In this document: piece after piece, positions 1-64,000 of the stretch | Layout: each line of letters opens with the position of its first letter | Position numbering within the stretch: the stretch's first letter is position 1 | The notes under the pieces: model-generated | Told to the model about the DNA's origin: nothing | What the model saw: only the letters and a program-made list of their open reading frames with translations | Databases searched by the model: none | DNA from: Candidatus Aenigmatarchaeota archaeon | GTDB taxonomy: Archaea; Aenigmatarchaeota; Aenigmatarchaeia; GW2011-AR5 | Assembly: GCA_016184005.1 (NCBI GenBank) | Contig: JACPDL010000003.1 | Location: forward strand, 380,974-444,973 | DNA length: 64,000 nt | Reading direction: 5' to 3' | Program-made: the position numbers and the translations under genes

Positions 1-1143
1 AACAGTTAAAACGTTACCGGGCTCTAGTGCACAGCCACCTCCGGTTTGAGATATAGTATATCCTGTTTTAATAATTCCAACAATTCTTTTAGCAAAAATG
101 TATCCATTTTCAACTGCACAATGTTGGGCTTGAGCTATACAGCAGGAAGAATTACATTTAACTGTACATTTTCCTGCAGGAATATAAGCGGTTTTAAAAT
201 TACATTGTTGACCAGTAATTTTTTCAAAATACATTAAATTGCTGTTGGCAACAGAAATGAAATCCATATCGTCTCCAGTATTATAATTCAACGGAACAAA
301 TACTATATCTGCAGAAGGTGTGTATTTGTTGATACATATCTTAGATTCTGTTTCGCAGAAATAGTCTTGCCCAAAAGTTTTTTTGCAATAATAATTTCCA
401 TAGAATATTGAATTTGGAAAACAATTGTATTTGCCTGTTTTTACATAAATATCGTTTCTACATTTATTGTTTTGGCATATCCATCCATATATATATTTAT
501 TTACACATTCGTCGTCTGAACTACAAAAAGATTTTTCATCAACACCAATAAAACTTTTACAGAAAGACTTTTGAGTGTCACATATACTATGTAAACCAAA
601 TTTTTCTCCACATTCTTTATTTGTGCATGATAGCTTTCTAAGAGTTTCACTTGTGGGAATATAGTCTGCTACAATCACTTGATTTTCTGTGGTCGTTTCA
701 CTCCCAGTTAGCGTTTGCCCAATTTGCTCTCCTTGAGAATAATCAAGTGGTGAAGTCCCATCGCTATAACACCTATTGCTCGCTAAATCACATTTCCAAC
801 CCTCGCCTTTCACATACTGGCAGTAATCATCATCGTAACAAACAGCTTCTGGTTCAGGATAATTTGCTTCGTATGGTTGCTGTGTTGGTTGTTGATTTGT
901 TTGCGTTTCACGGTACTCAGTGCAAATAGTTTCGCCCAAGTATCCATTATATTGCTCGTGAAGGCCCGAGCAGCATGTTTTGTCAGCAATTTCTCCTTCA
1001 TGGGCACAGTTGGGCCTGCCAAAGTCTGAGAAGAAATCATCGAATCTTTCTGATAGATCTTCAGCCCATTCGAACTGGGCATGTGTTATACTGACAAATA
1101 ATGATGCAATAATCAGTAAAGAATATAGAACTGACTTTGTCAT
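1..1143 (-). CDS. Partial gene for a Cys-rich secreted protein. The N-terminal signal peptide is MTKSVLYSLLIIASLFVSITHAQ. The C-terminus runs off the window start.
   Basis: An open minus-strand frame runs from the ATG (reverse complement of 1141-1143) to position 1 with no stops. It has a signal-peptide-like N-terminus and many Cys. It is absent from the ORF track only because it is truncated by the window edge. The region is AT-rich. Confidence 0.45.
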   Translation of the reverse strand, partial: MTKSVLYSLLIIASLFVSITHAQFEWAEDLSERFDDFFSDFGRPNCAHEGEIADKTCCSGLHEQYNGYLGETICTEYRETQTNQQPTQQPYEANYPEPEAVCYDDDYCQYVKGEGWKCDLASNRCYSDGTSPLDYSQGEQIGQTLTGSETTTENQVIVADYIPTSETLRKLSCTNKECGEKFGLHSICDTQKSFCKSFIGVDEKSFCSSDDECVNKYIYGWICQNNKCRNDIYVKTGKYNCFPNSIFYGNYYCKKTFGQDYFCETESKICINKYTPSADIVFVPLNYNTGDDMDFISVANSNLMYFEKITGQQCNFKTAYIPAGKCTVKCNSSCCIAQAQHCAVENGYIFAKRIVGIIKTGYTISQTGGGCALEPGNVLTV

Positions 1144-1175
1144 TTTATATATTTTCCCAGCGCTGTATAAATAAT

Positions 1176-3467
1176 TTATTCGATAAACGGATAATAAACT
1201 TGCTGTTCTACTGGCAACTTGATGCTTGCTATTTCTTTTAAACTGTCCAAGCTGTTCGCCTTTATCATTGCTTCGGAAACCGTGTAGAGAACATTGCCTA
1301 TATACAACGACCTTCTGACAGGAAATCTAGGATAAAAAGATTCAGGTTTCTCTGTATAGTTTTCTGGATCATGTGATATTCTCCCTTTCAATGTGAAGCC
1401 GTCTTGCAGTGTAAGATCAAAGACATAAGCGCCTTGCCATGTGTACTGGTAGTCTTTTTCTGCTAAGAGAACAGGCAGTACCAGCAAGTTCCTGTCTTTG
1501 CTGAAGAGGAATGCTTTATGGTCGTATAAAGCATCTGAGCTTGTGCCTCTGTCGCCGATCTCGTATTTTGCAAGCTCTCTGGGATTTGAGACGTCGCTAA
1601 CATCGAATAGTGATAACTTTAGTCCGCTGAAAGTTACCCTGCCGTATACTTCTTCCGTAGCCTGACCAACCCCTATGATATGGTTCTCGTCGTAAGGGTG
1701 CAGATAATCAGAGACGCCAGGTATCTTGAGCTCGCCAAGGACCTTCGGGTTTCTAGGATCGCTTAGGTCTACAACAAAGAGCGGGTCTATGCGCACGAAA
1801 GTGACAAGGTAAGCGCGGTCGCCGATAAACCGTGCCGAGAAAATCCTTTCCCCGGGAGCAAGATCTTCGACCTTACCGATGATGTTCATGTCGCTGTCAA
1901 GGACATAGAGATGGTTTGCCGACGAAACCCCTGACCTGACAGGAGGTGGAGGATCAATCGCTATCATTGTTTGCCTAGGCTTCTCTGGTTCTGGAGTCGC
2001 TATATTTGTTTGCTCAGGCTTATCTGGTTCCGTCTGTGGTTCTGGTTCTGATGGAGCGGCCTGTGAAACGGCTGCGCCTGCTTCGCTGACAGGGCTACTA
2101 CTACTTACAGCAACGCCAACTGTAACTCCAAAGCCCCCGGAACCGCCTGTCGTTGTCGCAATCCTGAAGTAACCGTTGTACTCGTCCATCGAGAACTGAT
2201 TAAGAGGCTGTCCCGGGACTTCGCCGCGCGTTTTGTATATTATCTCGCCGCTGCTGATGGATATCTTGTGTATAACGCTCTTGTCTGTTTCTTTGGCAAT
2301 TCCGGCGCGTATTTCTGAAGCTTTTTCTTCCCAAGCCTTGGCAACTTCTGCGGCTTTTTCAGGTCCCAGCGACTCGAACCAGCCCTGCACGGCTTCTGCA
2401 AGCTCGCTCTCTTTTTCGTAGTAAGGCCTGACAGACTGCATGATCTGCCTTATCTTGTCCGCCACATCTTCCGGCACTAACGGCAGGATTACTTCTTCAA
2501 TAATCCTGTCCTGAAGAATCGAAGGCTTGACTCTTTTCTGATATGTCAGGAATATGTTGTCCTTTGAGACAAACATGGCATTAGAATAGCCAAGCAGAAA
2601 CACTTTGCTTTGCGGTTCCTTGCTGTCGTCATTGACGTTTACAGAAATTATGGTTGTTAGCTGGTAAGAATAATCAGGAAAATCGAAATAGTAGACATCA
2701 GGCGAGCCTGAGAGCGGAACTACTATATCATCACCATAATACTGAATAGGTGCATTTACAACTGCGTAAACATAGTCGCCGACCATGCGAGAATTGTAGT
2801 AGCTGCCGTTCATTGAGAGTTCTCTTTTCAGGGCAGGACTGGATCTGTCTGAAATATCATAAACCTTTATCATGGTGTTTGGAAAAGAAGGCCTGATTAA
2901 CATCTTGGATTCAACAGGCATGTCTTCAGCAACCAGAGGCTGTATGTAATAGTTATTGTAGATGTTCGTGAAGACGACAAGCCTGTTGCCATTTACATAG
3001 AGTCCGTCTATGTTGCTTCCGCTTAGGTTGATTGTCGATATAATCGCTGCGTTTTCTGCAGGGTAAGCATCAGTTATTACAACGTTGCTTCCTGCAACCG
3101 TGTAAATGTACTTGCCGTCGTTCTTTACCGTATCAGCCTCATCAACTCCGGCAACTTGGATGTTTGTGGTTGAATAATCATCAGCTGCAGCTTTACTTTC
3201 TGCGCCCGCTTGCATCGGGGCTCCTGCGTCCATTGTTGCAAGAGCCCGGCCTGCATAGATGCCGCCTGCCTGCTGGTTGGACTTTATGAAATCCTTCAGC
3301 TCCGCGAGTGAAGAGAATTTCTTCAGCTCGTCCCCGGATGAAAGCGATGGCTGCTGATAATTGTTGAGAAAGAGGAACGCAAAGCCCGCAACTATGATAA
3401 CAAACAAAGCAGCGTATACTGCTGTCGGGGGTTGTTCAGAACTTCCCTTAGCGTTCTTCCTGGCCAT
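1176..3467 (-). CDS. Secreted or membrane-anchored beta-propeller domain protein (PF09826-like) with an N-terminal TM helix.
   Basis: 763 aa. The N-terminal hydrophobic segment is AVYAALFVIIVAGFAFLF. The C-terminal region has repeated motifs (YVLDSDMNIIGKV, RAYLVTFVRIDPLFVVDLSDPRNPKVLGELKIPGVSDYLHPYDENHIIGVG) typical of the archaeal/bacterial Beta_propel family. A Pro/Glu/Thr-rich linker is present. Confidence 0.55.
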   Translation of the reverse strand: MARKNAKGSSEQPPTAVYAALFVIIVAGFAFLFLNNYQQPSLSSGDELKKFSSLAELKDFIKSNQQAGGIYAGRALATMDAGAPMQAGAESKAAADDYSTTNIQVAGVDEADTVKNDGKYIYTVAGSNVVITDAYPAENAAIISTINLSGSNIDGLYVNGNRLVVFTNIYNNYYIQPLVAEDMPVESKMLIRPSFPNTMIKVYDISDRSSPALKRELSMNGSYYNSRMVGDYVYAVVNAPIQYYGDDIVVPLSGSPDVYYFDFPDYSYQLTTIISVNVNDDSKEPQSKVFLLGYSNAMFVSKDNIFLTYQKRVKPSILQDRIIEEVILPLVPEDVADKIRQIMQSVRPYYEKESELAEAVQGWFESLGPEKAAEVAKAWEEKASEIRAGIAKETDKSVIHKISISSGEIIYKTRGEVPGQPLNQFSMDEYNGYFRIATTTGGSGGFGVTVGVAVSSSSPVSEAGAAVSQAAPSEPEPQTEPDKPEQTNIATPEPEKPRQTMIAIDPPPPVRSGVSSANHLYVLDSDMNIIGKVEDLAPGERIFSARFIGDRAYLVTFVRIDPLFVVDLSDPRNPKVLGELKIPGVSDYLHPYDENHIIGVGQATEEVYGRVTFSGLKLSLFDVSDVSNPRELAKYEIGDRGTSSDALYDHKAFLFSKDRNLLVLPVLLAEKDYQYTWQGAYVFDLTLQDGFTLKGRISHDPENYTEKPESFYPRFPVRRSLYIGNVLYTVSEAMIKANSLDSLKEIASIKLPVEQQVYYPFIE

Positions 3468-3483
3468 GCAGCTAATATTGGCT

Positions 3484-4011
3484 TTATTCTATATATAAAC
3501 TTCTTTTTGTTAGGGTCCTCGCCCTAAGATATTTTATCGCGAAAAATGCAAAGCCAAGTAAGGCTATAATGATCAATGCAATACCAAAAATTAAATCAAT
3601 ACTCATGATATTTTCTGCAGCTGCAGTTATTGCAGGAGCATCAGCAGCTGTTGTAGTTTCTGCTATTTTCAATGACTGAGCTGCATATTGTGGTTGACTA
3701 ATTGTATACAGATAGCCTCCTGCAATCAAGCTTATGATTGATGAAAATAGTATTGACCAGGAGTATTGCGGCTTGCTAAGATCCTGGGCTTTAGGTGTAA
3801 GACTATAGTATATCCATTTGCTTCCTTCTTTTCTCTGAACAAGGCTGGATTTTTCTAAGACATTCAGGTGCTCTGAGACTGTTGTTACATGTTTTCCAAG
3901 CAATTTTGAAAGTTCTGAGGCAGTGTAAGGCCTATTTGAAAGGAGTTTGATTATTTCTTGACGTGTTTTGGTGTTCAAAGCTTTCAACGTAGGAGAATCA
4001 AGAACGTTCAT
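3484..4011 (-). CDS. ArsR-family winged-helix transcriptional regulator with a C-terminal membrane anchor.
   Basis: 175 aa. The N-terminal HTH (ELSKLLGKHVTTVSEHLNVLEKSSLVQRK) resembles ArsR/SmtB. The C-terminus contains two hydrophobic helices. Confidence 0.55.
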   Translation of the reverse strand: MNVLDSPTLKALNTKTRQEIIKLLSNRPYTASELSKLLGKHVTTVSEHLNVLEKSSLVQRKEGSKWIYYSLTPKAQDLSKPQYSWSILFSSIISLIAGGYLYTISQPQYAAQSLKIAETTTAADAPAITAAAENIMSIDLIFGIALIIIALLGFAFFAIKYLRARTLTKRSLYIE

Positions 4012-4110
4012 TAGAACATTTGAGGAAAAAAGACTTATTAAGGTTGCGGTTTGTTAGGGCGCCGCCGGGATTGTAAACTAACTAGATGCCAACTAGGCAA
4101 GGCGGCCCGT

Positions 4111-5043
4111 TTAATCTACGCACGCATTTATTTCTTCGTTTCTTATCATCTGGCCGTTCACGGCTTTTTCAAACTCTGCCAGGGATTTCGGGCCGATGAT
4201 TGTGGCGTTTCCTATGAAGAACGTCGGAGTGCCGTAAACGCCCGCGGCCTGTCCGTCCATGAAATCTTTCTTGACCTCTTCCAGATATTTCTGCGAATCA
4301 ATGCACTCGTCAAACCTTGCGGCATCAAGCCCTGCGGCCTTTGCCAGCGCCTTGAATGCATTGATGCTGTCAAGCTCCTTCTGCTTCTCAAACATCATGT
4401 CATGATACTTCCAGTAAAGCGCGTTCCCCTGTTCATGCGCGCATTCAGAAGCTTCTGCAGCCTCTGTGCTGAGCCTGTGCCTTTTGACAGGAAAGTTCCT
4501 GAAGACAAGCCTGATTTTGCCCTCATATTTTTTCAGCAGCTCTTTCATCACGGGCTCTGCCTTTTTCGTGTAAGGGCAGAGGTGGCAGCCGAATTCCACG
4601 ATTGTTATGTTGCCGCTTCCGGTGGACGGGTCGTCGTCTTCCGTGACAAGTTCCGGCCTCAGCGCTGCCGAGGACCCGACTATCGATGCGCCTTCCGGGT
4701 TTAAAATGCATATGTCTGTTGATTCGGGGCCGTTGCAGTTGCCGTAAACAGCGAGGTTATAGCCTCCCAGGCCGGCAAGGAAAAGGCTCGCAATCATTGA
4801 GGCAAGGAAAAGCCATGACAGCAGTTCAAATCTCCTGTATACAAGTCTTCCGAGTTTCTCCGATCTCTTCATCAGGCTTGCTGTTATCTTTGCCTTCATC
4901 TTCCGGTTGAATTCCGTGTCGCACGGCCTGAATGTCACCGTTCTGGAGACGCACCGGAACGCCTCCTTTGCATAAGCCCTGTACTTTGCCGAGAATATGC
5001 CAAGGATGCCGAATACAACAGCAGCTATTATGCAGAAAACCAT
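4111..5043 (-). CDS. Membrane-anchored DsbA-like thiol:disulfide oxidoreductase.
   Basis: 310 aa. It has N-terminal TM segments followed by a thioredoxin-fold domain. The CxxC active site is FGCHLCPYT. DsbA-family motifs include GTPTFFIGN. This fits the many Cys-rich exported proteins encoded nearby. Confidence 0.6.
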   Translation of the reverse strand: MVFCIIAAVVFGILGIFSAKYRAYAKEAFRCVSRTVTFRPCDTEFNRKMKAKITASLMKRSEKLGRLVYRRFELLSWLFLASMIASLFLAGLGGYNLAVYGNCNGPESTDICILNPEGASIVGSSAALRPELVTEDDDPSTGSGNITIVEFGCHLCPYTKKAEPVMKELLKKYEGKIRLVFRNFPVKRHRLSTEAAEASECAHEQGNALYWKYHDMMFEKQKELDSINAFKALAKAAGLDAARFDECIDSQKYLEEVKKDFMDGQAAGVYGTPTFFIGNATIIGPKSLAEFEKAVNGQMIRNEEINACVD

Positions 5044-5049
5044 GTTGCA

Positions 5050-6264
5050 TTACCCCAGTTTCATGATCTTTCTCAGTGCGCCCAGAAAAATTTCGCATTC
5101 TTCCTGCGTGTTGTAGAAATAGAGCGAAGCGCGCACAGACCCGCCGATCCCGTGCGCGTTGAACCAGGAATGGACGCAATGCATTCCGGAACGCACCTCT
5201 ATGTTTCCGAGCTCGTCAAGCATAAGGGCGATGTCATGGTGGTTCATCTTCTCCGAAAAAAATGATATTATGCCCCCCCGAAGCTCCGGGTTTTCCGGGC
5301 CTATCACGCTCAGCCCCGGCATTTCCTGCAGCCCTTCTGTGATTGCCTTGTTCAGGCTGGTTTCGTGCTTCTCCACGCTTTCAAGGGGGATTCCTTCCAG
5401 ATAATTTACAGCTGCGGCAAGGCCTATCGCGCCGGCATAGTTCTGCAGACCCGCCTCGAACATTTCTGGAGGAGCTTCAAGCTCATATGTTTCATAGGTC
5501 GAGTTCACCACGGTTTCGCCGCCTAGCATGAATGGCTGGAGTTTCTCCAGTGCGTCTTCCCTTGCATACAACACGCCGGTTCCGGTGGGGCCCAGCATCT
5601 TGTGTCCGCTGAATGAAATAAAGTCGGCTCCAAGATCCCTGACGCTGATCCTTCTATGCGGCGCCGACTGTGCGCAGTCAAGCATGACGGCAATTTCATG
5701 CTCATGGGCAATCTTTGCTATCTCCCTTGCAGGTATTGTATAGCCGTCAAGGTTTGATGTGTGTACCATTGAAACAAGCCTGATATTCCTGTTGGTTCCG
5801 ACAGTCTGCGAGAAAGCTTCCAGATCAAATGTATTGTCCTGACTGGAACGCAGTACAAGGTGCTTCAGCCCTTTCCTGTTTTTCAATAAAAGCCACGGCA
5901 AAAGATTGGAGTTGTGCTCTTTGTCTGTTGTAAGCACAGCGTCGTCCTTCCCGAACAGAAACGAGTTCGCAACAAGGTTTATTCCTTCCGTGGTGTTCTT
6001 TGTGAATATGACCTCTTCCGGCCTCGCCCCTATGAATTCCGCAACAGTTTCCCTTGATTTATGGTACTCTTCTGTTGCCTTTGCCCCAAGCCTGTGGCTG
6101 CTTCTGCCGGCGCACGCTGGATACTCATAATAATACTGGTCCATCGACTCGATCACCTGCTTCGGACGCAGGGTCATGCACGCATTGTCGAAGTACACTA
6201 TCGGCTTGCCATTTATTGTTTTTTGCAGTATCGGGAAGTCGTCTCTCAGTTTTTCCATGTTCAT
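5050..6264 (-). CDS. sufS: Cysteine desulfurase (class V aminotransferase, SufS/NifS-like).
   Basis: 404 aa. The PLP-lysine motif SFSGHKMLGPTGTGVLY is present, with class-V aminotransferase architecture and a C-terminal SufS-like region (RSGMHCVHSW). Confidence 0.8.
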   Translation of the reverse strand: MNMEKLRDDFPILQKTINGKPIVYFDNACMTLRPKQVIESMDQYYYEYPACAGRSSHRLGAKATEEYHKSRETVAEFIGARPEEVIFTKNTTEGINLVANSFLFGKDDAVLTTDKEHNSNLLPWLLLKNRKGLKHLVLRSSQDNTFDLEAFSQTVGTNRNIRLVSMVHTSNLDGYTIPAREIAKIAHEHEIAVMLDCAQSAPHRRISVRDLGADFISFSGHKMLGPTGTGVLYAREDALEKLQPFMLGGETVVNSTYETYELEAPPEMFEAGLQNYAGAIGLAAAVNYLEGIPLESVEKHETSLNKAITEGLQEMPGLSVIGPENPELRGGIISFFSEKMNHHDIALMLDELGNIEVRSGMHCVHSWFNAHGIGGSVRASLYFYNTQEECEIFLGALRKIMKLG

Positions 6265-6453
6265 TCTAATCAGCTTCGTGGTCTGACATTTAATACCACA
6301 TTCGGTACGGAACTGGCGGCATCTTTCTTTGTTTTACTGTTGCTTAAGACTCTTATTGCTTACGGTTGACGGTTCATTAATATGTCGTTGACATGGCATT
6401 TGTTGAGATTGATAGAAATGTTGGTATATAAAACTCTCTGAATAAAAATATTC

Positions 6454-6765
6454 ATGCATTTGTTCAAGGACAAATTTGGCAGGAATATGAGATTGACGGA
6501 AGAACGACTGCAGCATATTATTACAGACCATTCGGAACTGCTTAAGCCAATAGGTAAAATAGAAGAAACCTTGATGTTTCCATCTATTGTGATAAAGAGT
6601 GAGGACGACCCGTATGTTTGGCTTTACTACAGACCTTATAAAGTATTTACACGGCAGAAAAGCTTTTTATTGGTTATAGTCAAAATAAGCAACGGAGAGG
6701 GTTTTGCAATAACCGCGTTTTATGTTAAGAATCTCCAAAAAGGTGAAGTAGTATGGAAGGCATAA
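6454..6765 (+). CDS. Small DUF4258-like protein, the putative toxin partner of the downstream DUF2283 gene.
   Basis: 103 aa. It overlaps the next gene by 13 bp. It sits in an AT-rich segment. The family assignment is by resemblance only. Confidence 0.35.
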   Translation: MHLFKDKFGRNMRLTEERLQHIITDHSELLKPIGKIEETLMFPSIVIKSEDDPYVWLYYRPYKVFTRQKSFLLVIVKISNGEGFAITAFYVKNLQKGEVVWKA

Positions 6766-6968
6766 AAGTATGGTATGATGAAGATGGAGATTACTTGGAA
6801 TTCTCCATGACCAAGAAAAAAGGCATCTTTGAGGATGATGGCCGTGGAATATTCAGGCGTATCGACCCGAAAACAAAAGATGTTATCGGCTTTGGCGTGA
6901 TAAATTTCAAGAAAAAGCTCAGAAAAAACAAGCACATAGACCTGCCGATTAAGATAAAGGTTGTGTGA
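6753..6968 (+). CDS. DUF2283-family small protein (putative antitoxin-like partner).
   Basis: 71 aa. The sequence MEGIKVWYDEDGDYLEFS...GIFRRIDPKTKDVIGFGVINF matches the DUF2283 pattern (Y-D-x-E-x-D-x-L-Y-I ... G-I-E-I-L). Confidence 0.5.
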   Translation: MEGIKVWYDEDGDYLEFSMTKKKGIFEDDGRGIFRRIDPKTKDVIGFGVINFKKKLRKNKHIDLPIKIKVV

Positions 6969-7151
6969 TACAACGTTTATTATCACATCCTCTTTCTGGA
7001 AGGGTTAAGGAAGTCTAAAGTCCTTTTATCAATTTATCTATTTCTTCTTTGTAAACCTTAAGGTAAGAAACTATAAAATCGATATCCCTTTGCTGGGCTT
7101 TCTTGTCTGTTATTGTTTCCTAAAATGCCCTGCAAAACTGGTGAAATAAAC

Positions 7152-7544
7152 CTACTTTTGAGTAGGTTTCTCTTCCACTATGACTGCGTTAATAACACCA
7201 TCTTGACCCGGCCGCGACGTGACGCGTGCCTTGCCGAGTTCTGTCTGTATTATTGCCCCTTTTGTTATTATGTTTCTCCTAACGAACTGCGCGTCGGCCT
7301 TGTTTTCCACGACGCTGAGTATCTTTGCCTTCTGCGCCTTGCCGCCGGCAAGCACGTTTGCTATGTTTGAAGAAAGCAGCATGAATTTGCTGTTGCCCCC
7401 GCGCGATCTCAGGATCTTTACTTTTACTGTGCCTATGTGGGCTGGCAGGAAGTCTCTTCCGCGCTGATGCCTCTTTTTCTTGCTTGCACGCTTAAGCAGA
7501 CCGCCCGTTATCTTCCTCTTCGACCTTAGATGCCATTGGGCCAT
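7152..7544 (-). CDS. rps8e: 30S ribosomal protein S8e.
   Basis: 130 aa. It is basic, with an N-terminus (MAQWHLRSKRKITGG...KKKRHQRG) typical of S8e. It ends with a TAG stop. Confidence 0.85.
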   Translation of the reverse strand: MAQWHLRSKRKITGGLLKRASKKKRHQRGRDFLPAHIGTVKVKILRSRGGNSKFMLLSSNIANVLAGGKAQKAKILSVVENKADAQFVRRNIITKGAIIQTELGKARVTSRPGQDGVINAVIVEEKPTQK

Positions 7545-7546
7545 AG

Positions 7547-7843
7547 TTACATCTTCCCGTGTTGAGGGACAAATTCTACGCCTTTAGCTTGGGACATGGG
7601 TTTTGAAGTAAATGTATAGATACCACAATTCCTCTCCAGTCCCGTCATTTGCCAATAACTCTGTAAATCCATATCGCGGACAAATGCAAAGGCTACTCTT
7701 TGTTGGTCCAGAACCTGTCTGACATTGTCTTGCCCGCAAATATGTATAGGACTCTGTAGCCCAGTCTCTTCGAGATATGCCTTCGCAAGTTCGCCAATCG
7801 CTCTGTCCGCAGCATATACTAATACACAATTTCCATCTTTCAT
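7547..7843 (-). CDS. Hypothetical protein.
   Basis: 98-aa ORF tightly linked to rps8e (2-bp gap). No motif was recognised. Confidence 0.3.
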   Translation of the reverse strand: MKDGNCVLVYAADRAIGELAKAYLEETGLQSPIHICGQDNVRQVLDQQRVAFAFVRDMDLQSYWQMTGLERNCGIYTFTSKPMSQAKGVEFVPQHGKM

Positions 7844-7932
7844 GCTTCTCTGTTATCTCACAAAATTGAATCTATTTAAGTGTATGTATGCTATTCATAA
7901 TATTTTAACAAATTTGATAGGTAAGATTTTTT

Positions 7933-8157
7933 ATGGAAAGACCGATAGATGTATTGAACAATGCAAAAGGCAAGCGTGTTCTGATAAAGCTCAAGAAAGG
8001 CACTGAGATTTCAGGCATACTGCACGCGATGGACTTGCACCTCAACATGTGGCTGGAAGGCGCGGAGCAGATAACTGAAGAGAAAAAGATAAAACTTGGA
8101 ACAATACTCGTTAGAGGCGACAACATCCTCTACGTCTCGCCTGAAAAAAGCGAATAA
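7933..8157 (+). CDS. Sm-like (LSm) archaeal protein.
   Basis: 74 aa. It carries Sm1/Sm2 motifs (VLIKLKKGTEISGILHAMDLHLNMWL...ILVRGDNILYV). It is adjacent to L37e, the classic archaeal Sm-L37e pairing. Confidence 0.8.
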   Translation: MERPIDVLNNAKGKRVLIKLKKGTEISGILHAMDLHLNMWLEGAEQITEEKKIKLGTILVRGDNILYVSPEKSE

Positions 8158-8177
8158 AGCCTTTTCTTAAACGAAAT

Positions 8178-8195
8178 GACGCACTTTAGTGCGTC
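8178..8195 (+). terminator. Perfect 7-bp hairpin (GACGCAC-TTTA-GTGCGTC) downstream of the Sm gene.
   Basis: Inverted repeat seen directly, 20 nt after the Sm stop. A T-rich tract lies nearby. Confidence 0.3.
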
Positions 8196-8264
8196 TAGTC
8201 ACTTGAAGAAAACCCCCGGGAAAAGAAAACTAAAAAGCTAAGAGAAAGAATGTTGAGATGACTT

Positions 8265-8510
8265 ATGTCGAAGGGAACACCGTCATTCGGACGCCATCAG
8301 AGAATAACGCACATAAGATGCCGACGCTGTGGTAGGCATAGTTATCATATACAGAAGAAACAATGCAGTGCATGTGCTTATCCAAGGCCGAAGATGCGCA
8401 AGGAAAGCTGGAAATGGAAGCCTGTAAACCGCGCAAAGAGAAAGTATCTAAGGCCAAAACACCAGAAGGTCAAGACAGCACGACAGGGCAGATGGGTCAA
8501 GAATAAGTAG
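8265..8510 (+). CDS. rpl37e: 50S ribosomal protein L37e.
   Basis: 81 aa. A C4 zinc ribbon (CRRCGRHSYH...CSACAY) is present, with the characteristic MSKGTPSFG N-terminus. Confidence 0.85.
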   Translation: MSKGTPSFGRHQRITHIRCRRCGRHSYHIQKKQCSACAYPRPKMRKESWKWKPVNRAKRKYLRPKHQKVKTARQGRWVKNK

Positions 8511-8560
8511 AGAACCTAGGTTCTCTTCCTTATCAACCTTCTCTCCTAATTAAAAATATT

Positions 8561-8761
8561 ATGCCAAAGATCTCAAAGGTTGACAAGCTGATTCTCGGGG
8601 CTAAAGAAAAAGCCAGGAAGAAGAAATGGATCCGCTATTGCCCGCAATGCAGGAGCACTGATGTAATTTTATGGGGCCAGCTGGTTGAGAATGGGTACTG
8701 GTACAAATGCAGGAAATGTGACTATCATGCCCCTTCTTTCCCGGAAAAGGCGAAAAATTAA
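8561..8761 (+). CDS. Small zinc-ribbon protein.
   Basis: 66 aa. Two CxxC pairs are present (CPQCRS...CRKCDY). Confidence 0.4.
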   Translation: MPKISKVDKLILGAKEKARKKKWIRYCPQCRSTDVILWGQLVENGYWYKCRKCDYHAPSFPEKAKN

Positions 8762-8803
8762 GCTTCAAAAGCATTTTAAACCGGGGAACACAAGATAGAA
8801 TTA

Positions 8804-8995
8804 ATGGAACCCCAGAACATCGAAAGGATGACTGCCATTTCTTTGCTGCTTATTGGGCTGACGCTGCTCTTTTTCGGTTTGAGCCTTTCAGGTTTATTTC
8901 AATTCCCGTTCTTCGGCATTCTTGTTCTTGTTACAGGAATTGTATCGCTGATAACCGCAGTTCTTCTCTTCTCGGACAGCGGCAAGCAAATGTGA
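8804..8995 (+). CDS. Small membrane protein.
   Basis: 63 aa with two predicted TM helices. Confidence 0.3.
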   Translation: MEPQNIERMTAISLLLIGLTLLFFGLSLSGLFQFPFFGILVLVTGIVSLITAVLLFSDSGKQM

Positions 8996-9036
8996 TTGTT
9001 AAGCTTTTTATCTGATGTAGTTAGTTAAAATTAATT

Positions 9037-9250
9037 GGGCCTGTAGCTCAGAGCAAATCCCTTTTCTTGGAAGAAAATGTCTTTGCATGTCCCAAAAGAA
9101 CGTGCAGGGATATTACAAGAAGATTTGGGATTGCGAGCAACCTGGTAGTTGCTTTTGATGCAACAGCAAGCACTCGCCTCTATTTCTAGTTGAAAAAGAC
9201 TGGAAAGGGCAATAAGCGAGGAGTCGCGGGTTCGAATCCCGTCGGGCCCA
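9037..9250 (+). tRNA. tRNA, probably Lys (anticodon CUU), interrupted by three introns. Exons are about 9037-9051, 9141-9148, 9169-9181 and 9213-9250.
   Basis: The acceptor stem GGGCCTG/CGGGCCC and T arm GCGGG-TTCGAAT-CCCGT are seen directly. Joining the four exons gives a canonical 74-nt tRNA: GGGCCUG UA GCUC AGCCUGGUA GAGC A CUCGC CUCUUAA GCGAG GAGUC GCGGG UUCGAAU CCCGU CGGGCCC A. Intron 1 (9052-9140) has a perfect BHB central helix GCTC/GAGC. Intron 3 (9182-9212) has the central helix GCCT/GGGC plus a 9-bp distal helix, which places the 5' cut after 9181 and gives anticodon CUU. If the junction is shifted, CAU or CUA become possible. The intron 2 motif is weak. Confidence 0.7.
9054..9110 (+). 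repeat. 57-nt two-hairpin element (copy A), nested inside tRNA-Lys intron 1.
   Basis: The sequence is caaatccc-TTTTCTT-gg-AAGAAAA-...-stem-cccaaaagaac-stem'. It is about 85% identical to copies at 9685-9741 (+) and 43591-43651 (-). Stem positions differ in compensating ways, while the loop cccaaaagaac is conserved. Confidence 0.6.
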
Positions 9251-9255
9251 TACTT

Positions 9256-9687
9256 TCAATCTTCGCATATCCCGCACTTTGTCGGTGACTGTGAGCAGGA
9301 AGTCTTGTATTGCTCGCAGCACTGCTCGAGTGTCGTGCCGAGGTTTTCGTTGCCTGAGCAGAGTTCGCACAAGCCGTCGCATTTCACGTCCTCGGATGTT
9401 GCGCAGCACAGCTTGTAGAGGCATGTGAACTTGCCGATATCAGGATTATTGAGGTATTTGCATGCCGAGTAGAAATCATTGAAGTCTTTCTGGTACGTGA
9501 CCCTCCAGTCGCATTGCTGCTTCTTGTAAGCGTCGCATTTGCTGAAGAATATCTCGTTGGCTTTTGCTGCCGTCATGCTGCCGCTGGACTGCGAAAGAAA
9601 GAATGCTGAAAGAATAATGAGGACAAGTACAAGAACCACGACTAAAACTATCATGCGCATCGGCAGTTCAAGACCTTTCATAAACAA
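9256..9687 (-). CDS. Small Cys-rich membrane protein (P1), paralogous to the 31362..31712 gene.
   Basis: The likely start is the internal MKGLELP (about 9681). It has an N-terminal TM helix followed by an extracellular Cys-rich domain. The motif DFNDFYSACKYL matches NYQKFYSSCKYVL in its paralog, and the N-termini align (MKGLELP versus MKGIDLP). It ends with a TGA stop. Confidence 0.5.
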   Translation of the reverse strand: MFMKGLELPMRMIVLVVVLVLVLIILSAFFLSQSSGSMTAAKANEIFFSKCDAYKKQQCDWRVTYQKDFNDFYSACKYLNNPDIGKFTCLYKLCCATSEDVKCDGLCELCSGNENLGTTLEQCCEQYKTSCSQSPTKCGICED

Positions 9688-9741
9688 ATCCCTTTTCTTG
9701 TAAGAAAAGGTCTTTGTAAACCCTAAAAGAACTTACAAAGA
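9685..9741 (+). repeat. 57-nt two-hairpin element (copy B).
   Basis: Intergenic, abutting the start of the 9256..9687 gene. Same architecture as copy A in the tRNA intron. Confidence 0.55.
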
Positions 9742-9763
9742 CTTTTTATTTTATGATTCCTTA

Positions 9764-12700
9764 CTAAATACCTAATCGATCGAGTATAGCGTTTCTCTTG
9801 GCCCAGATGACTACGACGGCCGCGATGATTATTGCGATGACCAACGCAGCGAGTAGAGGGCTGTCACCTTCTGTTTTTCCCGGCGTGGTTAATACTGGTT
9901 CTTGGGCGTCTGCCAGCGATTTGCCCACTCTGAACAATCTTGCATCTGACGTGGCGCTGGCATCCCTGCTGTCTCTTGCAAATACAAAATATTCCTGCAG
10001 TCCGCTGCTGATAGTTGAGTATGTGCATGTAAACTCGCTGCCGCTGCCGAGCAGCCTGCACAATACGTTCCTGCATTCTATGTCGGGGCAAACGAATGCA
10101 TCGCTTATTGCATCACCGTTTGGATCTGTTAATTCTGTATAGAACCTAACGCTCTGACCTTCCTCCATTTCAGCAGGTTCATTTCTCACGCTTCGTATCT
10201 GGGGAGGGCGGTTGGCTATGTCGCTTATTATTGTCGTAAAGAGAGCGGATTTCTTTTGGCTCGTTTTCTGGCTTTCTATCGAAATGTTAAGCGTGTTCAC
10301 ATCTCCGGGCTTTCTTTCGATCGGCGTGACCTTGAGTATGATCCCTGCGCTTCCATTCGGCAGCAACTCTACGGTGTTTTTTGCAGCATTATCAATCATT
10401 ATTGCCGCGTTACCTGACTCAATGCGGAATGTGAACGTATCGGTTTCATCCCCGGTGTTGCGCAATATTCCTGAGTAATCAACTGCAGTGCCGGGGTTTG
10501 CTGTTCCGCTGGCGCGTATCGGGTCGAATTGCATAACTGTTTTGAATACACTCTCTCCTGTAAGAGGGTCCTTTATATATCCCGGAGCTGTGCATTCGCC
10601 CCATGTGCATGAAGAAGTGCAGCGCTGTATGCAGGTGACTACGCTGCCGTCTTTCTCTATTTCCTGTGTCTGTGTCTCGGCGTCACTGCATTGTGCTTCA
10701 CATTGGTCTTTCACACATGAAAATGTCATTTGCTGCTGCTGGCACGTGCATGATGCAGTGCATAAGCCGGTGCTGGGCCTTGAGCCGTATTTCTTGCCGC
10801 TGCACTCAAAGCCTGTCTGTGTGCATTGTTCGCCTCTGTACGCAGGATCGCATGTTTCTGTACGGTCAAGCATCCCGTCGCCGCAGCCCGGAACGCGCGC
10901 GGAAATATATTTGGCTTTCGGCTCAATAGCGATGCACGCCGGACTGTCAAAAACAAACCCTGTCACGTTATGCGCCCCGCCTTTCGTCGGGCACTTGAAT
11001 CCCGTCACGCCCTGCTGGCTTCCTATCTTTGTGCAGCTTTCTCCGTCTATGCTGCAGCCTATGCAATTAGCGTCCCTGCTGGCAGTGACGCTGCATATGA
11101 CGCTGTTGCTTATTATTTCTGCGCGCACGCTGGAAACATAAATGTCTTTTGAATAGACGTCAAAGAATCCCGGCTCTGTCTCGTCATGAACCTCTGAAGA
11201 GCAGTCGGATTGCAGCGAGCCGACTATCCTGCACTGGAACTGCCATCTTCCTTCCGCACTTGCATTGCTGCGCACTGCGAAGTTGCGCTGTTCTCCTGTT
11301 TTTATCGGAACGCACGCTCCCCTTGCTTTTGTGATCGCCTGCTCGGGGTTTGTGAAGTCGCATTCAGCATAACCATAGTAATCGATGTTGCCCGCGTTCT
11401 TTGTCTGCACAACTGCGTCTATGAAAGTTCCAAGCTCAACGCTTCGGGAAATTGTCACATTCTCTATCTGCAACGCACCGGAAAGGGATTTCCTGCAGTA
11501 ATTATTGAACATGCCGCTTGCAAGGTTCTTTGTTATCGTGAGCTGCCTTCTTGCTTCTGTCGTATTCTTTTTCCCTGGAAAATCTACGACAGCGTCAAGA
11601 TAATTCCCATACTTCGTGAGGTTCCTTATTATAGTTCCCAATGCGTCTGCGCAGGCGAGAAACTGCCCGCGTTCTTCAGCAGTCGAGGCAATTCTTATCC
11701 TTTCGTCAAGCACGTCCTTGCCTTTCTCGAAGTTTATCCTTGATTCAGTTATGTTCTCCCGCGTTTGTACAATGCCAGGCAGGTTTACAAACGGGCAGGA
11801 AAAGCTGTAGTTTGCAGATCTGATAAAGCCGGATGCCGTTTGCGCTGCAAGATAGTACACGCCTTTTGTGTCGACGCATCTTGTCTGGCAGGATGTTTGC
11901 CTGATATCACCGCATATGCAGGGTTTGTCGACGCCGCAGTCTCTTGTTTCAAAACCCTGGGTGCAGTCGCTTACTGTAGCGTTACGCGAGCAGACGTAGT
12001 AGCCTGTGAATGGCTGTGCGAGGGTTGCGTTGAAGTCCACGCCATAATCTATTTCTATTTCGCATCTTTTGTTGGGTCCTGTGCAGCGGAACGGAGACGA
12101 AGGGCAGTCGCTGCTGCACGCCGTTTCCTCGCCTATTTGGCAAACGTTGTCGCCGCACAGCGTTATTGTGTGCGTTATGAAAAATGGTATGTCGGCTGTC
12201 TGGGATCTCACCGACAAGACTACTGGGTTCGCGCCCTCGCTTGCAGTAAGGTTGGGCACTACCGTGAGCGTGACTGTTGACGTCTGGTCCGCATCAACAA
12301 CCACTGTCGGATCGCTTAATGACGCCTTCCAGCCGAACGGCGTCAACGCTGAAAGCACGAAAAGCGTCGGCGGGAAGCCGATAATATCCTTGTTCTTTAT
12401 GACTATCTCAAATATCTGCGTTCTTCCAGGAGGGCCTGTAGACATTAATGGCGTTACAGAAACATCAGGGAAGTTTCCGGGAAGTATCTCGTACTGGGCG
12501 CTTGCAATGCCGATTACCCTGAATCTCGGCTCGAACAAGCCTACGCTGATATTGAACAGCCCCGTTGTGTTCTGCACAAGGAATGTTGCCGTTGTGCCGT
12601 TGTTGAGCCTGATTGTTTGCGTGACAAAAGTCAGGTTAACATTCGGCGTCACGACCATGTTGAACTTTCTTGTTTCTCCTCCACGCAATGCTACCTGCGA

Positions 12701-13231
12701 AGGCACAACGATCCTCCAGCCCGGCGGCCCGATTACGCTTGTTGTGAAGGTGAGATCAAAGCTGTTTGGGTTCCTTGTAGTCACTTCGTATGTTTTTTCT
12801 TCCGGCGCAGGAACGCTGATCTTTGCCGGCGTAATGTTTATCTCGATGTTCCTTTTCAGGAATGTAGCAAAAAGAAGTATGACCGTTGGTTTTGTCTTCT
12901 GGTTTGTCTTGCAGTTCTGGTTGACATTGCACTGCTTTGTCATTGCTCCGCCTACGCCTTCCTCGCATGTGTTCTGGCAGCTCACCGGCGTGCCGTCAGG
13001 GCAGACCGCAGTCGTGAGCCCTGTAGGCTTACAGTTCAGGAAACTTGTTTCTGTCCTGCCGGAAGCGTCTATGCACGTTTGTGTGTCGCATATCTCGCTG
13101 GTGCCGCGGCATCCTGTGCCCGGGAAGCAGGCTCCCTGTGCAAATCCCAGGGCGGTGAAAACGCTGAGTGAAAGCGCAAGCATGATGAATGCTGCAAATA
13201 TAATATTTGTTTTGTTTTTTTCTTTATTCAT
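9764..13231 (-). CDS. Large Cys-rich surface protein (B1) with a signal peptide and a C-terminal TM anchor.
   Basis: 1155 aa. The N-terminus is MNKEKNKTNIIFAAFIMLALSLSVFTALGFAQG. The C-terminus (LLAALVIAIIIAAVVVIWAKRNA) is a TM anchor. Many Cys and N-x-S/T sequons are present. A ~230-aa domain (C-x-G-x-DKPC-x-CG...SC...C-x-D...YYL...F-x-CP) is shared with the 31709..36463 protein. It ends TAG followed by TAA. Confidence 0.6.
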   Translation of the reverse strand: MNKEKNKTNIIFAAFIMLALSLSVFTALGFAQGACFPGTGCRGTSEICDTQTCIDASGRTETSFLNCKPTGLTTAVCPDGTPVSCQNTCEEGVGGAMTKQCNVNQNCKTNQKTKPTVILLFATFLKRNIEINITPAKISVPAPEEKTYEVTTRNPNSFDLTFTTSVIGPPGWRIVVPSQVALRGGETRKFNMVVTPNVNLTFVTQTIRLNNGTTATFLVQNTTGLFNISVGLFEPRFRVIGIASAQYEILPGNFPDVSVTPLMSTGPPGRTQIFEIVIKNKDIIGFPPTLFVLSALTPFGWKASLSDPTVVVDADQTSTVTLTVVPNLTASEGANPVVLSVRSQTADIPFFITHTITLCGDNVCQIGEETACSSDCPSSPFRCTGPNKRCEIEIDYGVDFNATLAQPFTGYYVCSRNATVSDCTQGFETRDCGVDKPCICGDIRQTSCQTRCVDTKGVYYLAAQTASGFIRSANYSFSCPFVNLPGIVQTRENITESRINFEKGKDVLDERIRIASTAEERGQFLACADALGTIIRNLTKYGNYLDAVVDFPGKKNTTEARRQLTITKNLASGMFNNYCRKSLSGALQIENVTISRSVELGTFIDAVVQTKNAGNIDYYGYAECDFTNPEQAITKARGACVPIKTGEQRNFAVRSNASAEGRWQFQCRIVGSLQSDCSSEVHDETEPGFFDVYSKDIYVSSVRAEIISNSVICSVTASRDANCIGCSIDGESCTKIGSQQGVTGFKCPTKGGAHNVTGFVFDSPACIAIEPKAKYISARVPGCGDGMLDRTETCDPAYRGEQCTQTGFECSGKKYGSRPSTGLCTASCTCQQQQMTFSCVKDQCEAQCSDAETQTQEIEKDGSVVTCIQRCTSSCTWGECTAPGYIKDPLTGESVFKTVMQFDPIRASGTANPGTAVDYSGILRNTGDETDTFTFRIESGNAAIMIDNAAKNTVELLPNGSAGIILKVTPIERKPGDVNTLNISIESQKTSQKKSALFTTIISDIANRPPQIRSVRNEPAEMEEGQSVRFYTELTDPNGDAISDAFVCPDIECRNVLCRLLGSGSEFTCTYSTISSGLQEYFVFARDSRDASATSDARLFRVGKSLADAQEPVLTTPGKTEGDSPLLAALVIAIIIAAVVVIWAKRNAILDRLGI

Positions 13232-13235
13232 TTTA

Positions 13236-15812
13236 TCACGGTGTTCCTGCTGTTGTTGCCACTGTTGAAGCTGAACCTTCTGTTGTGACGACTGCTATGA
13301 ATACAGCTTCAGTGGAAGGCGCTGTGAACGTGTAGCTAAATGCGCCGTTCGCATCTGTGGTTACTGTCGCTACATTCAGCACGCGGCCTTCCTGCGTCTT
13401 TATCTGTATGCTGACATCTTTCCCCTCGAAGCCGCCGCATGACTGCTCGCCGCACCTGAACGTTTTTTCTACCGATGCCACAGGATATCCCGGGCACACA
13501 GGCGATGCAGCTACAGGCGTCCTGCCAATATTCTTTCCGCATATGCTGTAGCAGCCGCCCTGCGGCAGCGGCGTGCTCTGAGCGAACATAGCTGCCCCAA
13601 CTTGCGCGCCTATGAGGCCTGCTGTCTTAAGTGCTGATTCCGAAGTGATACCTGTTTTCGGGTTGCATGAAATAATCGGGCAGTTCTCGCCATTTATTTG
13701 TTTAATTGTTTGGCTAGGAACAGTGTTATCAGGGCACACTTGCTGGACAGGACAAGGTCCAGATTGTGTTTCTGGTATTTCTACTTCTGATCCTGTATAT
13801 GGTCCTGGTGTTTGTCCTGATTGCCTGTTTCTTGCTTCATCAGAAAGCTTAGACGGGTCTGTCACTTCTCCACTTGCTCCAGAGTCGGGTAAATCAGGAA
13901 AATCTTGTGCATAAGCAAGAGGGAAATATGCGCTGCCGAATGGCGATGCAGCAGCTGTGCCTGATTGTTGGAACGGTGAAGTGTCTACAGGCAGATAAGT
14001 TGCATCTCCTTGCTGTATAGCATATTCAACAAACGTATCATGGCGGGTAGGGAGAAGATAATCTTCTTCATCGCTTCCGACTAAATGCCAAAAGCTATCG
14101 TCTGCTCTTTCATAAGTTTTACCGAAAAGAACGATCCTGTCGCCAACATCAAAAGGTCTTGTTCGGGCACCTGCTGCCTGCCCGGTAGTTTCGCTAGATG
14201 CCATTGTTCGGGCACCTGCTACTTCTGCTATTGTTTCGCTAATTGCATTAGCAACAACTGTTTGGTCATTAATGTCTTTGCCTTCTAGTTTTGTTCTAAG
14301 AATTGTTTTTGCGCGCTGGCATTCTTGAGCTTGTACTTCTGGCGTCGTGATATCAAGAGCCAAAGCTGCGCACACACCTTCTTGCAGCTTTTCCAAACTT
14401 AATGTTTGAGTAGTTCCTCCACTGCCTTGATAATTAGTTCCTATAATGACAACTTCACCGGTTCCAGGATCACGATAAGATCTTACTTCTCCTGTGCCGG
14501 GATCACGCTGCACATCTAATGCGCTGCTTGTACTCTCCAGGAAAGGATATCTTGTTCCTTCAGTGCCTGCTGTGCCGCCGCCCGGTGTAGGAACATCCTT
14601 TGCAATAAGTCCACCAGCTGCAGTCGCTGTAGAAAGACCTGATAATGCTACAGCGCCTTGACTCACTGTACCAAAGGTTGCACTCAGTGCGGCTGCTATT
14701 GCAGCTGAGAAGACTATGGTCGCAACAGCGACAACCATGAGGGCAATGCCGATGATTCTCATCCAGTTCGTGGTGCAGATGGGGCCTTTCTTGCCGCCGG
14801 GGATTTGAACATCCGGGCTGCAGTCATTCGGGATAACGCAGGTTTTGAAAAAGCCCTGGTCAACATGGCAGCCGGCGTTGTATTGCATGCGGCATTCGTA
14901 CTGGGCGCCGTTGCATATATTGGAGAATTTAGTCACAGTGCCTGTGATTGTCAACTGGGTGCCTGTCGGAACAAGCTTGGGATTTATGTCGGCTTCCAAA
15001 GTCACTCTACTGACTTCCGAGCACACGACATCGTTTGCAGGCTTTTTGGATGCGGTATCTGTTACGTCAGCGGGATCCAGAAGAAAGCCGCGCGTGCCGG
15101 GAACCGAGGCTGTGTTAAATCCCTGAAGGCCTGTTGTGCCTTGCTGATTATTCTGCTGGTTGTTTACATTGAACGCAACCCCGAAGCGCTGGCAGGTGCA
15201 CCACTCGTTGACTTGGCAGCCGTACTGCAGGCCTTTGCCGAGGGTAAATGTCTGGCCTGCAACACCAACGCCGACATTGCTTCCTGCACCATACACGGCT
15301 GATGTAGCGAGGGCGAGTTCTTGCGTGGAGCAGATGCCTATCGGAACAGAGCCTCCAATGTTGCCGCCGGCTGTGCCGCTTACGCTGGTTCTTGCGAAGC
15401 ACTGGTCGTTGCATGTCTGAGCTGAAGTGCCAAGCGGCGACCTGCTTCTATCAACAGTAACGCTTGAACCGCCCGAACTTGTGAAAATATTTCTGCTCTG
15501 GATTTCTGTAAGGAAGGTTCTCAGCGCCGCCACGCATTGATCCCTGCTGTCGTATTGGCCTTGCAAAGGACTCGGTGGATTGCCGTTAAAATAAGTGTTA
15601 AGCTGGCCGGCAAATGTATCGTATGTTTGGATGCATGAAGATTCCAGGCATGAAACCGAAAGAATAGGCTCGCTCAGTGTTGCGCAGGCATATGCAGGCC
15701 TTTGCGTTTGTGCGCTTGCTGTTCCGATGCGCGCGAAAGGGTAAGGGAGAATTGAGATTACAAGAATAAAGGAAAGAAATACGGCTATGAATTTGAGTTC
15801 TTTGTGTTTCAT
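13236..15812 (-). CDS. Secreted, membrane-associated surface protein with an internal TM segment and a C-terminal beta-sandwich-like domain.
   Basis: 858 aa. A signal peptide is present. It is Cys-, Thr- and Gly-rich, with an internal hydrophobic helix (IIGIALMVVAVATIVFSAAIAAAL). It lies 4 bp upstream of B1, so co-transcription is likely. Confidence 0.5.
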   Translation of the reverse strand: MKHKELKFIAVFLSFILVISILPYPFARIGTASAQTQRPAYACATLSEPILSVSCLESSCIQTYDTFAGQLNTYFNGNPPSPLQGQYDSRDQCVAALRTFLTEIQSRNIFTSSGGSSVTVDRSRSPLGTSAQTCNDQCFARTSVSGTAGGNIGGSVPIGICSTQELALATSAVYGAGSNVGVGVAGQTFTLGKGLQYGCQVNEWCTCQRFGVAFNVNNQQNNQQGTTGLQGFNTASVPGTRGFLLDPADVTDTASKKPANDVVCSEVSRVTLEADINPKLVPTGTQLTITGTVTKFSNICNGAQYECRMQYNAGCHVDQGFFKTCVIPNDCSPDVQIPGGKKGPICTTNWMRIIGIALMVVAVATIVFSAAIAAALSATFGTVSQGAVALSGLSTATAAGGLIAKDVPTPGGGTAGTEGTRYPFLESTSSALDVQRDPGTGEVRSYRDPGTGEVVIIGTNYQGSGGTTQTLSLEKLQEGVCAALALDITTPEVQAQECQRAKTILRTKLEGKDINDQTVVANAISETIAEVAGARTMASSETTGQAAGARTRPFDVGDRIVLFGKTYERADDSFWHLVGSDEEDYLLPTRHDTFVEYAIQQGDATYLPVDTSPFQQSGTAAASPFGSAYFPLAYAQDFPDLPDSGASGEVTDPSKLSDEARNRQSGQTPGPYTGSEVEIPETQSGPCPVQQVCPDNTVPSQTIKQINGENCPIISCNPKTGITSESALKTAGLIGAQVGAAMFAQSTPLPQGGCYSICGKNIGRTPVAASPVCPGYPVASVEKTFRCGEQSCGGFEGKDVSIQIKTQEGRVLNVATVTTDANGAFSYTFTAPSTEAVFIAVVTTEGSASTVATTAGTP

Positions 15813-16086
15813 GGCTCTCTGATTTATTATGAAGTTTCCCGTATATTAAGATTAACCTGAAGAAGAAATATACAGATAATTGTAAAGAAAGACTATTGAC
15901 AAAAATATTTAATAGAAATCACTAGTCAAAGTCACTAAATTTTTCATGCTTATATGATTTTATGCCTTTGAGAACTCCAAAATAACTTTTCTTAAGCTTC
16001 CTTGCCCTGATAACTGCATTTATTTTCATTTATATCACCACTTATTATATTCGCTAGAATACATATTCAATTTGTGTGTAAAAACA

Positions 16087-16095
16087 TTTAAATAT
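16087..16095 (+). promoter_or_regulatory. Putative TATA box (TTTAAATAT), about 25 nt upstream of the vapB-like start.
   Basis: AT-rich box at the archaeal promoter distance from the ATG at 16116. Leaderless-type spacing. Confidence 0.3.
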
Positions 16096-16115
16096 GTGGT
16101 ATAACAAGTATAACC

Positions 16116-16364
16116 ATGTCTGCCGTAATAAAGAATGTTAACAAGGAAAGTTGGAAAATCCTGAGGGCAGAAGCAATAAAGCATGGCGTCACTACAGGGA
16201 AAATGCTTGAAGTACTTGTGAAAGAACATGTGGAAAAAGAAAAAAGTAAGAAACATGCATGGGATTTAATATTGACGAAAAGACCATTACTGACCAAAAA
16301 GGAAGCAGAAGCTATTAAGAAAAGAACCGAAGAATTTAGAAAAAGCTTCAAGATGAGAATATGA
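16116..16364 (+). CDS. Type II antitoxin (VapB-like) paired with the downstream PIN toxin.
   Basis: 82 aa. It overlaps the following PIN gene in an ATGA arrangement. It sits in an AT-rich segment. Confidence 0.5.
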   Translation: MSAVIKNVNKESWKILRAEAIKHGVTTGKMLEVLVKEHVEKEKSKKHAWDLILTKRPLLTKKEAEAIKKRTEEFRKSFKMRI

Positions 16365-16753
16365 ATCTTGCGCTTGACACCAATATCCTCATTGAAATCG
16401 ACCGCTTGAATAAGAAAATAATAGAAAAACTTGAATCTTTGAGAAAAGAAGAACAACTAGATCCTACACTTCCCGCATTAGTAGTTCTGGAATATTATTA
16501 TGGATTTTTAGACTCAAGAAAAAAAGAAAGTGCGTTAAAAAATATTAACAAATATACAATACTTAATACATCGAAAGGTTCTTCTTTACTGTCTGCTGAA
16601 ATTAAACATAAGCTTGAAAGAGCAGGCCAGATAATTCCTGACATTGATATCATTATTGCAGCTATTTGCATAGATAACAATGCCATATTAGTTACTTCAG
16701 ATAAGCAGTTTGAGAAAATAAAAGAATTAAACAAAATCATTCTTGATGTTTAA
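16361..16753 (+). CDS. vapC: PIN-domain ribonuclease toxin (VapC family).
   Basis: 130 aa. The N-terminus LALDTNILIE carries the PIN acidic residue, and a C-terminal D (LVTSDKQF) follows. Confidence 0.7.
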   Translation: MNLALDTNILIEIDRLNKKIIEKLESLRKEEQLDPTLPALVVLEYYYGFLDSRKKESALKNINKYTILNTSKGSSLLSAEIKHKLERAGQIIPDIDIIIAAICIDNNAILVTSDKQFEKIKELNKIILDV

Positions 16754-16756
16754 TTT

Positions 16757-18961
16757 TTATCTTATCTTCATGCCGTTTGGCAGCTTCTTTGCCGGCGATA
16801 TCAGGGTGCCGTCGTCTGCAGCAAGCAGCATGCCCTCGCTTTTCTGCCCGCGCAGCACAGCAGGCTCCAGATTGGCTATAATAACTGCCTGCCTGCCGAG
16901 GAGTTCTTCTTTCTTGTATATGCCTTTCAGCCCCGCGACAAGCTGCCGCTGCTCACCGCCGAGATCGATTTTCAGTAGAAATAGCTTGTCCGCATCAGGA
17001 TGATCCTTGACATCTACAATAGTAGCAATCCTGAGATCGAGTTTCTTGAAATCTTCAAGCTTCACATAAGCACCTTTATTGATGTTTTCATTTTCTTTTT
17101 TCTTTTCTCCTATAATATTTTTATTAGGAGAGGAGGTTGATAGGTTCAGAGGACCAGAGGTCTCTGACCTGCCAGAAACCAGCGGGTTTCTGAGCAAGGA
17201 TGAGAACCTAGGTTCTCGACTTATTTTTGAATACTTTGTGCGGTATTTTTTTGCAGCTTCCAGCTCCTTGTCTTCTATTTTCCTGAAAAGGATTAAAGCG
17301 CGAATCCTTGTGCCCGCCTTGACGGCGAATTTTGTGTTGTCTTTCCACGCTGTAGTCTTTGTTCCCAGGCATTCCAGCGCCTTTTTGCTTGATTCGGGAA
17401 TATAAGGCGAGAGCAGCAGCGAGATGGTTCTCAGCGCATTGATCGCTGTGTAGACTGTCGTGGCAGTGTCCAGTTTGTTTTTGAATGTCCAGGGCTCTTT
17501 TTCCTGGAAATATTTGTTGACGAATGCCGACAGGGCAAGTGTTTTTTTCAAAGCTTCTCTAAGTTTAACGTTATCTACATCTTTTTCGACGGCTTTTACA
17601 GTATTACCGATCTTCTTGATGACTTCTTTTTCTTTTTTCCCGGGCTTTCCGGGTTTCGGTAGTTTGCCATTATAGTTCTTTTCCACGAAATGGGTTGCGC
17701 GATGCAGAAGATTGCCGTAGTTGCCGATAAGCTCGCTGTTTATCCTGTCGCGAAAATCGTCCCAGTCAAAATTGCTGTCCTTGCTTTCGGGCAGGAGCAG
17801 CGACAGGTAGAACCTCCAGTAATCAACGGGGAACAAGTCTAGCGCCTCATCGCTGAAAAGCCCTATGCCCCTGCTTGTGGAGAACTTCTGGCCTTCCCAG
17901 TTGAGATACTCATAACCGGCGACGTAGTGAGGCAGTGTGAATTTCTTTGAGGCAAGTAATATAGCCGGCCAGAATACCGTGTGGAAGGGTATGTTGTCCT
18001 TGCCGATGAAATGATAGACCTTTGCGGGCCCAGACCACCATTGCTGCCATTTCTTTATTTGCCTGCGGCCCTGGCCTTCCTTGGTTATAGATACATAGCC
18101 GATGGGCGCATCAAACCATACATAGAAAACAAGATGTTCGTAGCCTTTCATAGGAACTGGTATTCCCCATTTCAAATTCCGTGTTATGCAGCGCGGCTTG
18201 AGGCCTTCTTTCAGCCATCCGAGCGCGAAGTTCCTTACATTATCGGGCCAGTGGTCGTTTGATAAAATCCATTTCTTCAGCTGCGGCTGGAGTTTTGACA
18301 GGTCGAGGAAAAGGTGCTTCTCCTCGCGGAACTCAATGTCTGTCTTGCCGCAGACGGTGCAGCGCGGCTTTATCAAGTCAGTCGGGTCAAGAAGCGTGCT
18401 GCATTTCTCGCACTGGTCGCCGCGCGCGGAATCATAGCTGCATTTTGGGCACACGCCTGTAATAAACCTGTCAGGAAGAAATCTTTCGTCGTTCCTGCAG
18501 AAAGGCAGTGTAAGCGCCTGCTCCTTTATGTAGCCGTTCTTCCTGATTGCGAGGAAAACATCTTTTGTGATGGCATGATGCACCTGTGACGAAGTGCGGC
18601 CAAAGAAGCTGAAATCAAAGTTCCATTTTTCATATATTGCTTTCTGCAGTTTGTAGTATTTGTCAGAGTATTGCTGCGGCGACAGGCCTTCCTCAAGCGC
18701 GGCCACTTCGGTCGGCGTGCCGTGCTCGTCGGTGCCGCATATGTATATATTCTCAATACCCCTCAAATCAAGAAACCTGTGAAATACGTCAGACGGAAGG
18801 AAAGATCCAATTAGATTTCCGAGGTGCTTGACGCCGTTGACATAAGGCAAAGCAGACGTGATAGTAACCTTGAAATCAATCACCTCAATGAATATCATAT
18901 CGTTCTTTTTATATAACACACAACTAAAGTTGTGGGTTGAACGATGTGATCCCAGAGACAT
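16757..18961 (-). CDS. metG: Methionyl-tRNA synthetase with a C-terminal EMAP-like tRNA-binding domain.
   Basis: The HxGH-type motif PYVNGVKHLGNLIGS is present. A zinc knuckle (CPKCSYDSARGDQCEKCS...CTVCGK) and a KMSKS variant (KFSTSRG) are present. The C-terminal OB-fold domain is LDLRIATIVDVKDHPDADKLFLLKIDLGGE. The true start is probably the internal Met at about 18898. Confidence 0.9.
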   Translation of the reverse strand: MSLGSHRSTHNFSCVLYKKNDMIFIEVIDFKVTITSALPYVNGVKHLGNLIGSFLPSDVFHRFLDLRGIENIYICGTDEHGTPTEVAALEEGLSPQQYSDKYYKLQKAIYEKWNFDFSFFGRTSSQVHHAITKDVFLAIRKNGYIKEQALTLPFCRNDERFLPDRFITGVCPKCSYDSARGDQCEKCSTLLDPTDLIKPRCTVCGKTDIEFREEKHLFLDLSKLQPQLKKWILSNDHWPDNVRNFALGWLKEGLKPRCITRNLKWGIPVPMKGYEHLVFYVWFDAPIGYVSITKEGQGRRQIKKWQQWWSGPAKVYHFIGKDNIPFHTVFWPAILLASKKFTLPHYVAGYEYLNWEGQKFSTSRGIGLFSDEALDLFPVDYWRFYLSLLLPESKDSNFDWDDFRDRINSELIGNYGNLLHRATHFVEKNYNGKLPKPGKPGKKEKEVIKKIGNTVKAVEKDVDNVKLREALKKTLALSAFVNKYFQEKEPWTFKNKLDTATTVYTAINALRTISLLLSPYIPESSKKALECLGTKTTAWKDNTKFAVKAGTRIRALILFRKIEDKELEAAKKYRTKYSKISREPRFSSLLRNPLVSGRSETSGPLNLSTSSPNKNIIGEKKKENENINKGAYVKLEDFKKLDLRIATIVDVKDHPDADKLFLLKIDLGGEQRQLVAGLKGIYKKEELLGRQAVIIANLEPAVLRGQKSEGMLLAADDGTLISPAKKLPNGMKIR

Positions 18962-19042
18962 TATATTTCATATTGCCAATGTCTCTGAGGATGATAGCTA
19001 AATGTTAAATTCTTTGTATTTGACAAATAAACCCTAGAAAGC

Positions 19043-20512
19043 TTATTTAGATTTAGACTTGAAAGAATATCCTTTGCCCTTCTTAATAACCATAAAGTAT
19101 ACTGCACCAGCAACAACTGCCAGCGCGACAATTATTATTACTGCAAGGGTTGCAACATCCATTCCTGCTGATGGCTGCTGTCCTGTCTGGTTCGTTTGTT
19201 GTTCCTGCTGTGACTGATTCTGTTGTTGCTGTTCTTGTTGCGCCTGCTCAGCCTGCCCTTCAGGTGTCTTCTCGCCGCCGATTGCAAAAAGGCTCAGGCC
19301 CGGCAGCGCTGCAGAATAATAAACATAAGTGTCGTCAGAACTCAATTTTGTTGTATCCATTTTCGCCCATGCATTAGTATACCTGTACAGCGAAACCTTG
19401 CTGTCATCTATCTTGTTGCCCGTGATCCATGATTTTTCCAGCCGGAATTCCAGCTTCCCGCTTGCTATATTTTCGTCAGAAACGTTGGTCTTGGTGATAC
19501 TGATATAATGTGAAATAGTCCCGGGCGCAACTGGTACGCCAAGAGGCAGCTTTGATCTTTCTATTATTACTGTAATGCTCCTTGCTATGCCCTTGACTGT
19601 TATTTCAATTTTTCTTACAGTTGTCTCGCCTGCATCGAGGTCCACTATTTCCGTGGCGCCGCCTTGTATGACAGGTATGCTTACCGTGGCCTTGCCTGTG
19701 CTGTAAGCCTTTGTTGTTTTGATCGCTGCTCCTCCGCCGCCTGAGCCACTACCGGAAGAGCTGCTGCTGGAGCTTGCGTTGGCGGTACTGCACGTTCCGC
19801 TTGCGTTGCCGGTGACAGAAACGGAAGCGACGCCGGTGCTGCCGCCCAGGTCGAACGTTATCAGCTTGATCCCCTCGAAGCATGTGCTGTGCTTTATGTT
19901 GAGTGAAAGCGTTTTTGTGCTCGATGCGCTGACTGTCGTGCCGGAAGAGCTTGTCGGGTCGCCGCTCTGCCTTGTAAGGCCAGAGGGAAGGTTCAGTGTG
20001 TAAGACGTTGTTACGTCGCTTGACTGCGCGTTCTGGATGCCTATGCTAAGGTCAAACGAATTGCCGTTTGTGACGCTTGCTGAAGAAGGCGAAGTGCTGA
20101 CAGTCATATCGGACGGCGACACGAAGTCCAGTACCGCTGCAGTTGACGACACAGAACCTGATGAAGTAGTTCCCTGGGCATAATAATTATAAGCGCCGGC
20201 AGTGCCGGCAGTGATGGTAAATGTTTTTGTCGTGCCTGCTGAAAAGCCGCTGTACTGCCCGGATGCAGGGTCGTTGACAGTCAGCGAAGGCGAGGAAACC
20301 ATCACGAGCGTGCTGACCGTGCAGGATGTTCCTGTTGTTGTGACGGTTACCGTCACGCTTGTCCCTGTCGTGGCACGCGAAGCGGAAGTTGATGTGTCAA
20401 CGGTTTGCAGGCATTGCGATTGCGCGAAAACCGGCGCCGCAAAAGCCATGACCATCAGCGCAAAGACGGCTGCAAAAACCATGTTTTTTCCATCGGTTCC
20501 TTTATCCATCAT
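19043..20512 (-). CDS. Surface glycoprotein with a PGF-pre-PGF-like domain, a Q-rich linker and a C-terminal TM anchor.
   Basis: 489 aa. It has a signal peptide and Thr/Ser-rich repeats. The motif YRYTNAWAKMD...YVYYSAALPGLSLFAIGGEK resembles PGF-pre-PGF. The C-terminus is QQEQQQQNQSQQEQQ followed by a TM helix. Confidence 0.55.
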   Translation of the reverse strand: MMDKGTDGKNMVFAAVFALMVMAFAAPVFAQSQCLQTVDTSTSASRATTGTSVTVTVTTTGTSCTVSTLVMVSSPSLTVNDPASGQYSGFSAGTTKTFTITAGTAGAYNYYAQGTTSSGSVSSTAAVLDFVSPSDMTVSTSPSSASVTNGNSFDLSIGIQNAQSSDVTTSYTLNLPSGLTRQSGDPTSSSGTTVSASSTKTLSLNIKHSTCFEGIKLITFDLGGSTGVASVSVTGNASGTCSTANASSSSSSSGSGSGGGGAAIKTTKAYSTGKATVSIPVIQGGATEIVDLDAGETTVRKIEITVKGIARSITVIIERSKLPLGVPVAPGTISHYISITKTNVSDENIASGKLEFRLEKSWITGNKIDDSKVSLYRYTNAWAKMDTTKLSSDDTYVYYSAALPGLSLFAIGGEKTPEGQAEQAQQEQQQQNQSQQEQQTNQTGQQPSAGMDVATLAVIIIVALAVVAGAVYFMVIKKGKGYSFKSKSK

Positions 20513-20543
20513 TTTTCACTTTCCATGATTTTTTCTTTCTAAT

Positions 20544-23500
20544 TCAGACGCAGCCTTGGCAGACGAAAACGCCCCCCAGGAAAGCCTGTTCTGTTGAGCT
20601 GCCGGATGTTATGACGCCTTTTATCTCGTTGGGCGCTCCTGCTCTCCATCCGCCTGACCGCGACACGTTGAATGCCGCGCAACCGCTCGGTCCTGTAAGC
20701 ACGCTGAGCGTTACATTATTTGTGAACGGGTCGTACATCGTGATGTTCTCCGTTGTTGGCGGGCCGCTGAAGCTGAAGCTTTGTGTGGTCACGTTCGTTA
20801 CGTTCGCGCCTATGAGCGGCGTTTCGGGCCTCGAGTATGTGAAGGCGCATGCCCTGATCGTAATATTCCTGTTCACTGTAGACGAACTGCTTGTTATCAT
20901 CGTTGTAGGAGAACCTTCGTTGCGCTTTCCTAAAAGGATTTTGATGACCGTACTGTTGACTGTCTGGTTGCCGTCTACCTTGTATGTGTCTGTAGGCGAG
21001 AAACTCAATTGCCCGGTCCAGTTGTTAAACGCGGGCGTTGTAGAGCCTGTGTCTTGGAGGGTGGTGTTTGTGTTAAGCACAGCGTCGTCGTCTATGACCA
21101 GCTCTGTGAAATGGCCGCCCAGTATGAATGTAAGAGGCCCCCCGAAAGCGAAAGACCCGCTCTGCGTTGCGTTTCTCAGCGCGAAATAGTAAAATTCGCT
21201 GCCGGAACTGCTGTTTATGATATCGCCTTGTGCTGATTCGTTCCATGTCCCAATGTAGAATTCCGCGCCGGTGATTGTCGCATTATAAGCTCCGTTATCT
21301 GTTGTTCTCGTAAGCGTGATTGCGCGCGGGCTGTAGCCGCTCGTTCCGCTGTCCAGATCCGTCCTGAACGATTTTATCCCTATGGGCACGCCTTCCGAAA
21401 AGTCTGCAATGTCGGAATCGCCGCTAATAGCGTCGGTGAAATTCCACATGATGCTGTACAGTCCGCTCTTTGATATGTTCAGCTGCAGGAATGCCACGCC
21501 GTTCGAGTCCGTTGTTGCAGGAGTTTTTGTGTAATTGCTGGAAGGCAGGAAATCCTTGAACCCGAAGCCGCCCCTTCCGCCCCCGAAGTCTTCCTGCTGT
21601 ATCATCTGGTAAACATCCAATATAACGCTTGCTTGCGCGGTTGTTCCTTTTTTCACTATAAACGGTATCGTTGCTATTGTATTCACGGCGTGCTGCCCGC
21701 CGAAGCCCGCGCCGCGGTCGCTCTCGGTTATCGTGCTGTTCAGAAGCTTGACATAGCCGCAGTCTTCCACTTTTACAAGATAAAGCCCGCCGAAGCCCGC
21801 TGACTGCAATGAGCGGCGTGCCGTTGCATTGCCTATTGTTCCACTGTTATTAATTACAAGCGTGTCGTACACGCCTGCTGTTGCATTGTCAAGAGCCACA
21901 AGCGTTACGTTCGCTTTATACGTGATGGGCTGGTCGCCTCCCATACCGAAGCGCGTCACGTTGAAATCTTTTATTATGCATACCATGTCGGAACGCGAAC
22001 TCACATTATGCGTGCTTCTTATAGCAGTAAGGTTGATGTTGAATCTCGCGATGGTGTCCGTTGAATTCGAAGCGTTCACGCCGAAGCTGTCGAACAGGAT
22101 GCCTTCCGTGTCCGGGACCGATATGGACAGTTTAGAAGCTGTCCCGAACATCATCACGTCCGTCGATTCGCCGAGGTAATTGTTCACCTTGATGACTATC
22201 ATGTTGCCTCCTTTCCTTATGCCAGCGGGAACGGTGAACGTCACGTTCCAGCGCTCGAAGTTGTCAAAGCCTGTTTGCGCGGAATTATTCCATCCATCAG
22301 CTTTCAGGCTGTAGTTAACCACGACCGCGTCAAGCACAGAGCCTTCCCATGGGAATCCGACCTGCACCGTGACGTTTGTCACGTTTGTCCGTGCCATGAT
22401 GTTGTACGTTATATTCTGCCCTGCCACCAGCGCCTGCGGCGGGCCGCCGAATGCGAAGTCAGGAAACGCGTCGAACGCCACGACCATGAAGCCGCCAAAG
22501 GATGTGTCGCACAAGTCGTCGGCGGCATTCGTGTTGTTGATGTTGTCGCACACGCGTATTACAAAATCATTGAAGCCGTTGAACCATTTGCCGCCCAGCC
22601 CGGAGAAGTTTCCGGGGACTAGTGTAATATTCGCAACGCCGTTTATTATAGGGAAGTTGTTTGTCAGGCCTGCGATGAATTTCGGCCCTTTCCCGGGGTC
22701 AAAGCTCTCGACCCTTAAGATGTTCACGGTCCCGTTGACGGTAGCGTTCCTCGTGTTGAGGTTCTTTATGCCTGTTATCAGCATGTTTATCCCGGATGTC
22801 GGCGCCACGAAAAAGCCGCCGCTTCCCGTCGAGCCTATCGCCTGTATCTGCGGGAAGAATGACAGCTGGCGGCACTCGAATCCGCCCGGCAGCGAATCAG
22901 ACTTGCCGTCTGCCGTGGTGATGTTTACCAGCATGAAATAGAATCCTGAGAACTGGCCTGAAAAGTTTATGGTAAGGTTGCCGAGGCCGTTGCTGTTTGT
23001 TGACGAAGAGGATGTTATTGACATGGAGCTCTTGACATTCCTGCCTGTAAGCTCCTCTCTGGCCTCTAATATGGAATTGAAGACAACGTTCTTTGCCGCC
23101 TGGCGCGTGCGGACATCGAACACCTTTGCGGAGAAGCTCTGCGCGCCGCTGCAGCGGAAGTCTCCGCCCTCGCCGAATTCGCCTTCGTCTTCTCCCCCGC
23201 CTGTCCCGAAGCCGCCGCCAAAGCTGCCGGGGAACGCGAAGCCTTCAACATAACGGGCAAAATAAAAGGCATTGCCACGGATAATGGAACCTGCAACAGT
23301 TGCCTGAAATTCAATCTGGAAAGGCCCTGTACTGTTCTCGGGTATTTTTATCACGGCCCTCGGATTTGATGATGCCGTTCCGGCAGTGAACGCGCCGGTC
23401 AGCCCGGTGAAACTGGTTATTTCCGACGTTGTTTCGCCTGTGAACGACATCGGCGTTATCTTGGTTACATTGAAACTTGTTATGTTTGCTCCGTCAACAG

Positions 23501-25088
23501 CTGTGCCGTTTGATGAAAGATTCCTTGCCGATATCTCGAACGTCGCGTTGTCGCCGGGCATCAGGAAGCTCAGGAACTCTTTCCCGCCTCCAAGCGATGA
23601 TACGGGGCTGACCTTCAGTATATAGCTCTGCACCGCAAAGTAGCCTGTTGCAAGCACGCTCACGTTGTTCGTCTGGTTTGAGCCCACAGTAGCGTTCACT
23701 GTAAGTGCGTAGACGCCGTCGGTATCAGGGGCTGTGAAGCGCAGCTTGCAGACTGTCTGGCCCGCGAAAAGATTTGTTGTCTTTGTCAGGGCAGGCAGCG
23801 AAAGCAGACTTCCATTCAACATGCTTTTCAGTTCTGTAGCCCGCGTTGCTGTGCAGTTGACATCTGCTCCTGAATTTGTTGTTGTGCTGCCGTTCAGCAG
23901 TATATCATTGCTCAGGTTGTACACAAGGACATTGAACTCGACATTGCCGCCTCGCTGGAAAGCCGAAGACGAGCCGAAGTCGAAGAAGAAATCCTTTACG
24001 ATATCAAGCTTTCCTTCAAGGGCCTGCACCGCTGCTGTTGTCGTTGCTTTTACAATCTTCCCCGAAACATTCGCAATCGCCTCTATGCTGTAGCTTCCGG
24101 CGGCACTCGTGTTTGTGAATGTGCCGCTGTATGTGCCGTTGGTTATCGAAGAATGTGTCAGCGTAACGGTGCTTGCAGCCCCGCCGGGCAGCGTAACGGC
24201 TGCAGTGACGGTTGCGGTGGTTATCGGGCCGTTGTCATCCCTCACCTTTGCCTCGATCTTTATGCTTTCTCCCTGCCCGAAGCTTGTTGTTGTCGAATTT
24301 GCGGAATCCTGCGTGTTGACAACAACCACGAGGCTTGTCTTTACGAGGAATATCGTGACGCCTGCGCCCTCGTCAAACACGATGACATACCTGCCGTCTG
24401 CGTTTGTCGGCACTGTTATGTTGTAAAGTATGCTGTTTGTGTTTGTCGTTCCTGAAACAGCGCTTATCACCCATCCGGAAGAGTTCATGCCGTTGGGGTT
24501 GAAAATTTCCAGTCTTGGCACCGCGCTTGATGTCCCGCTGAATGATACATTAAGTTCAAAATAAGACCCGTTGGCGAAGGGCGGCCTTCTGTTGGTGAAA
24601 TTGAACAGGACGCTGGAGAAATTGCCTACCCTTATTTCAATGTTCTCCCTTACCACGGTGCCGTTGGTCAGGGTGGCGTTCATGCTGACATTGAACCTTC
24701 CCGTTGAATTCGGCGCCGTCAGGTTGAGCTCGAAGTAGCCGTGCGTCCAGTTGAATGACGTGTTCGTGAAAATAGTGAAGTTTGAGTTCCCAAGAAAGCC
24801 CGTGATGTTTGTGTTGTTCACGCCGGAAGTGTTGTCCATGCGTATGTATCCTTTTATCGTCACGTTAGTGCTGTTCCGCACGTACAGGCTTGCATCGGCG
24901 TCAAAGTAATCGGCAAAAGAGATGGAGATGCTTAATGAAAGAACGAGGAGAAACGCCGAAAGTAATCCTTTGTTCATGATATTCTGATTAACCATGGTTG
25001 GTGGTAGTATATAAAATTTTTGAAAGCTTGGAAAGCATATTTTATAGTGAAGCAAATAAATAAACAGGATATAATTTATTTGCTTCAC
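20544..25088 (-). CDS. Giant secreted glycoprotein (1514 aa).
   Basis: A signal peptide is present. N-x-T/S sequons are dense throughout. Gly-rich segments occur, and no C-terminal TM helix is seen. It lies directly upstream of the PGF-pre-PGF protein gene. Confidence 0.55.
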   Translation of the reverse strand: MKQINYILFIYLLHYKICFPSFQKFYILPPTMVNQNIMNKGLLSAFLLVLSLSISISFADYFDADASLYVRNSTNVTIKGYIRMDNTSGVNNTNITGFLGNSNFTIFTNTSFNWTHGYFELNLTAPNSTGRFNVSMNATLTNGTVVRENIEIRVGNFSSVLFNFTNRRPPFANGSYFELNVSFSGTSSAVPRLEIFNPNGMNSSGWVISAVSGTTNTNSILYNITVPTNADGRYVIVFDEGAGVTIFLVKTSLVVVVNTQDSANSTTTSFGQGESIKIEAKVRDDNGPITTATVTAAVTLPGGAASTVTLTHSSITNGTYSGTFTNTSAAGSYSIEAIANVSGKIVKATTTAAVQALEGKLDIVKDFFFDFGSSSAFQRGGNVEFNVLVYNLSNDILLNGSTTTNSGADVNCTATRATELKSMLNGSLLSLPALTKTTNLFAGQTVCKLRFTAPDTDGVYALTVNATVGSNQTNNVSVLATGYFAVQSYILKVSPVSSLGGGKEFLSFLMPGDNATFEISARNLSSNGTAVDGANITSFNVTKITPMSFTGETTSEITSFTGLTGAFTAGTASSNPRAVIKIPENSTGPFQIEFQATVAGSIIRGNAFYFARYVEGFAFPGSFGGGFGTGGGEDEGEFGEGGDFRCSGAQSFSAKVFDVRTRQAAKNVVFNSILEAREELTGRNVKSSMSITSSSSTNSNGLGNLTINFSGQFSGFYFMLVNITTADGKSDSLPGGFECRQLSFFPQIQAIGSTGSGGFFVAPTSGINMLITGIKNLNTRNATVNGTVNILRVESFDPGKGPKFIAGLTNNFPIINGVANITLVPGNFSGLGGKWFNGFNDFVIRVCDNINNTNAADDLCDTSFGGFMVVAFDAFPDFAFGGPPQALVAGQNITYNIMARTNVTNVTVQVGFPWEGSVLDAVVVNYSLKADGWNNSAQTGFDNFERWNVTFTVPAGIRKGGNMIVIKVNNYLGESTDVMMFGTASKLSISVPDTEGILFDSFGVNASNSTDTIARFNINLTAIRSTHNVSSRSDMVCIIKDFNVTRFGMGGDQPITYKANVTLVALDNATAGVYDTLVINNSGTIGNATARRSLQSAGFGGLYLVKVEDCGYVKLLNSTITESDRGAGFGGQHAVNTIATIPFIVKKGTTAQASVILDVYQMIQQEDFGGGRGGFGFKDFLPSSNYTKTPATTDSNGVAFLQLNISKSGLYSIMWNFTDAISGDSDIADFSEGVPIGIKSFRTDLDSGTSGYSPRAITLTRTTDNGAYNATITGAEFYIGTWNESAQGDIINSSSGSEFYYFALRNATQSGSFAFGGPLTFILGGHFTELVIDDDAVLNTNTTLQDTGSTTPAFNNWTGQLSFSPTDTYKVDGNQTVNSTVIKILLGKRNEGSPTTMITSSSSTVNRNITIRACAFTYSRPETPLIGANVTNVTTQSFSFSGPPTTENITMYDPFTNNVTLSVLTGPSGCAAFNVSRSGGWRAGAPNEIKGVITSGSSTEQAFLGGVFVCQGCV

Positions 25089-25092
25089 ATAT

Positions 25093-25141
25093 AGTCAGCA
25101 AAGAAAGTATATATCGATTCTTTCTTTGCATGACTATAACA
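25093..25141. repeat. 17-bp near-perfect inverted repeat (TAGTCAGCAAAGAAAG...CTTTCTTTGCATGACTA) between the giant glycoprotein gene start and the trpS end.
   Basis: Seen directly. It may act as a trpS terminator or as an operator for the glycoprotein gene. Confidence 0.4.
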
Positions 25142-25181
25142 GGAGGAAGTGTAGTATGATTTATTGCGTAATTGATTTGCA

Positions 25182-26270
25182 TTACTTGAGCATAAAACTG
25201 GCGATGCGTTTTTTTGCCTTTTCGCGTTTCTTCTGGTGGTCCTTAAGGAATTTCTCGACAGTTTTCGCAAGGTAGCTCTTAACATCGCCGGAATGCAGCG
25301 ATCCAGAACGGTAGCCGGCGAATATTTCTTTGATCTTCCTGTCGCTTTCCTCGAACAGTGAAAACAGATACTGGCATGCAACGTCTATATCAGGATTGCC
25401 GCCGTGCTTCTTGTGATCTTCAAGCGTGGCGCCGCCTCCCGAGAAGGCGCGCATGATCTTTTTTCTCGCCTCTTCCGGCTTGTCTGTAAGGAATATGCAT
25501 GTCTCAGGCTTGCTGCCTGACATTTTCCCTCCCTGCAATCCCGGCAGGAATTTATGATAGGTTGACGAAGGCTTGAGCATGCCGATCTTTTCAGCAAGAT
25601 CACGGGAAAGGCGCATGTAAGGATCCTGATCGATGCCTATGGGCACCACCGTTGGCTTGGGCCCGCCGAAGTCCTCGAGCTGTGGCAACAGTATGTGCGC
25701 GCTCTGAACCATGCTGTAAAATATTGCGCCTGGATTCGTCTCGTTGCCGAAGCCGAATATAGCCTTTATCGTCGAGAATGTTGTCTTTGTCGACAGCTTT
25801 ACTGCAAGCTCGTAGATTCTTGGATCCTTGGTGGAAATGAAAATGTGCGTTTTGCTTTTCTTGAACCCTAGTGCGATGATGTCAGGCAGCACATGCTCGT
25901 ATGCGTTTTTTGTGGCTTTTTCCAGGCTCTCCGATTTGCGGAAGACGTATGTCTCGTCGTTGCTGATCGGGATGAAGACTTCTGCGCCGCATGACTGGAA
26001 AAAGAGAGCCTGCTTCAAAAAAAGCAGGTTGCCTAAATGAGGAGGCCCGGAAGGATTGAAGCCGGTAAGCACCGCAAAACGTTTTTTGTGCCTGATGGCA
26101 TTGAATATCTGCTGGAAATCACGATGGGCAAAAACAACATGCCTGCGATAAATAAGCGGGAGCTTATCCATGTTTTTCAGGTAACCGCTGATGTCTTCTA
26201 TGCCAAATTCCTTCATTGCCTCTTCGTAATTAACTTCTCCCTTCACTTCGCTTACGTTTATTTCAGCCAT
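25182..26270 (-). CDS. trpS: Tryptophanyl-tRNA synthetase (archaeal/eukaryotic type).
   Basis: 362 aa. The HLGN motif is present, with IPISNDETYVF (compare human IQMTDDEKYLW), IDQDPY and KMSGS. The AFSGG...EEH...GGNPDIDV block is conserved in archaeal/eukaryotic TrpRS. Confidence 0.85.
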   Translation of the reverse strand: MAEINVSEVKGEVNYEEAMKEFGIEDISGYLKNMDKLPLIYRRHVVFAHRDFQQIFNAIRHKKRFAVLTGFNPSGPPHLGNLLFLKQALFFQSCGAEVFIPISNDETYVFRKSESLEKATKNAYEHVLPDIIALGFKKSKTHIFISTKDPRIYELAVKLSTKTTFSTIKAIFGFGNETNPGAIFYSMVQSAHILLPQLEDFGGPKPTVVPIGIDQDPYMRLSRDLAEKIGMLKPSSTYHKFLPGLQGGKMSGSKPETCIFLTDKPEEARKKIMRAFSGGGATLEDHKKHGGNPDIDVACQYLFSLFEESDRKIKEIFAGYRSGSLHSGDVKSYLAKTVEKFLKDHQKKREKAKKRIASFMLK

Positions 26271-26300
26271 ACATCATCACATTGCTTCACTTCATTATTT

Positions 26301-28973
26301 CTACTCAGCCCATTTAAGATTATTATCTGTTTCTATTTTTCTTGTGAGTATGATTTTCCTTGCTTCAAGGGCTGCGAAAACCAGCAAAGAAACGGCAAGT
26401 ATGCCCGCCCACTCTTCCACTGTGATTGGCACTGTGTCGAATATCGGGTTCAGGAAAGGCACGTAAAGAACAGCAAGCTGCAGTGCAAAAGATACAAGAA
26501 CTGCAACAAGCAGCTTCTTGTTCGAGAATATTCCGATCTTGTGCAGCGGCATGTGGCTTCTGACGCTCAGCGCTATGAATAATTCTGTCAGTACAATTGT
26601 CGTGAATGCAACCGCGCGGGCTTTTTCAAGGCCTTCGGTAGAGAATTCTATGTAAAACTGCAGAAGGGTTGCAGCGGCCATGAGCAGGCTTGCGAAGATG
26701 ATGAGATTCATGGATTCCCTGTTCATGACTTTTTCCTTCGGGTTCCTTGGCTTTCTTTTCATCACGTCTCTTTCTATTGGTTCCACGCCCAAAGCCAGTG
26801 CCGGGAGCGTGTCTGTGACAAGATTCACCCATAATAATTGCAGCGGCAGCAGCGGCAGGACAAAAAGCCCTGCAGAATCCTTGAACAGGAGAATAGCCAG
26901 GAGCATTATCAAGACTTCCCCGATGTTTGCGGCGAGCAGATAATTTATGAACTTCTTTATGTTGTCAAATATGCCCCGCCCTTCTTCCACGGCAGCAACA
27001 ATGCTGGCAAAATTATCGTCTGTCAGAACCATGGAGCTTGCTTCCTTTGTAACGTCCGTGCCGGTTATGCCCATGGCTATCCCGATGTCTGCTTTCTTCA
27101 AGGCTGGGGCATCGTTAACCCCGTCGCCCGTCATTGCGACTATATGCCCTTTCTTCTTGAGTGCTTCTGTTATGCGCACCTTGTGTTCCGGCGAAACGCG
27201 CGCGTAAACAGCTATATCATTAACAATCTTGAGATACTCTGCATCGCTGAGCTTGTCAAGTTCGGAGCCTGTAAGAACTTTCCTGTCCTTCAGCATGTCA
27301 AGCTCGTTGGCAACTGCTATTGCTGTTTCTTTGTGGTCGCCTGTGATCATCAAGACCTTGATACCGGCCTGATCGCATTTTTCCAGCGCATCCTTGACCT
27401 CAGACCGTGGCGGATCTATCATTGCCTGCATCCCTGCGAAAATGAGGCCTTCCTCAACAACCTTCGTCCCTTCGCTGACTATTTTTGTGGCGAATCCAAG
27501 CACGCGGAGCGCCTGTTTTGCAAACTGCTCGTTGATACTTAATATGCGCTTCTTGTCTTCCTCGGTCAGCCTTTCAACCTTTCCACGATGGTAGAAACCA
27601 CTGCACCTCTTCAGAACTTCCTCAACGGCCCCTTTCGTGTACATGACCCTGCCACTGTCTGTGCTGCACACAACAGACATCATCTTCCTTTGGGAATCAA
27701 AAGGCGCTTCGGCAATCCGTTTGTTGGTCTCGCGCAAATCAGGAATCTTCGCTTTCCTGGCAGAAACGACAAGCGCAGCTTCTGTAGGATCGCCAATGAC
27801 TTCTTTCTCGATTTTTGCGTCATTGCATAATAAACCTATAGAAAGCAAGCGTTTCATGTCTTCATTGGCGCTTATTTCTTTTCCTGATTCAATGAATTTT
27901 CCTGATGGGTCATAACCCTGGCCAGTGACATCGAAAATCTCGTCATTTGCATATAGTTTTCTCACAGTCATCTGGTTCATTGTCAGTGTCCCTGTCTTGT
28001 CGCTTGCGATGACTGTTGTAGAGCCCAATGTCTCGACAGATGCCAGCTTGCGGACAATGACGTTCCGCTTTGCCATCCGCAAAAGTCCTATTGCCAGTGT
28101 TATTGTCACTACGGCCGGCAGGCCTTCGGGTATTGCTGCAACGGCAAGGGATACAGCAGTAAGAAACATGTCGACAATATCCTTTCCCTGCCAGATGCCG
28201 AGGGCAAAGATTATTACGCATATCCCGAGTATGATTAAACTCAGCTGCTTCCCAAAAACTTCAAGCTTCTGCTTCAGAGGCGTTTTTGCCTGGTCTTCCT
28301 GCTGGAGGATGCTCGCAATCTTCCCGAATTCCGTGAGCATCCCGGTTTCAACCGCAACGGCTATGCAGCGGCCATACACGATTGCCGTCCCGGAAAAAAG
28401 CATGTTACGCCTTTCAGCAACGGGTGCGTCAGTCTTAATAGTATCGATATTCTTCGATACAGGAACGCTTTCGCCTGTAAGAACAGATTCATCAACCTTC
28501 AAATTGAATTCTTCAATTACACGGCAGTCAGCAGGAACCTTGTCGCCAACATTCAGAATTATGATGTCTCCGGGCACAAGTTCTTTCGAATCGATAATTT
28601 CTGTCTTGCCGTCGCGGAAAACCTGGGCTTTCTGTGAAGAAAGTTTCTTCAAAGCTTCCAGGGCATTCTCGGCGCGGCGCTCCTGAACGAAGCCGAATAT
28701 TGCATTGAGGACGATGACGATGAGTATAACGAAAGCATCGAGAAATTCACGAAGCACTGCTGAAATAATTGCAGCTGCTATAAGGATTATGACTAGAATG
28801 TCCCTGAACTGATTGAGAAAAAGCACCCATGAAGGCGTCTTTTTTGCTTCCTGCAGCTCATTCAACCCGTATTTCTGCAGCCTTGATGCGGCTTCGGTTG
28901 CCCTTAATCCTTTTGCATTCGTTTCAAGGGCCTTCAAAGCATCTGCTGCGCTCATCTTATACCATTCGCGCAT
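26301..28973 (-). CDS. Cation-transporting P-type ATPase (type II, Ca2+/Mg2+-ATPase-like).
   Basis: 890 aa. The phosphorylation motif DKTGTLT is present, as are TGES and the hinge MTGDGVNDAPALKKADIGIAMG. About 10 TM helices are predicted. It ends TAG. Confidence 0.85.
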   Translation of the reverse strand: MREWYKMSAADALKALETNAKGLRATEAASRLQKYGLNELQEAKKTPSWVLFLNQFRDILVIILIAAAIISAVLREFLDAFVILIVIVLNAIFGFVQERRAENALEALKKLSSQKAQVFRDGKTEIIDSKELVPGDIIILNVGDKVPADCRVIEEFNLKVDESVLTGESVPVSKNIDTIKTDAPVAERRNMLFSGTAIVYGRCIAVAVETGMLTEFGKIASILQQEDQAKTPLKQKLEVFGKQLSLIILGICVIIFALGIWQGKDIVDMFLTAVSLAVAAIPEGLPAVVTITLAIGLLRMAKRNVIVRKLASVETLGSTTVIASDKTGTLTMNQMTVRKLYANDEIFDVTGQGYDPSGKFIESGKEISANEDMKRLLSIGLLCNDAKIEKEVIGDPTEAALVVSARKAKIPDLRETNKRIAEAPFDSQRKMMSVVCSTDSGRVMYTKGAVEEVLKRCSGFYHRGKVERLTEEDKKRILSINEQFAKQALRVLGFATKIVSEGTKVVEEGLIFAGMQAMIDPPRSEVKDALEKCDQAGIKVLMITGDHKETAIAVANELDMLKDRKVLTGSELDKLSDAEYLKIVNDIAVYARVSPEHKVRITEALKKKGHIVAMTGDGVNDAPALKKADIGIAMGITGTDVTKEASSMVLTDDNFASIVAAVEEGRGIFDNIKKFINYLLAANIGEVLIMLLAILLFKDSAGLFVLPLLPLQLLWVNLVTDTLPALALGVEPIERDVMKRKPRNPKEKVMNRESMNLIIFASLLMAAATLLQFYIEFSTEGLEKARAVAFTTIVLTELFIALSVRSHMPLHKIGIFSNKKLLVAVLVSFALQLAVLYVPFLNPIFDTVPITVEEWAGILAVSLLVFAALEARKIILTRKIETDNNLKWAE

Positions 28974-29120
28974 TTTTGCACCTAGGCTAAACTATGGGGA
29001 GGGAAAGGATAAAAACAGGGATAAGTGTCAAGAAGAAGCTAATCGGTTATAGTTATTGTATTATCAGTTTCATTTGATTCACTTCATTTCTTCAACTCAA
29101 TTAGCCCATTAATACACAAT

Positions 29121-29585
29121 CTAATAACCTACTAATCCTTTTGTATCGTCCGATATCTTTACTTTGTCGATATACCATTTTTTACTCAAAGTTTCAATAA
29201 CATATTCTGTTAAGTTGCCCAGTTGGTCACTTGAAAGTCTACTATCGTACAGTAACATAATAATCGCATAATTTGTTGCATGTACCCAATAAGTAGCTCT
29301 AACTTCATAAAGTCCCTTTTCCTTGTCAACAAGTCTGTTAAGATCTTCGTAGAAATACTTCTGAAACTCAGAATTCTCAATAAAATTTGTATCGGGTGAT
29401 CTGTTAAGTACAGTGACAGCTATTACATTACCATATTGTTTACCATTAAATGATATTAATAATTCTCGAGATTCTGATAATGTAATGTTTTCTGATTGTG
29501 ACGAAACTTGATAATTAATTCCAAGAATTACGGGTATTAACATAATTACTCCTATAACATAAACCCAATATTTCTTAATTTTCAT
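29121..29585 (-). CDS. Small N-terminally anchored membrane protein, paralogous to the 29851..30255 gene.
   Basis: 154 aa. The N-terminal TM segment is MKIKKYWVYVIGVIMLIPVILG, which matches MKLKKGYWVYVGVLFVLLLSFIG in the paralog. AT-rich. Confidence 0.4.
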   Translation of the reverse strand: MKIKKYWVYVIGVIMLIPVILGINYQVSSQSENITLSESRELLISFNGKQYGNVIAVTVLNRSPDTNFIENSEFQKYFYEDLNRLVDKEKGLYEVRATYWVHATNYAIIMLLYDSRLSSDQLGNLTEYVIETLSKKWYIDKVKISDDTKGLVGY

Positions 29586-29854
29586 TCTATCACCTTTTGT
29601 ACAGCTTCGAACTCGTTGTTCGGTATTGTTAATAAGAAGTCCGAAAGTTGCTTTGTTCCTGCCGTCACTCTATATTTCAAATAATTATCAGAGTAATTAT
29701 TTGCAAATGTATGTTTAAGCACTATCGTTACATATACTTCCGAATTATTGTTAAGTTTTTCTAATATCTTGGAATCAATCTCAGGAATAGCAGTTACAAT
29801 ATTGGAGAGCATTGATATACAAATTAAACTAAGTAGTATAGATATACTTCTCAT
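29582..29854 (-). CDS. Small secreted or membrane protein, the middle gene of a three-gene operon.
   Basis: 90 aa with an N-terminal hydrophobic segment. Its stop and start overlap the neighbouring genes (ATGA). Confidence 0.35.
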   Translation of the reverse strand: MRSISILLSLICISMLSNIVTAIPEIDSKILEKLNNNSEVYVTIVLKHTFANNYSDNYLKYRVTAGTKQLSDFLLTIPNNEFEAVQKVIE

Positions 29855-30255
29855 AACAACACACCTTTACCAGGTATGTGAGCACCAAGCGTGTACCATC
29901 TTGATTTCAAGATTTCAATCAGTTCTTTTATTAGTTGGTCACTGGAACCAGAATATTCTACATCCAATACAACCCATCCATTACTTAATGTTCCCCACTG
30001 AAAAATCCCAATTTCTTTCAACATTGAGTGCTTGATTGATTTTATGTCCCGAGAAAAGTACTCTTGAAATTTTAGATTAGTTGCGGACGCCACCATATCA
30101 TCCTGAGTCATTCCATTGAAAGTAACTGTAATTCTTTGGACTTGTGTGATACTTTGAAACTTATTACTAGAAGGGGTCAAATAAAATCCTATAAAACTCA
30201 ACAACAAAACAAATAATACTCCAACATAAACCCAGTATCCTTTCTTCAGTTTCAT
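29851..30255 (-). CDS. Small N-terminally anchored membrane protein, paralogous to the 29121..29585 gene.
   Basis: 134 aa. It shares the N-terminal pattern and a W-Y motif with the 29121 gene. Confidence 0.4.
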   Translation of the reverse strand: MKLKKGYWVYVGVLFVLLLSFIGFYLTPSSNKFQSITQVQRITVTFNGMTQDDMVASATNLKFQEYFSRDIKSIKHSMLKEIGIFQWGTLSNGWVVLDVEYSGSSDQLIKELIEILKSRWYTLGAHIPGKGVLL

Positions 30256-30336
30256 CTTCTCACCTTAATAATCAGTCATGACGCTTCTGTAAGCATCTAT
30301 GCGCGGAAAGGTAAGCTTGGTCGTACTTAAGGTATC

Positions 30337-31257
30337 TTACAGAACGACTTTCATGAAGTCCTTCGCAATTCTTACGTTCTTTCTGTCCGCTATCTTTTCC
30401 TTCAGCTCGCTCGTGTCCTGATAGCGCCTGCTTATGTGCGTAAGAATAACTTCCTTGACATTCGCTTCTTCAGCAATCTTCAGGACATCCGCAAAATTGG
30501 CGTGTTTGTAGCCTTCATCTTCGCTGAAGTCCTCGCTGAAGAACGTCGAGTCGTGTATGAGCAGATCGGCGCCTTCCGCAAGCTTTATCATATTCTTTGT
30601 CGGGAGCGTGTCGCCGGAGTACACGACTTTTTTTCCTTTCTCAACAGCTGATATCTCTTCAAGCAGTATTTTTCTGCCGCGAAAAGTAAGATGGCCTTTT
30701 TCCTTTGCATCCTTGTAGATCTTTCCGCGCGGGGGCAATCCAAGATTGGTAATTTTGTCTTTGTCTATCTTTACACGGTCTTTTTCGACAAAGGCAAAAG
30801 CAGCGGCTGGTATCGAGTGCTTTGCAGGAATAGATTGCACAATGAATTCATTTTCCTCGAGCAACGTGGAGATTTCCTTGGATTCGAAATCCACATCATG
30901 CGTGTGCACATGATAGTTAAGCCTGGAGTATCCGAGGCTTCGCAGGATGTTGACGAATTTCGTGGCTTCCGGGCCAAAAATGTTTAATGGTTTTTCACGA
31001 TGCTCAAGATTCATCGTCTGCATGAGCCCGAGCAATCCCGCAAAATGATCTGCATGCCAATGAGATATGAATATGTCGCTTATGCGCATGAAGTTCAGGC
31101 CTGCGCTGAATATCTGCCGCTGCGTTCCTTCACCGCAGTCGAACAAATAGAAGAATTCGTTCTCGCTCTGGTAGCGCAGGTAAACAGACGCATGATTCCT
31201 GTATTTCGTGGGCACGCCTGCCGTTGTGCCAAGAAACGTGATCTCTATTTGTGTCAT
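30337..31257 (-). CDS. rnz: Ribonuclease Z (tRNA 3'-processing endonuclease, metallo-beta-lactamase fold).
   Basis: 306 aa. The HxHxDH motif is ISHWHADH. The length and layout are typical of short-form tRNase Z. Confidence 0.8.
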   Translation of the reverse strand: MTQIEITFLGTTAGVPTKYRNHASVYLRYQSENEFFYLFDCGEGTQRQIFSAGLNFMRISDIFISHWHADHFAGLLGLMQTMNLEHREKPLNIFGPEATKFVNILRSLGYSRLNYHVHTHDVDFESKEISTLLEENEFIVQSIPAKHSIPAAAFAFVEKDRVKIDKDKITNLGLPPRGKIYKDAKEKGHLTFRGRKILLEEISAVEKGKKVVYSGDTLPTKNMIKLAEGADLLIHDSTFFSEDFSEDEGYKHANFADVLKIAEEANVKEVILTHISRRYQDTSELKEKIADRKNVRIAKDFMKVVL

Positions 31258-31361
31258 GAGAAATACATCCTTGATTATGTTTTAATAACTTCAAAGAATC
31301 TGAAAGCATGAAAAATACGTTTGTGTAAATCTTGGGAGAAGCTGCGCTTTTTGGGAATATT

Positions 31362-31712
31362 TTATTTTTTCAAGAGCTCAACAAAGTCTCTGATGTTCTG
31401 CTGAACCTCTTCCTCTGTGACTTCAGCTGAGCAGCCGCATTGCTCTAAACACTGATAGGGCTTTTCTTCTACCTGGTCGCCAAGAACATACTTGCAGGAA
31501 CTATAAAATTTCTGGTAATTGTCTTTCAGCTCAGCGCTTGTATCATAGCCGCATCTGAGAAGCCTGCATGTGGATGCAAAGTATGTCTGGGCTTCAGCGT
31601 CAGAGCCGAATTGGGTTACTGACGACGAGAAAAAGAAAGAAACAGAAACAAGCAGCATAACGCCTACTAAAGCTACAACAATGAAATTAAACGGCAGGTC
31701 TATGCCTTTCAT
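31362..31712 (-). CDS. Small Cys-rich membrane protein (P2), paralogous to the 9256..9687 gene.
   Basis: 116 aa. N-terminal TM helix. The motif NYQKFYSSCKYVLGD matches its paralog. Its start ATG overlaps the stop of the upstream giant gene (ATGA). Confidence 0.5.
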   Translation of the reverse strand: MKGIDLPFNFIVVALVGVMLLVSVSFFFSSSVTQFGSDAEAQTYFASTCRLLRCGYDTSAELKDNYQKFYSSCKYVLGDQVEEKPYQCLEQCGCSAEVTEEEVQQNIRDFVELLKK

Positions 31713-34700
31713 GATTCAACCCTCACGCGTGCGCGGAAATATATGTACAAACCGGCAGGCACTCCAACAAGTACGGCAAGAAAGAGTATTACATTAAGCG
31801 GTAAAGGTATTGGATTCAGGGACGGCGGAGGGTTCGGGACCGGTTCAAGCCCGACTGATGACGCCACGCATTTATTTTCATCCGAGCATACCTGCCCGGA
31901 AGCGCACTGTACGTCGATGGTGCATTCTATTGCCGCACACTGATAATTTATGCACTTCGTGCCGAGCGAGCATGCCTGGCAGGAACTGCCGCCGCAGAAG
32001 CACCTGATATCTGTTCCAGGACAGTTTGTACTAACAGAACATTCAGGAACAGGCGCTTCAGAGACTACGAATGCTTCATTTACAACCCTGCTCGATTCGA
32101 TAAATGGGACATCAGCTGCGTTATAAACACTGCAGGATCTTACAGTCCATGTACCGGCTGTTCTTGTTTCAACAGTAGCGAAGAATGTCCTGGTTTCCTG
32201 AGCCAGCAGGCTTTGCGGCTCGGATGCCCCGTAGAACATATCGCCGCGCGGATTAGAGAATGTGCAATTGATATAGGCGCTTTGATCCTTTGTGTCCGTG
32301 TTCCTCACGTCGGCCTGGAGTATTGCTTCCTCGCCCGCAACTATGTCAGCAGGCTTGTTTATCGAGACGAACGAAAGAACAGGGCCGCGTATCTGCAAGA
32401 TTCCCAATGAAAGAAGATCAGACAGAACAGGCGAAGAGCACTGGTTGTTTGTTGATGAGAGCACGGAGCAGGTAACATTAGCTGATCTTGGTGTTTGCGT
32501 GTCTATAGGAACGGAAAATCCTTTTGTCCTGTTCGCTGATATGAACTGGCAGGAAGATGCTCGCACCGTCGTAGTTGAATTTCCTCTGAACTCGCACTCT
32601 ACACGTGCATATATATCCCTGCCCCTGTTGTTGACATTAACGACGAAAGAAGAATTGCTGCCCACTATTATGTCTACTGGCATCTGCGTGCTGTTTATCG
32701 AGACAGCCGAGACAACTGGCGTGAAAATAAGCTCAAGCACGCGTCCCTTGATTTCCCTGCCCCTTGTAATTATTTCATTCGCCTTGCTGACAGACAGCGA
32801 TCGCATGCTGTCATTTACATAATTCAGATAGTCCCTGATCACTGAAAGGCCTATCACCACCCTCTGGCGCAGGTTATCATATTCCAGTTTCTTTTCCCCC
32901 TCGCTGCGCTCGATAAGGTATATCAGCTGCTGCCTGATTACTTCGCCCTTTATTGCAAGCTCCCTGAATTCCGCAGTGAGGTTATCGATCTCGCCGAGGC
33001 GGAAGCTTGGGCATGCGAAATCCCTGCCGTTGCTTACTATCACCTTCTCTTCGAAGGCCGAGAAGCCTTTGACAACGAGATAGAACGTGCTGTTCAAATC
33101 ATTGCATTTCAGGTCGCATGAAAGTGACGACAGCGAGCCGCACAGGCAAGGCTTGTCAAGCCCGCAATTCTGGCTGCCTACGCTGTAAGAATCCTTGCAA
33201 TCGGCAATCCTTGTGTTGCCGTTGCATGCTATGAAAGTAGGGAATGTTATGGCTGACAACATGCTTCCGGAGAAGTTCACTCCCGTATCTGTCTGGTCGT
33301 ATCTCACTGTGCCGAAGCTTGTGAAGTCATACCTGTTTCCCGAAAGGTCTATGCTGAACGATCTCTCAGCTGTGCCAATTGGTCCTGTAGAACCAACTGC
33401 GCGCGCTTCTATTTTGCACGTGTTCGCACCCTCAGTCCTGCAGTCCATTGACGGTCCTACGCTGATTGTTACTGCGCCGTTGCACGATCTGTTTTTGAGC
33501 ATTACAGTCTCCGTTACGCCGCTGATGATGCGATAGTCGCACCTGTCTATGCCGTATTTGAATGAATCGCCTATCGTGACGGTGAAGTTGCTTACCTGCC
33601 AGATGCCTGGCTGCGGAGACAAGATTGAAACTGCGGGCTGCGCCATGTCTATTACATATTCACCTCTTGCCGGAGCGCCGTCTCTTGAGAGCACATCTAT
33701 GGCGCGCGCTTCTACGACACATGATCCTGTGTTGCAGACACTTGGCACAGGAATGATGACTTCCATATTGCAGTCGCGGAATGACCAGTTTCTTTTTACC
33801 TCGCCGTTGCTAATGACGCGGTAATCGCATGTAAGCAGATTTCCTGTATCGTTTATACTGACTGAAAAGTTCGCCCCTCTCAGGCTGCCGTTAGCAGGCG
33901 AGATTATCTGTGTAGATGGCAGATTGATGCCTGCGACATTGAATTCAACCGGCTCTGAAAATCCTTCGTTGTTTGCCAAATCTTTCGCGACTGCACAAAC
34001 AAAAGCGCGGCGTGTTACATTTCTTGGAGCTCCTGTGTCATACAGCGAGTAGTTTTGCGGGCAATCAGCGGTCTCTGAGAGCACGACTCTTATTGATTCG
34101 TTTCTGCATCCTACATTGTCTGTACACAAAACAGTTGCAATCGCACTTTCCTGCGGTTGTGCCGGAGCGCCTTCTACTATAACGGTTGGTACAGTGTTGT
34201 CGCTGGTTACTGTTAATGGGAAGACGCCGATTGTGCTGTTAACTGGTACATCTTCTCTTAGGGTGCACGAGATTGATTTTGCTCCGTTGTCTGTCCATGT
34301 GCTGTTGAAAGAGCATGAAGGATTGCTTCTCCTGAAGCCGCTGTTGCAAAGCACAGAACTTTCTGATGTACATTCAAGTGAAATGTTTTTCTGCGCAATT
34401 GCTGTGCTGCTGAATAATATTTCTGTTCCTGTTTTTACAACGTTTGGTGAAACACGCACTGAGGCTGTGCCATTGCATGGTCCGCTAACTGAAACATTCT
34501 CGGTTCTTCTGTCCCTGACAACAAACTGGCAGGCAGCGCTGCTGCATCCATAATCCCTTTGCTCCTGCTCGATACGAACTGACAATTCATTGCTGTCGCA
34601 TGTAACAACTGTTGTTGTCGTGTTGTACCAGCCGTCTTTCGAATTGCAGCTCTCGCAGGTTCTGGTGCCGCAGCTTGTGTCTGTGTTGGAGCAGAAACTG

Positions 34701-36463
34701 AAGACGCTTCCTGCAACGCAGTACTGCGTTTCTGCATTGATCTTCCTGTTGCGCAGCTCAAATATTGCTGAAACCCCTCTGCTGTAGTCTCCATGATCTC
34801 TGGCAATGAGATTTATGAAATTGCTGTCGTTGTGAACTATAAAGCCTGTGATGTCGCTGTTTAGGGTTTGTGATGTCCTGCAGCTGGCGGTTTTTCCGGG
34901 GTTGCTGTAATCCGTGCAGACATGCGGGCAGCTGCTTGCGTCTTCTGCAATTGTTTCTGTCTGAAGGGTATTGCGCAGGATTACGCCGCCGGTATCATCT
35001 GTTGCAAATTCCTTTAGTGCAGCCTGATATGTGCACTGGCTGACAGGCAGCGTGTCCATGGCGCTGCATGCGGTGCCGTTGTCGACGCAGTTCTTTGCGC
35101 CAAAGGGCCCGCCTTCAGCAATCACAACATCCCCGCCGCAGCCGCTGCAGGCATCAGACCTGACACAGTTTGCTTTCCAGATCTTGTACGTGTATTTGTC
35201 GGTGGTCGGCAAGCTGAAGGTTTCGGACGCCGGACCGCTGAAACATACGTTTGGTGGGTAATCAAGTCTTGTACCGGCGGAATCGTAGACCTTGACATGG
35301 TTCACAGATCCTCCGCCGCCTGTTGCTGTCCACTTTATGGTCGCCTTAAGTGTGGGGCCGTCAGTGTATTCGACGCATACCTCCGAATCTCCGGTGCCTT
35401 TTTTGCACCCTACCTCCACGCCCGGGATCGGATACGAGTCGCACGCGGTCATGTTCACGGTAAGGATGACGTCAGTCGCAGTCTCGTTTGTCGTTACGGT
35501 TTTCTTCACCGTCTCGTTGACAGCGTCGCTTCCGGGGGGATTTTTTATGCAGGCAGCCAGCTCCTCTGTCTGCGTCCATCCGCATTGTCCGCTTGCCTGC
35601 CTTTCACACATGCCAAACTCCTTGTAGCATGCGTATTCAGGTTTGGATTCGCATGTCGTGGCTATACTGTCTATGAAAGAAGCCTCCCCGCACAGCTCGC
35701 CTGAGCATCCGCCGATCTTGCAGCCTGAAGGGGTGCTTACCGACCAGTAAACGATCACGCGGCCGGCTGCGCCGAAGCCGCCATGATATCCGGTGTCGCC
35801 GCCGCCACCGCCTCCGGGTGTCCCGCCTGCTCTGCCTGCAAAGCCGCCGAAGCCGCCGTTCGGGGAGGAGCCGCCTTGTCCGCCAACATCCCGTCCGTTC
35901 TGCCCGGCTCCGCCGGTGATGCTTAGCGTCCCGTTGCTTGTGCCGCCGGCTCCGCCTATGCTGCCGCCTCCGCCAACAGCAGCACTTGTTGGCAAGCCTC
36001 CCATCCTGCCGCCTGAAGCGTAGATGAGACCTCCGAAGCTGCTGTTGTAACCATGATAATAACCGTCATAAGTCCCGTTCTTGCCTACTATAACCGTGTA
36101 AGCGGTGCCCGGCCTGACAGTGTATATGCCTTTTCCATAGCCTCCTCCTCCGCCTCCGCCGCCTGCACACGGAACATACGTGTATGTACCCGGAGAAAAT
36201 TCGGTTGGAGCAATAATTTCTACATTTCCGCAAAGCGTCCCTACTGCTCCGGGCCCTCCCATTCCGCCCGCGCCCCAGATTTCGATCATGACGCTTGTTA
36301 CATTCGGCGGGGCAGTCCATGAAAAGGTGCCCGGGGTGTCGAAGACCTTCATGTTTGTGTATCCGCCCCCGGCCTGCGCAAAGCTTATGCTGGATGCCGT
36401 AAGAAACAATCCGGAAATGGCAAGAATCGTGAAAAACAGGGCTGTGCGGAATGCTTTGCGCAT
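31709..36463 (-). CDS. Giant Cys-rich surface protein (B2) with a Gly-rich N-terminal region and a C-terminal TM anchor.
   Basis: 1584 aa. It has a signal peptide and poly-Gly stretches. The shared domain ADCKDSYSVGSQNCGLDKPCLCGSLSSLSCDLKCNDLNSTFYLV...FACPSF aligns with B1. The C-terminus is PLPLNVILFLAVLVGVPAGLYIYFRAR. Confidence 0.6.
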   Translation of the reverse strand: MRKAFRTALFFTILAISGLFLTASSISFAQAGGGYTNMKVFDTPGTFSWTAPPNVTSVMIEIWGAGGMGGPGAVGTLCGNVEIIAPTEFSPGTYTYVPCAGGGGGGGGYGKGIYTVRPGTAYTVIVGKNGTYDGYYHGYNSSFGGLIYASGGRMGGLPTSAAVGGGGSIGGAGGTSNGTLSITGGAGQNGRDVGGQGGSSPNGGFGGFAGRAGGTPGGGGGGDTGYHGGFGAAGRVIVYWSVSTPSGCKIGGCSGELCGEASFIDSIATTCESKPEYACYKEFGMCERQASGQCGWTQTEELAACIKNPPGSDAVNETVKKTVTTNETATDVILTVNMTACDSYPIPGVEVGCKKGTGDSEVCVEYTDGPTLKATIKWTATGGGGSVNHVKVYDSAGTRLDYPPNVCFSGPASETFSLPTTDKYTYKIWKANCVRSDACSGCGGDVVIAEGGPFGAKNCVDNGTACSAMDTLPVSQCTYQAALKEFATDDTGGVILRNTLQTETIAEDASSCPHVCTDYSNPGKTASCRTSQTLNSDITGFIVHNDSNFINLIARDHGDYSRGVSAIFELRNRKINAETQYCVAGSVFSFCSNTDTSCGTRTCESCNSKDGWYNTTTTVVTCDSNELSVRIEQEQRDYGCSSAACQFVVRDRRTENVSVSGPCNGTASVRVSPNVVKTGTEILFSSTAIAQKNISLECTSESSVLCNSGFRRSNPSCSFNSTWTDNGAKSISCTLREDVPVNSTIGVFPLTVTSDNTVPTVIVEGAPAQPQESAIATVLCTDNVGCRNESIRVVLSETADCPQNYSLYDTGAPRNVTRRAFVCAVAKDLANNEGFSEPVEFNVAGINLPSTQIISPANGSLRGANFSVSINDTGNLLTCDYRVISNGEVKRNWSFRDCNMEVIIPVPSVCNTGSCVVEARAIDVLSRDGAPARGEYVIDMAQPAVSILSPQPGIWQVSNFTVTIGDSFKYGIDRCDYRIISGVTETVMLKNRSCNGAVTISVGPSMDCRTEGANTCKIEARAVGSTGPIGTAERSFSIDLSGNRYDFTSFGTVRYDQTDTGVNFSGSMLSAITFPTFIACNGNTRIADCKDSYSVGSQNCGLDKPCLCGSLSSLSCDLKCNDLNSTFYLVVKGFSAFEEKVIVSNGRDFACPSFRLGEIDNLTAEFRELAIKGEVIRQQLIYLIERSEGEKKLEYDNLRQRVVIGLSVIRDYLNYVNDSMRSLSVSKANEIITRGREIKGRVLELIFTPVVSAVSINSTQMPVDIIVGSNSSFVVNVNNRGRDIYARVECEFRGNSTTTVRASSCQFISANRTKGFSVPIDTQTPRSANVTCSVLSSTNNQCSSPVLSDLLSLGILQIRGPVLSFVSINKPADIVAGEEAILQADVRNTDTKDQSAYINCTFSNPRGDMFYGASEPQSLLAQETRTFFATVETRTAGTWTVRSCSVYNAADVPFIESSRVVNEAFVVSEAPVPECSVSTNCPGTDIRCFCGGSSCQACSLGTKCINYQCAAIECTIDVQCASGQVCSDENKCVASSVGLEPVPNPPPSLNPIPLPLNVILFLAVLVGVPAGLYIYFRARVRVES

Positions 36464-36494
36464 TTTATTAATTTGTCAAAGGCGGTATATATAA

Positions 36495-36722
36495 TTATTT
36501 TTGTTGCCGCGCCTCGATGAATGCCAGAACCAGGCCAATGATTATCAATGTCAACCCTGTGAATACCGTTTCGCCCTGCATAAGATACGTCGAAACGCCA
36601 ACGCCGAAAACAATTCCTGCCGTGAAGAGAAGAACCTTTTCCTCATCATGGGTGTTGAGATAAAGATCTCTGGTTATCAAACCTTTGTTGTTTTTCCTCG
36701 TTGCTTTTCTTCTTGCAGCCAT
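36495..36722 (-). CDS. Small membrane protein.
   Basis: 75 aa, two TM helices, basic N-terminus. Confidence 0.3.
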   Translation of the reverse strand: MAARRKATRKNNKGLITRDLYLNTHDEEKVLLFTAGIVFGVGVSTYLMQGETVFTGLTLIIIGLVLAFIEARQQK

Positions 36723-36769
36723 CTAACTCACCGTAATTATTTTGTAATGCGTGGTATATAAAGATTAAG

Positions 36770-37112
36770 AAGGAGAAAACCTAGGTTTCCTGCAGAGAAC
36801 CTAAGTTCTCTGAGGTCTCAACTCGAGGAAAGCAAAGCTTTCCTGAGTCTTCAGAAACCTTTGGTTTCTGCAAGAAGAGCGAAGCTCTTTGCAGATCTCC
36901 TTTCTAATCCTCATTCCTAATCAAGAATATTATTTTTCTCGCTCAGAAAACAAAGTTTTCTGGCGTCTCAAAGAGCATGGCTCTTTGCAGATTTCCCAAG
37001 GATTTTCTTTTCTCTAAAGGAAGAGGGGTTATCTGCAGAAAGCAAAGCTTTCTGAGATGTCAGAATTGCTTTGCAATTCTGCACATAGGGGAGAAAACGC
37101 AGTTTCTCCCTA
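36770..37112. repeat. Tandem array of about ten different perfect hairpins (6-9-bp AG-rich stems, 3-6-nt loops) filling the aspS-downstream spacer.
   Basis: The hairpins read directly are AAACCTAGGTTT, CAGAGAAC-CTAA-GTTCTCTG, AGGAAAGC-AAA-GCTTTCCT, CAGAAACC-TTT-GGTTTCTG, AAGAGC-GAA-GCTCTT, CAGAAAAC-AAA-GTTTTCTG, CAAAGAGC-ATG-GCTCTTTG, CAGAAAGC-AAA-GCTTTCTG, CAGAATTGC-TTT-GCAATTCTG and GGGAGAAA-ACGCAG-TTTCTCCC. Confidence 0.7.
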
Positions 37113-38420
37113 TTATGGGGTTAGTCTGTCGACGTCCCGAGGGAAGAGGACAGCCTCCCTGACATTAGGCAGGTTGAGTATTTGCATCGTAAGCCTCTCG
37201 ATGCCTATAGAAAATCCGCCATGCGGCGGCACGCCGAACTTGAAGAAATCTGTGAACCATCTTATTGAATCCATGGACATCTTCTTCTCGCGAAGCTGCT
37301 GGACCAGCTTGTCATGCCTGTGCTCGCGCTGGCCGCCGGAGCTCATCTCCATGCCTTTGTAAATGAGGTCTATGCTGCGCGCCCATGTGGGATCTTTGTC
37401 CACGCGCATGACATAAAACGGCTTCTCTGCAAAAGGAAACCGGTTCACGAAAAAGAAATCAGAGCCGAACTCGTTCTTCACATACTCTCCGAGCTTCTTT
37501 TCTCCGTCTGAGCCGTAAGAAGCCTTCCCGTATTCAACTTTTTCGCCTAGTGTCTTCAGTACATCGTAAAGATCAGGAAATTCCAGCACGGGGAATTTCT
37601 TTTTCGGCACATCCAGTTTTATGCCAAGAATATCCAGCTCGTCCCTGCAGTCTTTCACAAGCCTCTCGATTGCAAATCTTATCATTTCTTCCTCGAGGCT
37701 GATGACGTCGTATTCGTCTGTTATGAAAGCCATCTCGGCAGCAATAGTCCTGTGCTCTGATAAATGCCTTGTGGTATGCGACAATTCTGCGCGCCAGCTC
37801 GGGCCAACGTCGTAAACACGCTCCAGGCCTGCAGCAACAGAGAGTTGCCTGTGAAGCTGGGGGTCCTGGCGCAAGAAAGCTTCCTTGTCGTAATAGACTA
37901 CGGAAAAAAGTTCGGCGCCGCTTTCTGATGCAGAGCCCATCAGCGACGGCGTAAATACCTGGACAAAGCCCTCTTTCTTCAGGAAAAGCTGCATTTCCTG
38001 GACGAGCGTTGACTGCACACGAAAGACGGCGTTGTGCTCAGGTTTCCTGAGGTCTATGCTTCTCCAGTCCAGCCTTTTGTCAAGCGTAGTCTTTATGCCG
38101 GGAGAGATATCAATAGGCAGGTTTTCAGCAAGTGAGATGACGTTGATATTTTTCGGCAGTATTTCGAGCTTGTTTGGCGCCTGCTTGTTGTCTACAACAT
38201 CGCCTGTAACAGAAATCACGGATTCCCTTTTCAGGTCCTTCAGCAATTCCATTATACTGTCGTCTGTTACGCCTTTCTTTGCTGTTATCTGCACGAGTCC
38301 GGTAAAATCGCGAACAACAGCAAACACAATGGAGCCGAGGACCCTTTTCTCGTGCAGCCATCCGGCTACAGTGATGTTCTTGCACGCTTTCAGTTCTTTT
38401 GCATAATGCGTTCGGAGCAT
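37113..38420 (-). CDS. aspS: Aspartyl-tRNA synthetase (archaeal class IIb).
   Basis: 435 aa. It has an N-terminal OB anticodon-binding domain, class II motif 2 (FFFVNRFPFAEKPFYVMR) and motif 3 (GGFSIGIERLTMQILNLPNVREAVLFPRD). Confidence 0.9.
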   Translation of the reverse strand: MLRTHYAKELKACKNITVAGWLHEKRVLGSIVFAVVRDFTGLVQITAKKGVTDDSIMELLKDLKRESVISVTGDVVDNKQAPNKLEILPKNINVISLAENLPIDISPGIKTTLDKRLDWRSIDLRKPEHNAVFRVQSTLVQEMQLFLKKEGFVQVFTPSLMGSASESGAELFSVVYYDKEAFLRQDPQLHRQLSVAAGLERVYDVGPSWRAELSHTTRHLSEHRTIAAEMAFITDEYDVISLEEEMIRFAIERLVKDCRDELDILGIKLDVPKKKFPVLEFPDLYDVLKTLGEKVEYGKASYGSDGEKKLGEYVKNEFGSDFFFVNRFPFAEKPFYVMRVDKDPTWARSIDLIYKGMEMSSGGQREHRHDKLVQQLREKKMSMDSIRWFTDFFKFGVPPHGGFSIGIERLTMQILNLPNVREAVLFPRDVDRLTP

Positions 38421-38461
38421 ACGGTATCAATTTTTATTTTATATCGTTCGGTTTCTCCTCA

Positions 38462-38722
38462 TCACATGTTATAAAAAAGAGTCCAGGAGACTATCCAAGC
38501 AAGGAAGAACGTGGTTACCGGGCTCAGCCACCACTTCTTTTCCTTTTTCACGCTGAAAGCCTTTTTTGCAAGTAATGAAAGGCAAATGAATGCCACGACT
38601 GCGACCGCCAGACTTACAAGCGGCCGGTTCAGCAGAAAGGACACATAACCGGTGACGATACCTGCGAGAACATTCGCAATAGTTACCTTGATTTCTTCGT
38701 CAAAATATTTCATATTCTTCAC
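38462..38722 (-). CDS. Small membrane protein.
   Basis: 86 aa with two or three TM helices. Its start overlaps the rnhB stop (ATGA). Confidence 0.3.
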   Translation of the reverse strand: MKNMKYFDEEIKVTIANVLAGIVTGYVSFLLNRPLVSLAVAVVAFICLSLLAKKAFSVKKEKKWWLSPVTTFFLAWIVSWTLFYNM

Positions 38723-39418
38723 TCAGTCCTGCTTATGAAGCTCATTACATTGCTTTGCTCTTTTTCTTTTTTCATCAATGTGGCCGTTATCCAGGACTTC
38801 CTTACAATGTCCGGGAAGTCTTTGTTATCTTGTAGCCAATTCTTTAAAAACGCTATAGTGCGTTCGTCGGAAGTGTAACCGGAGCCGAAGAAGCCGTATT
38901 TATGATGAAGCTTGCTTATTTCCGCGTCGCGATGAACCTTGGCAATTATCGAGGCTGCGCCGACCTCGGGGTATTTCTTGTCGGCAAAATTCTCCGCTAC
39001 CAGTTCAAACCGGGTGTGCTTGAGCCTGCAAAGGACCTTTTCCCTGAACCTTTTTGTATTTGCTTCTGGCGCATCGATCACCGCTTTTCCGGGGCAAAGC
39101 AGGTCTATCATCTGCTGCATGCGCTCTATCTCAATCCTGTTAAGATTGGTTTCCGTTCTTAATTTGTCTATTTCCTGCGGCGATATGGACAGCACAACAA
39201 GATCTTCAGCCATCTTCTTCAGCCTGGGCACGAGGCTTTCCCTTTTCTCAGGCGTAAGTTGCTTTGAGTCTTTGACGCCCAGTTCCCTTAGCTCTCCAAT
39301 CTTGCCTTCCTTCACAAGATAGCCGCACATCACAAGCGGGCCGATGACAGGTCCTAACGGCAAGTGAAACTAAATTTCACTTTCTACCGGCTTCATCGAT
39401 ACCCAAAACATTTCTCAA
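38719..39418 (-). CDS. rnhB: Ribonuclease HII interrupted by a 28-nt BHB intron. Exon 1 runs from about 39384 to a TTG start (39404-39406 or 39416-39418). The intron is 39356..39383. Exon 2 is 38719..39355.
   Basis: The ORF-track ORF starts with TTG at LPLGPVIGPLV and lacks the catalytic DEAGRG motif. Immediately upstream, in another frame, lies GGT ATC GAT GAA GCC GGT AGA (GIDEAGR). Removing 28 nt (A-AAGTGAAA-TTTAG-TTTCACTT-GCCG-TT) joins the two pieces as GIDEAGR-GPVIGPLV, the canonical RNase HII N-terminus. The downstream motifs IDAPE, ADKKYPEVGAASIIAK and GSGYTSD are intact. Confidence 0.7.
39356..39383 (-). ncRNA. 28-nt bulge-helix-bulge intron inside the rnhB coding region.
   Basis: The central 4-bp helix is CGGT (exon 1 end) paired with GCCG (intron). 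Each side has a 3-nt bulge (AG|A and TT|A), with cuts after the second bulge nucleotide. The distal helix is 8 bp, AAGTGAAA/TTTCACTT, with loop TTTAG. The architecture matches the tRNA-Lys intron 1 and tRNA-iMet T-loop intron in this window. Confidence 0.65.
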
Positions 39419-40431
39419 ATCACTATCACCTCTTTATCTATAGGTAACTTGTTCCATAAGTATTGTTTTTGTTGTATTAATTTCAATCTCTGCATTTCGT
39501 CGAGTCTCTTTTTTGCAGCTTTCCAGTTTACATCTAATAGTTTAGCAATTTCGCTTGTTTTACATGGGATTTCAAGAAGTTGTAGTATTTCTGACTTTCT
39601 TTGGGAAATAATAATCATATTCAAGTCTGATCTAATCCAGTAATCTCTACTAAGACATCTATAATTTGTAATTTTACCTTCTCTTTTTAATGCTGTTAAG
39701 TGATCTTGCAGAGTAGCTTGTTTTCGATTAAAAATTATAGAAAGTTCTTTGCTAGTTACAGGCTTTGAAAGGTATTGTAAAATATTATTTCTGATATAAT
39801 TTGACGGATAGTGAATTTCTTTGAAAGATTTCCAAGTAGCTAAGAACTTAGCTCTTTTATCTGGATGCAAAACAAATAAATTATATTTATAAAATTTTTC
39901 CCAATTACTCCAACCAGTAATTACATAGGCACGTTCACGTGTGGAAAAGGTGGATTTTATATCAAGATATTTTAGTATTTTATCTATCAACTCTATCTTT
40001 TCTTTTTGAGCAATTCTTATTGTTCTGTTAGAATGAACTCCTGATTTTATATTGCCTTCTCCTGCAAAAAATCCTTTCAGTACGGGAACAAAATATTTTT
40101 CCTGTGATGTAATTTTAGATACTATTTTTCTCCATTTTATTACATCTTTAGTATTCGCATAACGCAAAATGTGATATGGTTTTCTAGCTCTAATATCTTT
40201 ATAGAGTTGGGCTCTGCAATTTCTTAACTTCAATGATTGACCACCATTAGGTGAATAAGTATAAAGTCTGAATTTATTTTTAGGAAATATTTTTGAAAGT
40301 GTTTGATAGAATAGCTTGACAAGTAATTCACAATTATTTGTAAAAGTTATTTCTCTAATTGTTTTATCATCTCCTTCAGCAATCCAAAGTCCGACACATT
40401 CTGCTAATCTATTGGACCAATTATCTGTCAT
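39415..40431 (-). CDS. Free-standing double-motif LAGLIDADG homing endonuclease with a C-terminal winged-helix domain.
   Basis: 338 aa. The two LAGLIDADG-like motifs are ECVGLWIAEGD and LKGFFAGEGNI. A C-terminal HTH (SEIAKLLDVNWKAAKKRLDEM) follows. The gene is AT-rich (about 30% GC), unlike its neighbours. Confidence 0.6.
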   Translation of the reverse strand: MTDNWSNRLAECVGLWIAEGDDKTIREITFTNNCELLVKLFYQTLSKIFPKNKFRLYTYSPNGGQSLKLRNCRAQLYKDIRARKPYHILRYANTKDVIKWRKIVSKITSQEKYFVPVLKGFFAGEGNIKSGVHSNRTIRIAQKEKIELIDKILKYLDIKSTFSTRERAYVITGWSNWEKFYKYNLFVLHPDKRAKFLATWKSFKEIHYPSNYIRNNILQYLSKPVTSKELSIIFNRKQATLQDHLTALKREGKITNYRCLSRDYWIRSDLNMIIISQRKSEILQLLEIPCKTSEIAKLLDVNWKAAKKRLDEMQRLKLIQQKQYLWNKLPIDKEVIVI

Positions 40432-40540
40432 CAGTCTATAATTCTATATTTAGAGCTATAAAATTATCTGTAGTAAAGAAACTAGAACTTTACTGAAGTA
40501 ACTCATCAATTAGAATAAATACAGCGTTTTAAAAGAAGAG

Positions 40541-40798
40541 CTATCTTCCGTCGCGTGTAATGATTCGTCCCCTATAGGAATTGTTTACTGGAACAGGAAC
40601 CGGTACGGGCGAGAGTGCATATCCCATGCGTTCCAATATTGAACCAAGATATCCGCCTTTCTTGAAGGCGTGATGCAGTTGTAATGCAAGTCTTGGATCA
40701 GAAGTAAGTTCCTGCAAGCTATGTGGCTGTGGATAATGCCTCATTACTATTCTATTAATGAAATAACTATTTATTTCTACGATTAAAATTCCTGCCAT
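40541..40798 (-). CDS. Hypothetical protein.
   Basis: 85-aa ORF between the LAGLIDADG genes. It has a Pro-Val repeat (PVPVPVPV). Low confidence that it is real. Confidence 0.25.
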   Translation of the reverse strand: MAGILIVEINSYFINRIVMRHYPQPHSLQELTSDPRLALQLHHAFKKGGYLGSILERMGYALSPVPVPVPVNNSYRGRIITRDGR

Positions 40799-40831
40799 TT
40801 ATAAACATTTGCTCCCATTTGTTATTGCTAT

Positions 40832-40968
40832 AGCGGAGTGGAGCATTGATTTTAGAAATTTCTATAATCACTCGAAGCCTGGAGTGCTCGTCGGGCCCAT
40901 AACCCGAAGGCCAGAGGTTCAAAAACAAGTCACAAAAATGGGACTTGTGGAATTTCCTCTCTCCGCTA
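40832..40968 (+). tRNA. Initiator tRNA-Met (anticodon CAU) with two non-canonical introns, one in the D arm (about 31-34 nt) and one in the T loop (40924-40954).
   Basis: It has an A1:U72 acceptor pair (AGCGGAG/CTCCGCT, discriminator A). The anticodon stem TCGGG/CCCGA has three consecutive G:C pairs. The anticodon loop is CCCATAA (CAU). The T stem AGAGG/CCTCT is split by a 31-nt insert with the BHB layout A-ACAAGTC-loop-GACTTGT-GGAA-TT (central helix TTCA/GGAA, 3 of 4 pairs). The D stem GAGC/GCTC is separated by about 41 nt that includes the hairpin GATT-T-TAGAAATTTCTA-TA-ATC. The exact D-arm junction is ambiguous. Confidence 0.7.
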
Positions 40969-41733
40969 TTTACTATTTAATTCTTGTAAAGCAGAAAATG
41001 CTCTTTTATTATTCTTATTCCTTTCCTTCCAAAGTTGGAATTTTTTAAGATGTTTTGGATGACGAAAACCTATAAGCTGCATCCATTTCACAAGTTGTAA
41101 ATGGCCATAAATAGCGATTTCGTACTTGAGTATTTTCTTTTTTACTCTTGGATCATAATAATTATGTGTAAATCTACTTACACTAAAACCTTCTGATTCC
41201 AAGAAGTCAGCTATTTCATCTCTTAATATTCTTGACTTTGATACTCCATTTATTACAGGATAATATTGATAATTCTTGTATCTTCTTTTTAACGAGATGC
41301 ATAAATCTGTATCTGCAAATCCTTGTATAAAAGATTTCATCATTTCTTTACTATCTAAGAAAATTGTTGGTATTTTAATATTGTCTTTTCGCCCACTTGG
41401 AAGACCTATAATTTTCGTTAAAAATAAAACCAACGATTTAGATCGTAGTGTAAATCCATAAGTATTATCCCTTTCATGTAGTTTATTCTTAATCTTGGAG
41501 TTAAATAATTTGTAGAACAAATCTAACAAAACTTTATCATAAAATTCTCTTTCATCAAGCTGATTGCCGAGACACGTTACAGAATATTCATGTTTATCAA
41601 ATCTCGTATGTATATTTCCATCTCCTGCTAGAACACCACAAACATAGGCAAGATCTTTTGTAGATTCAATTGGAAGAAAGAAATCTTTTGATTTTTCCTG
41701 TCTAGTCAATTCTATAGTAGAAATATCTAACAT
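40966..41733 (-). CDS. Free-standing double-motif LAGLIDADG homing endonuclease.
   Basis: 255 aa. The motifs are LAYVCGVLAGDGNI and FIQGFADTDLCI. AT-rich. Its TAG stop overlaps the 3' end of tRNA-iMet by 3 nt. Confidence 0.65.
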   Translation of the reverse strand: MLDISTIELTRQEKSKDFFLPIESTKDLAYVCGVLAGDGNIHTRFDKHEYSVTCLGNQLDEREFYDKVLLDLFYKLFNSKIKNKLHERDNTYGFTLRSKSLVLFLTKIIGLPSGRKDNIKIPTIFLDSKEMMKSFIQGFADTDLCISLKRRYKNYQYYPVINGVSKSRILRDEIADFLESEGFSVSRFTHNYYDPRVKKKILKYEIAIYGHLQLVKWMQLIGFRHPKHLKKFQLWKERNKNNKRAFSALQELNSK

Positions 41734-41834
41734 AACACCAAAATATTTTATAGGAGTTATCCTCTATATACTTTTTGCTTTTGCAAAACAGCTTTTTCGA
41801 AAGTTTGAGAATATCCAACCTCCTATTCTCTTTG

Positions 41835-41840
41835 CTTTAA
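41835..41840 (+). promoter_or_regulatory. Putative TATA box (TTTAAA), about 26-31 nt upstream of the Pus10 ATG.
   Basis: AT-rich hexamer at the archaeal promoter distance for a leaderless transcript. Confidence 0.3.
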
Positions 41841-41865
41841 AGGTTATTTCTGGAATGATATATCC

Positions 41866-43083
41866 ATGAACCTCCTCGAAAAAACGTTGCGGATTCTTGA
41901 GCAGCCGGCATGCGATAACTGCCTTGGTCGGCAATTTGGGCAGCTGCTTTCAGGTTTTACAAATAATGAAAGAGGGAAGCTGCTAAGAACAATTGCTGCA
42001 ATGTCCATAGACAACGAAGACTACAAAGGGGCTGCAGACATGTCGAATTTTCATGACTACGCCTTCCATAATCTCGAGATCAAAGCCAAAACAGCAGGAA
42101 AGCAGTGCTCTGTTTGCGGCGATATTTTCGCCCGCCTGGAAAAATACGCCGAGAAGATTGCAAAAAACAGGCAATATGGGTACAAAACATTTCTCATAGG
42201 CACGAGGCTTTCTTCCGGCCTCATTGAAAAGGAAGAAGCGCTATGGGAACGCGTTGGAATAGACTATTGCGAGCCGTTAAAGGCCGAGATAAACCGCGAA
42301 ATTGGAAAACTTGCAGAAGCAGCAACAAAGGCGCGGTTCAGCAGGAAGAACCCTGATGTGAACATGATTGTCAACTTTGGAAGCGGAAGGATAGAAATCA
42401 CTCCAAATCCTATTTTCATTTATGGCGAGTACCAGAAACTCAAGCGCGGCATACCCCAGACAAGATGGCCATCAAAGAAATACAGGACCAGCGTAGAGGA
42501 GATAATTGCAAAGCCGTTCATGCTGGCTACTCGCGGAAGAGGGCACAAACTTCATGGAATGGGCCGCGAAGATATAGATGCAAGATGCCTCGCATGGCGG
42601 CCGTTTGTTCTTGAAATTATAGGTCCGAAAAAGCGTGAAACTGCAATGAAAAAACTTGCCGGAAAAATAGGAAAAGAAGTCAAGGTCAGGAATTTGCGGC
42701 CGTCAAACATTGAAGAAGTCAGGCGAATAAAAGAAGCGCGCACCGACAAGACATACAGGGCTGTTGTGAAATGCAATAAACCAGCCAGCAAAGAGGATCT
42801 TGAGAAAATAAAGAGTATTGTGGGGGAAATAAGCCAAAGAACGCCCAAGCGGGTTTTGCACCGGCGCGCTGATCTGCGCCGCAAAAGGCACGTAAAACAA
42901 ATAAAATACAAGTACATGGACAAAAAGACATTCCTGCTTGAAATTCGTGGTGAAGCAGGCCTCTATATTAAAGAGCTCATAAGCGGCGACGGGGGAAGGA
43001 CACGGCCAAGCATATCCGAGCTGCTGAAGAATGAATGCACGTGCAAGGAACTGGACGTGATGAAAATACATGTCAAAGGCTGA
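41866..43083 (+). CDS. pus10: tRNA pseudouridine(54/55) synthase Pus10.
   Basis: 405 aa. An N-terminal Zn-ribbon (CDNC...CSVCGD) is present. The C-terminal catalytic region carries GREDIDARCLAWRPFVLEI and RTPKRVLHRRADLRRKRHV, blocks typical of archaeal Pus10. Confidence 0.65.
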   Translation: MNLLEKTLRILEQPACDNCLGRQFGQLLSGFTNNERGKLLRTIAAMSIDNEDYKGAADMSNFHDYAFHNLEIKAKTAGKQCSVCGDIFARLEKYAEKIAKNRQYGYKTFLIGTRLSSGLIEKEEALWERVGIDYCEPLKAEINREIGKLAEAATKARFSRKNPDVNMIVNFGSGRIEITPNPIFIYGEYQKLKRGIPQTRWPSKKYRTSVEEIIAKPFMLATRGRGHKLHGMGREDIDARCLAWRPFVLEIIGPKKRETAMKKLAGKIGKEVKVRNLRPSNIEEVRRIKEARTDKTYRAVVKCNKPASKEDLEKIKSIVGEISQRTPKRVLHRRADLRRKRHVKQIKYKYMDKKTFLLEIRGEAGLYIKELISGDGGRTRPSISELLKNECTCKELDVMKIHVKG

Positions 43084-43276
43084 AGCTGCAGACGTTCCTT
43101 ATTTTATTCAGGTTCGTGGCTGCATAAACTGCAGTGCGTCGAAAGAACATAAGAAGAGATTTGGGGAATTTTATCAGGAAATAGGCGTGCCTGTTGACAG
43201 CTTTATAGGTCAGATGGCAGCCGGAAAGTAGACTTTTAAACTTTTGTTTGAATGATGGTAAAGGCTTGTTGATAAT

Positions 43277-43561
43277 ATGGTGCGAAAATCTTACGGAAAG
43301 ATGAGAAAATCAAGGAACAGGCTGTCAGGCAAGAAAGCAAGCGGCATAGGGTCTTACATAAGAAAGTTCTCTCCTGGCGATGCAGTACATGTGGATTTCC
43401 TGCCAAGCTCAAAGCTCCCGCACACGCGTTTCCAGGGAGCAACAGGAAAGATAATCGAGAAAAGAGGCAGGAGCTACATGGTTCAGATCACAGACCATGA
43501 TGCGACGAAGACTCTTTTCCTGAGGCCAGAGCATCTCAAGCCGCAAAAAAATAAAAACTGA
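43277..43561 (+). CDS. rpl21e: 50S ribosomal protein L21e.
   Basis: 94 aa. The sequence MVRKSYGKMRKSRNRLS...FSPGDAVHVDFLPS...RFQGATGKIIEKRGRSYMVQI is typical L21e. Confidence 0.85.
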   Translation: MVRKSYGKMRKSRNRLSGKKASGIGSYIRKFSPGDAVHVDFLPSSKLPHTRFQGATGKIIEKRGRSYMVQITDHDATKTLFLRPEHLKPQKNKN

Positions 43562-43590
43562 GAGAGGATTATAATGATAAATAAAGAGAA

Positions 43591-43651
43591 GAGGTCTTTG
43601 TTTTCTTTGGGACATACAAAGACCTTTCTTTTCTGAAAAGAAAGGGATTTG
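43591..43651 (-). repeat. 57-nt two-hairpin element (copy C), between rpl21e and rpoF.
   Basis: The reverse complement reads caaatccc-TTTCTTTT-cag-AAAAGAAA-gGTCTTTGT-atgtcccaaagaaa-ACAAAGACc. It has the same architecture as copies A and B, with compensating stem changes. Confidence 0.55.
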
Positions 43652-43984
43652 TTTATGGAACTGATCGAAGAAGAGGACATAACTGTGCCGGAAGCGAAAA
43701 GGATACTTGAGGAAAGGAAGGGAGAAAGGGATCTTGTTTACGAGCAGAAGATATGCCTGGAATACCTGGAAAAGGTGCCAAAGCTCACACAGGCTCAGCT
43801 GAAAAACATAATTGAAGATCTGGGCAAAATAGCAATCCTGAAGCCGCGATACATAGCCCTGATAATCAACATACTTCCTGACACAGATGAGGAAGTCGAG
43901 ATGCTTTTTTCCAAGGAAAGAACAAACCTGAAGAAAGAGGAAATCAAGCAGATTGTAGAGATCGTCAAGAAATACAAGAAATAA
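43649..43984 (+). CDS. rpoF: DNA-directed RNA polymerase subunit F (Rpo4).
   Basis: 111 aa with a TTG start. The pattern V-x-EA...YEQ...L-x-YL-x-K...ILP...IV-x-KY matches archaeal RpoF. The rpl21e-rpoF-DUF655 order is conserved in archaea. Confidence 0.7.
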   Translation: MFMELIEEEDITVPEAKRILEERKGERDLVYEQKICLEYLEKVPKLTQAQLKNIIEDLGKIAILKPRYIALIINILPDTDEEVEMLFSKERTNLKKEEIKQIVEIVKKYKK

Positions 43985-44330
43985 ATCAGTTTACCTTCTT
44001 TTTCTGATCGAATTCCAGTTCAACGCCGCCCACGCGTTTTGCCATAACGTTGTACAGGAATGCAGAAACTGCACCCATAATGAACATTGCGTGCTCTAAT
44101 CAAATTTCATATCCCGGTTCTTAAATAGCTATTAACAATCTGATTTTTTACTAAGGGAAAAGAGGTTACATGGTGAAGCAAAGCTCCACCTGTACAGGTG
44201 GAATCAAAGATTCCACCATGTAGAAGGAGAAAAACCGTAGGTTTGTTCTCCTCTTTTAAAGTTGATTATCCATATTCAAGAAAAGCAGGAAAACATCTAT
44301 GAGTGATAAGAGTGTTTGAGGTAATGACAA

Positions 44331-44882
44331 ATGAAAGAAGAGACATGCATAATCCTAGATTTTTTGCCAACAGGATATCCGGACAGAAGACACGCGGAAC
44401 CAGTAGCCCAAGCCATAGGCAGCTCCTTCTTCTCGCTGCTTGAGCTTGTACCGCGGGAAGACGTTACATTGCGCCCCGAGGAAGAAGTCTACATAGGCGA
44501 AGGCAAGCGCGACAAGATAAGGTTCATAAAAGGCCAGATTGAGTACAGAAACCTTACAAACCATTCACAAAGAACGCTGGAAGAAATAATAGAAAAGCTG
44601 GTAAAGAAGAACGAAGCGCGTTTTGTGGATTTCTTCAACAAGGGCTACTCTATCACGCCCAGAATGCACCAGTTCCAGTTGCTGCCAGGCGTCGGCAAGA
44701 AGCACCTGATAGACATACTTGACGAGAAGAGAAAGAAACCGTTTGAAAGTTTCAAGGACATCAGCGAAAGGGTAAAACTTTTCCCTGATCCTGCGAAAAT
44801 CATAGTGAGACGCATAATCGAAGAGCTCACCGGGGATGAAAAATACTATCTTTTTGTGGCACAGCCCAGAAAAAGGATGTGA
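44331..44882 (+). CDS. DUF655-family RNA-binding protein (conserved partner of archaeal rpoF).
   Basis: 183 aa. A helix-hairpin-helix-like C-terminal part is present (LLPGVGKKHLIDILDEKRKK). The gene position is conserved. Confidence 0.65.
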   Translation: MKEETCIILDFLPTGYPDRRHAEPVAQAIGSSFFSLLELVPREDVTLRPEEEVYIGEGKRDKIRFIKGQIEYRNLTNHSQRTLEEIIEKLVKKNEARFVDFFNKGYSITPRMHQFQLLPGVGKKHLIDILDEKRKKPFESFKDISERVKLFPDPAKIIVRRIIEELTGDEKYYLFVAQPRKRM

Positions 44883-44891
44883 TTGTTTCCT

Positions 44892-46127
44892 TCATAATAA
44901 AATCGGGCCGAGTATGCTGAAAGCAATAAGCAAGAACATCAACAGGCTCATGCCCGTGACTATTGGCTTGTGGTGCCTCGTGAATTTTTTCACTATTTCT
45001 TCGAAGAGGAAGCCGCCGTCCAGGGGCTTCAACGGCAGTATATTCACCAGCCCTACAAAAAAGCTGATTGCAAACAGCCAGAAAAGCAGCGTATAAAATA
45101 CAAGCATCCCAGAACCGAGCAGGAAAATATAGGAAGTGCCAATAACTGCGATACCCAGAACAGGCCTGCTGTCACCAGTGCCCTGCAAAACAAGCGTATG
45201 GGATTCTACGTTTTTGTCGTTTATCACAAGCCCCGAGCTAGGCAGGGGTGAAAAGATAGGCGCACCCGAATCAAGTTCTGCCGTTTTGACTTCAATAGCA
45301 TCTCCAGGTTCATGCTTTGCCAGCTCATTGCGCAGCTGATCTATGCTGTTTATGCGCTGCCCGCTGATCTCAGTTATCGAGGCTGTGACGTTTTTTCCGA
45401 AAGAAGAGTTGTCAGGCGCATAAAAAGCGACGCCGGAAGGGACGAAAAACGCACTTGAAATCAGGACCAGCAGCAATAAAATAATTCCAGCGAGGAAAAT
45501 ATTTATGAAAGACCCGGCTGCATAAACGCGCATCTTGGTCTTGCGGCTCTGCTTTTCCAGCTGCTTTTCATCGGGTTCCACAAAGGCTCCGGGCAGAACC
45601 AGCAGCAATATCCAGCCGACTGATTTTATCCTCACCTTGTCAATCCTGCACATGATGCCGTGCATGGTTTCGTGCGGTACTATCACAAATGCGACGGCGA
45701 TGATCCATATCCACCAAGGCACGAACAGCACGCCGGGCACATCCAGCGACGCTGCAGGGCCCGGAAGTATGAGCCTGGCTCCGTCCTTTAACACGCCGGT
45801 TGCTATCTTGATTGACTGGTCTATAAGCAGAAAGGAGCCAAGAAGCATCACAATAATGGCAACAGCAACACCAATCATGCCGAAAGCGCTCCAGAATGTT
45901 TTGTGCCTTTGCGCTATGCTGTCTATGGTGTCGCGGAAGCGCTTGGTGCGGCGCATCAGCAGGATGCCTGCGGTAAATTTGATGTTCTTCCTGTCCTTGA
46001 AGATTATTGACGCTACTATGGAAATGAAAGCCGAAAACGAAAAAACGTTAAGATCGATGAAGCCGGCAGTGAACAGCAAAAAGAGGCTGAATAGTATGAA
46101 ACCTAGTATGAAGTAAACTATGCGCAT
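44892..46127 (-). CDS. Site-2 protease (M50 family membrane metalloprotease) with a PDZ domain.
   Basis: 411 aa. The HExxH motif is HETMHGIMC. Multiple TM helices are predicted. A PDZ-like segment (GDAIEVKTAELDSG) is present. Confidence 0.75.
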   Translation of the reverse strand: MRIVYFILGFILFSLFLLFTAGFIDLNVFSFSAFISIVASIIFKDRKNIKFTAGILLMRRTKRFRDTIDSIAQRHKTFWSAFGMIGVAVAIIVMLLGSFLLIDQSIKIATGVLKDGARLILPGPAASLDVPGVLFVPWWIWIIAVAFVIVPHETMHGIMCRIDKVRIKSVGWILLLVLPGAFVEPDEKQLEKQSRKTKMRVYAAGSFINIFLAGIILLLLVLISSAFFVPSGVAFYAPDNSSFGKNVTASITEISGQRINSIDQLRNELAKHEPGDAIEVKTAELDSGAPIFSPLPSSGLVINDKNVESHTLVLQGTGDSRPVLGIAVIGTSYIFLLGSGMLVFYTLLFWLFAISFFVGLVNILPLKPLDGGFLFEEIVKKFTRHHKPIVTGMSLLMFLLIAFSILGPILL

Positions 46128-46170
46128 CCTAACTTTATGACCAGCGAATATTAATAAAAGTTCCGCTGCG

Positions 46171-46327
46171 TGTCAAGGACCACCGTCTGAAGACGGTGGC
46201 TTGCTGAAATTTCTGAATCCTTGAGCACATGGTAAACCAAAGGTTTACCTGTGTCGCAAAGCCCAAAGCTTTGCAACAATTCGCATTCCCTGAACCACTG
46301 CTTAAAAACAATGGAATGCGAAGTATA
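46171..46327 (+). repeat. About 105-bp two-hairpin repeat element (copy 1) with a nested 51-bp two-hairpin insertion at 46228-46278, immediately upstream of the lysK start.
   Basis: The sequence TGTCAAGGACCACCGTCTGAAGACGGTGGC...CGCATTCCCTGAACCACTG-CTTAAAAACA-ATGGAATGCGAAGT matches copies at 53432-53539 and 55118-55225. The insert CATGGTAAACC-AAA-GGTTTACC...GCAAAGC-CCAA-AGCTTTGC is flanked by a CA duplication. Confidence 0.65.
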
Positions 46328-46331
46328 AATC

Positions 46332-47948
46332 ATGATGGACGCGCAGATAGAGTTCTACACATGGGCTGACAGGATAGCCGGGGAGATGCAAAAAAGAAAA
46401 GTCAAGAAGCAGGTAGTTCACGGGATGTGGACGCCTTCCGGTTATTTCCATATCGGAAATGCAAGAACTGAACTGCTCATACCGGGGCTTGTTTTCCAGG
46501 CACTGGAAGACGCCGGAACACACGCTAAATTCAATTTTTTCGTGGACGATGCAGACGATCTGGATGCAGTGCCCGCCGGACTGAATCTTAATGCTGAAGA
46601 TTTCAAGGAGCATCTTGGCAAGCCCATATACGAAGCGCCTTCTCCTGATTATAGCCATGAAACGTGGGCGGACTATTTCACCGCTGAAATAAAAGACGTG
46701 ATGCACGAATACGGATTGAAGCCAAAATGGCACTCTTCTTATGAAAATTACCACAAAGGGCTTTATGATGATTCAATAACAACCGCCCTGAACAGCGCAA
46801 GGAAGATAAGGGATATCTGGGTAAAGATAACAAGGTCTGACAAGCCTGAAAACTGGCTGCCCGTCATTGTGAAATGCGAAAACTGCGGCAGGTCAGGCAC
46901 AACAAATGCAACCGGCTGGGACGGCAAGCACCTGTCTTATTCGTGCACGCAAGACCGCGAATATGCCAAAGGCTGCAGGCATGAAGGGCAGGTTATGCCA
47001 AAGAAGGGCAATGTAAAACTGCCATGGAGGCTGCACTGGCCGGCGACATGGAACATATTCAAAACGACATTTGAATCGGCCGGCAAAGATCATTTTGCCG
47101 CCAGCGGATCGGTAGACACAGGAAAGGTTTTTTCGGAAGAGATCTTCAAGTATGCCCCGCCTCTTCTCGTAGGCGGGGAATTCGTACAGATAAAAGGGAA
47201 AAAAATATCCGGATCAAAAGGAAATGCAATATCGCTGAAGCAGTGGCTGGAATTTGCAGAGCCTGAACTGCTGCGGTTCATGATGATTTCCTACCAGCCG
47301 CAGACAGTCATTGAATTTGACCTGGAATCAAACAAGCTTTTCCTGCTTGCCGACCGCTATGACGAGGCAGAAAGCGTTTATTTCCGTGAAAAGTCTCTAA
47401 ATGAAAAGAGGGACAACCAGCTGAAAAGGGAATACACACTTTCTCAGACAGGGAAGCCCGCCAAGATGCCGCAAATCAGCTATTCAATCGCTTCCATGAT
47501 TTCCCAGGTATACGCAGGAAGAAGCACGGAAGAGATAATAAATCTACTGGAGTCAATGGGTGCCATAAAGAACCCTGGCAAAAAAGACGCTGAAAAAATA
47601 ATTCACAGGCTGAAACTGGCAAAAACATGGGTTGAAAAATACGCTCCTGAGGAAATGAGAATCAATGTCAGGGAAACAGCAAGCAAGGAATTTGTTTCCT
47701 CTTTGAATGAAAACGAAAAGAAAGCGCTGGATCAGCTGGCAGGCGAACTTGACGCATACAAGAAAGAAGGGGAACTGCAGTCGCGCATATATGAAATTGC
47801 CAGGGAAAACAACGTCGAGCCCAAGAGGCTCTTTACCATCTGCTACCAGCTTCTCATCGGCCGTGACTCGGGCCCGCGTCTCGGGCCTTTTATCATGACA
47901 ATAGGAAAAGAAAAAGTTAAAGGGCTTTTTGGCCGGGCAATAGATTAA
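46332..47948 (+). CDS. lysK: Class I lysyl-tRNA synthetase.
   Basis: 538 aa. The HIGN motif is PSGYFHIGNARTELLIPG. The KMSKS variant is KISGSKGN. A zinc-binding Cys cluster is present (CENCGRSG...CTQD...C). The architecture is archaeal LysRS-I. Confidence 0.85.
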   Translation: MMDAQIEFYTWADRIAGEMQKRKVKKQVVHGMWTPSGYFHIGNARTELLIPGLVFQALEDAGTHAKFNFFVDDADDLDAVPAGLNLNAEDFKEHLGKPIYEAPSPDYSHETWADYFTAEIKDVMHEYGLKPKWHSSYENYHKGLYDDSITTALNSARKIRDIWVKITRSDKPENWLPVIVKCENCGRSGTTNATGWDGKHLSYSCTQDREYAKGCRHEGQVMPKKGNVKLPWRLHWPATWNIFKTTFESAGKDHFAASGSVDTGKVFSEEIFKYAPPLLVGGEFVQIKGKKISGSKGNAISLKQWLEFAEPELLRFMMISYQPQTVIEFDLESNKLFLLADRYDEAESVYFREKSLNEKRDNQLKREYTLSQTGKPAKMPQISYSIASMISQVYAGRSTEEIINLLESMGAIKNPGKKDAEKIIHRLKLAKTWVEKYAPEEMRINVRETASKEFVSSLNENEKKALDQLAGELDAYKKEGELQSRIYEIARENNVEPKRLFTICYQLLIGRDSGPRLGPFIMTIGKEKVKGLFGRAID

Positions 47949-49303
47949 GCGCCTTCTTCGTAAGCAACATCGTCGCGGTAATATTTGTTAGGATATCTTA
48001 CCTTCTCAGCGTTTGCAAGAACTTTTGCCTTGGCTTTCTTTGGATTTTTATCAGAAGCAACCAGCATCATGACCCTTCCACCGCTTGTAATGCGCGTTTT
48101 TCCGCCGTCAGGGGACATTACTCCGCCTAAAAGAACGTCCACGTCGTCGTCAATCTCATCCAAGCCTTCAACCGGATAGCCCTTTTTGTAATTGGGGTCA
48201 GGATAACCCGGACGGCCATCAATGGGGCCTGAAGCAAGAACAATGCCAACAGTAAACTTTTTAACAAGGCCTGCGTCTTCCGGTCCGGTTTTTCCGTCAA
48301 TAACGCCGTTCATGACCTCATAAACATCCTTTCCGTCATCCGAGACTTCTGATTCAGGGCTGCCTGGCCTGACATTTATCTCTACGACCCGCGGATTGCC
48401 CCTGTTATCTATCATCAGCGCTGTATACATGACACCGCAGTATTCTATGCCCCTGTCCATCAAGCCGCTGAATATCGGCAATAGAATCCTGTCATGAACG
48501 TTCCGGGAAACTTCTTCCGTGCAGAAAGAAGGCACAGAATATGCAGCCATCCCGCCTGTCTGGTCGCCGACGTCACCCTTAGCTACCATGCCGCCTGCAG
48601 CATCTTTCCTGTATATCTCGCCAATACGCTTGTAGTCTTTTGCAGGCTTCTGCCGCAGAAGAACCGGGTTTCTTCCTTCAGGCGGGCGCGTGTTCATAAA
48701 AACATGATCGCTGGCTTCTGTCCCATGCATAGTATCTTCTATGACAAGAAGCTTTGCAGAATTCATGAATTCGCTTTTTGCCCTGTAAATCGCTCTAAAT
48801 GCAGACGCACGATCCTTTCCATGCAGCGCACCTTTGCCCAACGCCGGACCGGAAACCTTTACATATTTATCAGGAGGCTCGGAAAAAACATGGGTGCGCG
48901 CTTTCTCTGCACTTGCAAAAATCCCGAAATCTGCCGTGGGCACTCCCCATTCAGTCAAGTAACATTTTGCGATTGCTTTCTGGCGCTCCAATTCAGCGCC
49001 AATGATGCCGGGCCCGAAGAATCTTATTCCGTTGTCGCGAAACGTATCCGCCATGCCCTGAAACAGATACTGCTCCATGCCCGTAGTTGCAAACTGAACG
49101 CCGGTTTCTTTTGCAAGTGCCAGATAATCTCCTGGGTTTTTAAGCTGGTTGTAGTCCAGGCCTTTCACGACCTTATCAAGCGAATAAGCGCCTGCATTGC
49201 CGGGAGCCCAGACAATTTTTCCAACATGAGATGAGGCATCAAGTGCCTTAGCCATCTTGTGTTCCCTTGTGCCAGAACCAATAAGCATGACTGTGTCAGA
49301 CAT
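47945..49303 (-). CDS. purD: Phosphoribosylamine--glycine ligase (GAR synthetase).
   Basis: 452 aa. Motifs present are LIGSGTREH, APGNAG, the ATP-grasp region GDQTGGMAAYS, and LMIDNRGNPRVVEINVRPGSPE. Confidence 0.75.
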   Translation of the reverse strand: MSDTVMLIGSGTREHKMAKALDASSHVGKIVWAPGNAGAYSLDKVVKGLDYNQLKNPGDYLALAKETGVQFATTGMEQYLFQGMADTFRDNGIRFFGPGIIGAELERQKAIAKCYLTEWGVPTADFGIFASAEKARTHVFSEPPDKYVKVSGPALGKGALHGKDRASAFRAIYRAKSEFMNSAKLLVIEDTMHGTEASDHVFMNTRPPEGRNPVLLRQKPAKDYKRIGEIYRKDAAGGMVAKGDVGDQTGGMAAYSVPSFCTEEVSRNVHDRILLPIFSGLMDRGIEYCGVMYTALMIDNRGNPRVVEINVRPGSPESEVSDDGKDVYEVMNGVIDGKTGPEDAGLVKKFTVGIVLASGPIDGRPGYPDPNYKKGYPVEGLDEIDDDVDVLLGGVMSPDGGKTRITSGGRVMMLVASDKNPKKAKAKVLANAEKVRYPNKYYRDDVAYEEGA

Positions 49304-49426
49304 TGGACTTTTCTATAACACTAAAACATTTAAGCGCAAAACTGGTTCAATCTTCTCAACGCGTTCAGCTTGTCGCTGTCGCCTGTTTTTGCTTCACTAA
49401 TCACAGAACGAAGTTCAAATCTGCTA

Positions 49427-49637
49427 TGCGAGGGGTCGGATTTGAACCGACGAACGGACTAACCGACAAGGTTTCTTACAAAGCGTATGACACACTTTGT
49501 GTGTCTGTCGGCTTCTCTGAGCTACGCCTTAGTCCTAAGCTTCGCCTTAGTTAATCTTGCGCCTTTTTCTGTAATCCTTTCCGTTAACGCTTTTCGCGTG
49601 AGCCGGAAAGGGTTAGACCATGCTTGGCTACCCTCGC
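49427..49637 (-). tRNA. tRNA with a long variable arm, probably Leu (anticodon UAG). It carries a 61-nt canonical anticodon intron (about 49473-49533) and at least one further intron in the D-arm region.
   Basis: The acceptor stem is GCGAGGG/CCCTCGC with discriminator A. The T arm is GTCGG-TTCAAAT-CCGAC. The D loop AAGCATGGTCTAA is Leu/Ser-like. The anticodon loop is CTTAGGA. The canonical 37/38 intron has a perfect central helix CTTA/TAAG. A Leu-type variable arm TCGGTTAGTCCGTTC is present. How the D arm joins the anticodon stem could not be resolved; the intervening 'CTAAGGCG' is tandemly duplicated. Confidence 0.6.
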
Positions 49638-49684
49638 TTTACCATTAATCTGCGCCATAAATGACTTAAATAGATTATACTCTT

Positions 49685-50011
49685 ATGAAAATTATGGGTA
49701 GAAATTTCGACAGAGAAGTTGAAAGAGGTCTGAAAGTATTTAAGAGAAGAAAGATTCATGTCAATGGTAAACACAGATCGGCTTTTGCAGTGTCAAAAGC
49801 TGCACAATATGTTGTTGATAATTACAGATTAAAAGATTATTTGGAAATGTTAGAACTAGGTGTTCAAAGAGGTTTGATTAAAGAGAGCGATGTAATTTAT
49901 GAAGACCTTGGTGTCTATACACTAGTTACTAGAGCTATTGAGGAAAGACTAAAGGAAAATCCATTTATTGAGAAAGAAGAAAAAGCTCGTATTGCGAAAT
50001 ATGGATTGTGA
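49685..50011 (+). CDS. Hypothetical protein.
   Basis: 108-aa AT-rich ORF. No motif recognised. Confidence 0.3.
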   Translation: MKIMGRNFDREVERGLKVFKRRKIHVNGKHRSAFAVSKAAQYVVDNYRLKDYLEMLELGVQRGLIKESDVIYEDLGVYTLVTRAIEERLKENPFIEKEEKARIAKYGL

Positions 50012-50015
50012 AAAA

Positions 50016-50651
50016 TTATTTTTTCCGTACAAGAGCAATGATATTCTTGGAGAACAGGTTGAAAGCCTTGGCTTCGCTTCCGTGGAGTTCCATGATTTCG
50101 AAGCCTGCGGACTCAAGCAGTTTCTGCAGTTCTTTCTGGCCAAAGAGGTAGTAATAACGCATCAGCTTCTTGCCTTCGACGCTCCACGGAATAGAATCTT
50201 CCCTCTTGCCGCGGAACCTCGGCTGATCGCGATTCCAGCATGTAAGCAATAATTCACTGTTCTTTCTCAGCACCCTGTGCAGTTCTTTCAGCGCTTTCTT
50301 TCTGTTTTGCTTTCCTTCGATGCACTGCAATGTAGAAATGTATATAGCTGCATCAAACGTTTCATCTTCAAAAGGCAGGCTTGTTAAATTACCGCATACA
50401 AGTCCTGCATCAATGTTTCTTTCCTTCTTACATTGCTTTGCGAATTTCAACATATTCTCGGAAAAATCCAGGCCTACTATTTTCCCGTTAACACGCTCGA
50501 AATTCCTGCCGCTGCCGCAGCCAAGGTCAAGGATTAACCCGGAACGCGATCCTAGAAATTGTTTTGTTTCCGGCCACACGCGCCTGCGATACGCTTTCCA
50601 GGGCGATGCAAGAACATTCCATACATGCCGCTGGTTCATGGATAAGTTCAT
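50016..50651 (-). CDS. Class I SAM-dependent methyltransferase.
   Basis: 211 aa. The motif I LDLGCGSGRN and the Methyltransf_11-like fold point to a small-molecule methyltransferase. Confidence 0.6.
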   Translation of the reverse strand: MNLSMNQRHVWNVLASPWKAYRRRVWPETKQFLGSRSGLILDLGCGSGRNFERVNGKIVGLDFSENMLKFAKQCKKERNIDAGLVCGNLTSLPFEDETFDAAIYISTLQCIEGKQNRKKALKELHRVLRKNSELLLTCWNRDQPRFRGKREDSIPWSVEGKKLMRYYYLFGQKELQKLLESAGFEIMELHGSEAKAFNLFSKNIIALVRKK

Positions 50652-50661
50652 TCAATTATCT

Positions 50662-52515
50662 TTAAGATGCTTTCCCAGATAATTTTATTTCTTCGATATT
50701 GTTCTGCCTGCAGTAATCGGCTATCTTCTCCAGGAATTCATGGCCGTATCTCTCAAGTTTTATATTCCCCACGCCCTTTATTTTCGACAGGCTTTGTGCG
50801 CTGCGCGGGAAGAATGTAGCCATTTCCCTGAGCGTGAAGTCGGGGAATATCATATAGGGGGGCACATTTTCTGCATCGGCCAGGGTTTTTCTCAGTACTC
50901 TCAGGATTTCAAACAGCCTGTCGTCTGCCGCTGCGCTCACTTGTTTGCCGTCCTGAAGATTCATCTGGACTTCTTTTGTTTTTTCTCTGGGCTTCGTGAG
51001 GTTCACGCTTCCGCTGCCGGCCAGAACACCAGAACATTTCTGATTCAGCCTTAAAACAGGGTACTTGTCGCCCGCTACGCCAATGAAGCCGAGCTGGACA
51101 AGCTCTCTTATGAAAACCTGCAGCTGCTTGGGGCTGTATTCACTTCCTGCCCCGTGAGAACCGAGTTTGTCATGGCCATAAATGCGCATCCTGTCCCCCT
51201 TTCCTTTGCCCACCAATACCGATATTATGTAATTCATGCCGAACCGCTGGTTTGTATCCCTGATGCACGCAAAAATCTTTTTTGCAATTTCTGTTCCGTC
51301 GAAGGTTTCTCTTGGCGCAAGGCATGCATCGCACTTTTCACACCGGTCAGCGTGCATTTCCCCGAAATACCCAAGAAGGAATTTTCTTCTGCACTGCATA
51401 CTCTCGCAAAATCTTGTCATTTCGCCAAGCTTTTTGTAGGCTATTGCTTTCTTCTGCCGGTTCTTTGATTTTTCTATAAGCGCTTCAATCTTTTTCCTGT
51501 CGCCGTAACTGAAGAAAAGAATACAGTCGCTGTCCAGCCTGTCCCTTCCGGCCCTTCCTGTTTCCTGGTAATAGCTTTCGATGTTTTTTGGCAGGTCATA
51601 ATGTATTACATAGCGCACATTCGGCTTGTTTATGCCCATGCCAAACGCTATTGTCGCCACTATTATTTCTGCATCGTCTTTTATGAACATCTCCTGGTTT
51701 TTAGATCTTGTTTCTTTTGGCAGCCCGGCATGGTAGGGGAGCGCACGAAAACCCTCTTCCTGCAGTTTCCTGGCAACGTTTTCCGCGGAGTTGCGGCTTT
51801 GGCAGTATATTATACCAGAGTCTTTCCGGTGCTTGCTTAGATAAGACAATGTCTGGCCGTATGCGTCTTCTTTCGGCCGCACATAATAAAAAAGATTCGG
51901 CCTGTTGAAGCTGGCTTTGTATATCCTTGGCGCAGAAAGTTTCAGCGCCTGTATTATGTCGTTCTGAACGTCCGGCACGGCTGTCGCAGTAAGGGCGACT
52001 ATAGGCACGTGCGGGAGCGTTTCCCTGAGTATTCTGAGTTTTCTGTATTCCGGCCTGAAGTCATGGCCCCATTCTGATATGCAATGCGCCTCGTCAACAG
52101 CAAACAAGACTATCTTCAGCGTTTTTAGAAAACCGAGAAAATCAGGCGATGTGAGCCTTTCCGGGGCAATGTACAGCATTTTATCCCTGTTTTCAAGGAG
52201 CCTGGTTTTTATGTGCTCTATCTCCTTCATGCCCAGGGAGCTGTTTATGCAGGACGCCCCAATGCCGTTGACCCTCAGGCTGTCGACCTGGTCTTTCATC
52301 AATGCAATAAGCGGCGATATGACAACAGTTATCCCGTCTTTCATGACAGCAGGAAGCTGGTAGCACAGGGATTTTCCGCTTCCTGTGGGCATGAGGACAA
52401 AAACGTCTCTCCCGGCAAGAACGTCATTCACTATGCTCTCCTGCATGGGCTGAAAGTCAGAATAGCCAAAATGTTTCTTCAGGGCTTCCGTTGAATTCTG
52501 CATAAGTAAATTCAA
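50662..52515 (-). CDS. recQ: ATP-dependent DNA helicase RecQ.
   Basis: 617 aa. Walker A is LMPTGSGKSLCYQLPA. The DEAH box is FAVDEAHCISEWGHDFRPEY. The RecQ zinc-binding motif (CRRKFLLGYFGE...CEKCDAC) is present, with winged-helix and HRDC-like C-terminal domains. Confidence 0.85.
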   Translation of the reverse strand: MNLLMQNSTEALKKHFGYSDFQPMQESIVNDVLAGRDVFVLMPTGSGKSLCYQLPAVMKDGITVVISPLIALMKDQVDSLRVNGIGASCINSSLGMKEIEHIKTRLLENRDKMLYIAPERLTSPDFLGFLKTLKIVLFAVDEAHCISEWGHDFRPEYRKLRILRETLPHVPIVALTATAVPDVQNDIIQALKLSAPRIYKASFNRPNLFYYVRPKEDAYGQTLSYLSKHRKDSGIIYCQSRNSAENVARKLQEEGFRALPYHAGLPKETRSKNQEMFIKDDAEIIVATIAFGMGINKPNVRYVIHYDLPKNIESYYQETGRAGRDRLDSDCILFFSYGDRKKIEALIEKSKNRQKKAIAYKKLGEMTRFCESMQCRRKFLLGYFGEMHADRCEKCDACLAPRETFDGTEIAKKIFACIRDTNQRFGMNYIISVLVGKGKGDRMRIYGHDKLGSHGAGSEYSPKQLQVFIRELVQLGFIGVAGDKYPVLRLNQKCSGVLAGSGSVNLTKPREKTKEVQMNLQDGKQVSAAADDRLFEILRVLRKTLADAENVPPYMIFPDFTLREMATFFPRSAQSLSKIKGVGNIKLERYGHEFLEKIADYCRQNNIEEIKLSGKAS

Positions 52516-52639
52516 ATCATGAAATATTTATACAAGACATATATCCAGATACAGAGTATATAATTTGGAAGGACATAACTTTTATCATCACCGATACCTA
52601 TTTAAGTAAGAAAGTAAAATAATCTTATTAGGTGATGTT

Positions 52640-52888
52640 ATGACTGAGAAAGAAGTGCAATTGACAACGGCATCTGCAAGGGGTCAGGTTGTTATACCCC
52701 AAGAGATCAGAGAAGAACTAGGCATAGGATCAGGTACGAAATTCGCTGTCTATGGTAAGGGCGATACAATTATTTTCAAGCGCGTGGAAGTGCCGACAGC
52801 AAAGGATTTTGAGAAACTTGCTTCATTTGGACGCAAATTCGCAAAAAAGAAAGGCATAAGGGAAAAAGACGTGCTCGAAGATGACTAG
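52640..52888 (+). CDS. AbrB/SpoVT-family antitoxin (VapB/MazE-like).
   Basis: 82 aa. The swapped-hairpin motif is QVVIPQEIREELGIGSGTKFAVYGKGDTIIFKRVE. It overlaps the downstream PIN gene by 8 bp. Confidence 0.6.
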   Translation: MTEKEVQLTTASARGQVVIPQEIREELGIGSGTKFAVYGKGDTIIFKRVEVPTAKDFEKLASFGRKFAKKKGIREKDVLEDD

Positions 52889-53285
52889 AGTAGTAGCCGA
52901 TACCAATATCATTATTTCTGCAATTTTCTGGAATGGCAAGCCCTACAGGGTTATATCCAAGGGCATGCAAGGAGAATATCAGCTCGTGACGTCTCCGGAA
53001 ATCATAGATGAAGTCCTGACCAAATTACGCAATAAATTCCAGTTTCCGGAAGACAAAATTGAGGAGCAGGCAAACATATTGATGTCTTTGTTCCACATGA
53101 TTATACCAACCACGAAAATAGACGTAGTGCGTGACAAAAGCGATAACAAGATAATCGAATGCGCCATTGATGGCAAAGCTGATTTCATAGTTACAGGAGA
53201 TCCGGACCTTCTGAACCTGAAAGAGTACAATGGAATAAGAATTGTTACAGCTAATGAGCTCTTGCACGACTATAAAGTTCGTTAG
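52881..53285 (+). CDS. vapC: PIN-domain toxin (VapC family).
   Basis: 134 aa. It has the VVADTNIIISA N-terminus and later acidic residues (TGDPDL). Confidence 0.7.
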   Translation: MTRVVADTNIIISAIFWNGKPYRVISKGMQGEYQLVTSPEIIDEVLTKLRNKFQFPEDKIEEQANILMSLFHMIIPTTKIDVVRDKSDNKIIECAIDGKADFIVTGDPDLLNLKEYNGIRIVTANELLHDYKVR

Positions 53286-53431
53286 CCATCTCAAACTATA
53301 ATACTATGGTTTTGAATCATAATGGATCGTCTTTAGCAGTTTATCTTTTGCATCATTTGGCAAAGTAGCTATTTCGCCGCTACTCTTATTTTCTCTTCTA
53401 TGAAATGTTACTTGGAAGTTTTTCAAGAATA

Positions 53432-53539
53432 TGTCAAGGACCACCGTCTAAAGACGGTGGCATGCTGAAATTTATGAATCCTTGAGCAATTCGCATTCCC
53501 TGAACCACTGTTTAAAAACAGTGGAATGCGAAGTTTCAA
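53432..53539 (+). repeat. About 105-bp two-hairpin repeat element (copy 2), intergenic.
   Basis: Identical to copy 3 over about 100 nt. Hairpins are CCACCGTCT-AA-AGACGGTGG and CGCATTCC[ctgaa]CCACTG-tttaaaaa-CAGTGGAATGCG. Flanked by TCAA on both sides. Confidence 0.65.
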
Positions 53540-53543
53540 TCAA

Positions 53544-53861
53544 TTAATATCTCCCCATACTCCCGTCAATTTTCAGTGCCCAGTCTTCTACGCCGCCTTT
53601 CATGGACACGGCATTGAAACCCATTTGCTTCAAGAAATTTGCCGCCTTCAGGCTTCTGTTTCCTGTGTGGCAGTAAACGATGATTTTCTTTTTCTTCGGC
53701 AATTCATCCAGGCGCGATTGTATTTCTCTCATTGGTATATGCACGTCGTTTTTGATAGCGCATATATCCCGTTCCCAGCCCTCGCGAACATCGAGTAAGA
53801 CAACACTATCTCTGGAAATCATCTCTGAAGTTTCTTCTACAGTTACTTCCATATCGTTCAT
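53544..53861 (-). CDS. Rhodanese-domain sulfurtransferase.
   Basis: 105 aa. The active-site loop is IVYCHTGNRS. Single rhodanese domain. Confidence 0.75.
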   Translation of the reverse strand: MNDMEVTVEETSEMISRDSVVLLDVREGWERDICAIKNDVHIPMREIQSRLDELPKKKKIIVYCHTGNRSLKAANFLKQMGFNAVSMKGGVEDWALKIDGSMGRY

Positions 53862-53873
53862 ATAGTCACCAAA

Positions 53874-54113
53874 TGCTCTCGGCGGGATTGCTGCAAAGAG
53901 CGAAGCTGTTTGAGCCCTCGATGAGCTACGCTCAACTCGAAGAAGCCCAAAGGCCTTCTTGAGTTTACAGAAAGTTTCACTTTCTGATAAATCGAAGGTG
54001 AACCCAGGGGTTCAAATCTTATGCTCTCGGCGGGATTGCTTCAGAAACCAAAGGTTTCTGAGCTCTCGGCGAGCTGCGCTCAGCCGCAGATGAACCCAGG
54101 GGTTCAAATCTTA
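53874..54113 (-). repeat. Tandem partial duplications of the tRNA-Glu 3' end, interspersed with mini-hairpins.
   Basis: The 17-nt tRNA 3' terminus (reverse complement AATCCCGCCGAGAGCAT) recurs at 53874-53890 and 54022-54038, in addition to the real tRNA at 54113-54129. A 40-nt unit (tgaacccaggggttcaaatcttatgctctcggcgggatt) occurs twice. Between the copies lie diverged 45-nt repeats and the hairpins AGAAACC-AAA-GGTTTCT, CAGAAAG-TTTCA-CTTTCTG and GAAGCCC-AAA-GGCCTTC. Confidence 0.6.
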
Positions 54114-54237
54114 TGCTCTCGGCGGGATTTGAACCCGCGTCCGCGGCGATCTCCAGTTTTTCCCCGAGGGCTTTTGCGCCTCAGCGGAAAAGGGCTCTGA
54201 GAGGCCACTATCCTTGACCGGGCTAGACTACGAGAGC
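54114..54237 (-). tRNA. tRNA-Glu (anticodon CUC) with a 49-nt canonical 37/38 intron (54149-54197).
   Basis: The acceptor stem is GCTCTCG/CGAGAGC with discriminator A. The D arm is GTCT-AGCCCGGTCAA-GGAT. The anticodon stem is GTGGC/GCCGC and the loop is CUCUCA|C. The T arm is GCGGG-TTCAAAT-CCCGC. The intron's BHB central helix is CTCT/GGAG with bulges CA|G and AT|C. Confidence 0.75.
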
Positions 54238-54283
54238 TGCTGAAGCATATACAGCTTTTTAGCACATTTAAATGCTACCTTAA

Positions 54284-54907
54284 ATGTTATTTTTATTAAT
54301 GAATAAACAATCGAAAGTTGTTCAAGAAGGTTATAACAAATTAGCAAAAAAATACAACAAGGAAAGGCATCGTTATGTTAATGATGCTCTCTTGAAACGA
54401 TTTGCAAAGCACCTAAAGAAAGGCTCAAAAGTTCTTGATTTAGGCTGTGGCGCTGGTATACCTATTGACAGGTTTCTAGTAAAGAATGGTTACAAAGTAA
54501 CTGGCATAGATTTCGCAAGAAATATGCTAAAAGCCGCGAAGAAAAATGTCCCCCGAGCCAAATACATTCAGATGGACATGACAAAGATGAAGTTTAAGCC
54601 TGACTCATTTGATGCTGCAGTCTCTTTCTATGCCATCATTCATGTTCCGAAAGAAAAGCATACAAAGTTATACAAAGATCTGCACAAAATCTTAAAGTCC
54701 GATGGAATTATTTTCGTGAACGCAAGCGGCCATAAAAAATGGGAAGGCTATGGAAATTTCATGGGCACTAGAATGTTCTGGAGCCATTATGCTCCTGCCA
54801 AGACATTAGGAATAATAAGAAAGTCTGGTTTCAAGATTCTATGGCGTAAAGTTCTGAAACTTGGTGGAGAAAAGCAGTTCTGGGTACTTGCTAGGAATAT
54901 GAAATAA
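54284..54907 (+). CDS. Class I SAM-dependent methyltransferase.
   Basis: 207 aa. The motif I is VLDLGCGAGIP. Methyltransf_11/25-like. Confidence 0.6.
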   Translation: MLFLLMNKQSKVVQEGYNKLAKKYNKERHRYVNDALLKRFAKHLKKGSKVLDLGCGAGIPIDRFLVKNGYKVTGIDFARNMLKAAKKNVPRAKYIQMDMTKMKFKPDSFDAAVSFYAIIHVPKEKHTKLYKDLHKILKSDGIIFVNASGHKKWEGYGNFMGTRMFWSHYAPAKTLGIIRKSGFKILWRKVLKLGGEKQFWVLARNMK

Positions 54908-55058
54908 GATGAGCTTTTCTCTAATTAACTTTAAATAGAAATTAAGACAAAGGGTTGAATGGCAATAATCACATAAAGTCATGTTCTAAACGGTTATCGT
55001 ATCGCTTGCTTTGATGAAGGAATATGATGGTAAAGTTCTAAGATTGGAGCGATACGAA

Positions 55059-55484
55059 ATGTATAAAATTTACCATTCCCAGAAGTTTGATAAAGAATTA
55101 GATAAATTTGGCAAAGATGTCAAGGACCACCGTCTAAAGACGGTGGCATGCTGAAATTTATGAATCCTTGAGCAATTCGCATTCCCTGAACCACTGTTTA
55201 AAAACAGTGGAATGCGAAGTTTCAAAGAGCGAGTCAATAAAATTGAAGATCAGCTAGTAAAGAATCCTAATGTTGGATCTCCTTTAGGAATTTCATGGTT
55301 AAGAGAAAAGAGATATGGTAAATATAGAATTTATTACATTATTTATGAAGACTTGAAATCTGTTTTTATGGTAGCTATTAGTGAGAAAAAAGATCAGCAG
55401 AAAGTTATCAATACAGTTAAAATTCTTTTAGAATACTTCAAAGAAGAAATAAAAGAATTAGTGGATAAGAATAAAATTACTTAA
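55059..55484 (+). pseudogene. RelE/ParE-family toxin gene split in frame by a 102-bp insertion of the 105-bp repeat element (55122-55223).
   Basis: The N-terminal piece MYKIYHSQKFDKELDKFGKDV (55059-55121) and the ORF 55212-55484 (..KERVNKIEDQLVKNPNVGSPLGISWLREKRYGKYRIYYIIYEDLKSVFMVAISEKKD) share one frame and together form a canonical RelE/ParE sequence. The insert carries an in-frame TGA. The flanks are TCAA/TCAA. No BHB fit is found at this junction. Confidence 0.55.
55118..55225 (+). repeat. About 105-bp two-hairpin repeat element (copy 3), inserted into the relE-like gene.
   Basis: Same sequence as copy 2. Confidence 0.65.
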
Positions 55485-55611
55485 CTCGTCTAATTCTTCC
55501 AGCCCTTATATCTTTGAAACTTTCCATAAATTGCTTCAATAGTTCAACGTCTATATTTGCTTGCGTTTTCAGCTTTTCATATTCTTTTTTTGGAATTGTT
55601 ATCATTTCCAT
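55481..55611 (-). CDS. Small antitoxin-like ORF (43 aa), convergent with and overlapping the relE stop.
   Basis: It encodes MEMITIPKKEYEKLKTQANIDVELLKQFMESFKDIRAGRIRRV. It is not in the ORF track (shorter than 60 aa). Weak. Confidence 0.2.
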
Positions 55612-55651
55612 AATAATACTGCCTTGCTAGAGTTTATATTTATTACTTTAT

Positions 55652-55939
55652 TCAAAATCTGCCGCCGAAGCGCTCGAGGAAGGCATCGTGCCACTGCGGA
55701 TACTCGCCTGCTATGTAAACCATCAGCACCCTGTGTTCTGAGGGTTCGCGAAGTATGAAAGCCGTGTCCGTGATTATCCATTGCAGTAATTCCCTGAACC
55801 GTCCTTCTGGAATGCGCATTATCTCGTTCTTGCCCATGTTCTTCAGGGCTTCGCGGAAGATCTGCTTTTCCTTCGTATCCGAGGCCAGGTCAATGACAGG
55901 CCCTTCTGATTCTACAGGCATTTCATTGTTTTCAGGCAT
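55652..55939 (-). CDS. Hypothetical protein.
   Basis: 95-aa ORF with no recognised motif. Confidence 0.3.
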   Translation of the reverse strand: MPENNEMPVESEGPVIDLASDTKEKQIFREALKNMGKNEIMRIPEGRFRELLQWIITDTAFILREPSEHRVLMVYIAGEYPQWHDAFLERFGGRF

Positions 55940-55985
55940 AGCTATTACTATTACCGGAAGATTTTAAAACGGATTCAGGAAAGCG

Positions 55986-56804
55986 CTATACTATTTTGTG
56001 TTTGCTTCTTCGCCTGCTGTACATGCGCCATCCAACAAAACCGACGCCAAGAATTGCCACAATAATTGCTCCTGCGGCTGTCGGGTTGGCTGTAACAAAA
56101 GCCGTCAGGAAATTCGGCTGCGTCTGCTGCGCAGGCGCCCCTGATTCCTGCCCCTGCGACTGGGATGTTCCGGCAGCAGAACAGGGCCGGGATTCAAAAG
56201 GCTTGCTGCTTTCCGTGCCGCACTTGTTCACGTCCTCACATGTCCTTCTCTCAAAACCATCCTGGCATTCAGACCAGTCCGTACAGAGCCATCTCTCCGT
56301 GCAAGGCCCTGTTGATTGCGAGGTTGGCGTCTGGGTTGTTGTGCCTGCTTTCGGCGCTGCTACGCCTCCGCTGCCTCCGCCGCCCGAAGAGCTGCTACCT
56401 GAACCGCCCCCTCCACCGCCACCAGGGCTTGGAGGAGCCGCGATAGTTACTGATAAATCAACTTCGTCCGAATCTCCGTTAGCAAATATCGCAGTTGCTC
56501 CTGAATCAACGCCGTTCACAAAGAATCTTACAATCCGGCCGGAAAAGCTGCCGTCGTCGCTCCGGACCCTGAACTCTGGTGCAGGAGGTTTTCCATAGAC
56601 ACCGCCCACTGTTGCCGTGCTTAAAACTTCAGTGCCGTCCACTCTTGCGGAAACAATTGTGCCGTCCGTTGCAGGCGCGCCGTTTACAAGAACATCGCCA
56701 AAAAATGTGTGCGGCGGGAAAGCCGGCTGCGATTGCGCAAAAACAAGCATACTAAAAGTAAGAACGATCAAGATAGGAGCGAATATTTTCAGATCCATTT
56801 TCAC
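55986..56804 (-). CDS. Secreted Cys-containing protein with a Gly/Ser-rich linker and a C-terminal TM anchor.
   Basis: 272 aa. Signal peptide. Poly-Gly/Ser stretch. A Cys cluster follows (CTERWLCTDWSECQDGFERRTCEDVNKC). The C-terminal TM helix is followed by RRRSKHK. Confidence 0.5.
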   Translation of the reverse strand: MKMDLKIFAPILIVLTFSMLVFAQSQPAFPPHTFFGDVLVNGAPATDGTIVSARVDGTEVLSTATVGGVYGKPPAPEFRVRSDDGSFSGRIVRFFVNGVDSGATAIFANGDSDEVDLSVTIAAPPSPGGGGGGGSGSSSSGGGGSGGVAAPKAGTTTQTPTSQSTGPCTERWLCTDWSECQDGFERRTCEDVNKCGTESSKPFESRPCSAAGTSQSQGQESGAPAQQTQPNFLTAFVTANPTAAGAIIVAILGVGFVGWRMYSRRRSKHKIV

Positions 56805-57031
56805 ACCAAAAAATTTCTAAGACGGACTCAAACTTTCTTTCCGCTTTAGTTCTTTCATCATTTGTGAATAGCTATCCCAGGAAAGATTATAAGCCTATTC
56901 CTTATGTTAGCCCTTTTACAGAAGTAATGGGCGCGTGGTTGGGAAAGCATGCAATTCTTCTGCATCCACTTCAATCCACTAGTGTAAGCAGGCGAAATTT
57001 TAGTTGGACTTGAGGAAAAAAGAAAAAATAA

Positions 57032-60000
57032 TTAGTCTCCGAAGATTATCGGGCATGTTGTCGAATAGCTGTACAGCTCGTCCTCGTCTATATCAAGCCA
57101 GTATCCTGCTCCAGGATCCATGTGGGACGTGAAGTTTAATTCCGGCCACTTCTTATCAGCAGGGTTGAAAAGCTCCCAGTACGTGAGCAGAGAATCCCAC
57201 TTAGGATGGCCCAATGCCGTGTTCACCAATGTGCCTAAAGCGCATGTGGACTTCCTTCCGTCTCCGTCAGGGCCGTCGTACACAGGCGGCTCTATAGGCT
57301 CTTTGTCCTCATTGGCGTTTAATCCGTAGTAGCCTATTAGGTTCCATCCTTCTTTCAGCGCCTTGCTCGGCGGCGTCACTACAGGGCTGAACAGGCTGCC
57401 GCCTATCAGGAGCGTGTTATCATCATTCATCAATACCCAGTAGCCCCAGCCAGGCACCATGGTATGCAGCGTGTCCGTTGCATCGTCAGGCGTCCATACA
57501 AGCCACTGGCCTGCTACAGGATCATATGTGGATACGGATGTGACGTTCTCTTCTATGTCCTCAAACACCCTGTCCATCGAATCGTTCAACAATACCAACG
57601 GCGTGGATATCAGGTTCCATTTCTTGTTCAGCTGTATCTCGAACCCTCTTCCCTCAACCTTGAACTTCTCCTCGTCCACAGGTCCCTTGTTGCCCAATGC
57701 GTCCTGGCAGTAGAACTTCAGATTATGTTCAGATTCTTCTGTGAAGTGGAACTGGACAGGCGCCCTGTCTTCAATCACGCAGCAGAACCCGTCTTCCTTG
57801 TTGAATTCGCCGTATGCCCTGCTGCAATAGCCTTCTGTCGCGTCGTCGCCGTCCAGATCAACCTTGAAGCATGCGTTTGAATTGTCTACCGGATGCGGCT
57901 CGGGGTCGCTGCAGTCAAGCGTTATCGGCGTCATTGTCGTGACTTTCCAGCAGTCCAAGCTGTCCGGATCGGTTTCGTTGAAACATAGTCCGTTCACTTC
58001 CGGATAAAATATAAACTTGTAATCATTTGTTGTATTTGTATGATTTATAACGGACTTAGGCTTTTCAACCGTCTTGATAGGAACAGGCGGCGTGTCGTCG
58101 ACGAATGCGCACTGTCTCCGAGGCGTTTCGTTCTTCTCCACATTGTCAATGCTGTAGAACTCTATCAGGTGGCATGACTCTTCATTGATTGTGAACGGGT
58201 TTGTGTAGGTGTTCCACGCTGTCGTGCCGTTTGGCGCGTCCTCGCAGCCCAACAGGTCGTCGTTGGTCTCGTCATCGTCGTCTATGAAATTTTCGCCGTT
58301 GCAGTATGTGTCATCCACAGGCGTGCTCCTCCAGAACGTTGCATCCACGCCGGAATCATGAGGCCCGTAATCGTCGGTTGCGCTCAATGTAACGTCTGTT
58401 TTGATTGTTATCCATTCAATTCCGTCATCCGAGAAGAATGGCTTGCCGTATGTCTTCTCCGTCACTGGCGGCGTCTTGTCAACTAAAAATGTTTCAACAT
58501 CAGTCACTTCATTGCCCAAGGCATCGTGGCATGTTATTGTTAATTCGTGCTCCGATTCCTCAGGGAAGTTTATATCGAACGTTGGCGTCACGTCATTTTC
58601 TCCGCCCCTAGCACCATCATCATCCACAACCTCATAAGACCAGTCGCATGTCACATGATTGGAAGGATGCGGCTGTGGATCTTCCGCCTCGACATGTATC
58701 TTCGTCACGCCATCAATTATGCACTCGTCGCCTTCTTCTTCAGGCGGACATGTTCCTACCTGCGGGCCTACCACAGTCTTTGTTATCACAGGCGGCTGGG
58801 TATCTACTGCAAAGAACTCCAGGTCAGGCTTGTTTACATTGCCAAGCGCGTCCTCGCAGTAGTATTCAAGGTCGTGCATCGTATCTTCCTGGAAGTTGAA
58901 TTGTAGCCTTGGCCTGTCAACGCAGCAGTAGCCGTTATCCTGAATTTCTCCTTCAACATCTTCACAATACTCTTCTGTCAGGAACGGTTGTTGTGGGTCG
59001 TCAAACGAAACAAGGAAGCACACACTTTCGTGGTCGACAGGGTGAGGATCTTGGTCTTCACAGCTTAGGGTTATAGGTGTTTCCTGACTCACAAGCCAGT
59101 CGCATTGAGGCGCAAGCTGGCAGTTTGCAGGGCAACTGTCGCCGTCTTCAGTATTTCCGTCGTCACAGTCTTCGCCCACTTCAAGTTCTCCGTTTCCGCA
59201 AATATAAGCTGACTGTCCGCCAGTACCGCATGTTCCGGGCTCAATCTCGAAAGCAGTAATCAAATCCTTTTCAGCAAAACTCTGAGGCGTAGTTCTTACC
59301 CACATTACTTCCTTGAATCCGTCCGCTTCATTATTGAAAGTTACAGGGTCGCATTCCATATCCTCTTGTCTGTCGTCTTCACTAACAAACTGGTCTACAA
59401 GATCAAGGGTATCTTTATCAGCCCTGAATACCTTGCCTCCGCCATCGTTGCCCATGTATAGGTTTGCGCCGCCTATCGCCAGTCCGCTTAATGATGAAAG
59501 GTCTTCGTCCGTGTCTGTAGCATCGTATCCTGTAACAAGCGTGCCGTCAGGCCTGAAAACACCCAGATTCTTGTTTACATCGTCGCTGAACCACAGCTCG
59601 TCGTCTGCATCACTCTCTGGGTCATTCTCGTTGTAAGCCAGACCGTCTAGGAAACAATAACCAAGGAATGATCCTCCTGTAGCCGGGTTGATCAATGAGC
59701 TTGGAACGGTGAACACCAAAGCTACTGAATCGTCACCAAAGTCCCAGAAGTATATCGGCATTCCTTCTCCGCAATCGCCTGGGGCAGAACCACCAAATCC
59801 TCTCTGCGTACCAAACCAGATTCCATTTCTTTTGGCATCAAACGCCATTGCGTTCGGGTATGACGATACTCCAGTATCAAATGTATCCTGAAGGGCTCCT
59901 GTTACAGGATGAACCTTGTATATGTTCTTGTCGACGCACCTGTTGTAGTAAAGCGATGCGCCATCGAACGCCAAGCCTATGCTGCAGAAGTTCGTGTAGC

Positions 60001-63000
60001 CGGGATTGTCAAATTCACTCGCATCAAGCTGATGAACGACGTCACCGACAGATGCAGGCCCGAATCCTTCAGGTCCGAATCCTTCAGGTTCGAGATTGTC
60101 TTCACAAGCCAGTTTCGGCTCGCCAACTTCCTTGGTGCCATCAGGCGGCGTGTTCTCAACAAAGACGCACTGGCGCTTTGGCTCTTCGGTATTGCCTAGT
60201 TTGTCAGAGCTGTAGTATTCTATCACGTGGCAGGATTCCTCGTCCTTGGTGAAAGGTCCTGTATAAACATTCCATCCCACAACGACTTTCTGCGTCCACT
60301 CGCCCAGCACTTCATCGGTAGCTGTGTTGACAAGCTGCCTCTTTACTGTATACTTTCCTGCGGGCGCGCCGCTTGCAAACATGACCCTGTCAACGTTGTT
60401 GAAATCTTCTCCAGATGCGACGCTCCAGCCTGAGCCGCCGGAAGCAGCCAGTCCGCCGCTTCCATCAGACGCGAAAACGTATGTCTCGCTTCCAAGATTA
60501 GGGCATCCGCCGGGCGGGCTTATTATTGAGCACTCGAACGGGTCGTACCAGCCGACTTCCTCAAGCTGAACGTCTCCGGGAGCCAGGCTTCCGCCGTCAG
60601 ACGTAACAGTTATTTCCCAGTGAACATCGGCGGCAACAGCATCCGATTCTGCATGAACGCCGTAATAATAATCAGTATCAAAATCAGCAGGACCTGTCAA
60701 TGCAGGCGAGAACGCATACACGGAACCGCCGCCGTTCTTTTCAAGGATTTCCGGAGCGGCACTTCCCACGTCAACGTCGTCATTCGTTCCTGAAGCAGAA
60801 TAATAATCGAAGAATTCAGGGTTGCAGTACCCGGACTGCTGGCAGGGCTGGTCGTTTCCAGCCAGAAAGTTCCTCCAGTACGTCTTGTCAACGCCGACCT
60901 TGTTGTCCCCCGCTTCCAGAGTCACAGGCGTGCTTGAGTTTATCCATACAGGCATCCAATGACCCGCAGGGTCCTGACCGCCTCCATAATCCAAACACTC
61001 ATACACATATTCATCAAGGCAGTTTTCGTAGTCGCCGTTTTCCCACTCATACTCATCACAATAATCTTCGGCTTCTGCCACGCACCAGTCTTCATACGTG
61101 AACAGAGGCTTGCCGTATGTCTTTGTCGTCACAGGCGGCGTTGAGTCTACGAGGAACGTTTCCGTGTCGTAGAATGTGTTTCCAAGCATGTCCTGGCAGA
61201 ATATTTCAAGATCATGCGTCGAATCCTTGACAAACACTATGTCGACAGGCTCGCTGAATCCTCCGGAGCCTACAAGATCGGGCAATCTGCATCTTCCGCC
61301 ATCGTAATAACCATTATTCAATTCTTTACAGGTATATTCATCAGTGTGCCACCATACTTCGTATTGACAAGATACGCTGTTCTTGTGCAGCCCGGCATCA
61401 ACCGGGGTGACAGTCACTCCGCTATGCCCGTTGTCCGCGACGTAGCAGTCGCCGTGTTCAATGTCGCTTCCTGAAGGGCAGTCGCCGAGCCACGAGCCGA
61501 ACATGTCCTTCTCTATCGTTGGCGGCGTGTCGTCGACCTTGTACCACTGCAGGAATGTCTCTGATTTCTTTTCTACGGCGTCCTTGCAGTAATATTCCAG
61601 ATCATGCAGGGAATCTTCTCCGGGGTTGAAATTGAATATAAATTGATTGTATTTATCAACAGGGACTTTATCAACAGGGACGCAGGCAAAACCGTCTTGT
61701 CCTATTGTTGTTTCGTATTTAGCAGCATAAAGGCTTGTCAGGTCGAAAGGCGACTGGTCGAAAGAAACCTTGAAGCATAGCTGCTCGTCGCCTGAAGGAT
61801 GAGGCTGCGGATCTGTACATGTGAATGTTATTGGCGTGGCAGGGGTTACCCATGTAAACCTGTCTTGTGTTATGTCGTCCAGAATAACACCGCCGTTAAG
61901 GCTCAGTTCATCAACAAGCGCCGTCTCGTCGTTCCAGCTTCCAGAGCCGCCTATTTGCAATTTTATTAGCTTAACATGGTCTGTCGGATCTAGGTCAGCT
62001 GGTTTATCTACACAACCAAGAGAGAAAATATTTGGCAAAGTTTCATAACAATCTGAGCTTAGCCCATCTTTATCTTCATTGGGTGACCACCATTGCGGCG
62101 TATTGTACGCATCTGTCTGTGACCATACGTCAGTTACTGGATTTGCTGAGGGTCCGTCCATCTCTATGAATGTATCATCACCGAGAGCGGCTGGATTATG
62201 CTGCAAGCCGCCTATGTGCCATGCATCCAGGTCTGATTCGAAAACGCCGTCGCCGTCTGCATCAACACCCAGAACTACATTAACATCATAACCGTTTGGA
62301 TTATACGACTCTATAAGTTGCCAGAATGACAATGAAGTAATGTCCTGAAGCGCTATATCCACAGGCACGTCAACGCCTGCCCAGTCCTGCGTGCCGTCAA
62401 GAACATATAATTTGGCTGCCGAAGTTCCGCTGTGCTTGTCTGAAGTTGACCACATTACCCAGCCGTTGTTGACTTCTTCCTCGTTGGTTTTGTCAACGCT
62501 TGGCTCGCCGACTTCTTTCTCGACAACAGGCGGCGTCTTGTCGACGAAGAAGCAGTTCGTGTTTACGCCCCTTTGCTCGCTTTCATTGTTTCCTACATTG
62601 TCGACGCTGTAGAATTCAAGCAGGTGGCAGGATTCTTCGGTTTTGTAGAAGGGGCCTGTATAAAGATTAAAGTTTCCGGGATGAAAGTCTCCGGCGTCAT
62701 TGGCTAGTTCGCATATCGCTGTATTCCTGCAGTATTCATCATCAACAAGCGTGTTTCTCCAGTATGTCCTGTTCACGCCCGAGTTATGCTCGGCGTCGTC
62801 GGCAGCGCTTAGATTTACCTGTGTTACGCCGTCGATCCATTCATTACGACAGCCCACAGGAGGAACAACGGGAGGACTGGCAGTTGAGTAACATGCACCT
62901 TCAACGAAAGGGCCGATGAATGTTTTGTTCGTCACGGGCGCTGTGCAGTCGACTGTTATGCTGAGGTTGATCGGCTGCCACGTTTCGCCGTTGTTGTAGA

Positions 63001-63457
63001 CTTCAACGCTCCAGGCATAGTTGCTTTGTGTTGTTGTGTTGGCAATGAACGTGAAGTTCAGCGAACCTCCGGGCTGTATCATCGACTCTGGGTGGCCTAC
63101 ATTAACTATATACTGGCAGAAAGGATTGCCTCCTGGATGGTCAATAAGTGTCCAGTTTTCCGGAGCTCCACCGCAGTCAAATCTGTTGTGAGGCGTTATA
63201 TTTAGGTAACGTCCGGGAAGATAAGTGCCGTTGAAAAGCCATACGCTTCTGATCGGCGCAGAATCAGACAATGTCCTCACTTCTACCGTGTAATTATTTG
63301 TTGCGCCGCAGAATGTTAAGTCAGGAGACAATTTTAATTCAGCAACAATTCCCTGCACAGGAATCTGCGCGCTTGCTGGAAGAACATAAGCGGCGGCGAA
63401 AACTGCGACGAGCAGCAGGGCGAATATTGCAGAAACAACGGTAAGTCCTTTTATCAT
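57032..63457 (-). CDS. Giant acidic secreted protein (2141 aa) with at least eight repeated Ig-like modules and a Myxococcus-type Cys-rich repeat.
   Basis: Signal peptide. The recurring module boundary is C/H-x-L/I-E-Y/F-Y-C/S-x-D-x-x-G-N...F-x-VD-x-TPP, for example CHLLEFYSVDNVGNNES..FFVDKTPPV and MHDLEYYCEDALGNVNKPDLEFFAVDTQPPV. The segment CGNGELEVGEDCDDGNTEDGDSCPANC fits the Myxococcus cysteine-rich repeat consensus. The protein is very D/E-rich. Confidence 0.6.
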   Translation of the reverse strand: MIKGLTVVSAIFALLLVAVFAAAYVLPASAQIPVQGIVAELKLSPDLTFCGATNNYTVEVRTLSDSAPIRSVWLFNGTYLPGRYLNITPHNRFDCGGAPENWTLIDHPGGNPFCQYIVNVGHPESMIQPGGSLNFTFIANTTTQSNYAWSVEVYNNGETWQPINLSITVDCTAPVTNKTFIGPFVEGACYSTASPPVVPPVGCRNEWIDGVTQVNLSAADDAEHNSGVNRTYWRNTLVDDEYCRNTAICELANDAGDFHPGNFNLYTGPFYKTEESCHLLEFYSVDNVGNNESEQRGVNTNCFFVDKTPPVVEKEVGEPSVDKTNEEEVNNGWVMWSTSDKHSGTSAAKLYVLDGTQDWAGVDVPVDIALQDITSLSFWQLIESYNPNGYDVNVVLGVDADGDGVFESDLDAWHIGGLQHNPAALGDDTFIEMDGPSANPVTDVWSQTDAYNTPQWWSPNEDKDGLSSDCYETLPNIFSLGCVDKPADLDPTDHVKLIKLQIGGSGSWNDETALVDELSLNGGVILDDITQDRFTWVTPATPITFTCTDPQPHPSGDEQLCFKVSFDQSPFDLTSLYAAKYETTIGQDGFACVPVDKVPVDKYNQFIFNFNPGEDSLHDLEYYCKDAVEKKSETFLQWYKVDDTPPTIEKDMFGSWLGDCPSGSDIEHGDCYVADNGHSGVTVTPVDAGLHKNSVSCQYEVWWHTDEYTCKELNNGYYDGGRCRLPDLVGSGGFSEPVDIVFVKDSTHDLEIFCQDMLGNTFYDTETFLVDSTPPVTTKTYGKPLFTYEDWCVAEAEDYCDEYEWENGDYENCLDEYVYECLDYGGGQDPAGHWMPVWINSSTPVTLEAGDNKVGVDKTYWRNFLAGNDQPCQQSGYCNPEFFDYYSASGTNDDVDVGSAAPEILEKNGGGSVYAFSPALTGPADFDTDYYYGVHAESDAVAADVHWEITVTSDGGSLAPGDVQLEEVGWYDPFECSIISPPGGCPNLGSETYVFASDGSGGLAASGGSGWSVASGEDFNNVDRVMFASGAPAGKYTVKRQLVNTATDEVLGEWTQKVVVGWNVYTGPFTKDEESCHVIEYYSSDKLGNTEEPKRQCVFVENTPPDGTKEVGEPKLACEDNLEPEGFGPEGFGPASVGDVVHQLDASEFDNPGYTNFCSIGLAFDGASLYYNRCVDKNIYKVHPVTGALQDTFDTGVSSYPNAMAFDAKRNGIWFGTQRGFGGSAPGDCGEGMPIYFWDFGDDSVALVFTVPSSLINPATGGSFLGYCFLDGLAYNENDPESDADDELWFSDDVNKNLGVFRPDGTLVTGYDATDTDEDLSSLSGLAIGGANLYMGNDGGGKVFRADKDTLDLVDQFVSEDDRQEDMECDPVTFNNEADGFKEVMWVRTTPQSFAEKDLITAFEIEPGTCGTGGQSAYICGNGELEVGEDCDDGNTEDGDSCPANCQLAPQCDWLVSQETPITLSCEDQDPHPVDHESVCFLVSFDDPQQPFLTEEYCEDVEGEIQDNGYCCVDRPRLQFNFQEDTMHDLEYYCEDALGNVNKPDLEFFAVDTQPPVITKTVVGPQVGTCPPEEEGDECIIDGVTKIHVEAEDPQPHPSNHVTCDWSYEVVDDDGARGGENDVTPTFDINFPEESEHELTITCHDALGNEVTDVETFLVDKTPPVTEKTYGKPFFSDDGIEWITIKTDVTLSATDDYGPHDSGVDATFWRSTPVDDTYCNGENFIDDDDETNDDLLGCEDAPNGTTAWNTYTNPFTINEESCHLIEFYSIDNVEKNETPRRQCAFVDDTPPVPIKTVEKPKSVINHTNTTNDYKFIFYPEVNGLCFNETDPDSLDCWKVTTMTPITLDCSDPEPHPVDNSNACFKVDLDGDDATEGYCSRAYGEFNKEDGFCCVIEDRAPVQFHFTEESEHNLKFYCQDALGNKGPVDEEKFKVEGRGFEIQLNKKWNLISTPLVLLNDSMDRVFEDIEENVTSVSTYDPVAGQWLVWTPDDATDTLHTMVPGWGYWVLMNDDNTLLIGGSLFSPVVTPPSKALKEGWNLIGYYGLNANEDKEPIEPPVYDGPDGDGRKSTCALGTLVNTALGHPKWDSLLTYWELFNPADKKWPELNFTSHMDPGAGYWLDIDEDELYSYSTTCPIIFGD

Positions 63458-63599
63458 GCCTTTGCTAAATTTTTTAGCTTCAGAAATAAACTAACACCCC
63501 GAATTTATTTTCATACAACTCTAATGTATTTAAAAGGTACCTACATTTCCTGTGGAATGTAATGTATATGTAATGTATAAGCATCCCTGTAGTAGGATA

Positions 63600-63680
63600 A
63601 TTGCTTTACAACTGAGGTGTAGTGACAATTTCAGAATTAATGCAACTGGAATATAGTGACAGTTTCAGAACTGGCGTTCC
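63600..63680. promoter_or_regulatory. Direct repeats (AGTGACA-A/G-TTTCAGAA-T/C-T, two copies) plus the inverted repeat GTTCCTG...CAGGAAC, upstream of the giant gene's start.
   Basis: Seen directly in the 270-bp spacer between the ZIP-like gene end and the giant-gene ATG (63457). Candidate transcription-factor binding sites. Confidence 0.3.
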
Positions 63681-63731
63681 TGCAGCGGATTCAGGAACAG
63701 GAACCCCCGGTGCGCCGGGTACTGCATGCTG

Positions 63732-64000
63732 TCACCCAAGAAGCAGGAGGCCGTACATCACAGCAATGCCCAGAACGATTGCTGTCATCTGCAGCACAGA
63801 GCCCTTCGCGGTGAATCTCTTGTGCAGCTCCGGTATCAGGTCGGAGCCTGCAATGTATATGAAACTCCCGGCTGCAAAAGATACGAGGAACGGCATTGAA
63901 TTTTCCACGTAAGAGCTGATTACAATCGCAGAAAGGGCGCCGAGAACTGCGATAATGGCGGAAAGAAAGTTAAGCGTCAATGCCCTCCTTTTTGTAAACC
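63732..64000 (-). CDS. C-terminal part of a ZIP-family metal transporter. The N-terminus lies beyond the window end.
   Basis: Hydrophobic helices end in the ZIP-like segment AGSFIYIAGSDLIPELH and a terminal GLLLLG. The open frame continues to the window edge. Confidence 0.4.
   Translation of the reverse strand, partial: FTKRRALTLNFLSAIIAVLGALSAIVISSYVENSMPFLVSFAAGSFIYIAGSDLIPELHKRFTAKGSVLQMTAIVLGIAVMYGLLLLG

Follow-up and report, generated by a model that had tools for sequence, protein, structure and literature searches.

A BIME-like cluster of hairpin elements, probably mobile, between aspS and the next promoter of a DPANN archaeon

Hairpin repeats of the REP and REPIN type are held to be a bacterial speciality, and REPINs have been stated as not detected in archaea (bioRxiv 10.1101/2021.07.10.451892). 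The RAYT subclasses have likewise not been seen in Archaea, where IS200-type TnpA is the only known Y1 subclass (PMC6006769). Both IS200/IS605 transposases and RAYTs recognise their substrates as a hairpin plus an adjacent short sequence (PMC6006769, PMC3733652). Archaeal MITEs have been described in Sulfolobus, Halobacterium and Haloquadratum and reach high densities in some DPANN genomes (PMC10969869, PMC11602168), and our search of the literature on Aenigmarchaeota or DPANN archaea with hairpin or REP repeats found nothing specific. Here we analyse a 64,000-nt stretch of DNA (the window) from a DPANN archaeon, Candidatus Aenigmatarchaeota, in which the spacer 3' of aspS holds an array of small hairpins. 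We consider it probable, at roughly 70%, that the hairpins of this spacer form a BIME-like cluster of short mobile elements, non-autonomous and recently accumulated ahead of the next promoter.

The nearest public contig is JAGVVX010000039 (isolate RIFCSPHIGHO2_01_FULL_AR5_44_11), with a DNA identity of ~96-97%, and several Logan, ENA and JGI metagenome contigs were also compared. All of these comparison sequences, numbered L001, L002 and so on where they have to be told apart, are metagenome assemblies of mixed populations. Three Logan contigs terminate within the array, which may represent a repeat-induced assembly break. The array occupies a 390-bp spacer between aspS and a gene of 75 aa, where it sits between the aspS stop and the TATA box of the second gene:

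37113 to 38420, minus strand: aspS, aspartyl-tRNA synthetase (Pfam tRNA-synt_2, 2.5e-74, and tRNA_anti-codon, the anticodon OB domain); the array is 3' of it
36495 to 36722, minus strand: 75-aa gene, the next after aspS on the same strand, without a Pfam match and syntenic in relatives
about 36752 to 36760, minus strand: TATA box of the 75-aa gene, assigned by sequence, TTTATATA on the minus strand

The homologues of aspS are annotated as aspartate--tRNA(Asn) ligase of Ca. Aenigmarchaeota, and the counterparts of the 75-aa gene are 77 aa long in L017 and 71 aa long in L040. A coding repeat was rejected for the array, as there are stops in all six of its frames.

The hairpin array described in the first-pass annotation is real. 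Eight perfect hairpins with stems of 8-9 bp, together with about three weaker ones, were found in the spacer, and the loops of the perfect hairpins measure 3 nt in six of the eight, 4 nt in one and 6 nt in another. The spacer can be divided into a backbone, two insertions and two modules that do not form hairpins:

36793-36812, 36826-36844, 36852-36870, 36944-36962, 36969-36987, 37036-37054, 37061-37081 and 37089-37110: the perfect hairpins
36772-36790 and 36875-36889 (6 bp): weaker hairpins
37087 to 37112: hairpin H7, GGGGAGAAAAC gca GTTTCTCCCC, carrying one bulge and perfect over 37089-37110, immediately 3' of the aspS stop
37033 to 37086: Insertion B, a 54-nt doublet, with CAGAAAGC aaa GCTTTCTG at 37036-37054 and CAGAATTGC ttt GCAATTCTG at 37061-81
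36992 to 37032: Module C, a non-hairpin repeat module, tttcccaaggattttcttttctctaaaggaagaggggttat, with related copies at 8205-8223 and in the L002 spacer
36944 to 36987: backbone doublet, CAGAAAAC aaa GTTTTCTG, linker gcgtct, CAAAGAGC atg GCTCTTTG
36896 to 36937: Module B, an AT-rich non-hairpin module, ctcctttctaatcctcattcctaatcaagaatattattttt
36789 to 36895: Insertion A, a 107-nt quadruplet, with hairpins at 36793-36812, 36826-36844, 36852-36870 and 36875-36889
36772 to 36788: palindrome H6, left arm and loop, GGAGAAAACC ta GGTTT..., adjoining the TATA box and intact in L001

The statement that the spacer consists almost entirely of hairpins goes too far, as they cover ~55% of the 343 nt and Modules B and C lie between them. 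Among the hairpins of the window with a stem of at least 7 bp, 8 fall in the spacer and 33 in coding DNA (57.8 kb), and the remaining 5829 bp of intergenic sequence contribute 12. The hairpin density of the spacer is ~10x that of the remaining intergenic DNA (Poisson P(>=8) = 2.1e-6). Markov simulations of the spacer gave a mean of 0.34 hairpins and a maximum of 5 in 2000 runs, and against shuffles it folds with a z-score of -10.7 as plus-strand DNA and of -9.0 as minus-strand RNA. Over the full window, 53 hairpins with a stem of at least 7 bp were counted where 23 +/- 5 are expected.

A single design is common to the array hairpins, C-A-R-A-R-n-n-C / loop / G-n-n-Y-T-Y-T-G with linkers of RGRTCT type (aggtct, gagtct, gcgtct and agatgt in the window), and their starts are spaced ~25-33 nt apart. 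The claim that they share a design and differ in sequence stands for the design, but they are variants of a common pattern rather than unrelated sequences. Several stems also recur elsewhere in the window. The stem CAGAAACC/GGTTTCTG recurs at 17173 and 54042, CAAAGAGC at 53893, and GAGAACC-ta-GGTTCTC is found at 8509 and 17202. Only these three stems recur, and most array hairpins have no exact copy elsewhere. Members of the family were located at four further places in the window:

17147 to 17217: three family hairpins, in frame, in the linker of metS (MetRS, 16757-18961, minus strand)
46228 to 46278: 51-nt hairpin doublet nested in copy 1 of a 105-nt element, missing from copies 2 and 3
53893 to 54061: family hairpins in a repeated tRNA-gene flank (53893-53911, imperfect; 53968-53986; 54041-54061)
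8509 to 8526: one hairpin of the family, AGAGAACC ta GGTTCTCT, where an 81-aa gene (8265-8510, plus strand) has its stop

Hairpins in copy 1 of the 105-nt element and in the tRNA flank, for which kinship had been proposed, are among these. Family members had also been placed at the S8e stop and at 25093-25141; the hairpins there (7148-7169 for the S8e stop), like that at 39362-39382, have other sequences and do not clearly belong to the family. At the tRNA flank a 62-nt repeat occurs twice, with different hairpins in its two copies at the equivalent position, and the MetRS linker of L018 has different hairpins at the position occupied in the window. We agree that the array is not a CRISPR, as its direct families are short and only 62-87% similar and it is the hairpins that vary and the 6-8-nt linkers that stay constant.

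Beyond the window, hairpins with a stem of at least 8 bp and a loop of 3-4 nt are again in excess, the window having 20 where 2.9 are expected and L001 13 where 0.5 are. Hairpins of the same class lie ~7-fold to >25-fold over expectation in the window and close strains and are at chance level in most of the more distant relatives. In a relative with 60% AspRS identity (L004) we found a separate array of four hairpins built on this design, one of its stems being CAAAGAGC/GCTCTTTG, and a closed 918-kb genome of 66% identity has a few hairpins of this class. Given this distribution, with a separate array in L004, a few hairpins in the closed genome and chance level in most others, the hairpin family predates this lineage and has expanded in some of its branches.

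Between aspS and the 77-aa gene, L017 (AspRS 78% identical) has 42 bp, with a TATA-like box (ctttaaatag) directly 3' of the aspS stop; the aspS spacer of L040 (68% identical) measures 82 bp; and the spacer of L002 (86% identical) is ~95 bp long, its only hairpin element being unrelated to the array and having a paralogue at 8150-8230 in the window. Among strains whose AspRS is >=99% identical we found three versions of the array, namely the window type (L013-L015), that of L001 and that of L016. The array sequence is not an assembly artefact, as the first 264 nt of the spacer are base-identical to the window in three independent Logan assemblies (L013-L015). Relative to L001, whose flanking DNA is ~96-97% identical, the window has two extra blocks, the 107-nt quadruplet and the 54-nt doublet. 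Insertion A sits in the right arm of palindrome H6 and is missing in L001, which reads ...cctaggttt|ttctcctttc... at this site. Insertion B is missing in both L001 and L016, and the empty site in L001 reads ...gaggggttat|aggggag.... Hairpin H7 is part of the backbone common to all AR5-like strains, and its copies in L001 and L016 differ by one loop base. In the backbone doublet, flanks and linker are identical between the window and L001, and three fully compensated stem pairs and both loops differ; the divergence of this doublet is ~10x that of the surrounding DNA. Module B occurs once in the window spacer, three times in the L001 spacer and once more at L001:1036.

Near-identical strains thus differ by whole doublet or quadruplet blocks, by hairpins swapped while the linkers around them stayed the same, and by tandem copies of a non-hairpin module. 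These comparisons show that the array has accreted recently from hairpin blocks of a dispersed family, which are gained, lost and exchanged between near-identical strains. Comparison with the relatives shows a young and unstable array and an ancestral spacer that was tens of bases long. With spacer content that varies between near-identical strains and a short spacer in relatives, a conserved RNA gene, a required terminator and a fixed operator array are ruled out. The absence of this spacer from syntenic relatives had been named beforehand as a result that would tell against the proposals of the first-pass annotation; its functional-RNA readings do fall with it, and its insertion reading predicts it.

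A structure at the 3' end of aspS that is retained as useful, be it a multi-terminator (another proposal of that annotation), a 3'-exonuclease barrier or a read-through insulator, would suit an array placed directly after the aspS stop and ahead of a TATA box, and the sense RNA folds very stably (z = -9.0). For bacterial REPs so placed, roles in termination and in stabilising mRNA have been proposed (PMC3733652). However, syntenic relatives cope with 42-95 bp and no array, the content differs among strains with >=99% identical AspRS, and the units are found in both orientations and also within coding DNA. Further, on the sense strand of aspS none of the hairpins is followed by a run of at least five T, for which reason an intrinsic terminator was rejected. 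We therefore regard a useful 3' structure as improbable and the multi-terminator as not upheld. Host function is superfluous to everything seen here, and 3'-end protection, termination and promoter insulation are possible.

We searched the metagenome contigs for a hairpin cassette of the same design using a 31-base core pattern, CGAAATCCNNNGGATTTCGGAATCTCAGAGAAAC. The pattern matched 21 times, on 19 stretches of four JGI samples, which corresponds to ~15 distinct sites after overlaps are removed. The cassette, common to all copies, is 108 nt long and reads (A)TTCT-CAAAAAGC gca GCTTTTTG-GGAATTCT-CGAAATCC aaa GGATTTCG-GAATC-TCAGAGAAAC gaa GTTTCTCTGA-AGATCTC-GGAGAAGC ttc GCTTCTCC-CAAGA, with the linkers GGAATTCT, GGAATCT and AAGATCT. 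Its borders are sharp, the flanks being unrelated from the exact ends onward, and both orientations were found, as in L001, where two unlinked copies of the four-hairpin cassette face opposite ways. Genes surrounding the copies have housekeeping roles and encode CTP synthase, a Na/H exchanger, UbiA, NrdR and others. A two-hairpin derivative that keeps the cassette termini is located inside another repeat in L019, and hairpin clusters occur in the aspS spacer, at L001:1205-1303 and at L019:3300-3700. When cassette ends are joined (AAGA + TTCT) they recreate the internal linker, which suggests that the linkers may be the break points. The proposal that the spacer represents accumulated insertions of a mini-element is borne out by presence/absence polymorphism among strains, empty syntenic sites and this dispersed cassette of the same design (~15 loci).

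The copies differ from each other in a patterned way. Among 15 cassette copies the pairwise difference per site is highest in the flanks (0.634) and the loops (0.443) and falls to 0.079 in stems and 0.011 in linkers. In the two hairpins outside the search pattern, which the compensation test covered, five stem pairs (9 cells) are altered on both sides, compared with 2.4 +/- 1.3 cells after shuffling, and none of 500 shuffles reached 9. Single-arm intermediates, G.T as well as A.C, are both present among the copies without strand preference. The loops occur as reverse-complement pairs (AAA/TTT, GAA/TTC and GGA/TCC), so the flipped loops are inversions of the loop between perfect arms, an event at the DNA level. 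Together, the copies show that hairpin pairing is kept through compensated change and that loops flip. An invariant linker, a stem constrained in structure only and a free loop would be expected if a protein recognised the hairpin along with a short sequence beside it.

These data also bear on the suggestion that the spacer encodes a structured non-coding RNA or the precursor of several small hairpin RNAs. Strong folding is predicted on both strands, and a TATA-like AT-rich stretch on the minus strand of Module B could in principle drive a transcript. However, the stems are perfect Watson-Crick palindromes on both strands, the G.T and A.C intermediates in the cassette copies favour neither strand, and the locus is not conserved, being absent from syntenic relatives and variable in content among strains. 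A known RNA family was also rejected: at gathering score Rfam yielded only a tRNA elsewhere in the window, and at E<=1 the spacer had chance-level matches to eukaryotic miRNA models, the best of them 26 bits against a gathering score of 90. It would seem very unlikely that the array is an RNA of this kind.

Still less credence can be given to operators or iterons for a dimeric DNA-binding protein at the adjacent promoter, or to the mark of a replication origin. The hairpins do have a dyad symmetry, CAGAAA-N7-TTTCTG, and a GGAGAAAACCtaGGTTTTCTCC-type palindrome adjoins the TATA boxes of two genes, as a palindrome similar to H6 flanks the TATA box of the DUF655 gene (~44235-44262). However, the covariation of the inner stem bases and of the pair that closes the loop is that of a hairpin and not of a spacer between half-sites, and sites are gained and lost between strains and are also present inside genes. 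A replication origin at the array was rejected, as the cumulative GC skew has no inflection here and the Orc1/Cdc6 family is absent from the 26 ORFs of the window that were run against Pfam.

The inserts with a known empty site measure 54, 54, 51, 54, 57, 69 and 107-108 nt, all multiples of 3 except for the ambiguous 107. The basic unit is a perfect hairpin of 19-21 nt (stem of 8-10 bp, 3-nt loop, purine-rich 5' arm) with a conserved linker of 6-8 nt, giving a period of ~27 nt, and movement involves doublets (51-57 nt) and quadruplets (~108 nt). The two hairpins of a doublet differ in sequence and each is itself palindromic, so that their relative orientation is undefined. Nesting is seen in L019, where a copy of the 105-nt element holds four doublets, two of the four exactly in the loops of the element's own hairpins. 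The cassette is stop-free in four of six frames, and genes are left open where hairpin units have inserted in frame, as is known from Rickettsia palindromic elements (RPEs) and intragenic REPs (PMC3733652, PMC10969869): we found such insertions in the linker and the N-terminus of MetRS and in an AlkD-like protein. In L018 (92-94% DNA identity) three cassette hairpins follow codon 6 of metS in frame, and the corresponding site in the window is empty. In the AlkD-like protein the cassette lies in the middle of the DNA_alkylation domain, where the Pfam match is split in two and the better stretch begins right after the residues encoded by the cassette; ...SEKPRFSEIPKSFGFREFQK... is an example of a predicted cassette-encoded peptide. 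Proteins such as MetRS thus gain 17-36 residues from hairpin units, and ORF callers extend or invent ORFs over stop-free cassettes.

Growth in place offers a different origin for the array, in which a unit of ~27 nt, hairpin plus linker, was expanded by slippage or unequal recombination and then diverged, the stems being perfected by template switching, and no transposition took place here. The hairpin spacing of ~25-33 nt, the similar linkers and the local triplication of Module B in the L001 spacer fit this idea, flipped loops and compensated stems fit template switching, and neither a transposase nor a target duplication or target motif was found. However, identical 108-nt cassettes with sharp borders at ~15 unlinked sites, doublets with the same termini within unrelated elements and genes, the recurrence of array stems at 17173, 54042, 53893, 8509 and 17202, and Insertions A and B as discrete blocks with clean empty sites in a ~96-97% identical strain all speak against it, and we think it unlikely to be the origin of the array. 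Local duplication clearly contributes, as the Module B triplication in L001 demonstrates, and since most array hairpins lack an exact counterpart at other loci, duplication on the spot followed by divergence could account for part of the array.

Under our preferred reading, a BIME-like cluster of mobile hairpins, the elements would travel as single-stranded DNA hairpins. Mobilisation would fall to a structure-specific enzyme acting in trans that requires two hairpins and cleaves in the linker, in the manner of an IS200/IS605 or RAYT-type HUH tyrosine transposase. A Y1 HUH transposase is pointed to by the doublet unit, the lack of target duplication and terminal inverted repeats, and the presence of a PATE-like 105-nt element in the same genome. 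Stem perfection may be upheld by the requirement of the enzyme, by intrastrand template switching (palindrome correction) or by both, and template switching would explain the flipped loops. Insertion into or beside older hairpins would let clusters grow, and some doublets do lie inside or beside existing hairpins (the L019 loops, the H6 arm), which would explain the growth of the aspS cluster simply. The array would require no cellular function, and any effect on aspS 3' ends or on the adjacent promoter would be incidental.

Our search for the mobilising enzyme covered the 64-kb window and ~130 kb of related contigs, in all ~190 kb of the lineage and a small part of any genome, and no RAYT, TnpA or TnpB gene was found in this sequence. 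Pfam identified no transposase or recombinase among 52 proteins of the window and related loci, clustering of 405 ORFs gave no recurrent ORF family next to cassettes, tblastn with an IS608 TnpA query had no match, and an HUH...Y motif scan was negative for all 1225 ORFs of the sequence examined. A 268-aa ORF near rnhB in L016 was tested for kinship with the two LAGLIDADG-like ORFs of the window and is unrelated to them. The target-site duplications that the first-pass annotation had proposed to look for were not found: seven pairs of filled and empty sites show none beyond 0-2 nt, and the flanks of ~15 cassettes show no target-site duplication, terminal inverted repeats or shared target motif. 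No diagnostic junction was seen at the inserts either, and with neither a conserved target nor such a junction transposition is not told apart from ectopic recombination or template switching, both of which are possible.

A stronger form of our reading would make these elements a true archaeal counterpart of REPINs in Aenigmarchaeota. Doublets of 27-nt units would be copied as single-stranded DNA by a putative domesticated HUH-type transposase, or by another enzyme that reads the hairpin shape and the 6-8-nt linker. Their coding-compatible design, stop-free and a multiple of 3, would allow them to colonise essential genes as well as intergenic DNA, with a preference for existing hairpins. We put this forward tentatively and think it rather doubtful as a whole. 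For a reduced, ~90% coding DPANN genome, our data mean that fast-moving hairpin units reshape promoter-proximal spacers between near-identical strains, which makes hairpin arrays sensitive strain markers. The constraint pattern of invariant linkers, structure-only stems and free loops offers a concrete substrate for finding the enzyme.

Among known systems, bacterial REP/BIME and REPIN-RAYT repeats resemble these elements in having palindromic units of ~20-40 nt that are present in many copies, mostly extragenic, clustered and strain-variable (PMC3733652, PMC3116915). A short conserved tag beside a hairpin that is conserved in structure and not in sequence is shared with REPs and REPINs, and a mobile hairpin doublet without target duplication is shared with REPINs (PMC3733652, PMC3116915). 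In contrast to these systems, the host here is an archaeon and a RAYT gene was not found in the sequence examined, the tag is GAATTCT, GAATCT or AGATCT-like rather than GTAG or CGTC, the stems are perfect with loops of 3 nt, and the doublets are two different hairpins side by side whereas a REPIN is two inverted copies of one REP. We reject membership of the GTAG/CGTC REP family, as the end-tag test failed and the linkers differ; only one of the cassette and window linkers contains CGTC. RPEs and CGTC-tagged REPs are also similar in that they are inserted in frame into the linkers or termini of functional proteins, have stems of 8-9 bp and have no dedicated transposase identified (PMC3733652, PMC10969869). 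Unlike RPEs, to which they are unrelated in sequence, the elements described here belong to an archaeon (DPANN), have smaller units (27-nt period, 54/108-nt blocks), and their inserts of 51-108 nt are multiples of 3 (107 being ambiguous).

PATE-type MITEs derived from IS200/IS605 carry a subterminal hairpin at either end and lack both terminal inverted repeats and target duplication, an architecture that the hairpin elements share and that is matched exactly by the 105-nt element of the window. The hairpin elements differ from PATEs in that no fixed 4-5-nt target is present 5' of one end in ~15 cassette copies and no TnpA/TnpB in the sequence examined, and in being far shorter and made of hairpins only. 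Classical MITEs are likewise non-autonomous, multicopy, intergenic and strain-variable (PMC10969869, PMC11602168). The terminal inverted repeats and target-site duplications that define a classical MITE are absent here, so we reject that class, and automated MITE finders, which seek these two features, would miss such hairpin elements. Small inversions associated with hairpins and quasi-palindrome correction by template switching produce flipped loops and turn single-arm changes into compensated ones. Template switching is a mutational process and not an element, and it explains the upkeep of the hairpins but not their dispersal. The nearest kinds are thus bacterial REP/BIME/REPIN, CGTC-type REPs and RPEs, and the PATEs derived from IS200/IS605, from which the archaeal host, the 27-nt coding-compatible design and the constraint pattern set this family apart.

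The family hairpins, dispersed mobile units that are packed into the spacer between aspS and a 75-aa gene, were also found as blocks inserted into, or standing in place of, coding sequence in related contigs. One such replacement concerns the following ORF:

43990-44100, minus strand: small ORF (MFIMGAVSAFLYNVMAKRVGGVELEFDQKKKVN) with the Rpb4-like gene on one side and the DUF655 gene on the other

In strain L001 (1150-1340), a hairpin cassette stands in place of most of this ORF and just its last codons are left. Within metS, strain L018 carries an in-frame hairpin block of 69 nt inserted after codon 6. In the window metS is listed as a 734-aa ORF (16757-18961), yet its true start is probably the GTG near 18871 (MIDFKVTITSALPY...), and the extension upstream of this GTG has no counterpart among homologues. 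The toxin-antitoxin content downstream of metS (PIN, MazE-like) is completely different between the window (15866-16756) and L018 (8171-8905). Further, three independent Logan contigs (L013, L014 and L015) end at one hairpin, CAGAAACC aaa GGTTTCTG, at window position about 36849; this hairpin has a second occurrence at 54042, and short-read assemblies may be broken by repeats at about 36849.

Further palindromes lie at these places:

9054-9106, 9685-9737 and 43615-43650; also L017:10-29: repeated motif CAAATCCCTTTYCTT..AAGAAAAGGTCTTTG..CCCAAAAGAA
36772-36790 and about 44235-44262; also L001:1005-1035 and 7615-7640: GGAGAAAACC ta GGTTTTCTCC-type palindrome

The first motif lies in spacers close to genes for ribosomal proteins and RNA-polymerase subunits and carries a pyrimidine-first palindrome, which was found as well in L017, the relative with a 78% identical AspRS. 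This motif may be a true signal for regulation or termination, separate from the mobile hairpins. The 75-aa gene and the unrelated DUF655 gene each have the second palindrome immediately upstream of their TATA box. At both L001 sites this palindrome is preceded by module B, the AT-rich non-hairpin module of the aspS spacer; the palindrome is possibly an operator or a promoter-proximal mobile module. The first-pass annotation had counted 25093-25141, upstream of the 1483-aa gene, among the mini-hairpins, but this is a long imperfect palindrome of a different type (GCAAAGAAAG ... CTTTCTTTGC) whose 12-nt AT-rich loop has tatatat inside.

Two further loci vary or contain repeats:

39415-40431 and 40966-41733: a pair of ORFs that match LAGLIDADG_3 (and HTH) weakly
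54114-54237, minus strand: intron-containing tRNA, matched by Rfam and missed by ARAGORN

Both ORFs are missing in L001, which has other DNA at that place. The region forms a variable island on the upstream side of rnhB; the insertion earlier described as an rnhB intron is intergenic and lies outside the gene. The 3' terminal 17-45 nt of the tRNA, which had been named tRNA-Glu, recur at three downstream positions (53873-53889, 53993-54037 and 54085-54129), with family hairpins between the repeated pieces. These repeats look like leftover attachment-site duplications or a local tandem duplication.

Finally, the hairpin doublets (about 51-57 nt) have a preferred landing pad in a longer element:

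46171-46332, 53428-53539 and 55114-55225; also L019:3300-3700: 105-nt repeat, three copies in the window

This repeat has a 9-bp hairpin close to either end (CCACCGTCT aa AGACGGTGG; CCACTGTTT aa AAACAGTGG), and strain L024 has an empty site (L024:2072) for the copy at 46171, immediately upstream of lysS. No terminal inverted repeat was found in the element and the duplication is at most 2 nt; its architecture is IS200/IS605-PATE-like.

Follow-up and report, generated by a model that had tools for sequence, protein, structure and literature searches.

A putative bulge-helix-bulge intron at the active-site codons of archaeal rnhB and its association with a LAGLIDADG gene

Background

Archaeal rRNA introns of the bulge-helix-bulge (BHB) type encode LAGLIDADG homing endonucleases, an example being I-DmoI from the 23S rRNA intron of Desulfurococcus mobilis. 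A BHB intron is also reportedly present in a protein-coding transcript, the cbf5 pre-mRNA of Crenarchaeota (Watanabe 2002; Yoshinari 2006). The cbf5 introns are 16–44 nt in length, most have been described as unconventional, and their origin has been called unclear (Yokobori 2009, PMC2738675); they are cleaved after the second bulge nucleotide (PMC2738675). In Haloferax volcanii a BHB intron is located in the 5' UTR of the HVO_1309 mRNA (PMC7714728). The preliminary description of the DNA studied here had called BHB introns in mRNAs rare, and this agrees with the searchable literature through a 2025 paper, which offers only cbf5 (coding sequence, Crenarchaeota) and the Haloferax 5' UTR. No paper linking rnhB, LAGLIDADG genes and introns was found in that literature.

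Homing in trans has been described in phages, where the endonuclease F-CphI is associated with the psbA intron of cyanophage S-PM2, and mobE with the nrdB intron of T4; in these cases the site recognised by the nuclease is the one at which the intron is inserted (PMC3984707, PMC6083498, PMC2790892).

The split rnhB reading frame

The stretch analysed, referred to below as the window, is 64 kb in length, belongs to an Aenigmarchaeota (DPANN) archaeon and carries a gene for RNase HII (rnhB) on its minus strand. As first reported, the rnhB ORF begins at a TTG and is devoid of DEAGRG, and GIDEAGR is coded upstream in a different frame. The mechanical ORF is 38719..39363 and reads MPLGPVIGP...; the upstream piece runs from the TTG at 39418 to GGT AG at 39384. 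The gap between the two pieces was correctly given as 28 nt (39383..39356, AAAGTGAAATTTAGTTTCACTTGCCGTT), and excision of 39356-39383 from the minus strand does join ...GIDEAGR to GPVIGPLV... in frame. The elements of the gene are:

39384..39418, minus strand: rnhB exon 1, with a TTG start, L/M-R-N-V-L-G-I-D-E-A-G and the first two bases, AG, of an Arg codon
38719..39355, minus strand: rnhB exon 2, from the third base of the Arg codon to the stop codon
39425..39432, minus strand: Shine-Dalgarno-like GAGGTGAT, 6 nt 5' of the rnhB TTG and within the last codons (KEVIVI*) of the upstream ORF, as read from the sequence

Splicing in silico gives an open frame of 223 codons (LRNVLGIDEAGRGPVIGPLV...), the product of which matches positions 1–198 of the 199 in the Pfam RNase_HII profile (E=1.9e-45); residues 1–12 of this protein were placed on exon 1 by tblastn. 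The predicted junction in the spliced RNA is ...GCCGGTAG joined directly to AGGACCTG..., without the 28 nt, and the predicted junction peptide is GIDEAGRGPVIGPLV. Without splicing the frame ends after GIDEAGRK*, i.e. after 13 codons, and the unspliced mRNA cannot give active RNase HII. Interrupted genes of this kind are mis-annotated by gene callers as an N-terminally truncated RNase HII lacking the catalytic Asp-Glu. In the tetranucleotide TTGA, the TTG start of rnhB overlaps the TGA with which the upstream ORF ends. No second rnhB was found within the 64-kb window; a copy beyond it cannot be excluded.

Structure of the insert

The insert had been said to fold with a 4-bp central helix H (CGGU/GCCG), two 3-nt bulges at the junctions and an 8-bp hairpin. 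This geometry was found again, the hairpin comprising 8–9 bp:

39356..39383, minus strand: 28-nt BHB intron (AAAGUGAAAUUUAGUUUCACUUGCCGUU), the removal of which restores the frame and DEAGRGP; fits the 3-4-3 BHB template
39386..39389, minus strand: 5' strand of central helix H, CGGU, in the Ala-Gly codons GCC GGT; pairs with GCCG at 39358-39361
39358..39361, minus strand: 3' strand of central helix H, GCCG, inside the intron
39383..39385, minus strand: 5' bulge AGA, with the predicted cut between 39384 and 39383
39355..39357, minus strand: 3' bulge UUA, with the predicted cut between 39356 and 39355
39362..39382, minus strand: intron hairpin h', AAGUGAAA(U)/(G)UUUCACUU, 8–9 bp, abutting H
39393..39398, minus strand: 5' strand of a distal exon-exon helix, CGAUGA, in the I-D-E codons; extended by UGGGU at 39401-39405 (MFE fold)
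39342..39347, minus strand: 3' strand of the distal exon-exon helix, UCAUCG, in the V-I-G codons; extended by GCCCG at 39337-39341 (MFE fold)

The cbf5 cut rule, applied in silico to this structure, releases exactly 39356-39383. The helix adjoining the 3' bulge is only 1–2 bp long (C-G, then mostly G-G mismatches) and is followed by an internal loop and then by the exon-exon helix of 6+5 bp. Strictly, the rnhB motif is of the relaxed HBh' type with a distal exon-exon helix, and not clearly a strict hBHBh'. According to the literature, relaxed HBh'-type motifs require a tRNA splicing endonuclease (EndA) of broad specificity; an endA probe of the 64-kb window was negative.

The fold of the single window sequence was not significant against chance (z=-1.56), and a motif-only BHB scan of the window was non-specific, with 740 matches vs 559–693 in shuffles. 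It is the comparative data that decide the BHB reading.

tRNA genes and other candidate introns

Two genes bear out the earlier statement that the window has tRNA introns built in the same way:

9037-9250: tRNA-Lys(CUU) with three introns, the third of 31 nt with a 4-bp H, 3-nt bulges and a 9-bp hairpin
54114-54237: tRNA-Glu(CUC) with one intron

ARAGORN at its default settings reported no tRNA and Rfam one; the multi-intron tRNA-Lys was recovered only by a BHB scan with in-silico splicing. Judged by these predicted genes, the host of this DNA needs BHB splicing, non-canonical positions included. A second mRNA intron was not found in the window by a BHB scan with an ORF-restoration filter, which gave rnhB and a few further candidates, two of them inspected. 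The segments 46136-46169 and 1286-1310 were rejected as mRNA introns on the ground that their upstream 'exons' translate to junk. Membership of a repeat/MITE or mobile mini-hairpin family was likewise discarded, the hairpin occurring once in the window.

Inserts at the same site in relatives

Inserts at the same rnhB codon were observed in diverged DPANN genes, 16 distinct ones in all (the window and 15 other loci), measuring 18, 21, 28, 29, 30 or 35 nt. Every insert breaks the frame or has in-frame stops. All fit the 3-4-3 BHB template; at L031 and L215 the register is displaced by 2 nt, with no change in the resulting mRNA. The 5' bulge is AGA throughout (16/16 loci); the 3' bulge is UUA, UGA, UAA or AGA at the 14 loci with the register of the window, and AGG or AAG at the +2-register loci L031 and L215.

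The pairing is maintained through compensatory change. H is fully paired in 14/14 aligned sequences, and two of its four pairs have changed on both sides (C-G to A-U; U-G to C-G, U-A or G-C), as have eight of the nine pairs of h'. RNAalifold, run independently, recovered H, the bulge and h'; compensation was seen at 10 of the 12 pairs. Paired cells amount to 92.2% in the alignment vs 81% in shuffles (0/500 reach the observed value) and 30–54% in slid controls. The number of pairs changed on both sides, 11, was again matched by 0/500 shuffles.

Exon synonymous sites are constrained in interrupted alleles only. The exon-exon duplex has a mean of -15.0 kcal/mol in 15 interrupted alleles vs -9.1 in 76 uninterrupted ones (Mann-Whitney p=1e-6). 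Val is coded by GTC in 12/15 interrupted vs 11/76 uninterrupted alleles, Ile by ATC in 8/15 vs 7/76, and the codons AGA, GCC and GG(T/C) are used by interrupted alleles without exception.

Approximately 16% of the 120 closest rnhB homologs appear to be interrupted. A tree test required no fewer than 16 changes of state to account for 20 interrupted tips (18.8 expected at random), the interrupted status of 13 of these 20 proteins being based on truncated gene calls only. A DNA-pattern scan of metagenomes returned, among the matches listed, mostly chance hits and four real rnhB junctions; of the latter, again among the matches listed, L096, L153 and L161 are new and L194 repeats the sequence of L005/L006. 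The occurrence of the inserts in independent assemblies (NCBI, JGI, ENA, Logan) excludes an assembly artefact.

Comparison shows the putative rnhB intron to be conserved in DPANN rnhB, with constraint on its structure and a patchy phylogenetic distribution. The initial interpretation as a BHB intron is upheld by the 16 same-codon BHB inserts, the covariation, the intact spliced ORFs and the synonymous constraint on the exons; splicing itself is inferred. In the absence of transcript, proteomic or enzymatic data, we consider it likely that the insert is a spliced BHB intron which is mobile at the DNA level.

Recent acquisition by recombination

The preliminary description had stated that an intact, uninterrupted rnhB in close relatives, coupled with further inactivating changes in the window copy, would refute the intron. 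The first half of this was encountered, as the closest relatives (97% protein identity) have an uninterrupted rnhB; the second was not, the window copy being without further inactivating change. The uninterrupted L003-type allele reads ...ATTGATGAAGCCGGCCGCGGCCCGGTGATAGGG..., and from about 39328 downstream exon 2 of the window shows 96.6% nucleotide identity to the uninterrupted L003, L004 and L010. Homology to these three breaks off at 40526 and picks up again at 39354, and a patch is recognised here:

39329..40525, minus strand: recombinant patch of about 1.2 kb, containing an AT-rich promoter-like leader, the LAGLIDADG ORF, exon 1, the intron and the first 22–27 nt of exon 2

This patch stands in place of 80 nt of the uninterrupted allele. 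In the spliced coding sequence, columns 9–57 (within the first 60 columns) contain 15 sites matching the intron-bearing L001 vs 1 matching L003; over columns 63–672 the relation is reversed, with 89 sites matching L003 vs 8 matching L001. The right-hand recombination border thus falls 22–27 nt past the intron, and the left border is intergenic. The mosaic reveals a recent acquisition of the window intron by recombination from a lineage resembling L001. Neither this mosaic, which shows mobility at the DNA level, nor the LAGLIDADG gene next to exon 1 had featured in the preliminary description.

The sequence ATTGATGAG at the left border of the patch was considered as a vestigial rnhB 5' end and rejected, its alignment not being significant (16% of shuffles equal the score). 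No remnant of an rnhB 5' end was found upstream of the other intact nuclease genes.

The LAGLIDADG gene upstream of rnhB

Most of the patch is taken up by the ORF that overlaps the rnhB start:

39415..40431, minus strand: free-standing LAGLIDADG (I-DmoI-like) and tandem winged-helix protein of 338 aa, a candidate homing endonuclease

Searches of this ORF against Pfam, NCBIfam and PDB sequences yielded sub-threshold matches only, and a fold search was needed. Its AlphaFold model (pLDDT 93.4) meets the two-domain alpha-beta-beta-alpha-beta-beta-alpha LAGLIDADG fold, and the best Foldseek matches were to I-DmoI, bI3 maturase (the top match) and E-DreI, with a probability of 1.00 and target TM values of 0.63–0.66. 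The two LAGLIDADG motifs are GLWIAEGD and GFFAGEGN; their acidic residues are present in 118/120 and 119/120 homologs, E19 being invariant and E125 occurring in at least 90%. With Pfam PF14528 (LAGLIDADG_3) the protein scored 21.4 bits, a narrow miss of the 22.5 cut-off, and several homologs possess precomputed matches to this family; the miss is outweighed by the fold and the motifs. Proteins of this type are annotated as transcriptional regulators in database sources.

The gene is missing from the 96.6%-identical relatives. Homologs lie directly 5' of rnhB in 5/5 sampled contexts, four of them with the intron. Intact nuclease genes adjoin an intron-bearing rnhB in the window and at L210, L211/212, L213 and L215; decayed remnants adjoin rnhB at L153 and L031, and many family members are fragmentary. 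The GAGGTGAT/KEV(I/V)V(L/I)* ending is shared by many members of the family and by L210, L211, L031 and L215. A profile HMM detected the nuclease family at 3/12 independently found interrupted loci vs 0/76 uninterrupted ones (Fisher p about 0.002). At L001, the closest intron donor type seen, no nuclease gene was present in the 233 nt available upstream.

Proposed mechanism and alternative explanations

In the pre-mRNA, the Ala-Gly codons (CGGU) would pair with GCCG at the 3' end of the intron to form the 4-bp central helix. The two 3-nt bulges, AG-A and UU-A with the hyphen marking the cut, would expose the splice sites, and the core would be flanked by the 9-bp hairpin and the exon-exon helix. 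EndA is inferred to cut after the second nucleotide of each bulge, and an RtcB-type ligase to join the exons, whereby the Arg codon AG-A and the metal-binding DEAGRGP would be rebuilt.

At the DNA level, the 338-aa I-DmoI-like protein is inferred to act as a free-standing homing endonuclease that cleaves uninterrupted alleles of rnhB in or near the DEAGRGP-coding sequence. Repair would then carry the intron across along with the nuclease gene. The rnhB gene would stay functional thanks to the intron, which would probably also divide the nuclease target; after fixation, the nuclease gene would decay and be lost, leaving orphan introns. The whole would be a case of collaborative (trans) homing, as in phage group I introns. 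Both the activity and the target of the nuclease are inferred, and whether it targets the intron site is a nearly even question that we cannot settle in favour of the proposal, as co-conversion would also be expected if its site were nearby and unrelated to the intron. It is with the same reserve, and only as a tentative proposal, that the BHB intron and the I-DmoI-like nuclease are regarded here as a two-part mobile element for the active-site 5' end of rnhB across DPANN, in which the intron blocks re-cleavage.

The intron could be real and spliced by EndA, and its link to the LAGLIDADG gene nevertheless passive, with the nuclease targeting the start of rnhB or a site upstream (intronless homing) and the intron hitchhiking or pre-dating it. 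We think this rather unlikely, yet the position of the nuclease gene outside the intron and the intergenic left border of the patch are what it would lead one to expect; L214 has a nuclease homolog beside an uninterrupted rnhB (with a divergent junction), most interrupted loci are without a nuclease gene, and co-conversion of flanking markers is general in homing (PMC3984707). It accounts less well for the presence of the intron at 7/8 loci with an intact or remnant nuclease gene, where the background level is about 16–20% interrupted genes, and for a right border so soon after the intron, in keeping with a break near the intron site. At L031, moreover, the nuclease gene is joined to a second copy of the rnhB 5' end, the fusion point lying exactly behind GAT GAG and 8–10 nt from the intron site, and P0208, known as protein only, begins with the same LGIDE fusion.

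An improbable explanation is that the LAGLIDADG-winged-helix protein is no nuclease at all, and instead a domesticated maturase-like or regulatory factor for rnhB, binding for example the pre-mRNA BHB or the promoter. The top Foldseek match to bI3 maturase, the two C-terminal winged-helix domains with the regulator annotation in the sources, and the overlap of its stop codon with the rnhB start, which suggests co-expression, are all compatible with such a role. To our knowledge, however, BHB splicing needs no maturase in any known system. The near invariance of the acidic residues in both LAGLIDADG motifs speaks against such a role, as does the presence or absence of the gene between 96.6%-identical genomes with a co-converted flank; the decayed copies at L153 and L031 and the many fragments are more readily explained by a selfish homing cycle than by a host factor.

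That the window rnhB is a pseudogene freshly disrupted by a random or mobile hairpin, the alternative raised in the preliminary description, is hardly credible and is contradicted by the comparative data. The uninterrupted state of the closest relatives (97% identity) and the termination of the unspliced frame after 13 codons could be cited for it. There is, however, no other lesion in the gene, the hairpin is single in the window, and the exon synonymous sites are co-adapted to the structure. With same-codon inserts and compensatory changes across 16 diverged genes, the spliced ORF is intact in 14/14 genes complete on their contigs (dN/dS 0.11–0.29), and because spliced ORFs are intact and under purifying selection the window rnhB is not regarded as a pseudogene.

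Skipping of the insert during translation, by programmed bypassing or frameshifting as in T4 gene 60 with no removal from the RNA, can be virtually ruled out: a stop codon and a hairpin directly after the last exon-1 codon bear a superficial likeness to a bypass signal, but the sequence offers no matched take-off and landing codons that would give DEAGRGP, the inserts of 18–35 nt fall in all three phases, and the conserved features are those read by EndA (the 4-bp exon-intron helix and two 3-nt bulges at a fixed distance), the exon-intron helix H showing covariation that bypassing does not require.

Significance

With splicing of the kind inferred here, organisms with minimal genomes rely on their tRNA splicing machinery to produce RNase HII. 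The linkage to a nuclease gene and the acquisition between 96.6%-identical genomes render the origin and spread of ORF-less BHB introns testable. Should the two-part element prove true, this would be the first time that a mechanism of mobility has been shown for BHB introns without an ORF. It would also be the equivalent, in archaea and with splicing by proteins, of collaborative homing in phages, and would serve as a model for the colonisation of new sites in tRNA and mRNA genes by BHB introns.

Comparison with known systems

On the evidence of sequence comparison, rnhB adds a second coding-sequence case of a BHB intron, in another gene and another superphylum, and a widespread one. Like that of cbf5, the rnhB intron is short and ORF-less and is situated within a coding sequence (18–35 nt vs 16–44 nt in cbf5). 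In both, the insertion point is within or beside a codon for a catalytic residue, the predicted cuts fall between the second and third bulge nucleotides, and gain and loss among relatives are patchy. The two differ in that rnhB introns occur in DPANN and cbf5 introns in Crenarchaeota, with no sequence relation between them; the 3-4-3 BHB core of rnhB is regular, in contrast to most cbf5 introns, which have been described as unconventional; and no mobility agent is known for cbf5, whereas rnhB is linked to a LAGLIDADG gene and its recombinant acquisition is visible. In the way it works the rnhB intron is like that of cbf5, yet the two cases are independent.

HVO_1309 resembles rnhB in that the substrate of the tRNA splicing endonuclease is an mRNA and neither a tRNA nor an rRNA; its intron lies in an untranslated leader and interrupts no frame, and neither mobility nor a comparative distribution has been reported. 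The BHB introns of archaeal tRNA genes, the multi-intron tRNAs of DPANN and Crenarchaeota included, share the motif and presumably the enzymes, the third intron of the window tRNA-Lys having the same architecture. In rnhB, by contrast, the host RNA is an mRNA whose exon strands are codons, so that structure and protein are co-constrained.

The rRNA intron encoding I-DmoI likewise combines a BHB intron with a monomeric two-motif LAGLIDADG enzyme, and homing with co-conversion is expected of both. The nuclease gene of the window differs in being outside the intron, 5' of the host start, and in having its own C-terminal winged-helix domains; the rnhB intron is far too small for an ORF, and its host gene is protein-coding.

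The arrangement is also similar to phage trans homing, in which a free-standing endonuclease gene lies beside a conserved gene with an ORF-less intron and both move jointly by gene conversion. The phage introns are self-splicing group I introns in all described cases, whereas the rnhB intron would be a protein-spliced BHB without a ribozyme. The phage enzymes are Endo VII-like or HNH, in contrast to the LAGLIDADG protein of the window, which is coded on an archaeal chromosome and has an undetermined target. The rnhB intron and its nuclease would therefore not belong among the phage systems described so far and would represent an analogue from a new class of intron.

Organization of the rnhB gene

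The rnhB (RNase HII) gene is read from the following features.

38719..39363, minus strand: mechanically predicted rnhB ORF, TTG start, reading MPLGPVIGPLVMCGY...
39418 to 39384, minus strand: rnhB exon 1, TTG(39418) AGA AAT GTT TTG GGT ATC GAT GAA GCC GGT AG(39384), encoding L/M-RNVLGIDEAG and two bases of an Arg codon
39383..39356, minus strand: insert of 28 nt, AAAGTGAAATTTAGTTTCACTTGCCGTT
6 nt 5' of the rnhB TTG, minus strand: Shine-Dalgarno-like GAGGTGAT, by sequence reading

These positions confirm the preliminary description, which had noted a TTG-initiated ORF, the GIDEAGR motif upstream in another frame, and a gap of 28 nt between them. The frame of exon 1 differs from that of the downstream ORF and, unspliced, stops two codons on (GIDEAGRK-stop). 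Deletion of 39383..39356 in silico gave a 223-codon frame, LRNVLGIDEAGRGPVIGPLV..., the product of which covers profile positions 1–198 of 199 of Pfam RNase_HII (E=1.9e-45), so that exact excision does restore an in-frame RNase HII start as had been claimed. A second rnhB was not found within the 64-kb window. The original observation is thus confirmed, and its interpretation as a bulge-helix-bulge (BHB) intron is supported and extended by the data that follow.

The BHB motif

39389-39386 with 39361-39358, minus strand: helix H, CGGU (Ala-Gly codons) paired to GCCG (within the insert)
39385-39383, minus strand: 5' bulge AGA, between the strands of H, before the hairpin
39382-39362, minus strand: hairpin h', 8–9 bp, between the 5' bulge and GCCG
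39357-39355, minus strand: 3' bulge UUA, directly after GCCG

In the cbf5 intron the cuts are placed between bulge residues 2 and 3 (PMC2738675), and this rule, applied here, gives exactly 39356-39383; the proposed 4-bp CGGT/GCCG helix and the two 3-nt bulges at the junctions were all found. Since the helix adjoining the 3' bulge is just 1–2 bp, the motif is strictly of the relaxed (HBh'-type) form with a distal exon–exon helix, CGAUGA/UCAUCG plus UGGGU/GCCCG, lying beyond an internal loop in the MFE fold. The z-score of this fold was −1.56, and a strict BHB pattern matched 740 times in the window versus 559–693 times in shuffles; the fold and motif of this single sequence are weak evidence for a BHB.

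Inserts at the same site in relatives

Homologs of the spliced RNase HII are DPANN proteins, mostly from Aenigmarchaeota. Among the best 120, about 19 gene calls were truncated at the junction; several of them start M-PLGPV.. or ..LPLGPV.., the 3' end of the insert being read as coding sequence. DNA was collected for 16 distinct interrupted loci, all of which carry an insert of 18, 21, 28, 29, 30 or 35 nt at the identical position, causing in every case a frame shift or an in-frame stop, and all of which fit a 3-4-3 BHB template. The cut falls within the Arg codon (AG/A) in 14; the other two (L031 and L215) display intron sliding, the BHB register lying 2 nt downstream (AGA G/GN instead of AG/A GGN), which leads to the same mature mRNA because AG is repeated.

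Hairpin sequences differ among lineages with pairing kept. RNAalifold, run blind on a MAFFT alignment, recovered H, a 3-nt bulge and h', with 10 of 12 pairs compensated. The full proposed structure has 92.2% of its cells paired and 11 pairs with double-sided changes. Shuffles gave 81.0% paired cells (0/500 reaching 92.2%) and a partner-sliding control 30–54%. Covariation was observed in H itself: C-G becomes A-U where Ala becomes Ser (TCA), and U-G becomes C-G, U-A or G-C.

Of the interrupted genes, 14 lie wholly within their contigs, and in every one of these the spliced ORF is open over 211–229 codons, counted from the DE motif. Purifying selection was evident in dN/dS values of 0.11–0.29 for interrupted rnhB, with synonymous sites near saturation; judged by their sequences, the interrupted host genes are functional, not dead. 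Exon synonymous sites are constrained in interrupted alleles only, as seen in the use of AGA for Arg (15/15 interrupted, 35/76 uninterrupted), GCC for Ala (12/15, 15/76), GTC for Val (12/15, 11/76) and ATC for Ile (8/15, 7/76), and the exon–exon duplex reaches −15.0 kcal/mol in interrupted versus −9.1 in uninterrupted alleles (p=1e-6).

Translational bypass was rejected, there being no take-off and landing pair that gives DEAGRGP, insert lengths occurring in all phases, and the conserved features being those that the tRNA splicing endonuclease (EndA) measures. The alternative offered in the preliminary description, a pseudogene hit by a mobile mini-hairpin, fails on both counts: the same-site inserts with covariation, the intact spliced ORFs and the dN/dS values rule out a pseudogene, and the hairpin is unique in the window, which excludes a repeated element. 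An assembly artefact is ruled out by independent NCBI, JGI, ENA and Logan assemblies. The insert is, in our judgement, very probably a spliced BHB intron, splicing itself being inferred.

The intergenic region 36851-37065, downstream of an Asp-tRNA-synthetase-like ORF, contains several short segments that are repeated when it is compared with L003 4157-4437; a weak Rfam match to a hairpin, mir-2009, also falls there, its 26 bits being well short of the threshold. These elements may be the "mini-hairpins" of the earlier description.

tRNA introns

54114-54237, minus strand: tRNA-Glu(CUC), by Rfam; intron of 49 nt, placed in the anticodon loop by ARAGORN -i
9037-9250, plus strand: tRNA-Lys(CUU), three introns, located through a BHB scan
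9052-9140, plus strand: tRNA-Lys intron 1, 89 nt, D-loop
9149-9168, plus strand: tRNA-Lys intron 2, 20 nt, D-arm
9182-9212, plus strand: tRNA-Lys intron 3, 31 nt, anticodon loop

Unspliced, the tRNA-Lys gene was missed by default ARAGORN, and Rfam caught its T-arm only (9225-9242); spliced in silico to 74 nt it was called tRNA-Lys(ctt) by ARAGORN. Its third intron is built like that of rnhB, in keeping with the suggestion that tRNA introns of the window share this architecture. From its tRNA genes we infer that the host routinely splices BHB introns. Multi-intron tRNAs with non-canonical positions are associated with broad-specificity endonucleases (PMC5829648). The endA gene was not found in the 64-kb window. 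In the micrarchaeotal locus L215 (GCA_014727935) the LAGLIDADG–rnhB pair is preceded, at a distance of about 1.1 kb, by a gene (1-840) for a 380-aa tRNA splicing endonuclease (tRNA_int_endo_N and tRNA_int_endo), possibly by coincidence.

Acquisition by recombination

The comparison with rnhB of relatives, proposed earlier as a check, showed both states: 16 loci, that of the window included, are interrupted, and the gene is uninterrupted in L003, L004 and L010 (Aenigmatarchaeota MAG RIFCSPHIGHO2_01_FULL_AR5_44_11), which share about 96.6% DNA identity with the window on both sides of rnhB. Homology to these ends at 40526 and restarts at 39354, approximately 1.2 kb in the window taking the place of 80 nt in the uninterrupted allele. 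In the spliced CDS, 15 sites in columns 9–57 match the intron-bearing L001 (an 86% relative) and a single site in the first 60 columns matches L003; from column 63 on, 89 sites match L003 and 8 match L001. The observed mosaic boundary inside rnhB is sharp, and from this switch in agreement it follows that the intron, 35 nt of 5' exon and 22–27 nt of 3' exon came from an L001-like donor; together these segments form the BHB. Presence of the intron shows almost no correlation with the rnhB phylogeny: the 20 interrupted tips need 16 or more changes, where randomly placed tips give 18.8. For 13 of these 20, the interrupted state was read from a truncated gene call alone.

Where the window has 83 nt (40746-40828), L003 (828-1485), L004 and L010 hold a 193-aa LAGLIDADG_3 ORF on the opposite strand, different from the 338-aa ORF of the window, a second endonuclease polymorphism nearby; around rnhB, this lineage appears to gain and lose free-standing LAGLIDADG genes rapidly. 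A short non-coding element at 40829-40905, without an Rfam match, is highly conserved in otherwise diverged relatives (L001 1-23, L008 797-826, L003 763-827 and L011 1043-1106; 86–100% identity).

The LAGLIDADG protein

39415-40431, minus strand: LAGLIDADG ORF, 338 aa, the rest of the recombinant patch; stop codon overlapping the start of rnhB

Sequence searches with this protein gave LAGLIDADG_3 and HTH matches, all sub-threshold. Structural comparison of its AlphaFold model (pLDDT 93.4) gave a match at probability 1.00 (target TM 0.63–0.66) to I-DmoI, a LAGLIDADG homing endonuclease that belongs to a BHB intron of archaeal rRNA; in the model the LAGLIDADG region is followed by two winged-helix domains. 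Of 120 homologs, 118 keep the motif GLWIAEGD and 119 keep GFFAGEGN. This protein family is small: in a set of 1.84 billion representatives it forms 179 clusters (50% identity), many of which are fragments, and it is distributed over several DPANN phyla.

Five homolog contexts were fetched (64, 59, 47, 46 and 43% identity; Aenigmarchaeota-like, Pacearchaeota and Micrarchaeota), with neighbourhoods otherwise unrelated. The gene is directly upstream of rnhB in all five, and the rnhB intron is present in four (L210, L211/212, L213 and L215); in the fifth, L214, rnhB is uninterrupted and its junction sequence, LGLDDAGRGPIIGA, is divergent. Among loci gathered independently of this gene, a profile HMM detected the family in just three, the window, L153 and L031, all of them interrupted (3/12 interrupted versus 0/76 uninterrupted loci). 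In the contexts sampled, the family is dedicated to rnhB. The L153 and L031 copies are decayed through internal deletion, stops and frameshifts. At L031 1009-1290 the 5' end of rnhB is duplicated and fused in frame to the nuclease N-terminus (MKKVLGIDE/); a direct repeat of 21 nt, AAAGTTCTTGGCATAGATGAG, occurs at 1024 and again at 1268. P0208, a homolog known as protein only, begins with a like fusion (LTTILGIDE/). These fusions suggest that integration took place immediately behind the Asp-Glu codons, 8–10 nt from the intron site. The LAGLIDADG gene of L214 (Pacearchaeota GCA_002688335) has an rve-family integrase ORF (1034-1906) as its immediate upstream neighbour.

Proposed mechanism

Direct evidence covers the anatomy of the sequence, its conservation and covariation, purifying selection on the host gene, the mosaic, the adjacency of nuclease gene and rnhB, and the protein fold; the steps below are inferred. 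By established knowledge of BHB splicing, EndA would cut at both bulges and RtcB-type ligation would join the exons, which restores AGA as the Arg codon and with it DEAGRGP. Collaborative (trans) homing in phages is a model for the co-mobility of nuclease and intron (PMC3984707). By analogy, the LAGLIDADG protein would cut uninterrupted rnhB near the intron site, and repair off the occupied allele would copy nuclease gene and intron together; the intron would keep rnhB functional and may split the nuclease target, and later decay of the nuclease gene would leave orphan introns. We lean towards the view that the LAGLIDADG gene mobilises the intron, its nuclease activity being inferred. In the main rival explanation homing occurs likewise, but at a target unrelated to the intron, which merely hitchhikes. 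True collaborative homing, with the intron site as target, can be put forward only tentatively, both target site and activity being inferred from the phage analogy.

Comparison with known introns

Among introns already described, that of cbf5 in Crenarchaeota comes nearest. It measures 16–44 nt, is located at the catalytic Asp codon and is subject to gain and loss; its origin was considered unclear, with descent from endonuclease-bearing introns a speculation of the authors (PMC2738675). Papers from 2018, 2020 and 2025 name cbf5 as the sole coding-sequence example, the 2020 paper adding a 5'UTR BHB in HVO_1309 (PMC7714728). Nothing relevant linking rnhB or RNase HII, LAGLIDADG, Aenigmarchaeota and introns was found in the searchable literature, which agrees with the expectation that a BHB intron in rnhB would be new; subscription journals were poorly covered and an earlier description is possible. 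Unlike the cbf5 intron, that of rnhB occurs in a new gene and a new superphylum, and it differs from known mRNA BHB introns in being partnered with an external candidate homing-endonuclease gene. BHB mRNA introns as a kind are already known; as far as the literature covered shows, one in rnhB of DPANN archaea with such an external gene is new.

Follow-up and report, generated by a model that had tools for sequence, protein, structure and literature searches.

Two free-standing LAGLIDADG genes beside an intron-containing initiator tRNA gene and an intron-containing rnhB gene in an archaeal genome

Genes and introns of the locus

The locus lies in a stretch of 64,000 nucleotides of DNA from a tiny (DPANN) archaeon, called here the window. 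It consists of an initiator tRNA gene with two introns, of the RNase HII gene rnhB with one mRNA intron, and of two LAGLIDADG genes that we call LHE255 and LHE338. Its features are, in descending order of position:

40966-41733, minus strand: LHE255 (255 aa), a free-standing gene for a double-LAGLIDADG protein of I-DmoI type; overlaps the tRNA gene by its stop codon (nt 71-73 of the tRNA)
40832-40968, plus strand: initiator tRNA-Met(CAU) gene (tRNA-iMet), 137 nt; exons 40832-40844, 40876-40923 and 40955-40968
40924-40954, plus strand: T-loop BHB intron, 31 nt, site 59/60; relaxed BHB in the window
40845-40875, plus strand: D-loop BHB intron, 31 nt, site 13/14 (equivalent to 14/15)
40432-40831, no strand: spacer between tRNA-iMet and LHE338, 400 nt, 36% GC; holds an 85-aa ORF (40541-40798, minus strand)
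39415-40431, minus strand: LHE338 (338 aa), I-DmoI-type double-LAGLIDADG domain followed by a pair of winged-helix domains; precedes rnhB as its probable operon partner
39384-39406, minus strand: rnhB exon 1, TTG GGT ATC GAT GAA GCC GGT AG, coding for M-G-I-D-E-A-G-R
39356-39383, minus strand: rnhB mRNA BHB intron, 28 nt; 68 of 81 LHE338-linked rnhB genes have an intron here
38719-39355, minus strand: rnhB exon 2, Pfam RNase_HII (1.5e-38)

Removal of both 31-nt inserts from the tRNA gene leaves a 75-nt perfect cloverleaf, which ARAGORN, run on the spliced sequence, calls tRNA-Met(CAU). All archaeal initiator features are present in it (CAU, A1:U72 and G29-G31:C39-C41). The original prediction was right on the identity of this tRNA, and also on its two non-canonical introns of about 31 nt, for which BHB motifs fit at 13/14 and 59/60. 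The unspliced gene was detected neither by ARAGORN without intron search nor by Rfam at gathering and E-value thresholds; it was spliced by hand, and the result was then confirmed against orthologues. Splice sites were fixed from the tRNA of locus L051 and from BHB geometry, itself calibrated on the rnhB intron; a brute-force double deletion scored with ARAGORN was too permissive, and was dropped. Such tRNAs escape standard tRNA finders, and are therefore under-counted in genome annotations of these organisms.

In the D-loop intron, H is G10-G12:CUC, B1 is C13 A14^U, h' is UGAUU/AAUCA and B2 is AA^G (^ marks the splice position). In the T-loop intron, H is U54-A57:GGAA with 3/4 pairs, B1 is A58 A59^A, h' is ACAAGUC/GACUUGU and B2 is UU^U60. 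As relaxed BHB motifs (3/4 pairs in H) whose excision gives a perfect cloverleaf, the tRNA introns are predicted to be spliced, presumably by the cell's splicing endonuclease. Splicing endonucleases of broad specificity are described in DPANN archaea (PMC5829648).

Orthologues of this tRNA gene were found at loci L001, L051 and L085-L104. Those of L001 and L085 have introns at the same two sites, with hairpins that differ yet still pair. The D-loop site is empty in L051, which gives the exact limits of the window insert, and the 59/60 intron, present also in L001, L085, L086 and L102-L104, forms in L051 a strict BHB (UUCA/UGAA). All four tRNAs of the window carry introns, so that the intron load of tRNA-iMet is nothing special here; a LAGLIDADG neighbour is found at tRNA-iMet only. 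By the standards of its lineage, tRNA-iMet is ordinary and functional.

The rnhB intron is ORF-less and lies 23 nt into the gene. Splicing of the window copy restores GIDEAGRGPVIGP in a 219-aa RNase HII product. A strict BHB together with a restored frame was found in 56 of the 68 introns at this site, H and H' covary, and splicing is predicted; as judged on the sequences by strict parse and covariation, the intron is a genuine BHB intron. Non-canonical BHB introns at D-loop and T-loop sites, along with a BHB intron in a protein gene, recall the Crenarchaeota, which have multi-intron tRNAs and a BHB intron in the cbf5 mRNA (PMC2738675). In contrast to cbf5, the host gene is here rnhB, the lineage is DPANN-wide, and the steady pairing with LAGLIDADG genes is unreported in the literature that we searched.

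Between AspRS/rnhB and Pus10, only the two LAGLIDADG ORFs, the 85-aa ORF and short antisense ORFs are present. The spacer presumably holds the divergent promoters of tRNA-iMet and LHE338. Neither the spacer nor its ORF had a match in Pfam or Rfam, or a homologue in any fetched locus, and no similarity was seen to the ORFs of 226 and 120 aa found at this position in L001 and L085.

LHE255 and the 3' end of the tRNA gene

Both LAGLIDADG ORFs lie outside the neighbouring introns, and are thus free-standing rather than intron- or intein-encoded. They had been predicted as AT-rich, double-motif genes of about 30% GC, and this was borne out: GC content is 29.5% in LHE255 and 28.9% in LHE338, compared with 46.6-49.7% in rnhB, Pus10 and AspRS. 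The motifs on which the prediction staked itself are not degenerate, as the Asp motifs of LHE255 and the Glu motifs of LHE338 are conserved with their acids intact. Both genes had also been placed directly against the tRNA gene. This is correct for LHE255, whose TAG stop codon is the complement of tRNA-iMet nt 71-73 and so ends, as claimed, inside the 3' terminus of the tRNA, but not for LHE338, from which the tRNA is separated by the 400-nt spacer.

The LHE255 family profile matched I-DmoI in the PDB (E=8e-8), as well as I-Tsp061I, PI-PfuI and intein endonucleases. Its motifs are ..VLAGDGN.. (D38) and ..GFADTD.. (D141, D143); the three acids are invariant across the family, as is the whole G37-D38-G39 triplet, and a putative tandem alpha-beta-beta-alpha-beta-beta-alpha core fold was assigned to the protein. 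I-DmoI and I-Tsp061I, also of archaeal origin, have the same monomeric double-motif fold, in which each motif contributes one acidic residue. However, the genes of these two enzymes lie within BHB introns of rRNA genes, whereas LHE255 and LHE338 are free-standing and the introns in their neighbours, 28-31 nt long, are ORF-less.

In 18 of 24 LHE255 orthologue loci, the iMet anticodon-arm motif lies approximately 50-120 nt beyond the stop codon, i.e. the gene adjoins the 3' end of tRNA-iMet, whereas elsewhere this motif gave 7 matches in 397 kb. At L085-L088, each LHE255 gene runs up to the 3' end of an oppositely oriented tRNA-iMet that is rich in introns. Over the whole superfamily, 38 of 81 loci have an ARAGORN tRNA no further than 60 nt from the stop codon, versus 4% under the null; distant relatives adjoin tRNAs other than iMet. 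The tRNAs at superfamily loci were confirmed by Rfam, and many of them are intron-less. Group I introns were detected by Rfam neither in the window nor in 19 related loci. The idea that ORFs of the LHE255 type are intron-encoded was dropped, as no group I introns lie beside the tRNA-adjoining ORFs.

The gene is present or absent at one precise site. It is found in the window, L001 and L085; in L051, a close relative, it is absent, and only 36 nt separate tRNA-iMet from a SPOUT methyltransferase gene. In L001 an LHE279 gene stands between these same two genes. Comparison of the empty site of L051 with the occupied one of L001 indicates a single-gene insertion or deletion at the tRNA 3' end. The 59/60 intron is kept in L051 despite the absence of LHE255. 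None of the 20 tRNA-iMet genes beside LHE255-type genes is intron-less, against 13 of 25 others (p=1e-4), a contrast that is confounded by lineage; the link between tRNA introns and LHE255 is weak.

From its sequence, LHE255 is apparently a catalytically competent, sporadic, free-standing homing endonuclease gene of mobile type, and its tRNA-adjoining family is a large one. In cyanobacteria, the group I intron of tRNA-fMet reportedly has an endonuclease, I-Ssp6803I, with which LHE255 would share an initiator tRNA gene as conserved target. Unlike LHE255, I-Ssp6803I is a bacterial enzyme of the PD-(D/E)XK family and resides in a group I intron of the anticodon loop.

LHE338 and its place upstream of rnhB

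LHE338 carries two C-terminal winged-helix domains that I-DmoI and I-Tsp061I do not have. In the HMM search called for by the original prediction, the window proteins taken alone were sub-threshold for Pfam LAGLIDADG_3. At family level, 24/24 members of the LHE338 family matched LAGLIDADG_3 (best E=4e-9), 18/24 a TrmB-type wHTH, and 3/24, weakly, the WhiA LAGLIDADG domain. A profile search of the PDB returned wHTH proteins only. The AF2 model of LHE338 (pLDDT 92) matched I-DmoI in Foldseek with probability 1.0 (E=1e-6, TM 0.63); other matches were WhiA, the bI3 LAGLIDADG maturase and SelB winged helices, and in the predicted structure the C-terminal wHTH pair resembles the RNA-hairpin-binding domains of SelB. 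The two motifs are ..GLWIAEGD.., with E19 invariant, and ..GFFAGEGN.., with E125 present in at least 90% of members. Sequence and model together make LHE338 an apparently competent, monomeric enzyme of the I-DmoI type, with its acids intact. The family-family hhalign was weak, so LHE338 and LHE255 are not close paralogues.

Across phyla, 79 of 80 loci, all archaeal and mostly DPANN, have LHE338 just ahead of rnhB, at a distance of 2-20 nt; in the window, 8 nt separate its stop codon from the rnhB start. Co-transcription and translational coupling of the two genes are probable. At 18 or more of 72 loci, LHE338 has a tRNA-iMet gene upstream of it within 450 nt. The original prediction had suggested a local hotspot as one option, a view that this conserved partnership with rnhB, recurring in archaeal, mostly DPANN, MAGs, does not support.

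Where LHE338 is present, 68 of 81 rnhB genes have the intron; where it is absent, 2 of 10 do (Fisher p=8e-5, a statistic that ignores phylogeny). The closest rnhB lacking LHE338, that of L085 (63% identity), is intron-less. Some copies are decayed, a sign of the life cycle typical of homing endonuclease genes: approximately 10% are frameshifted or interrupted, and in L091 only the final 24 LHE338 codons remain, beside an intron-containing rnhB. Conversely, about 13 lineages, most of them in one clade, have an intact LHE338 beside an intron-less rnhB, so that the intron is dispensable for the coexistence of the two genes.

Putative homing endonucleases beside their targets, or a host protein

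Both proteins belong to families whose members reside next to a conserved gene rather than within it: LHE255 keeps to tRNA ends, LHE338 to rnhB. Each family being tied in this way, what is seen here is a conserved organisation, not a recent insertion of foreign DNA. The reading that we favour, and hold at about even confidence, is of a conserved block of tRNA-iMet, LHE338 and rnhB to which LHE255 was added at the tRNA 3' end, both proteins being homing endonucleases that sit beside their targets rather than parts of an integrated element. LHE255 would cut LHE255-less alleles in or beside the tRNA-iMet gene, and recombinational repair would then copy it into the 3' flank of the tRNA. LHE338 would be an ancient resident between tRNA-iMet and rnhB, which arose, and maybe still acts, as a homing endonuclease against the 5' region of intron-less rnhB. 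The rnhB intron would interrupt the LHE338 site and confer immunity on its carrier, an archaeal BHB version of "collaborative homing". The homing-endonuclease activity that the original prediction suspected is thereby kept in part: LHE255 behaves as a mobile gene beside an intron-containing gene, but the integrated element that it had offered as an alternative is not supported. As regards insertion, conservation of the locus at unchanged GC in relatives, which it had named as refuting evidence, is largely what was observed.

Such collaboration has precedents in F-CphI, a free-standing endonuclease with a protective ORF-less intron in psbA (PMC6083498), and in T4 mobE with I-TevIII, where a free-standing phage endonuclease promotes collaborative, or trans, homing (PMC2790892). 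As in these systems, a free-standing endonuclease gene stands next to a conserved gene with a nearby intron that lacks a functional ORF; at rnhB, LHE338 and the intron tend to occur together. The differences are several. The F-CphI and mobE enzymes are Endo VII-like or HNH, whereas LHE338 and LHE255 are LAGLIDADG proteins; the introns there are self-splicing group I introns in a phage setting, whereas those described here are BHB introns, predicted to be spliced by protein, on a cellular archaeal chromosome; and, unlike in collaborative homing, some 13 lineages keep LHE338 without the intron. Searches of the literature on LAGLIDADG proteins with DPANN, rnhB, tRNA genes and BHB returned nothing on these arrangements, and both families appear as previously undescribed, in the searched literature as in the NCBIfam models.

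The behaviour of LHE338 gives real weight to a second possibility, on which we would nevertheless not bet, namely that this protein has been domesticated by the host, as an archaeal equivalent of WhiA that is no longer mobile, and that only LHE255 is selfish. It could then regulate RNase HII, or work with it, by binding DNA (or RNA hairpins) sequence-specifically or by acting as a nickase. Besides keeping its place by rnhB across phyla, LHE338 co-diverges with rnhB (Mantel r=0.51, 0/999 permutations) and is at least as conserved, even slightly more so (mean identity 43.7% versus 40.7%), with a constant length and 38 invariant columns. Its GC content tracks that of the host (r=0.93, 78 loci), yet is lower in 77 of the 78, so that low GC is a trait of the LHE338 family. 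The family is compact (88 representatives at E<=1e-30), has no relative among 2.9 million viral contigs, and remains intact throughout a clade with intron-less rnhB. With its co-divergence, its partly ameliorated GC and its persistence without the intron, LHE338 resembles a host gene more than a selfish one, and its long vertical retention suggests that a host function may have been gained since.

WhiA also combines a LAGLIDADG scaffold with a C-terminal HTH region, vertical inheritance and a conserved sequence, and both its presence among the Foldseek matches and the SelB-like wHTH pair, possibly RNA-binding, would fit domestication. However, WhiA is bacterial with a single HTH, whereas LHE338 is archaeal, has tandem wHTH domains and is locked to rnhB. 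The catalytic acids of WhiA are reportedly lost; LHE338 shares the scaffold and the HTH but not this loss, since both catalytic Glu and the motifs around them are conserved. Frameshifted, truncated and absent copies also argue against domestication, as does the closest comparison (L085 versus the window, L001 and L051), in which the presence or absence of LHE338 travels with that of the intron. Moreover, selfish endonucleases too can persist at one site with a host-like phylogeny, as old inteins show.

A wider claim, which goes beyond the favoured reading and which we regard as doubtful, is that the free-standing LAGLIDADG enzymes beside tRNA genes and rnhB are the engine, at the DNA level, of mobility and selection of ORF-less archaeal BHB introns: they would cut intron-less alleles, the mini-intron would protect its carrier and hitch-hike, and this would drive the pile-up of tRNA introns in DPANN.

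It is very improbable that the LAGLIDADG proteins are maturase-like RNA cofactors, presenting the BHB introns of tRNA-iMet and of the rnhB mRNA to the splicing endonuclease. Both genes do adjoin intron-containing genes, LHE338 co-occurs with the rnhB intron, and the bI3 maturase and the RNA-binding winged helices of SelB are among its structural neighbours. But the enzyme that cuts BHB introns is a protein with no known cofactors, and both proteins retain the residues for DNA cleavage; LHE338 persists where the rnhB intron is absent, many members of the LHE255 superfamily adjoin intron-less tRNAs, and the other intron-rich tRNAs of the window have no LAGLIDADG neighbour.

That the AT-rich segment is a recent mobile element or provirus remnant with tRNA-iMet as attachment site, as originally proposed from a GC of about 29% between flanks of about 47% and from the classic role of tRNA genes in integration, is already contradicted and in our view scarcely credible: neither an integrase gene nor any other gene of an element occurs between the conserved flanks, each AT-rich block consisting of precisely one ORF with conserved host genes on either side, no att-type direct repeat of the tRNA 3' end was found, the whole arrangement, low GC included, recurs in a relative at approximately 60% protein identity, low GC is family-wide and scales with host GC, and the 2.9 million viral contigs hold, beside no LHE338 relatives, only distant ones of LHE255. 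Low GC as evidence of recent transfer was rejected after the 78-locus regression.

We know of no means of spread for archaeal BHB introns, which occur in tRNAs and rarely in mRNAs, when they carry no endonuclease gene. The two undescribed LAGLIDADG families, locked to conserved genes, are candidates for linking homing endonucleases with such ORF-less introns. The LHE338 family marks the start of rnhB, beside a conserved mRNA intron, across archaeal, mostly DPANN, MAGs. If the enzymes do drive intron mobility, the rnhB mRNA intron would be a DPANN-wide mobile cassette. If, instead, LHE338 is domesticated, it would be a new conserved DPANN protein, with a nuclease site predicted to be intact, and co-expressed with RNase HII.

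The initiator tRNA gene and its introns

The locus consists of the following features.
38719-39406, minus strand: rnhB, encoding RNase HII, split after codon 8 (GIDEAGR/GPVIGP)
39356-39383, minus strand: bulge-helix-bulge (BHB) intron of rnhB, 28 nt, whose splicing yields a 219-aa RNase HII
39415-40431, minus strand: LHE338, a 338-aa LAGLIDADG ORF
40432-40831: spacer of 400 nt (36% GC) between tRNA-iMet and LHE338
40541-40798, minus strand: 85-aa ORF in the spacer
40832-40968, plus strand: initiator tRNA-Met gene (tRNA-iMet)
40966-41733, minus strand: LHE255, a 255-aa LAGLIDADG ORF

Neither ARAGORN nor Rfam called a tRNA in the unspliced 40832-40968 sequence. Upon deletion of 40845-40875 and 40924-40954 (31 nt each), ARAGORN returned a flawless 75-nt tRNA-Met(CAU) fold, with the archaeal initiator marks A1:U72 and G29-G31:C39-C41. 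Splice sites were set from orthologues, a deletion scan being too permissive for this purpose. In the related locus L051, the D arm is uninterrupted (GAAC-AGCCUGGAGU-GUUC), which places the first insert at 13/14, equivalent to 14/15. This site is also filled in relatives L001 and L085, by hairpins that differ yet pair, and the 59/60 insert is shared with L001, L051, L085, L086 and L102-L104. The original prediction of an initiator tRNA with two introns was thus correct. BHB geometry was calibrated on the rnhB intron, the reading frame serving as an independent check: h, H (4 nt, exon), B1 (2 exon nt and 1 intron nt) and the h' hairpin, then H' (4 nt, intron), B2 (2 intron nt and 1 exon nt) and h. 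By this layout both inserts of tRNA-iMet are relaxed BHBs, with 3 of 4 H pairs formed; the 59/60 insert of L051 is a strict one.

All four tRNA genes of the window have introns, and three of them span 137-216 nt. Besides tRNA-iMet, they are:
9036-9251, plus strand: intron-bearing tRNA gene, 216 nt, found by ARAGORN with intron search on
49427-49637, minus strand: intron-bearing tRNA gene, 211 nt, found by ARAGORN with intron search on
54114-54237, minus strand: intron-bearing tRNA gene, 124 nt, the only one of the three to pass Rfam

These three carry one or several introns each, have no LAGLIDADG neighbour and are missed by ARAGORN without intron search; their ARAGORN typing is probably wrong. 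In this genome, tRNAs with several introns are the rule.

LHE255 at the 3' end of the initiator tRNA

The LHE255 family profile matches I-DmoI (E=8e-8), I-Tsp061I and intein endonucleases, and GDG and D-T-D are invariant across the family, in line with its prediction as a LAGLIDADG protein. Close homologues numbered only 16 in a set of 5.8 billion proteins. As had also been predicted, the gene ends inside the tRNA, its TAG stop being the complement of tRNA-iMet nt 71-73. In related loci L085-L088, every LHE255 context examined terminates against an intron-rich tRNA-iMet of the opposite strand, at its 3' end, often with the same CTA/TAG overlap. An initiator anticodon-arm motif was present just beyond the stop in 18 of 24 metagenomic orthologue loci; elsewhere it gave 7 matches in 397 kb. 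More distant relatives (25-37% identity) adjoin His, Arg, Thr, Ser, Gln and other tRNAs, often co-directionally, the ORF running into the tRNA up to its stop. Among 81 loci of the superfamily, ARAGORN placed a tRNA no more than 60 nt from the stop in 38, versus 4% of random positions. These tRNAs are backed by Rfam, which found no group I intron at the same loci.

L051 has an empty site, with 36 nt between tRNA-iMet and a downstream methyltransferase gene. In L001, LHE279, the LHE255 counterpart, separates the tRNA from that same gene. LHE255 is therefore subject to a presence/absence polymorphism, and the contrast is the pattern expected of a free-standing homing endonuclease gene (HEG).

The tie between LHE255 and the tRNA introns is weak. 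None of the 20 tRNA-iMet genes beside LHE255-type genes is intron-less (each has 1-5 introns), versus 13 of 25 other tRNA-iMet genes (p=1e-4, a lineage-confounded contrast of plain counts). Three loci, L051, L076 and L082, have 2-5 tRNA-iMet introns without LHE255.

A separate arrangement was seen in two loci (L144, ~3380-4800; L145, ~1600-3000). A putative tRNA 5' acceptor and D arm lies upstream of a LAGLIDADG-family ORF of 374-376 aa, which runs into a complete tRNA-Arg, beyond which a T arm and 3' acceptor match the upstream part. One possible reading is a giant intron, or a split tRNA, with the ORF and another tRNA enclosed.

LHE338 and the rnhB intron

Pfam LAGLIDADG_3 was matched by 24/24 aligned LHE338 members, and the AF2 model (pLDDT 92) superposes on I-DmoI, bearing out the prediction for this second gene. 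Both EG motifs are kept (E19 in all, E125 in at least 90%), and both proteins, LHE255 and LHE338, are of I-DmoI type with intact active sites. Two winged-helix domains follow the LAGLIDADG part. In the model, this pair (residues ~205-338) resembles by Foldseek the SelB tandem WH2-WH4, which binds the SECIS RNA hairpin; possibly its ligand is likewise an RNA hairpin, for example that of the rnhB intron. The family is compact (88 representatives at E<=1e-30 in 1.84 billion proteins), and NCBIfam holds no model for it.

Scanning one genome per species gave 80 LHE338 loci, in Nano-, Woese-, Pace-, Micr-, Aenigm-, Iain-, Alti- and Nanohaloarchaeota and several MAGs labelled Nitrososphaeria. Because exact peptide patterns were used to collect the locus sets, the frequencies are to be read as lower bounds, or may be biased. 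In 79 loci LHE338 directly precedes rnhB in the same orientation, the remaining one being a contig end. Each of the two families is strictly tethered to a conserved gene. The gap from LHE338 stop to rnhB start is 2-20 nt, which suggests an operon with translational coupling. Of 72 loci whose sequence extends far enough upstream of LHE338, at least 18 have a tRNA-iMet gene there, no more than 450 nt away, making the tRNA-iMet/LHE338/rnhB block a recurrent, widespread DPANN arrangement. In loci L005-L084 the distance is 91-320 nt, in either orientation, and about half of these tRNA-iMet genes are intron-less.

Both LAGLIDADG genes are AT-rich, as predicted (29% GC versus 47-50% in flanking genes), but for LHE338 this is no sign of recent transfer. 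LHE338 GC tracks host GC (r=0.93, slope 0.65) and lies below it in 77/78 loci (mean -7.7 points), rnhB being at host GC; low GC is therefore a family trait.

The rnhB intron site is filled in 68 of 81 LHE338-linked rnhB genes (archaeal, mostly DPANN, MAGs), and in 56 of these 68 the intron forms a strict BHB and its removal restores the frame. The two sides of H, one at the exon Gly codon and the other in the intron, covary (CGGT/GCCG, CGGA/TCCG, CGGG/CCCG, AGGC/GCCT). LHE338 is associated with a genuine BHB mRNA intron: without LHE338, 8 of 10 rnhB genes are intron-less (Fisher p=8e-5, a plain count ignoring phylogeny), among them that of L085, the closest to the window's (63% identity). One of the two exceptions, L091 (~3660-3800), retains the last 24 LHE338 codons upstream of rnhB (E=4e-7), the remnant of a deletion that took the endonuclease gene but spared the intron. 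Conversely, an intact LHE338 adjoins an intron-less rnhB in ~13 lineages, mostly of one clade, which argues against strict dependence.

Two further observations concern LHE338 loci. In L051, the closest relative, the LHE338 orthologue is split by a highly structured insert of ~105 nt (8468-8573, flanks CTAAGAATA/CTTAGAATA), for which a MITE or one to two mRNA introns are candidates; a simple pseudogene is not the necessary reading. Some MAGs of high GC (56-63%; L050, L059, L065, L066 and L073, labelled Thaumarchaeota, Nitrososphaeria or Nitrosopumilales, also L067 and L079) have the LHE338-rnhB cassette with intron too: either it extends beyond DPANN, or these contigs are mis-binned.

Proposed homing and its alternatives

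By fold and motifs, LHE255 and LHE338 are LAGLIDADG enzymes. Unlike the usual members, they are not encoded by an intron or intein, and are therefore free-standing. We give about an even chance to homing of both genes. LHE255 would cut HEG-less chromosomes in or near tRNA-iMet, and repair would then copy it into the tRNA 3' flank. LHE338 would have arisen likewise between tRNA-iMet and rnhB, its site being interrupted by the intron, 23 nt into rnhB, by analogy with F-CphI and psbA, for which collaborative homing has been described (PMC6083498); trans-homing of mobE is a related case (PMC2790892).

Domestication of LHE338 is less probable than homing. It is nevertheless a strong rival, because the gene diverges in step with rnhB and persists where the intron is missing. 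Pairwise identities of the two correlate (Mantel r=0.51; 0/999 permutations), their NJ leaf orders agree largely, and LHE338 is slightly the more conserved. Such domestication would be WhiA-like, except that catalytic residues are kept. A maturase-like RNA role of the LAGLIDADG proteins seems improbable to us.

The original prediction also raised an integrated element using the tRNA as attachment site. For the window locus, neither an integrase nor an att repeat nor a close viral relative was found, and L001/L003 (~60% protein identity) keeps the order Pus10, LHE279, tRNA-iMet, LHE339 (the LHE338 counterpart), rnhB, EMC6, AspRS, and GC falls there likewise at both LAGLIDADG genes; we therefore reject the integrated element as very improbable. 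The 40432-40831 spacer matches nothing in Pfam or Rfam and lacks a counterpart in relatives, which have unrelated ORFs (226 aa in L001, 120 aa in L085) at this position. Another mobile element of this neighbourhood is an intein inside the Pus10 gene of L085 (1-2057; Pfam Intein_splicing within Pus10_C).

Searchable literature and curated family libraries yielded no LAGLIDADG family adjoining tRNA genes, no DPANN-wide LAGLIDADG-wHTH gene locked to rnhB and no conserved rnhB intron. BHB introns, including an mRNA one in cbf5 (PMC2738675), and multi-intron tRNAs are already known, as are broad-specificity splicing endonucleases in DPANN (PMC5829648). The rnhB case adds a gene other than cbf5 in which an archaeal mRNA intron is widely conserved.
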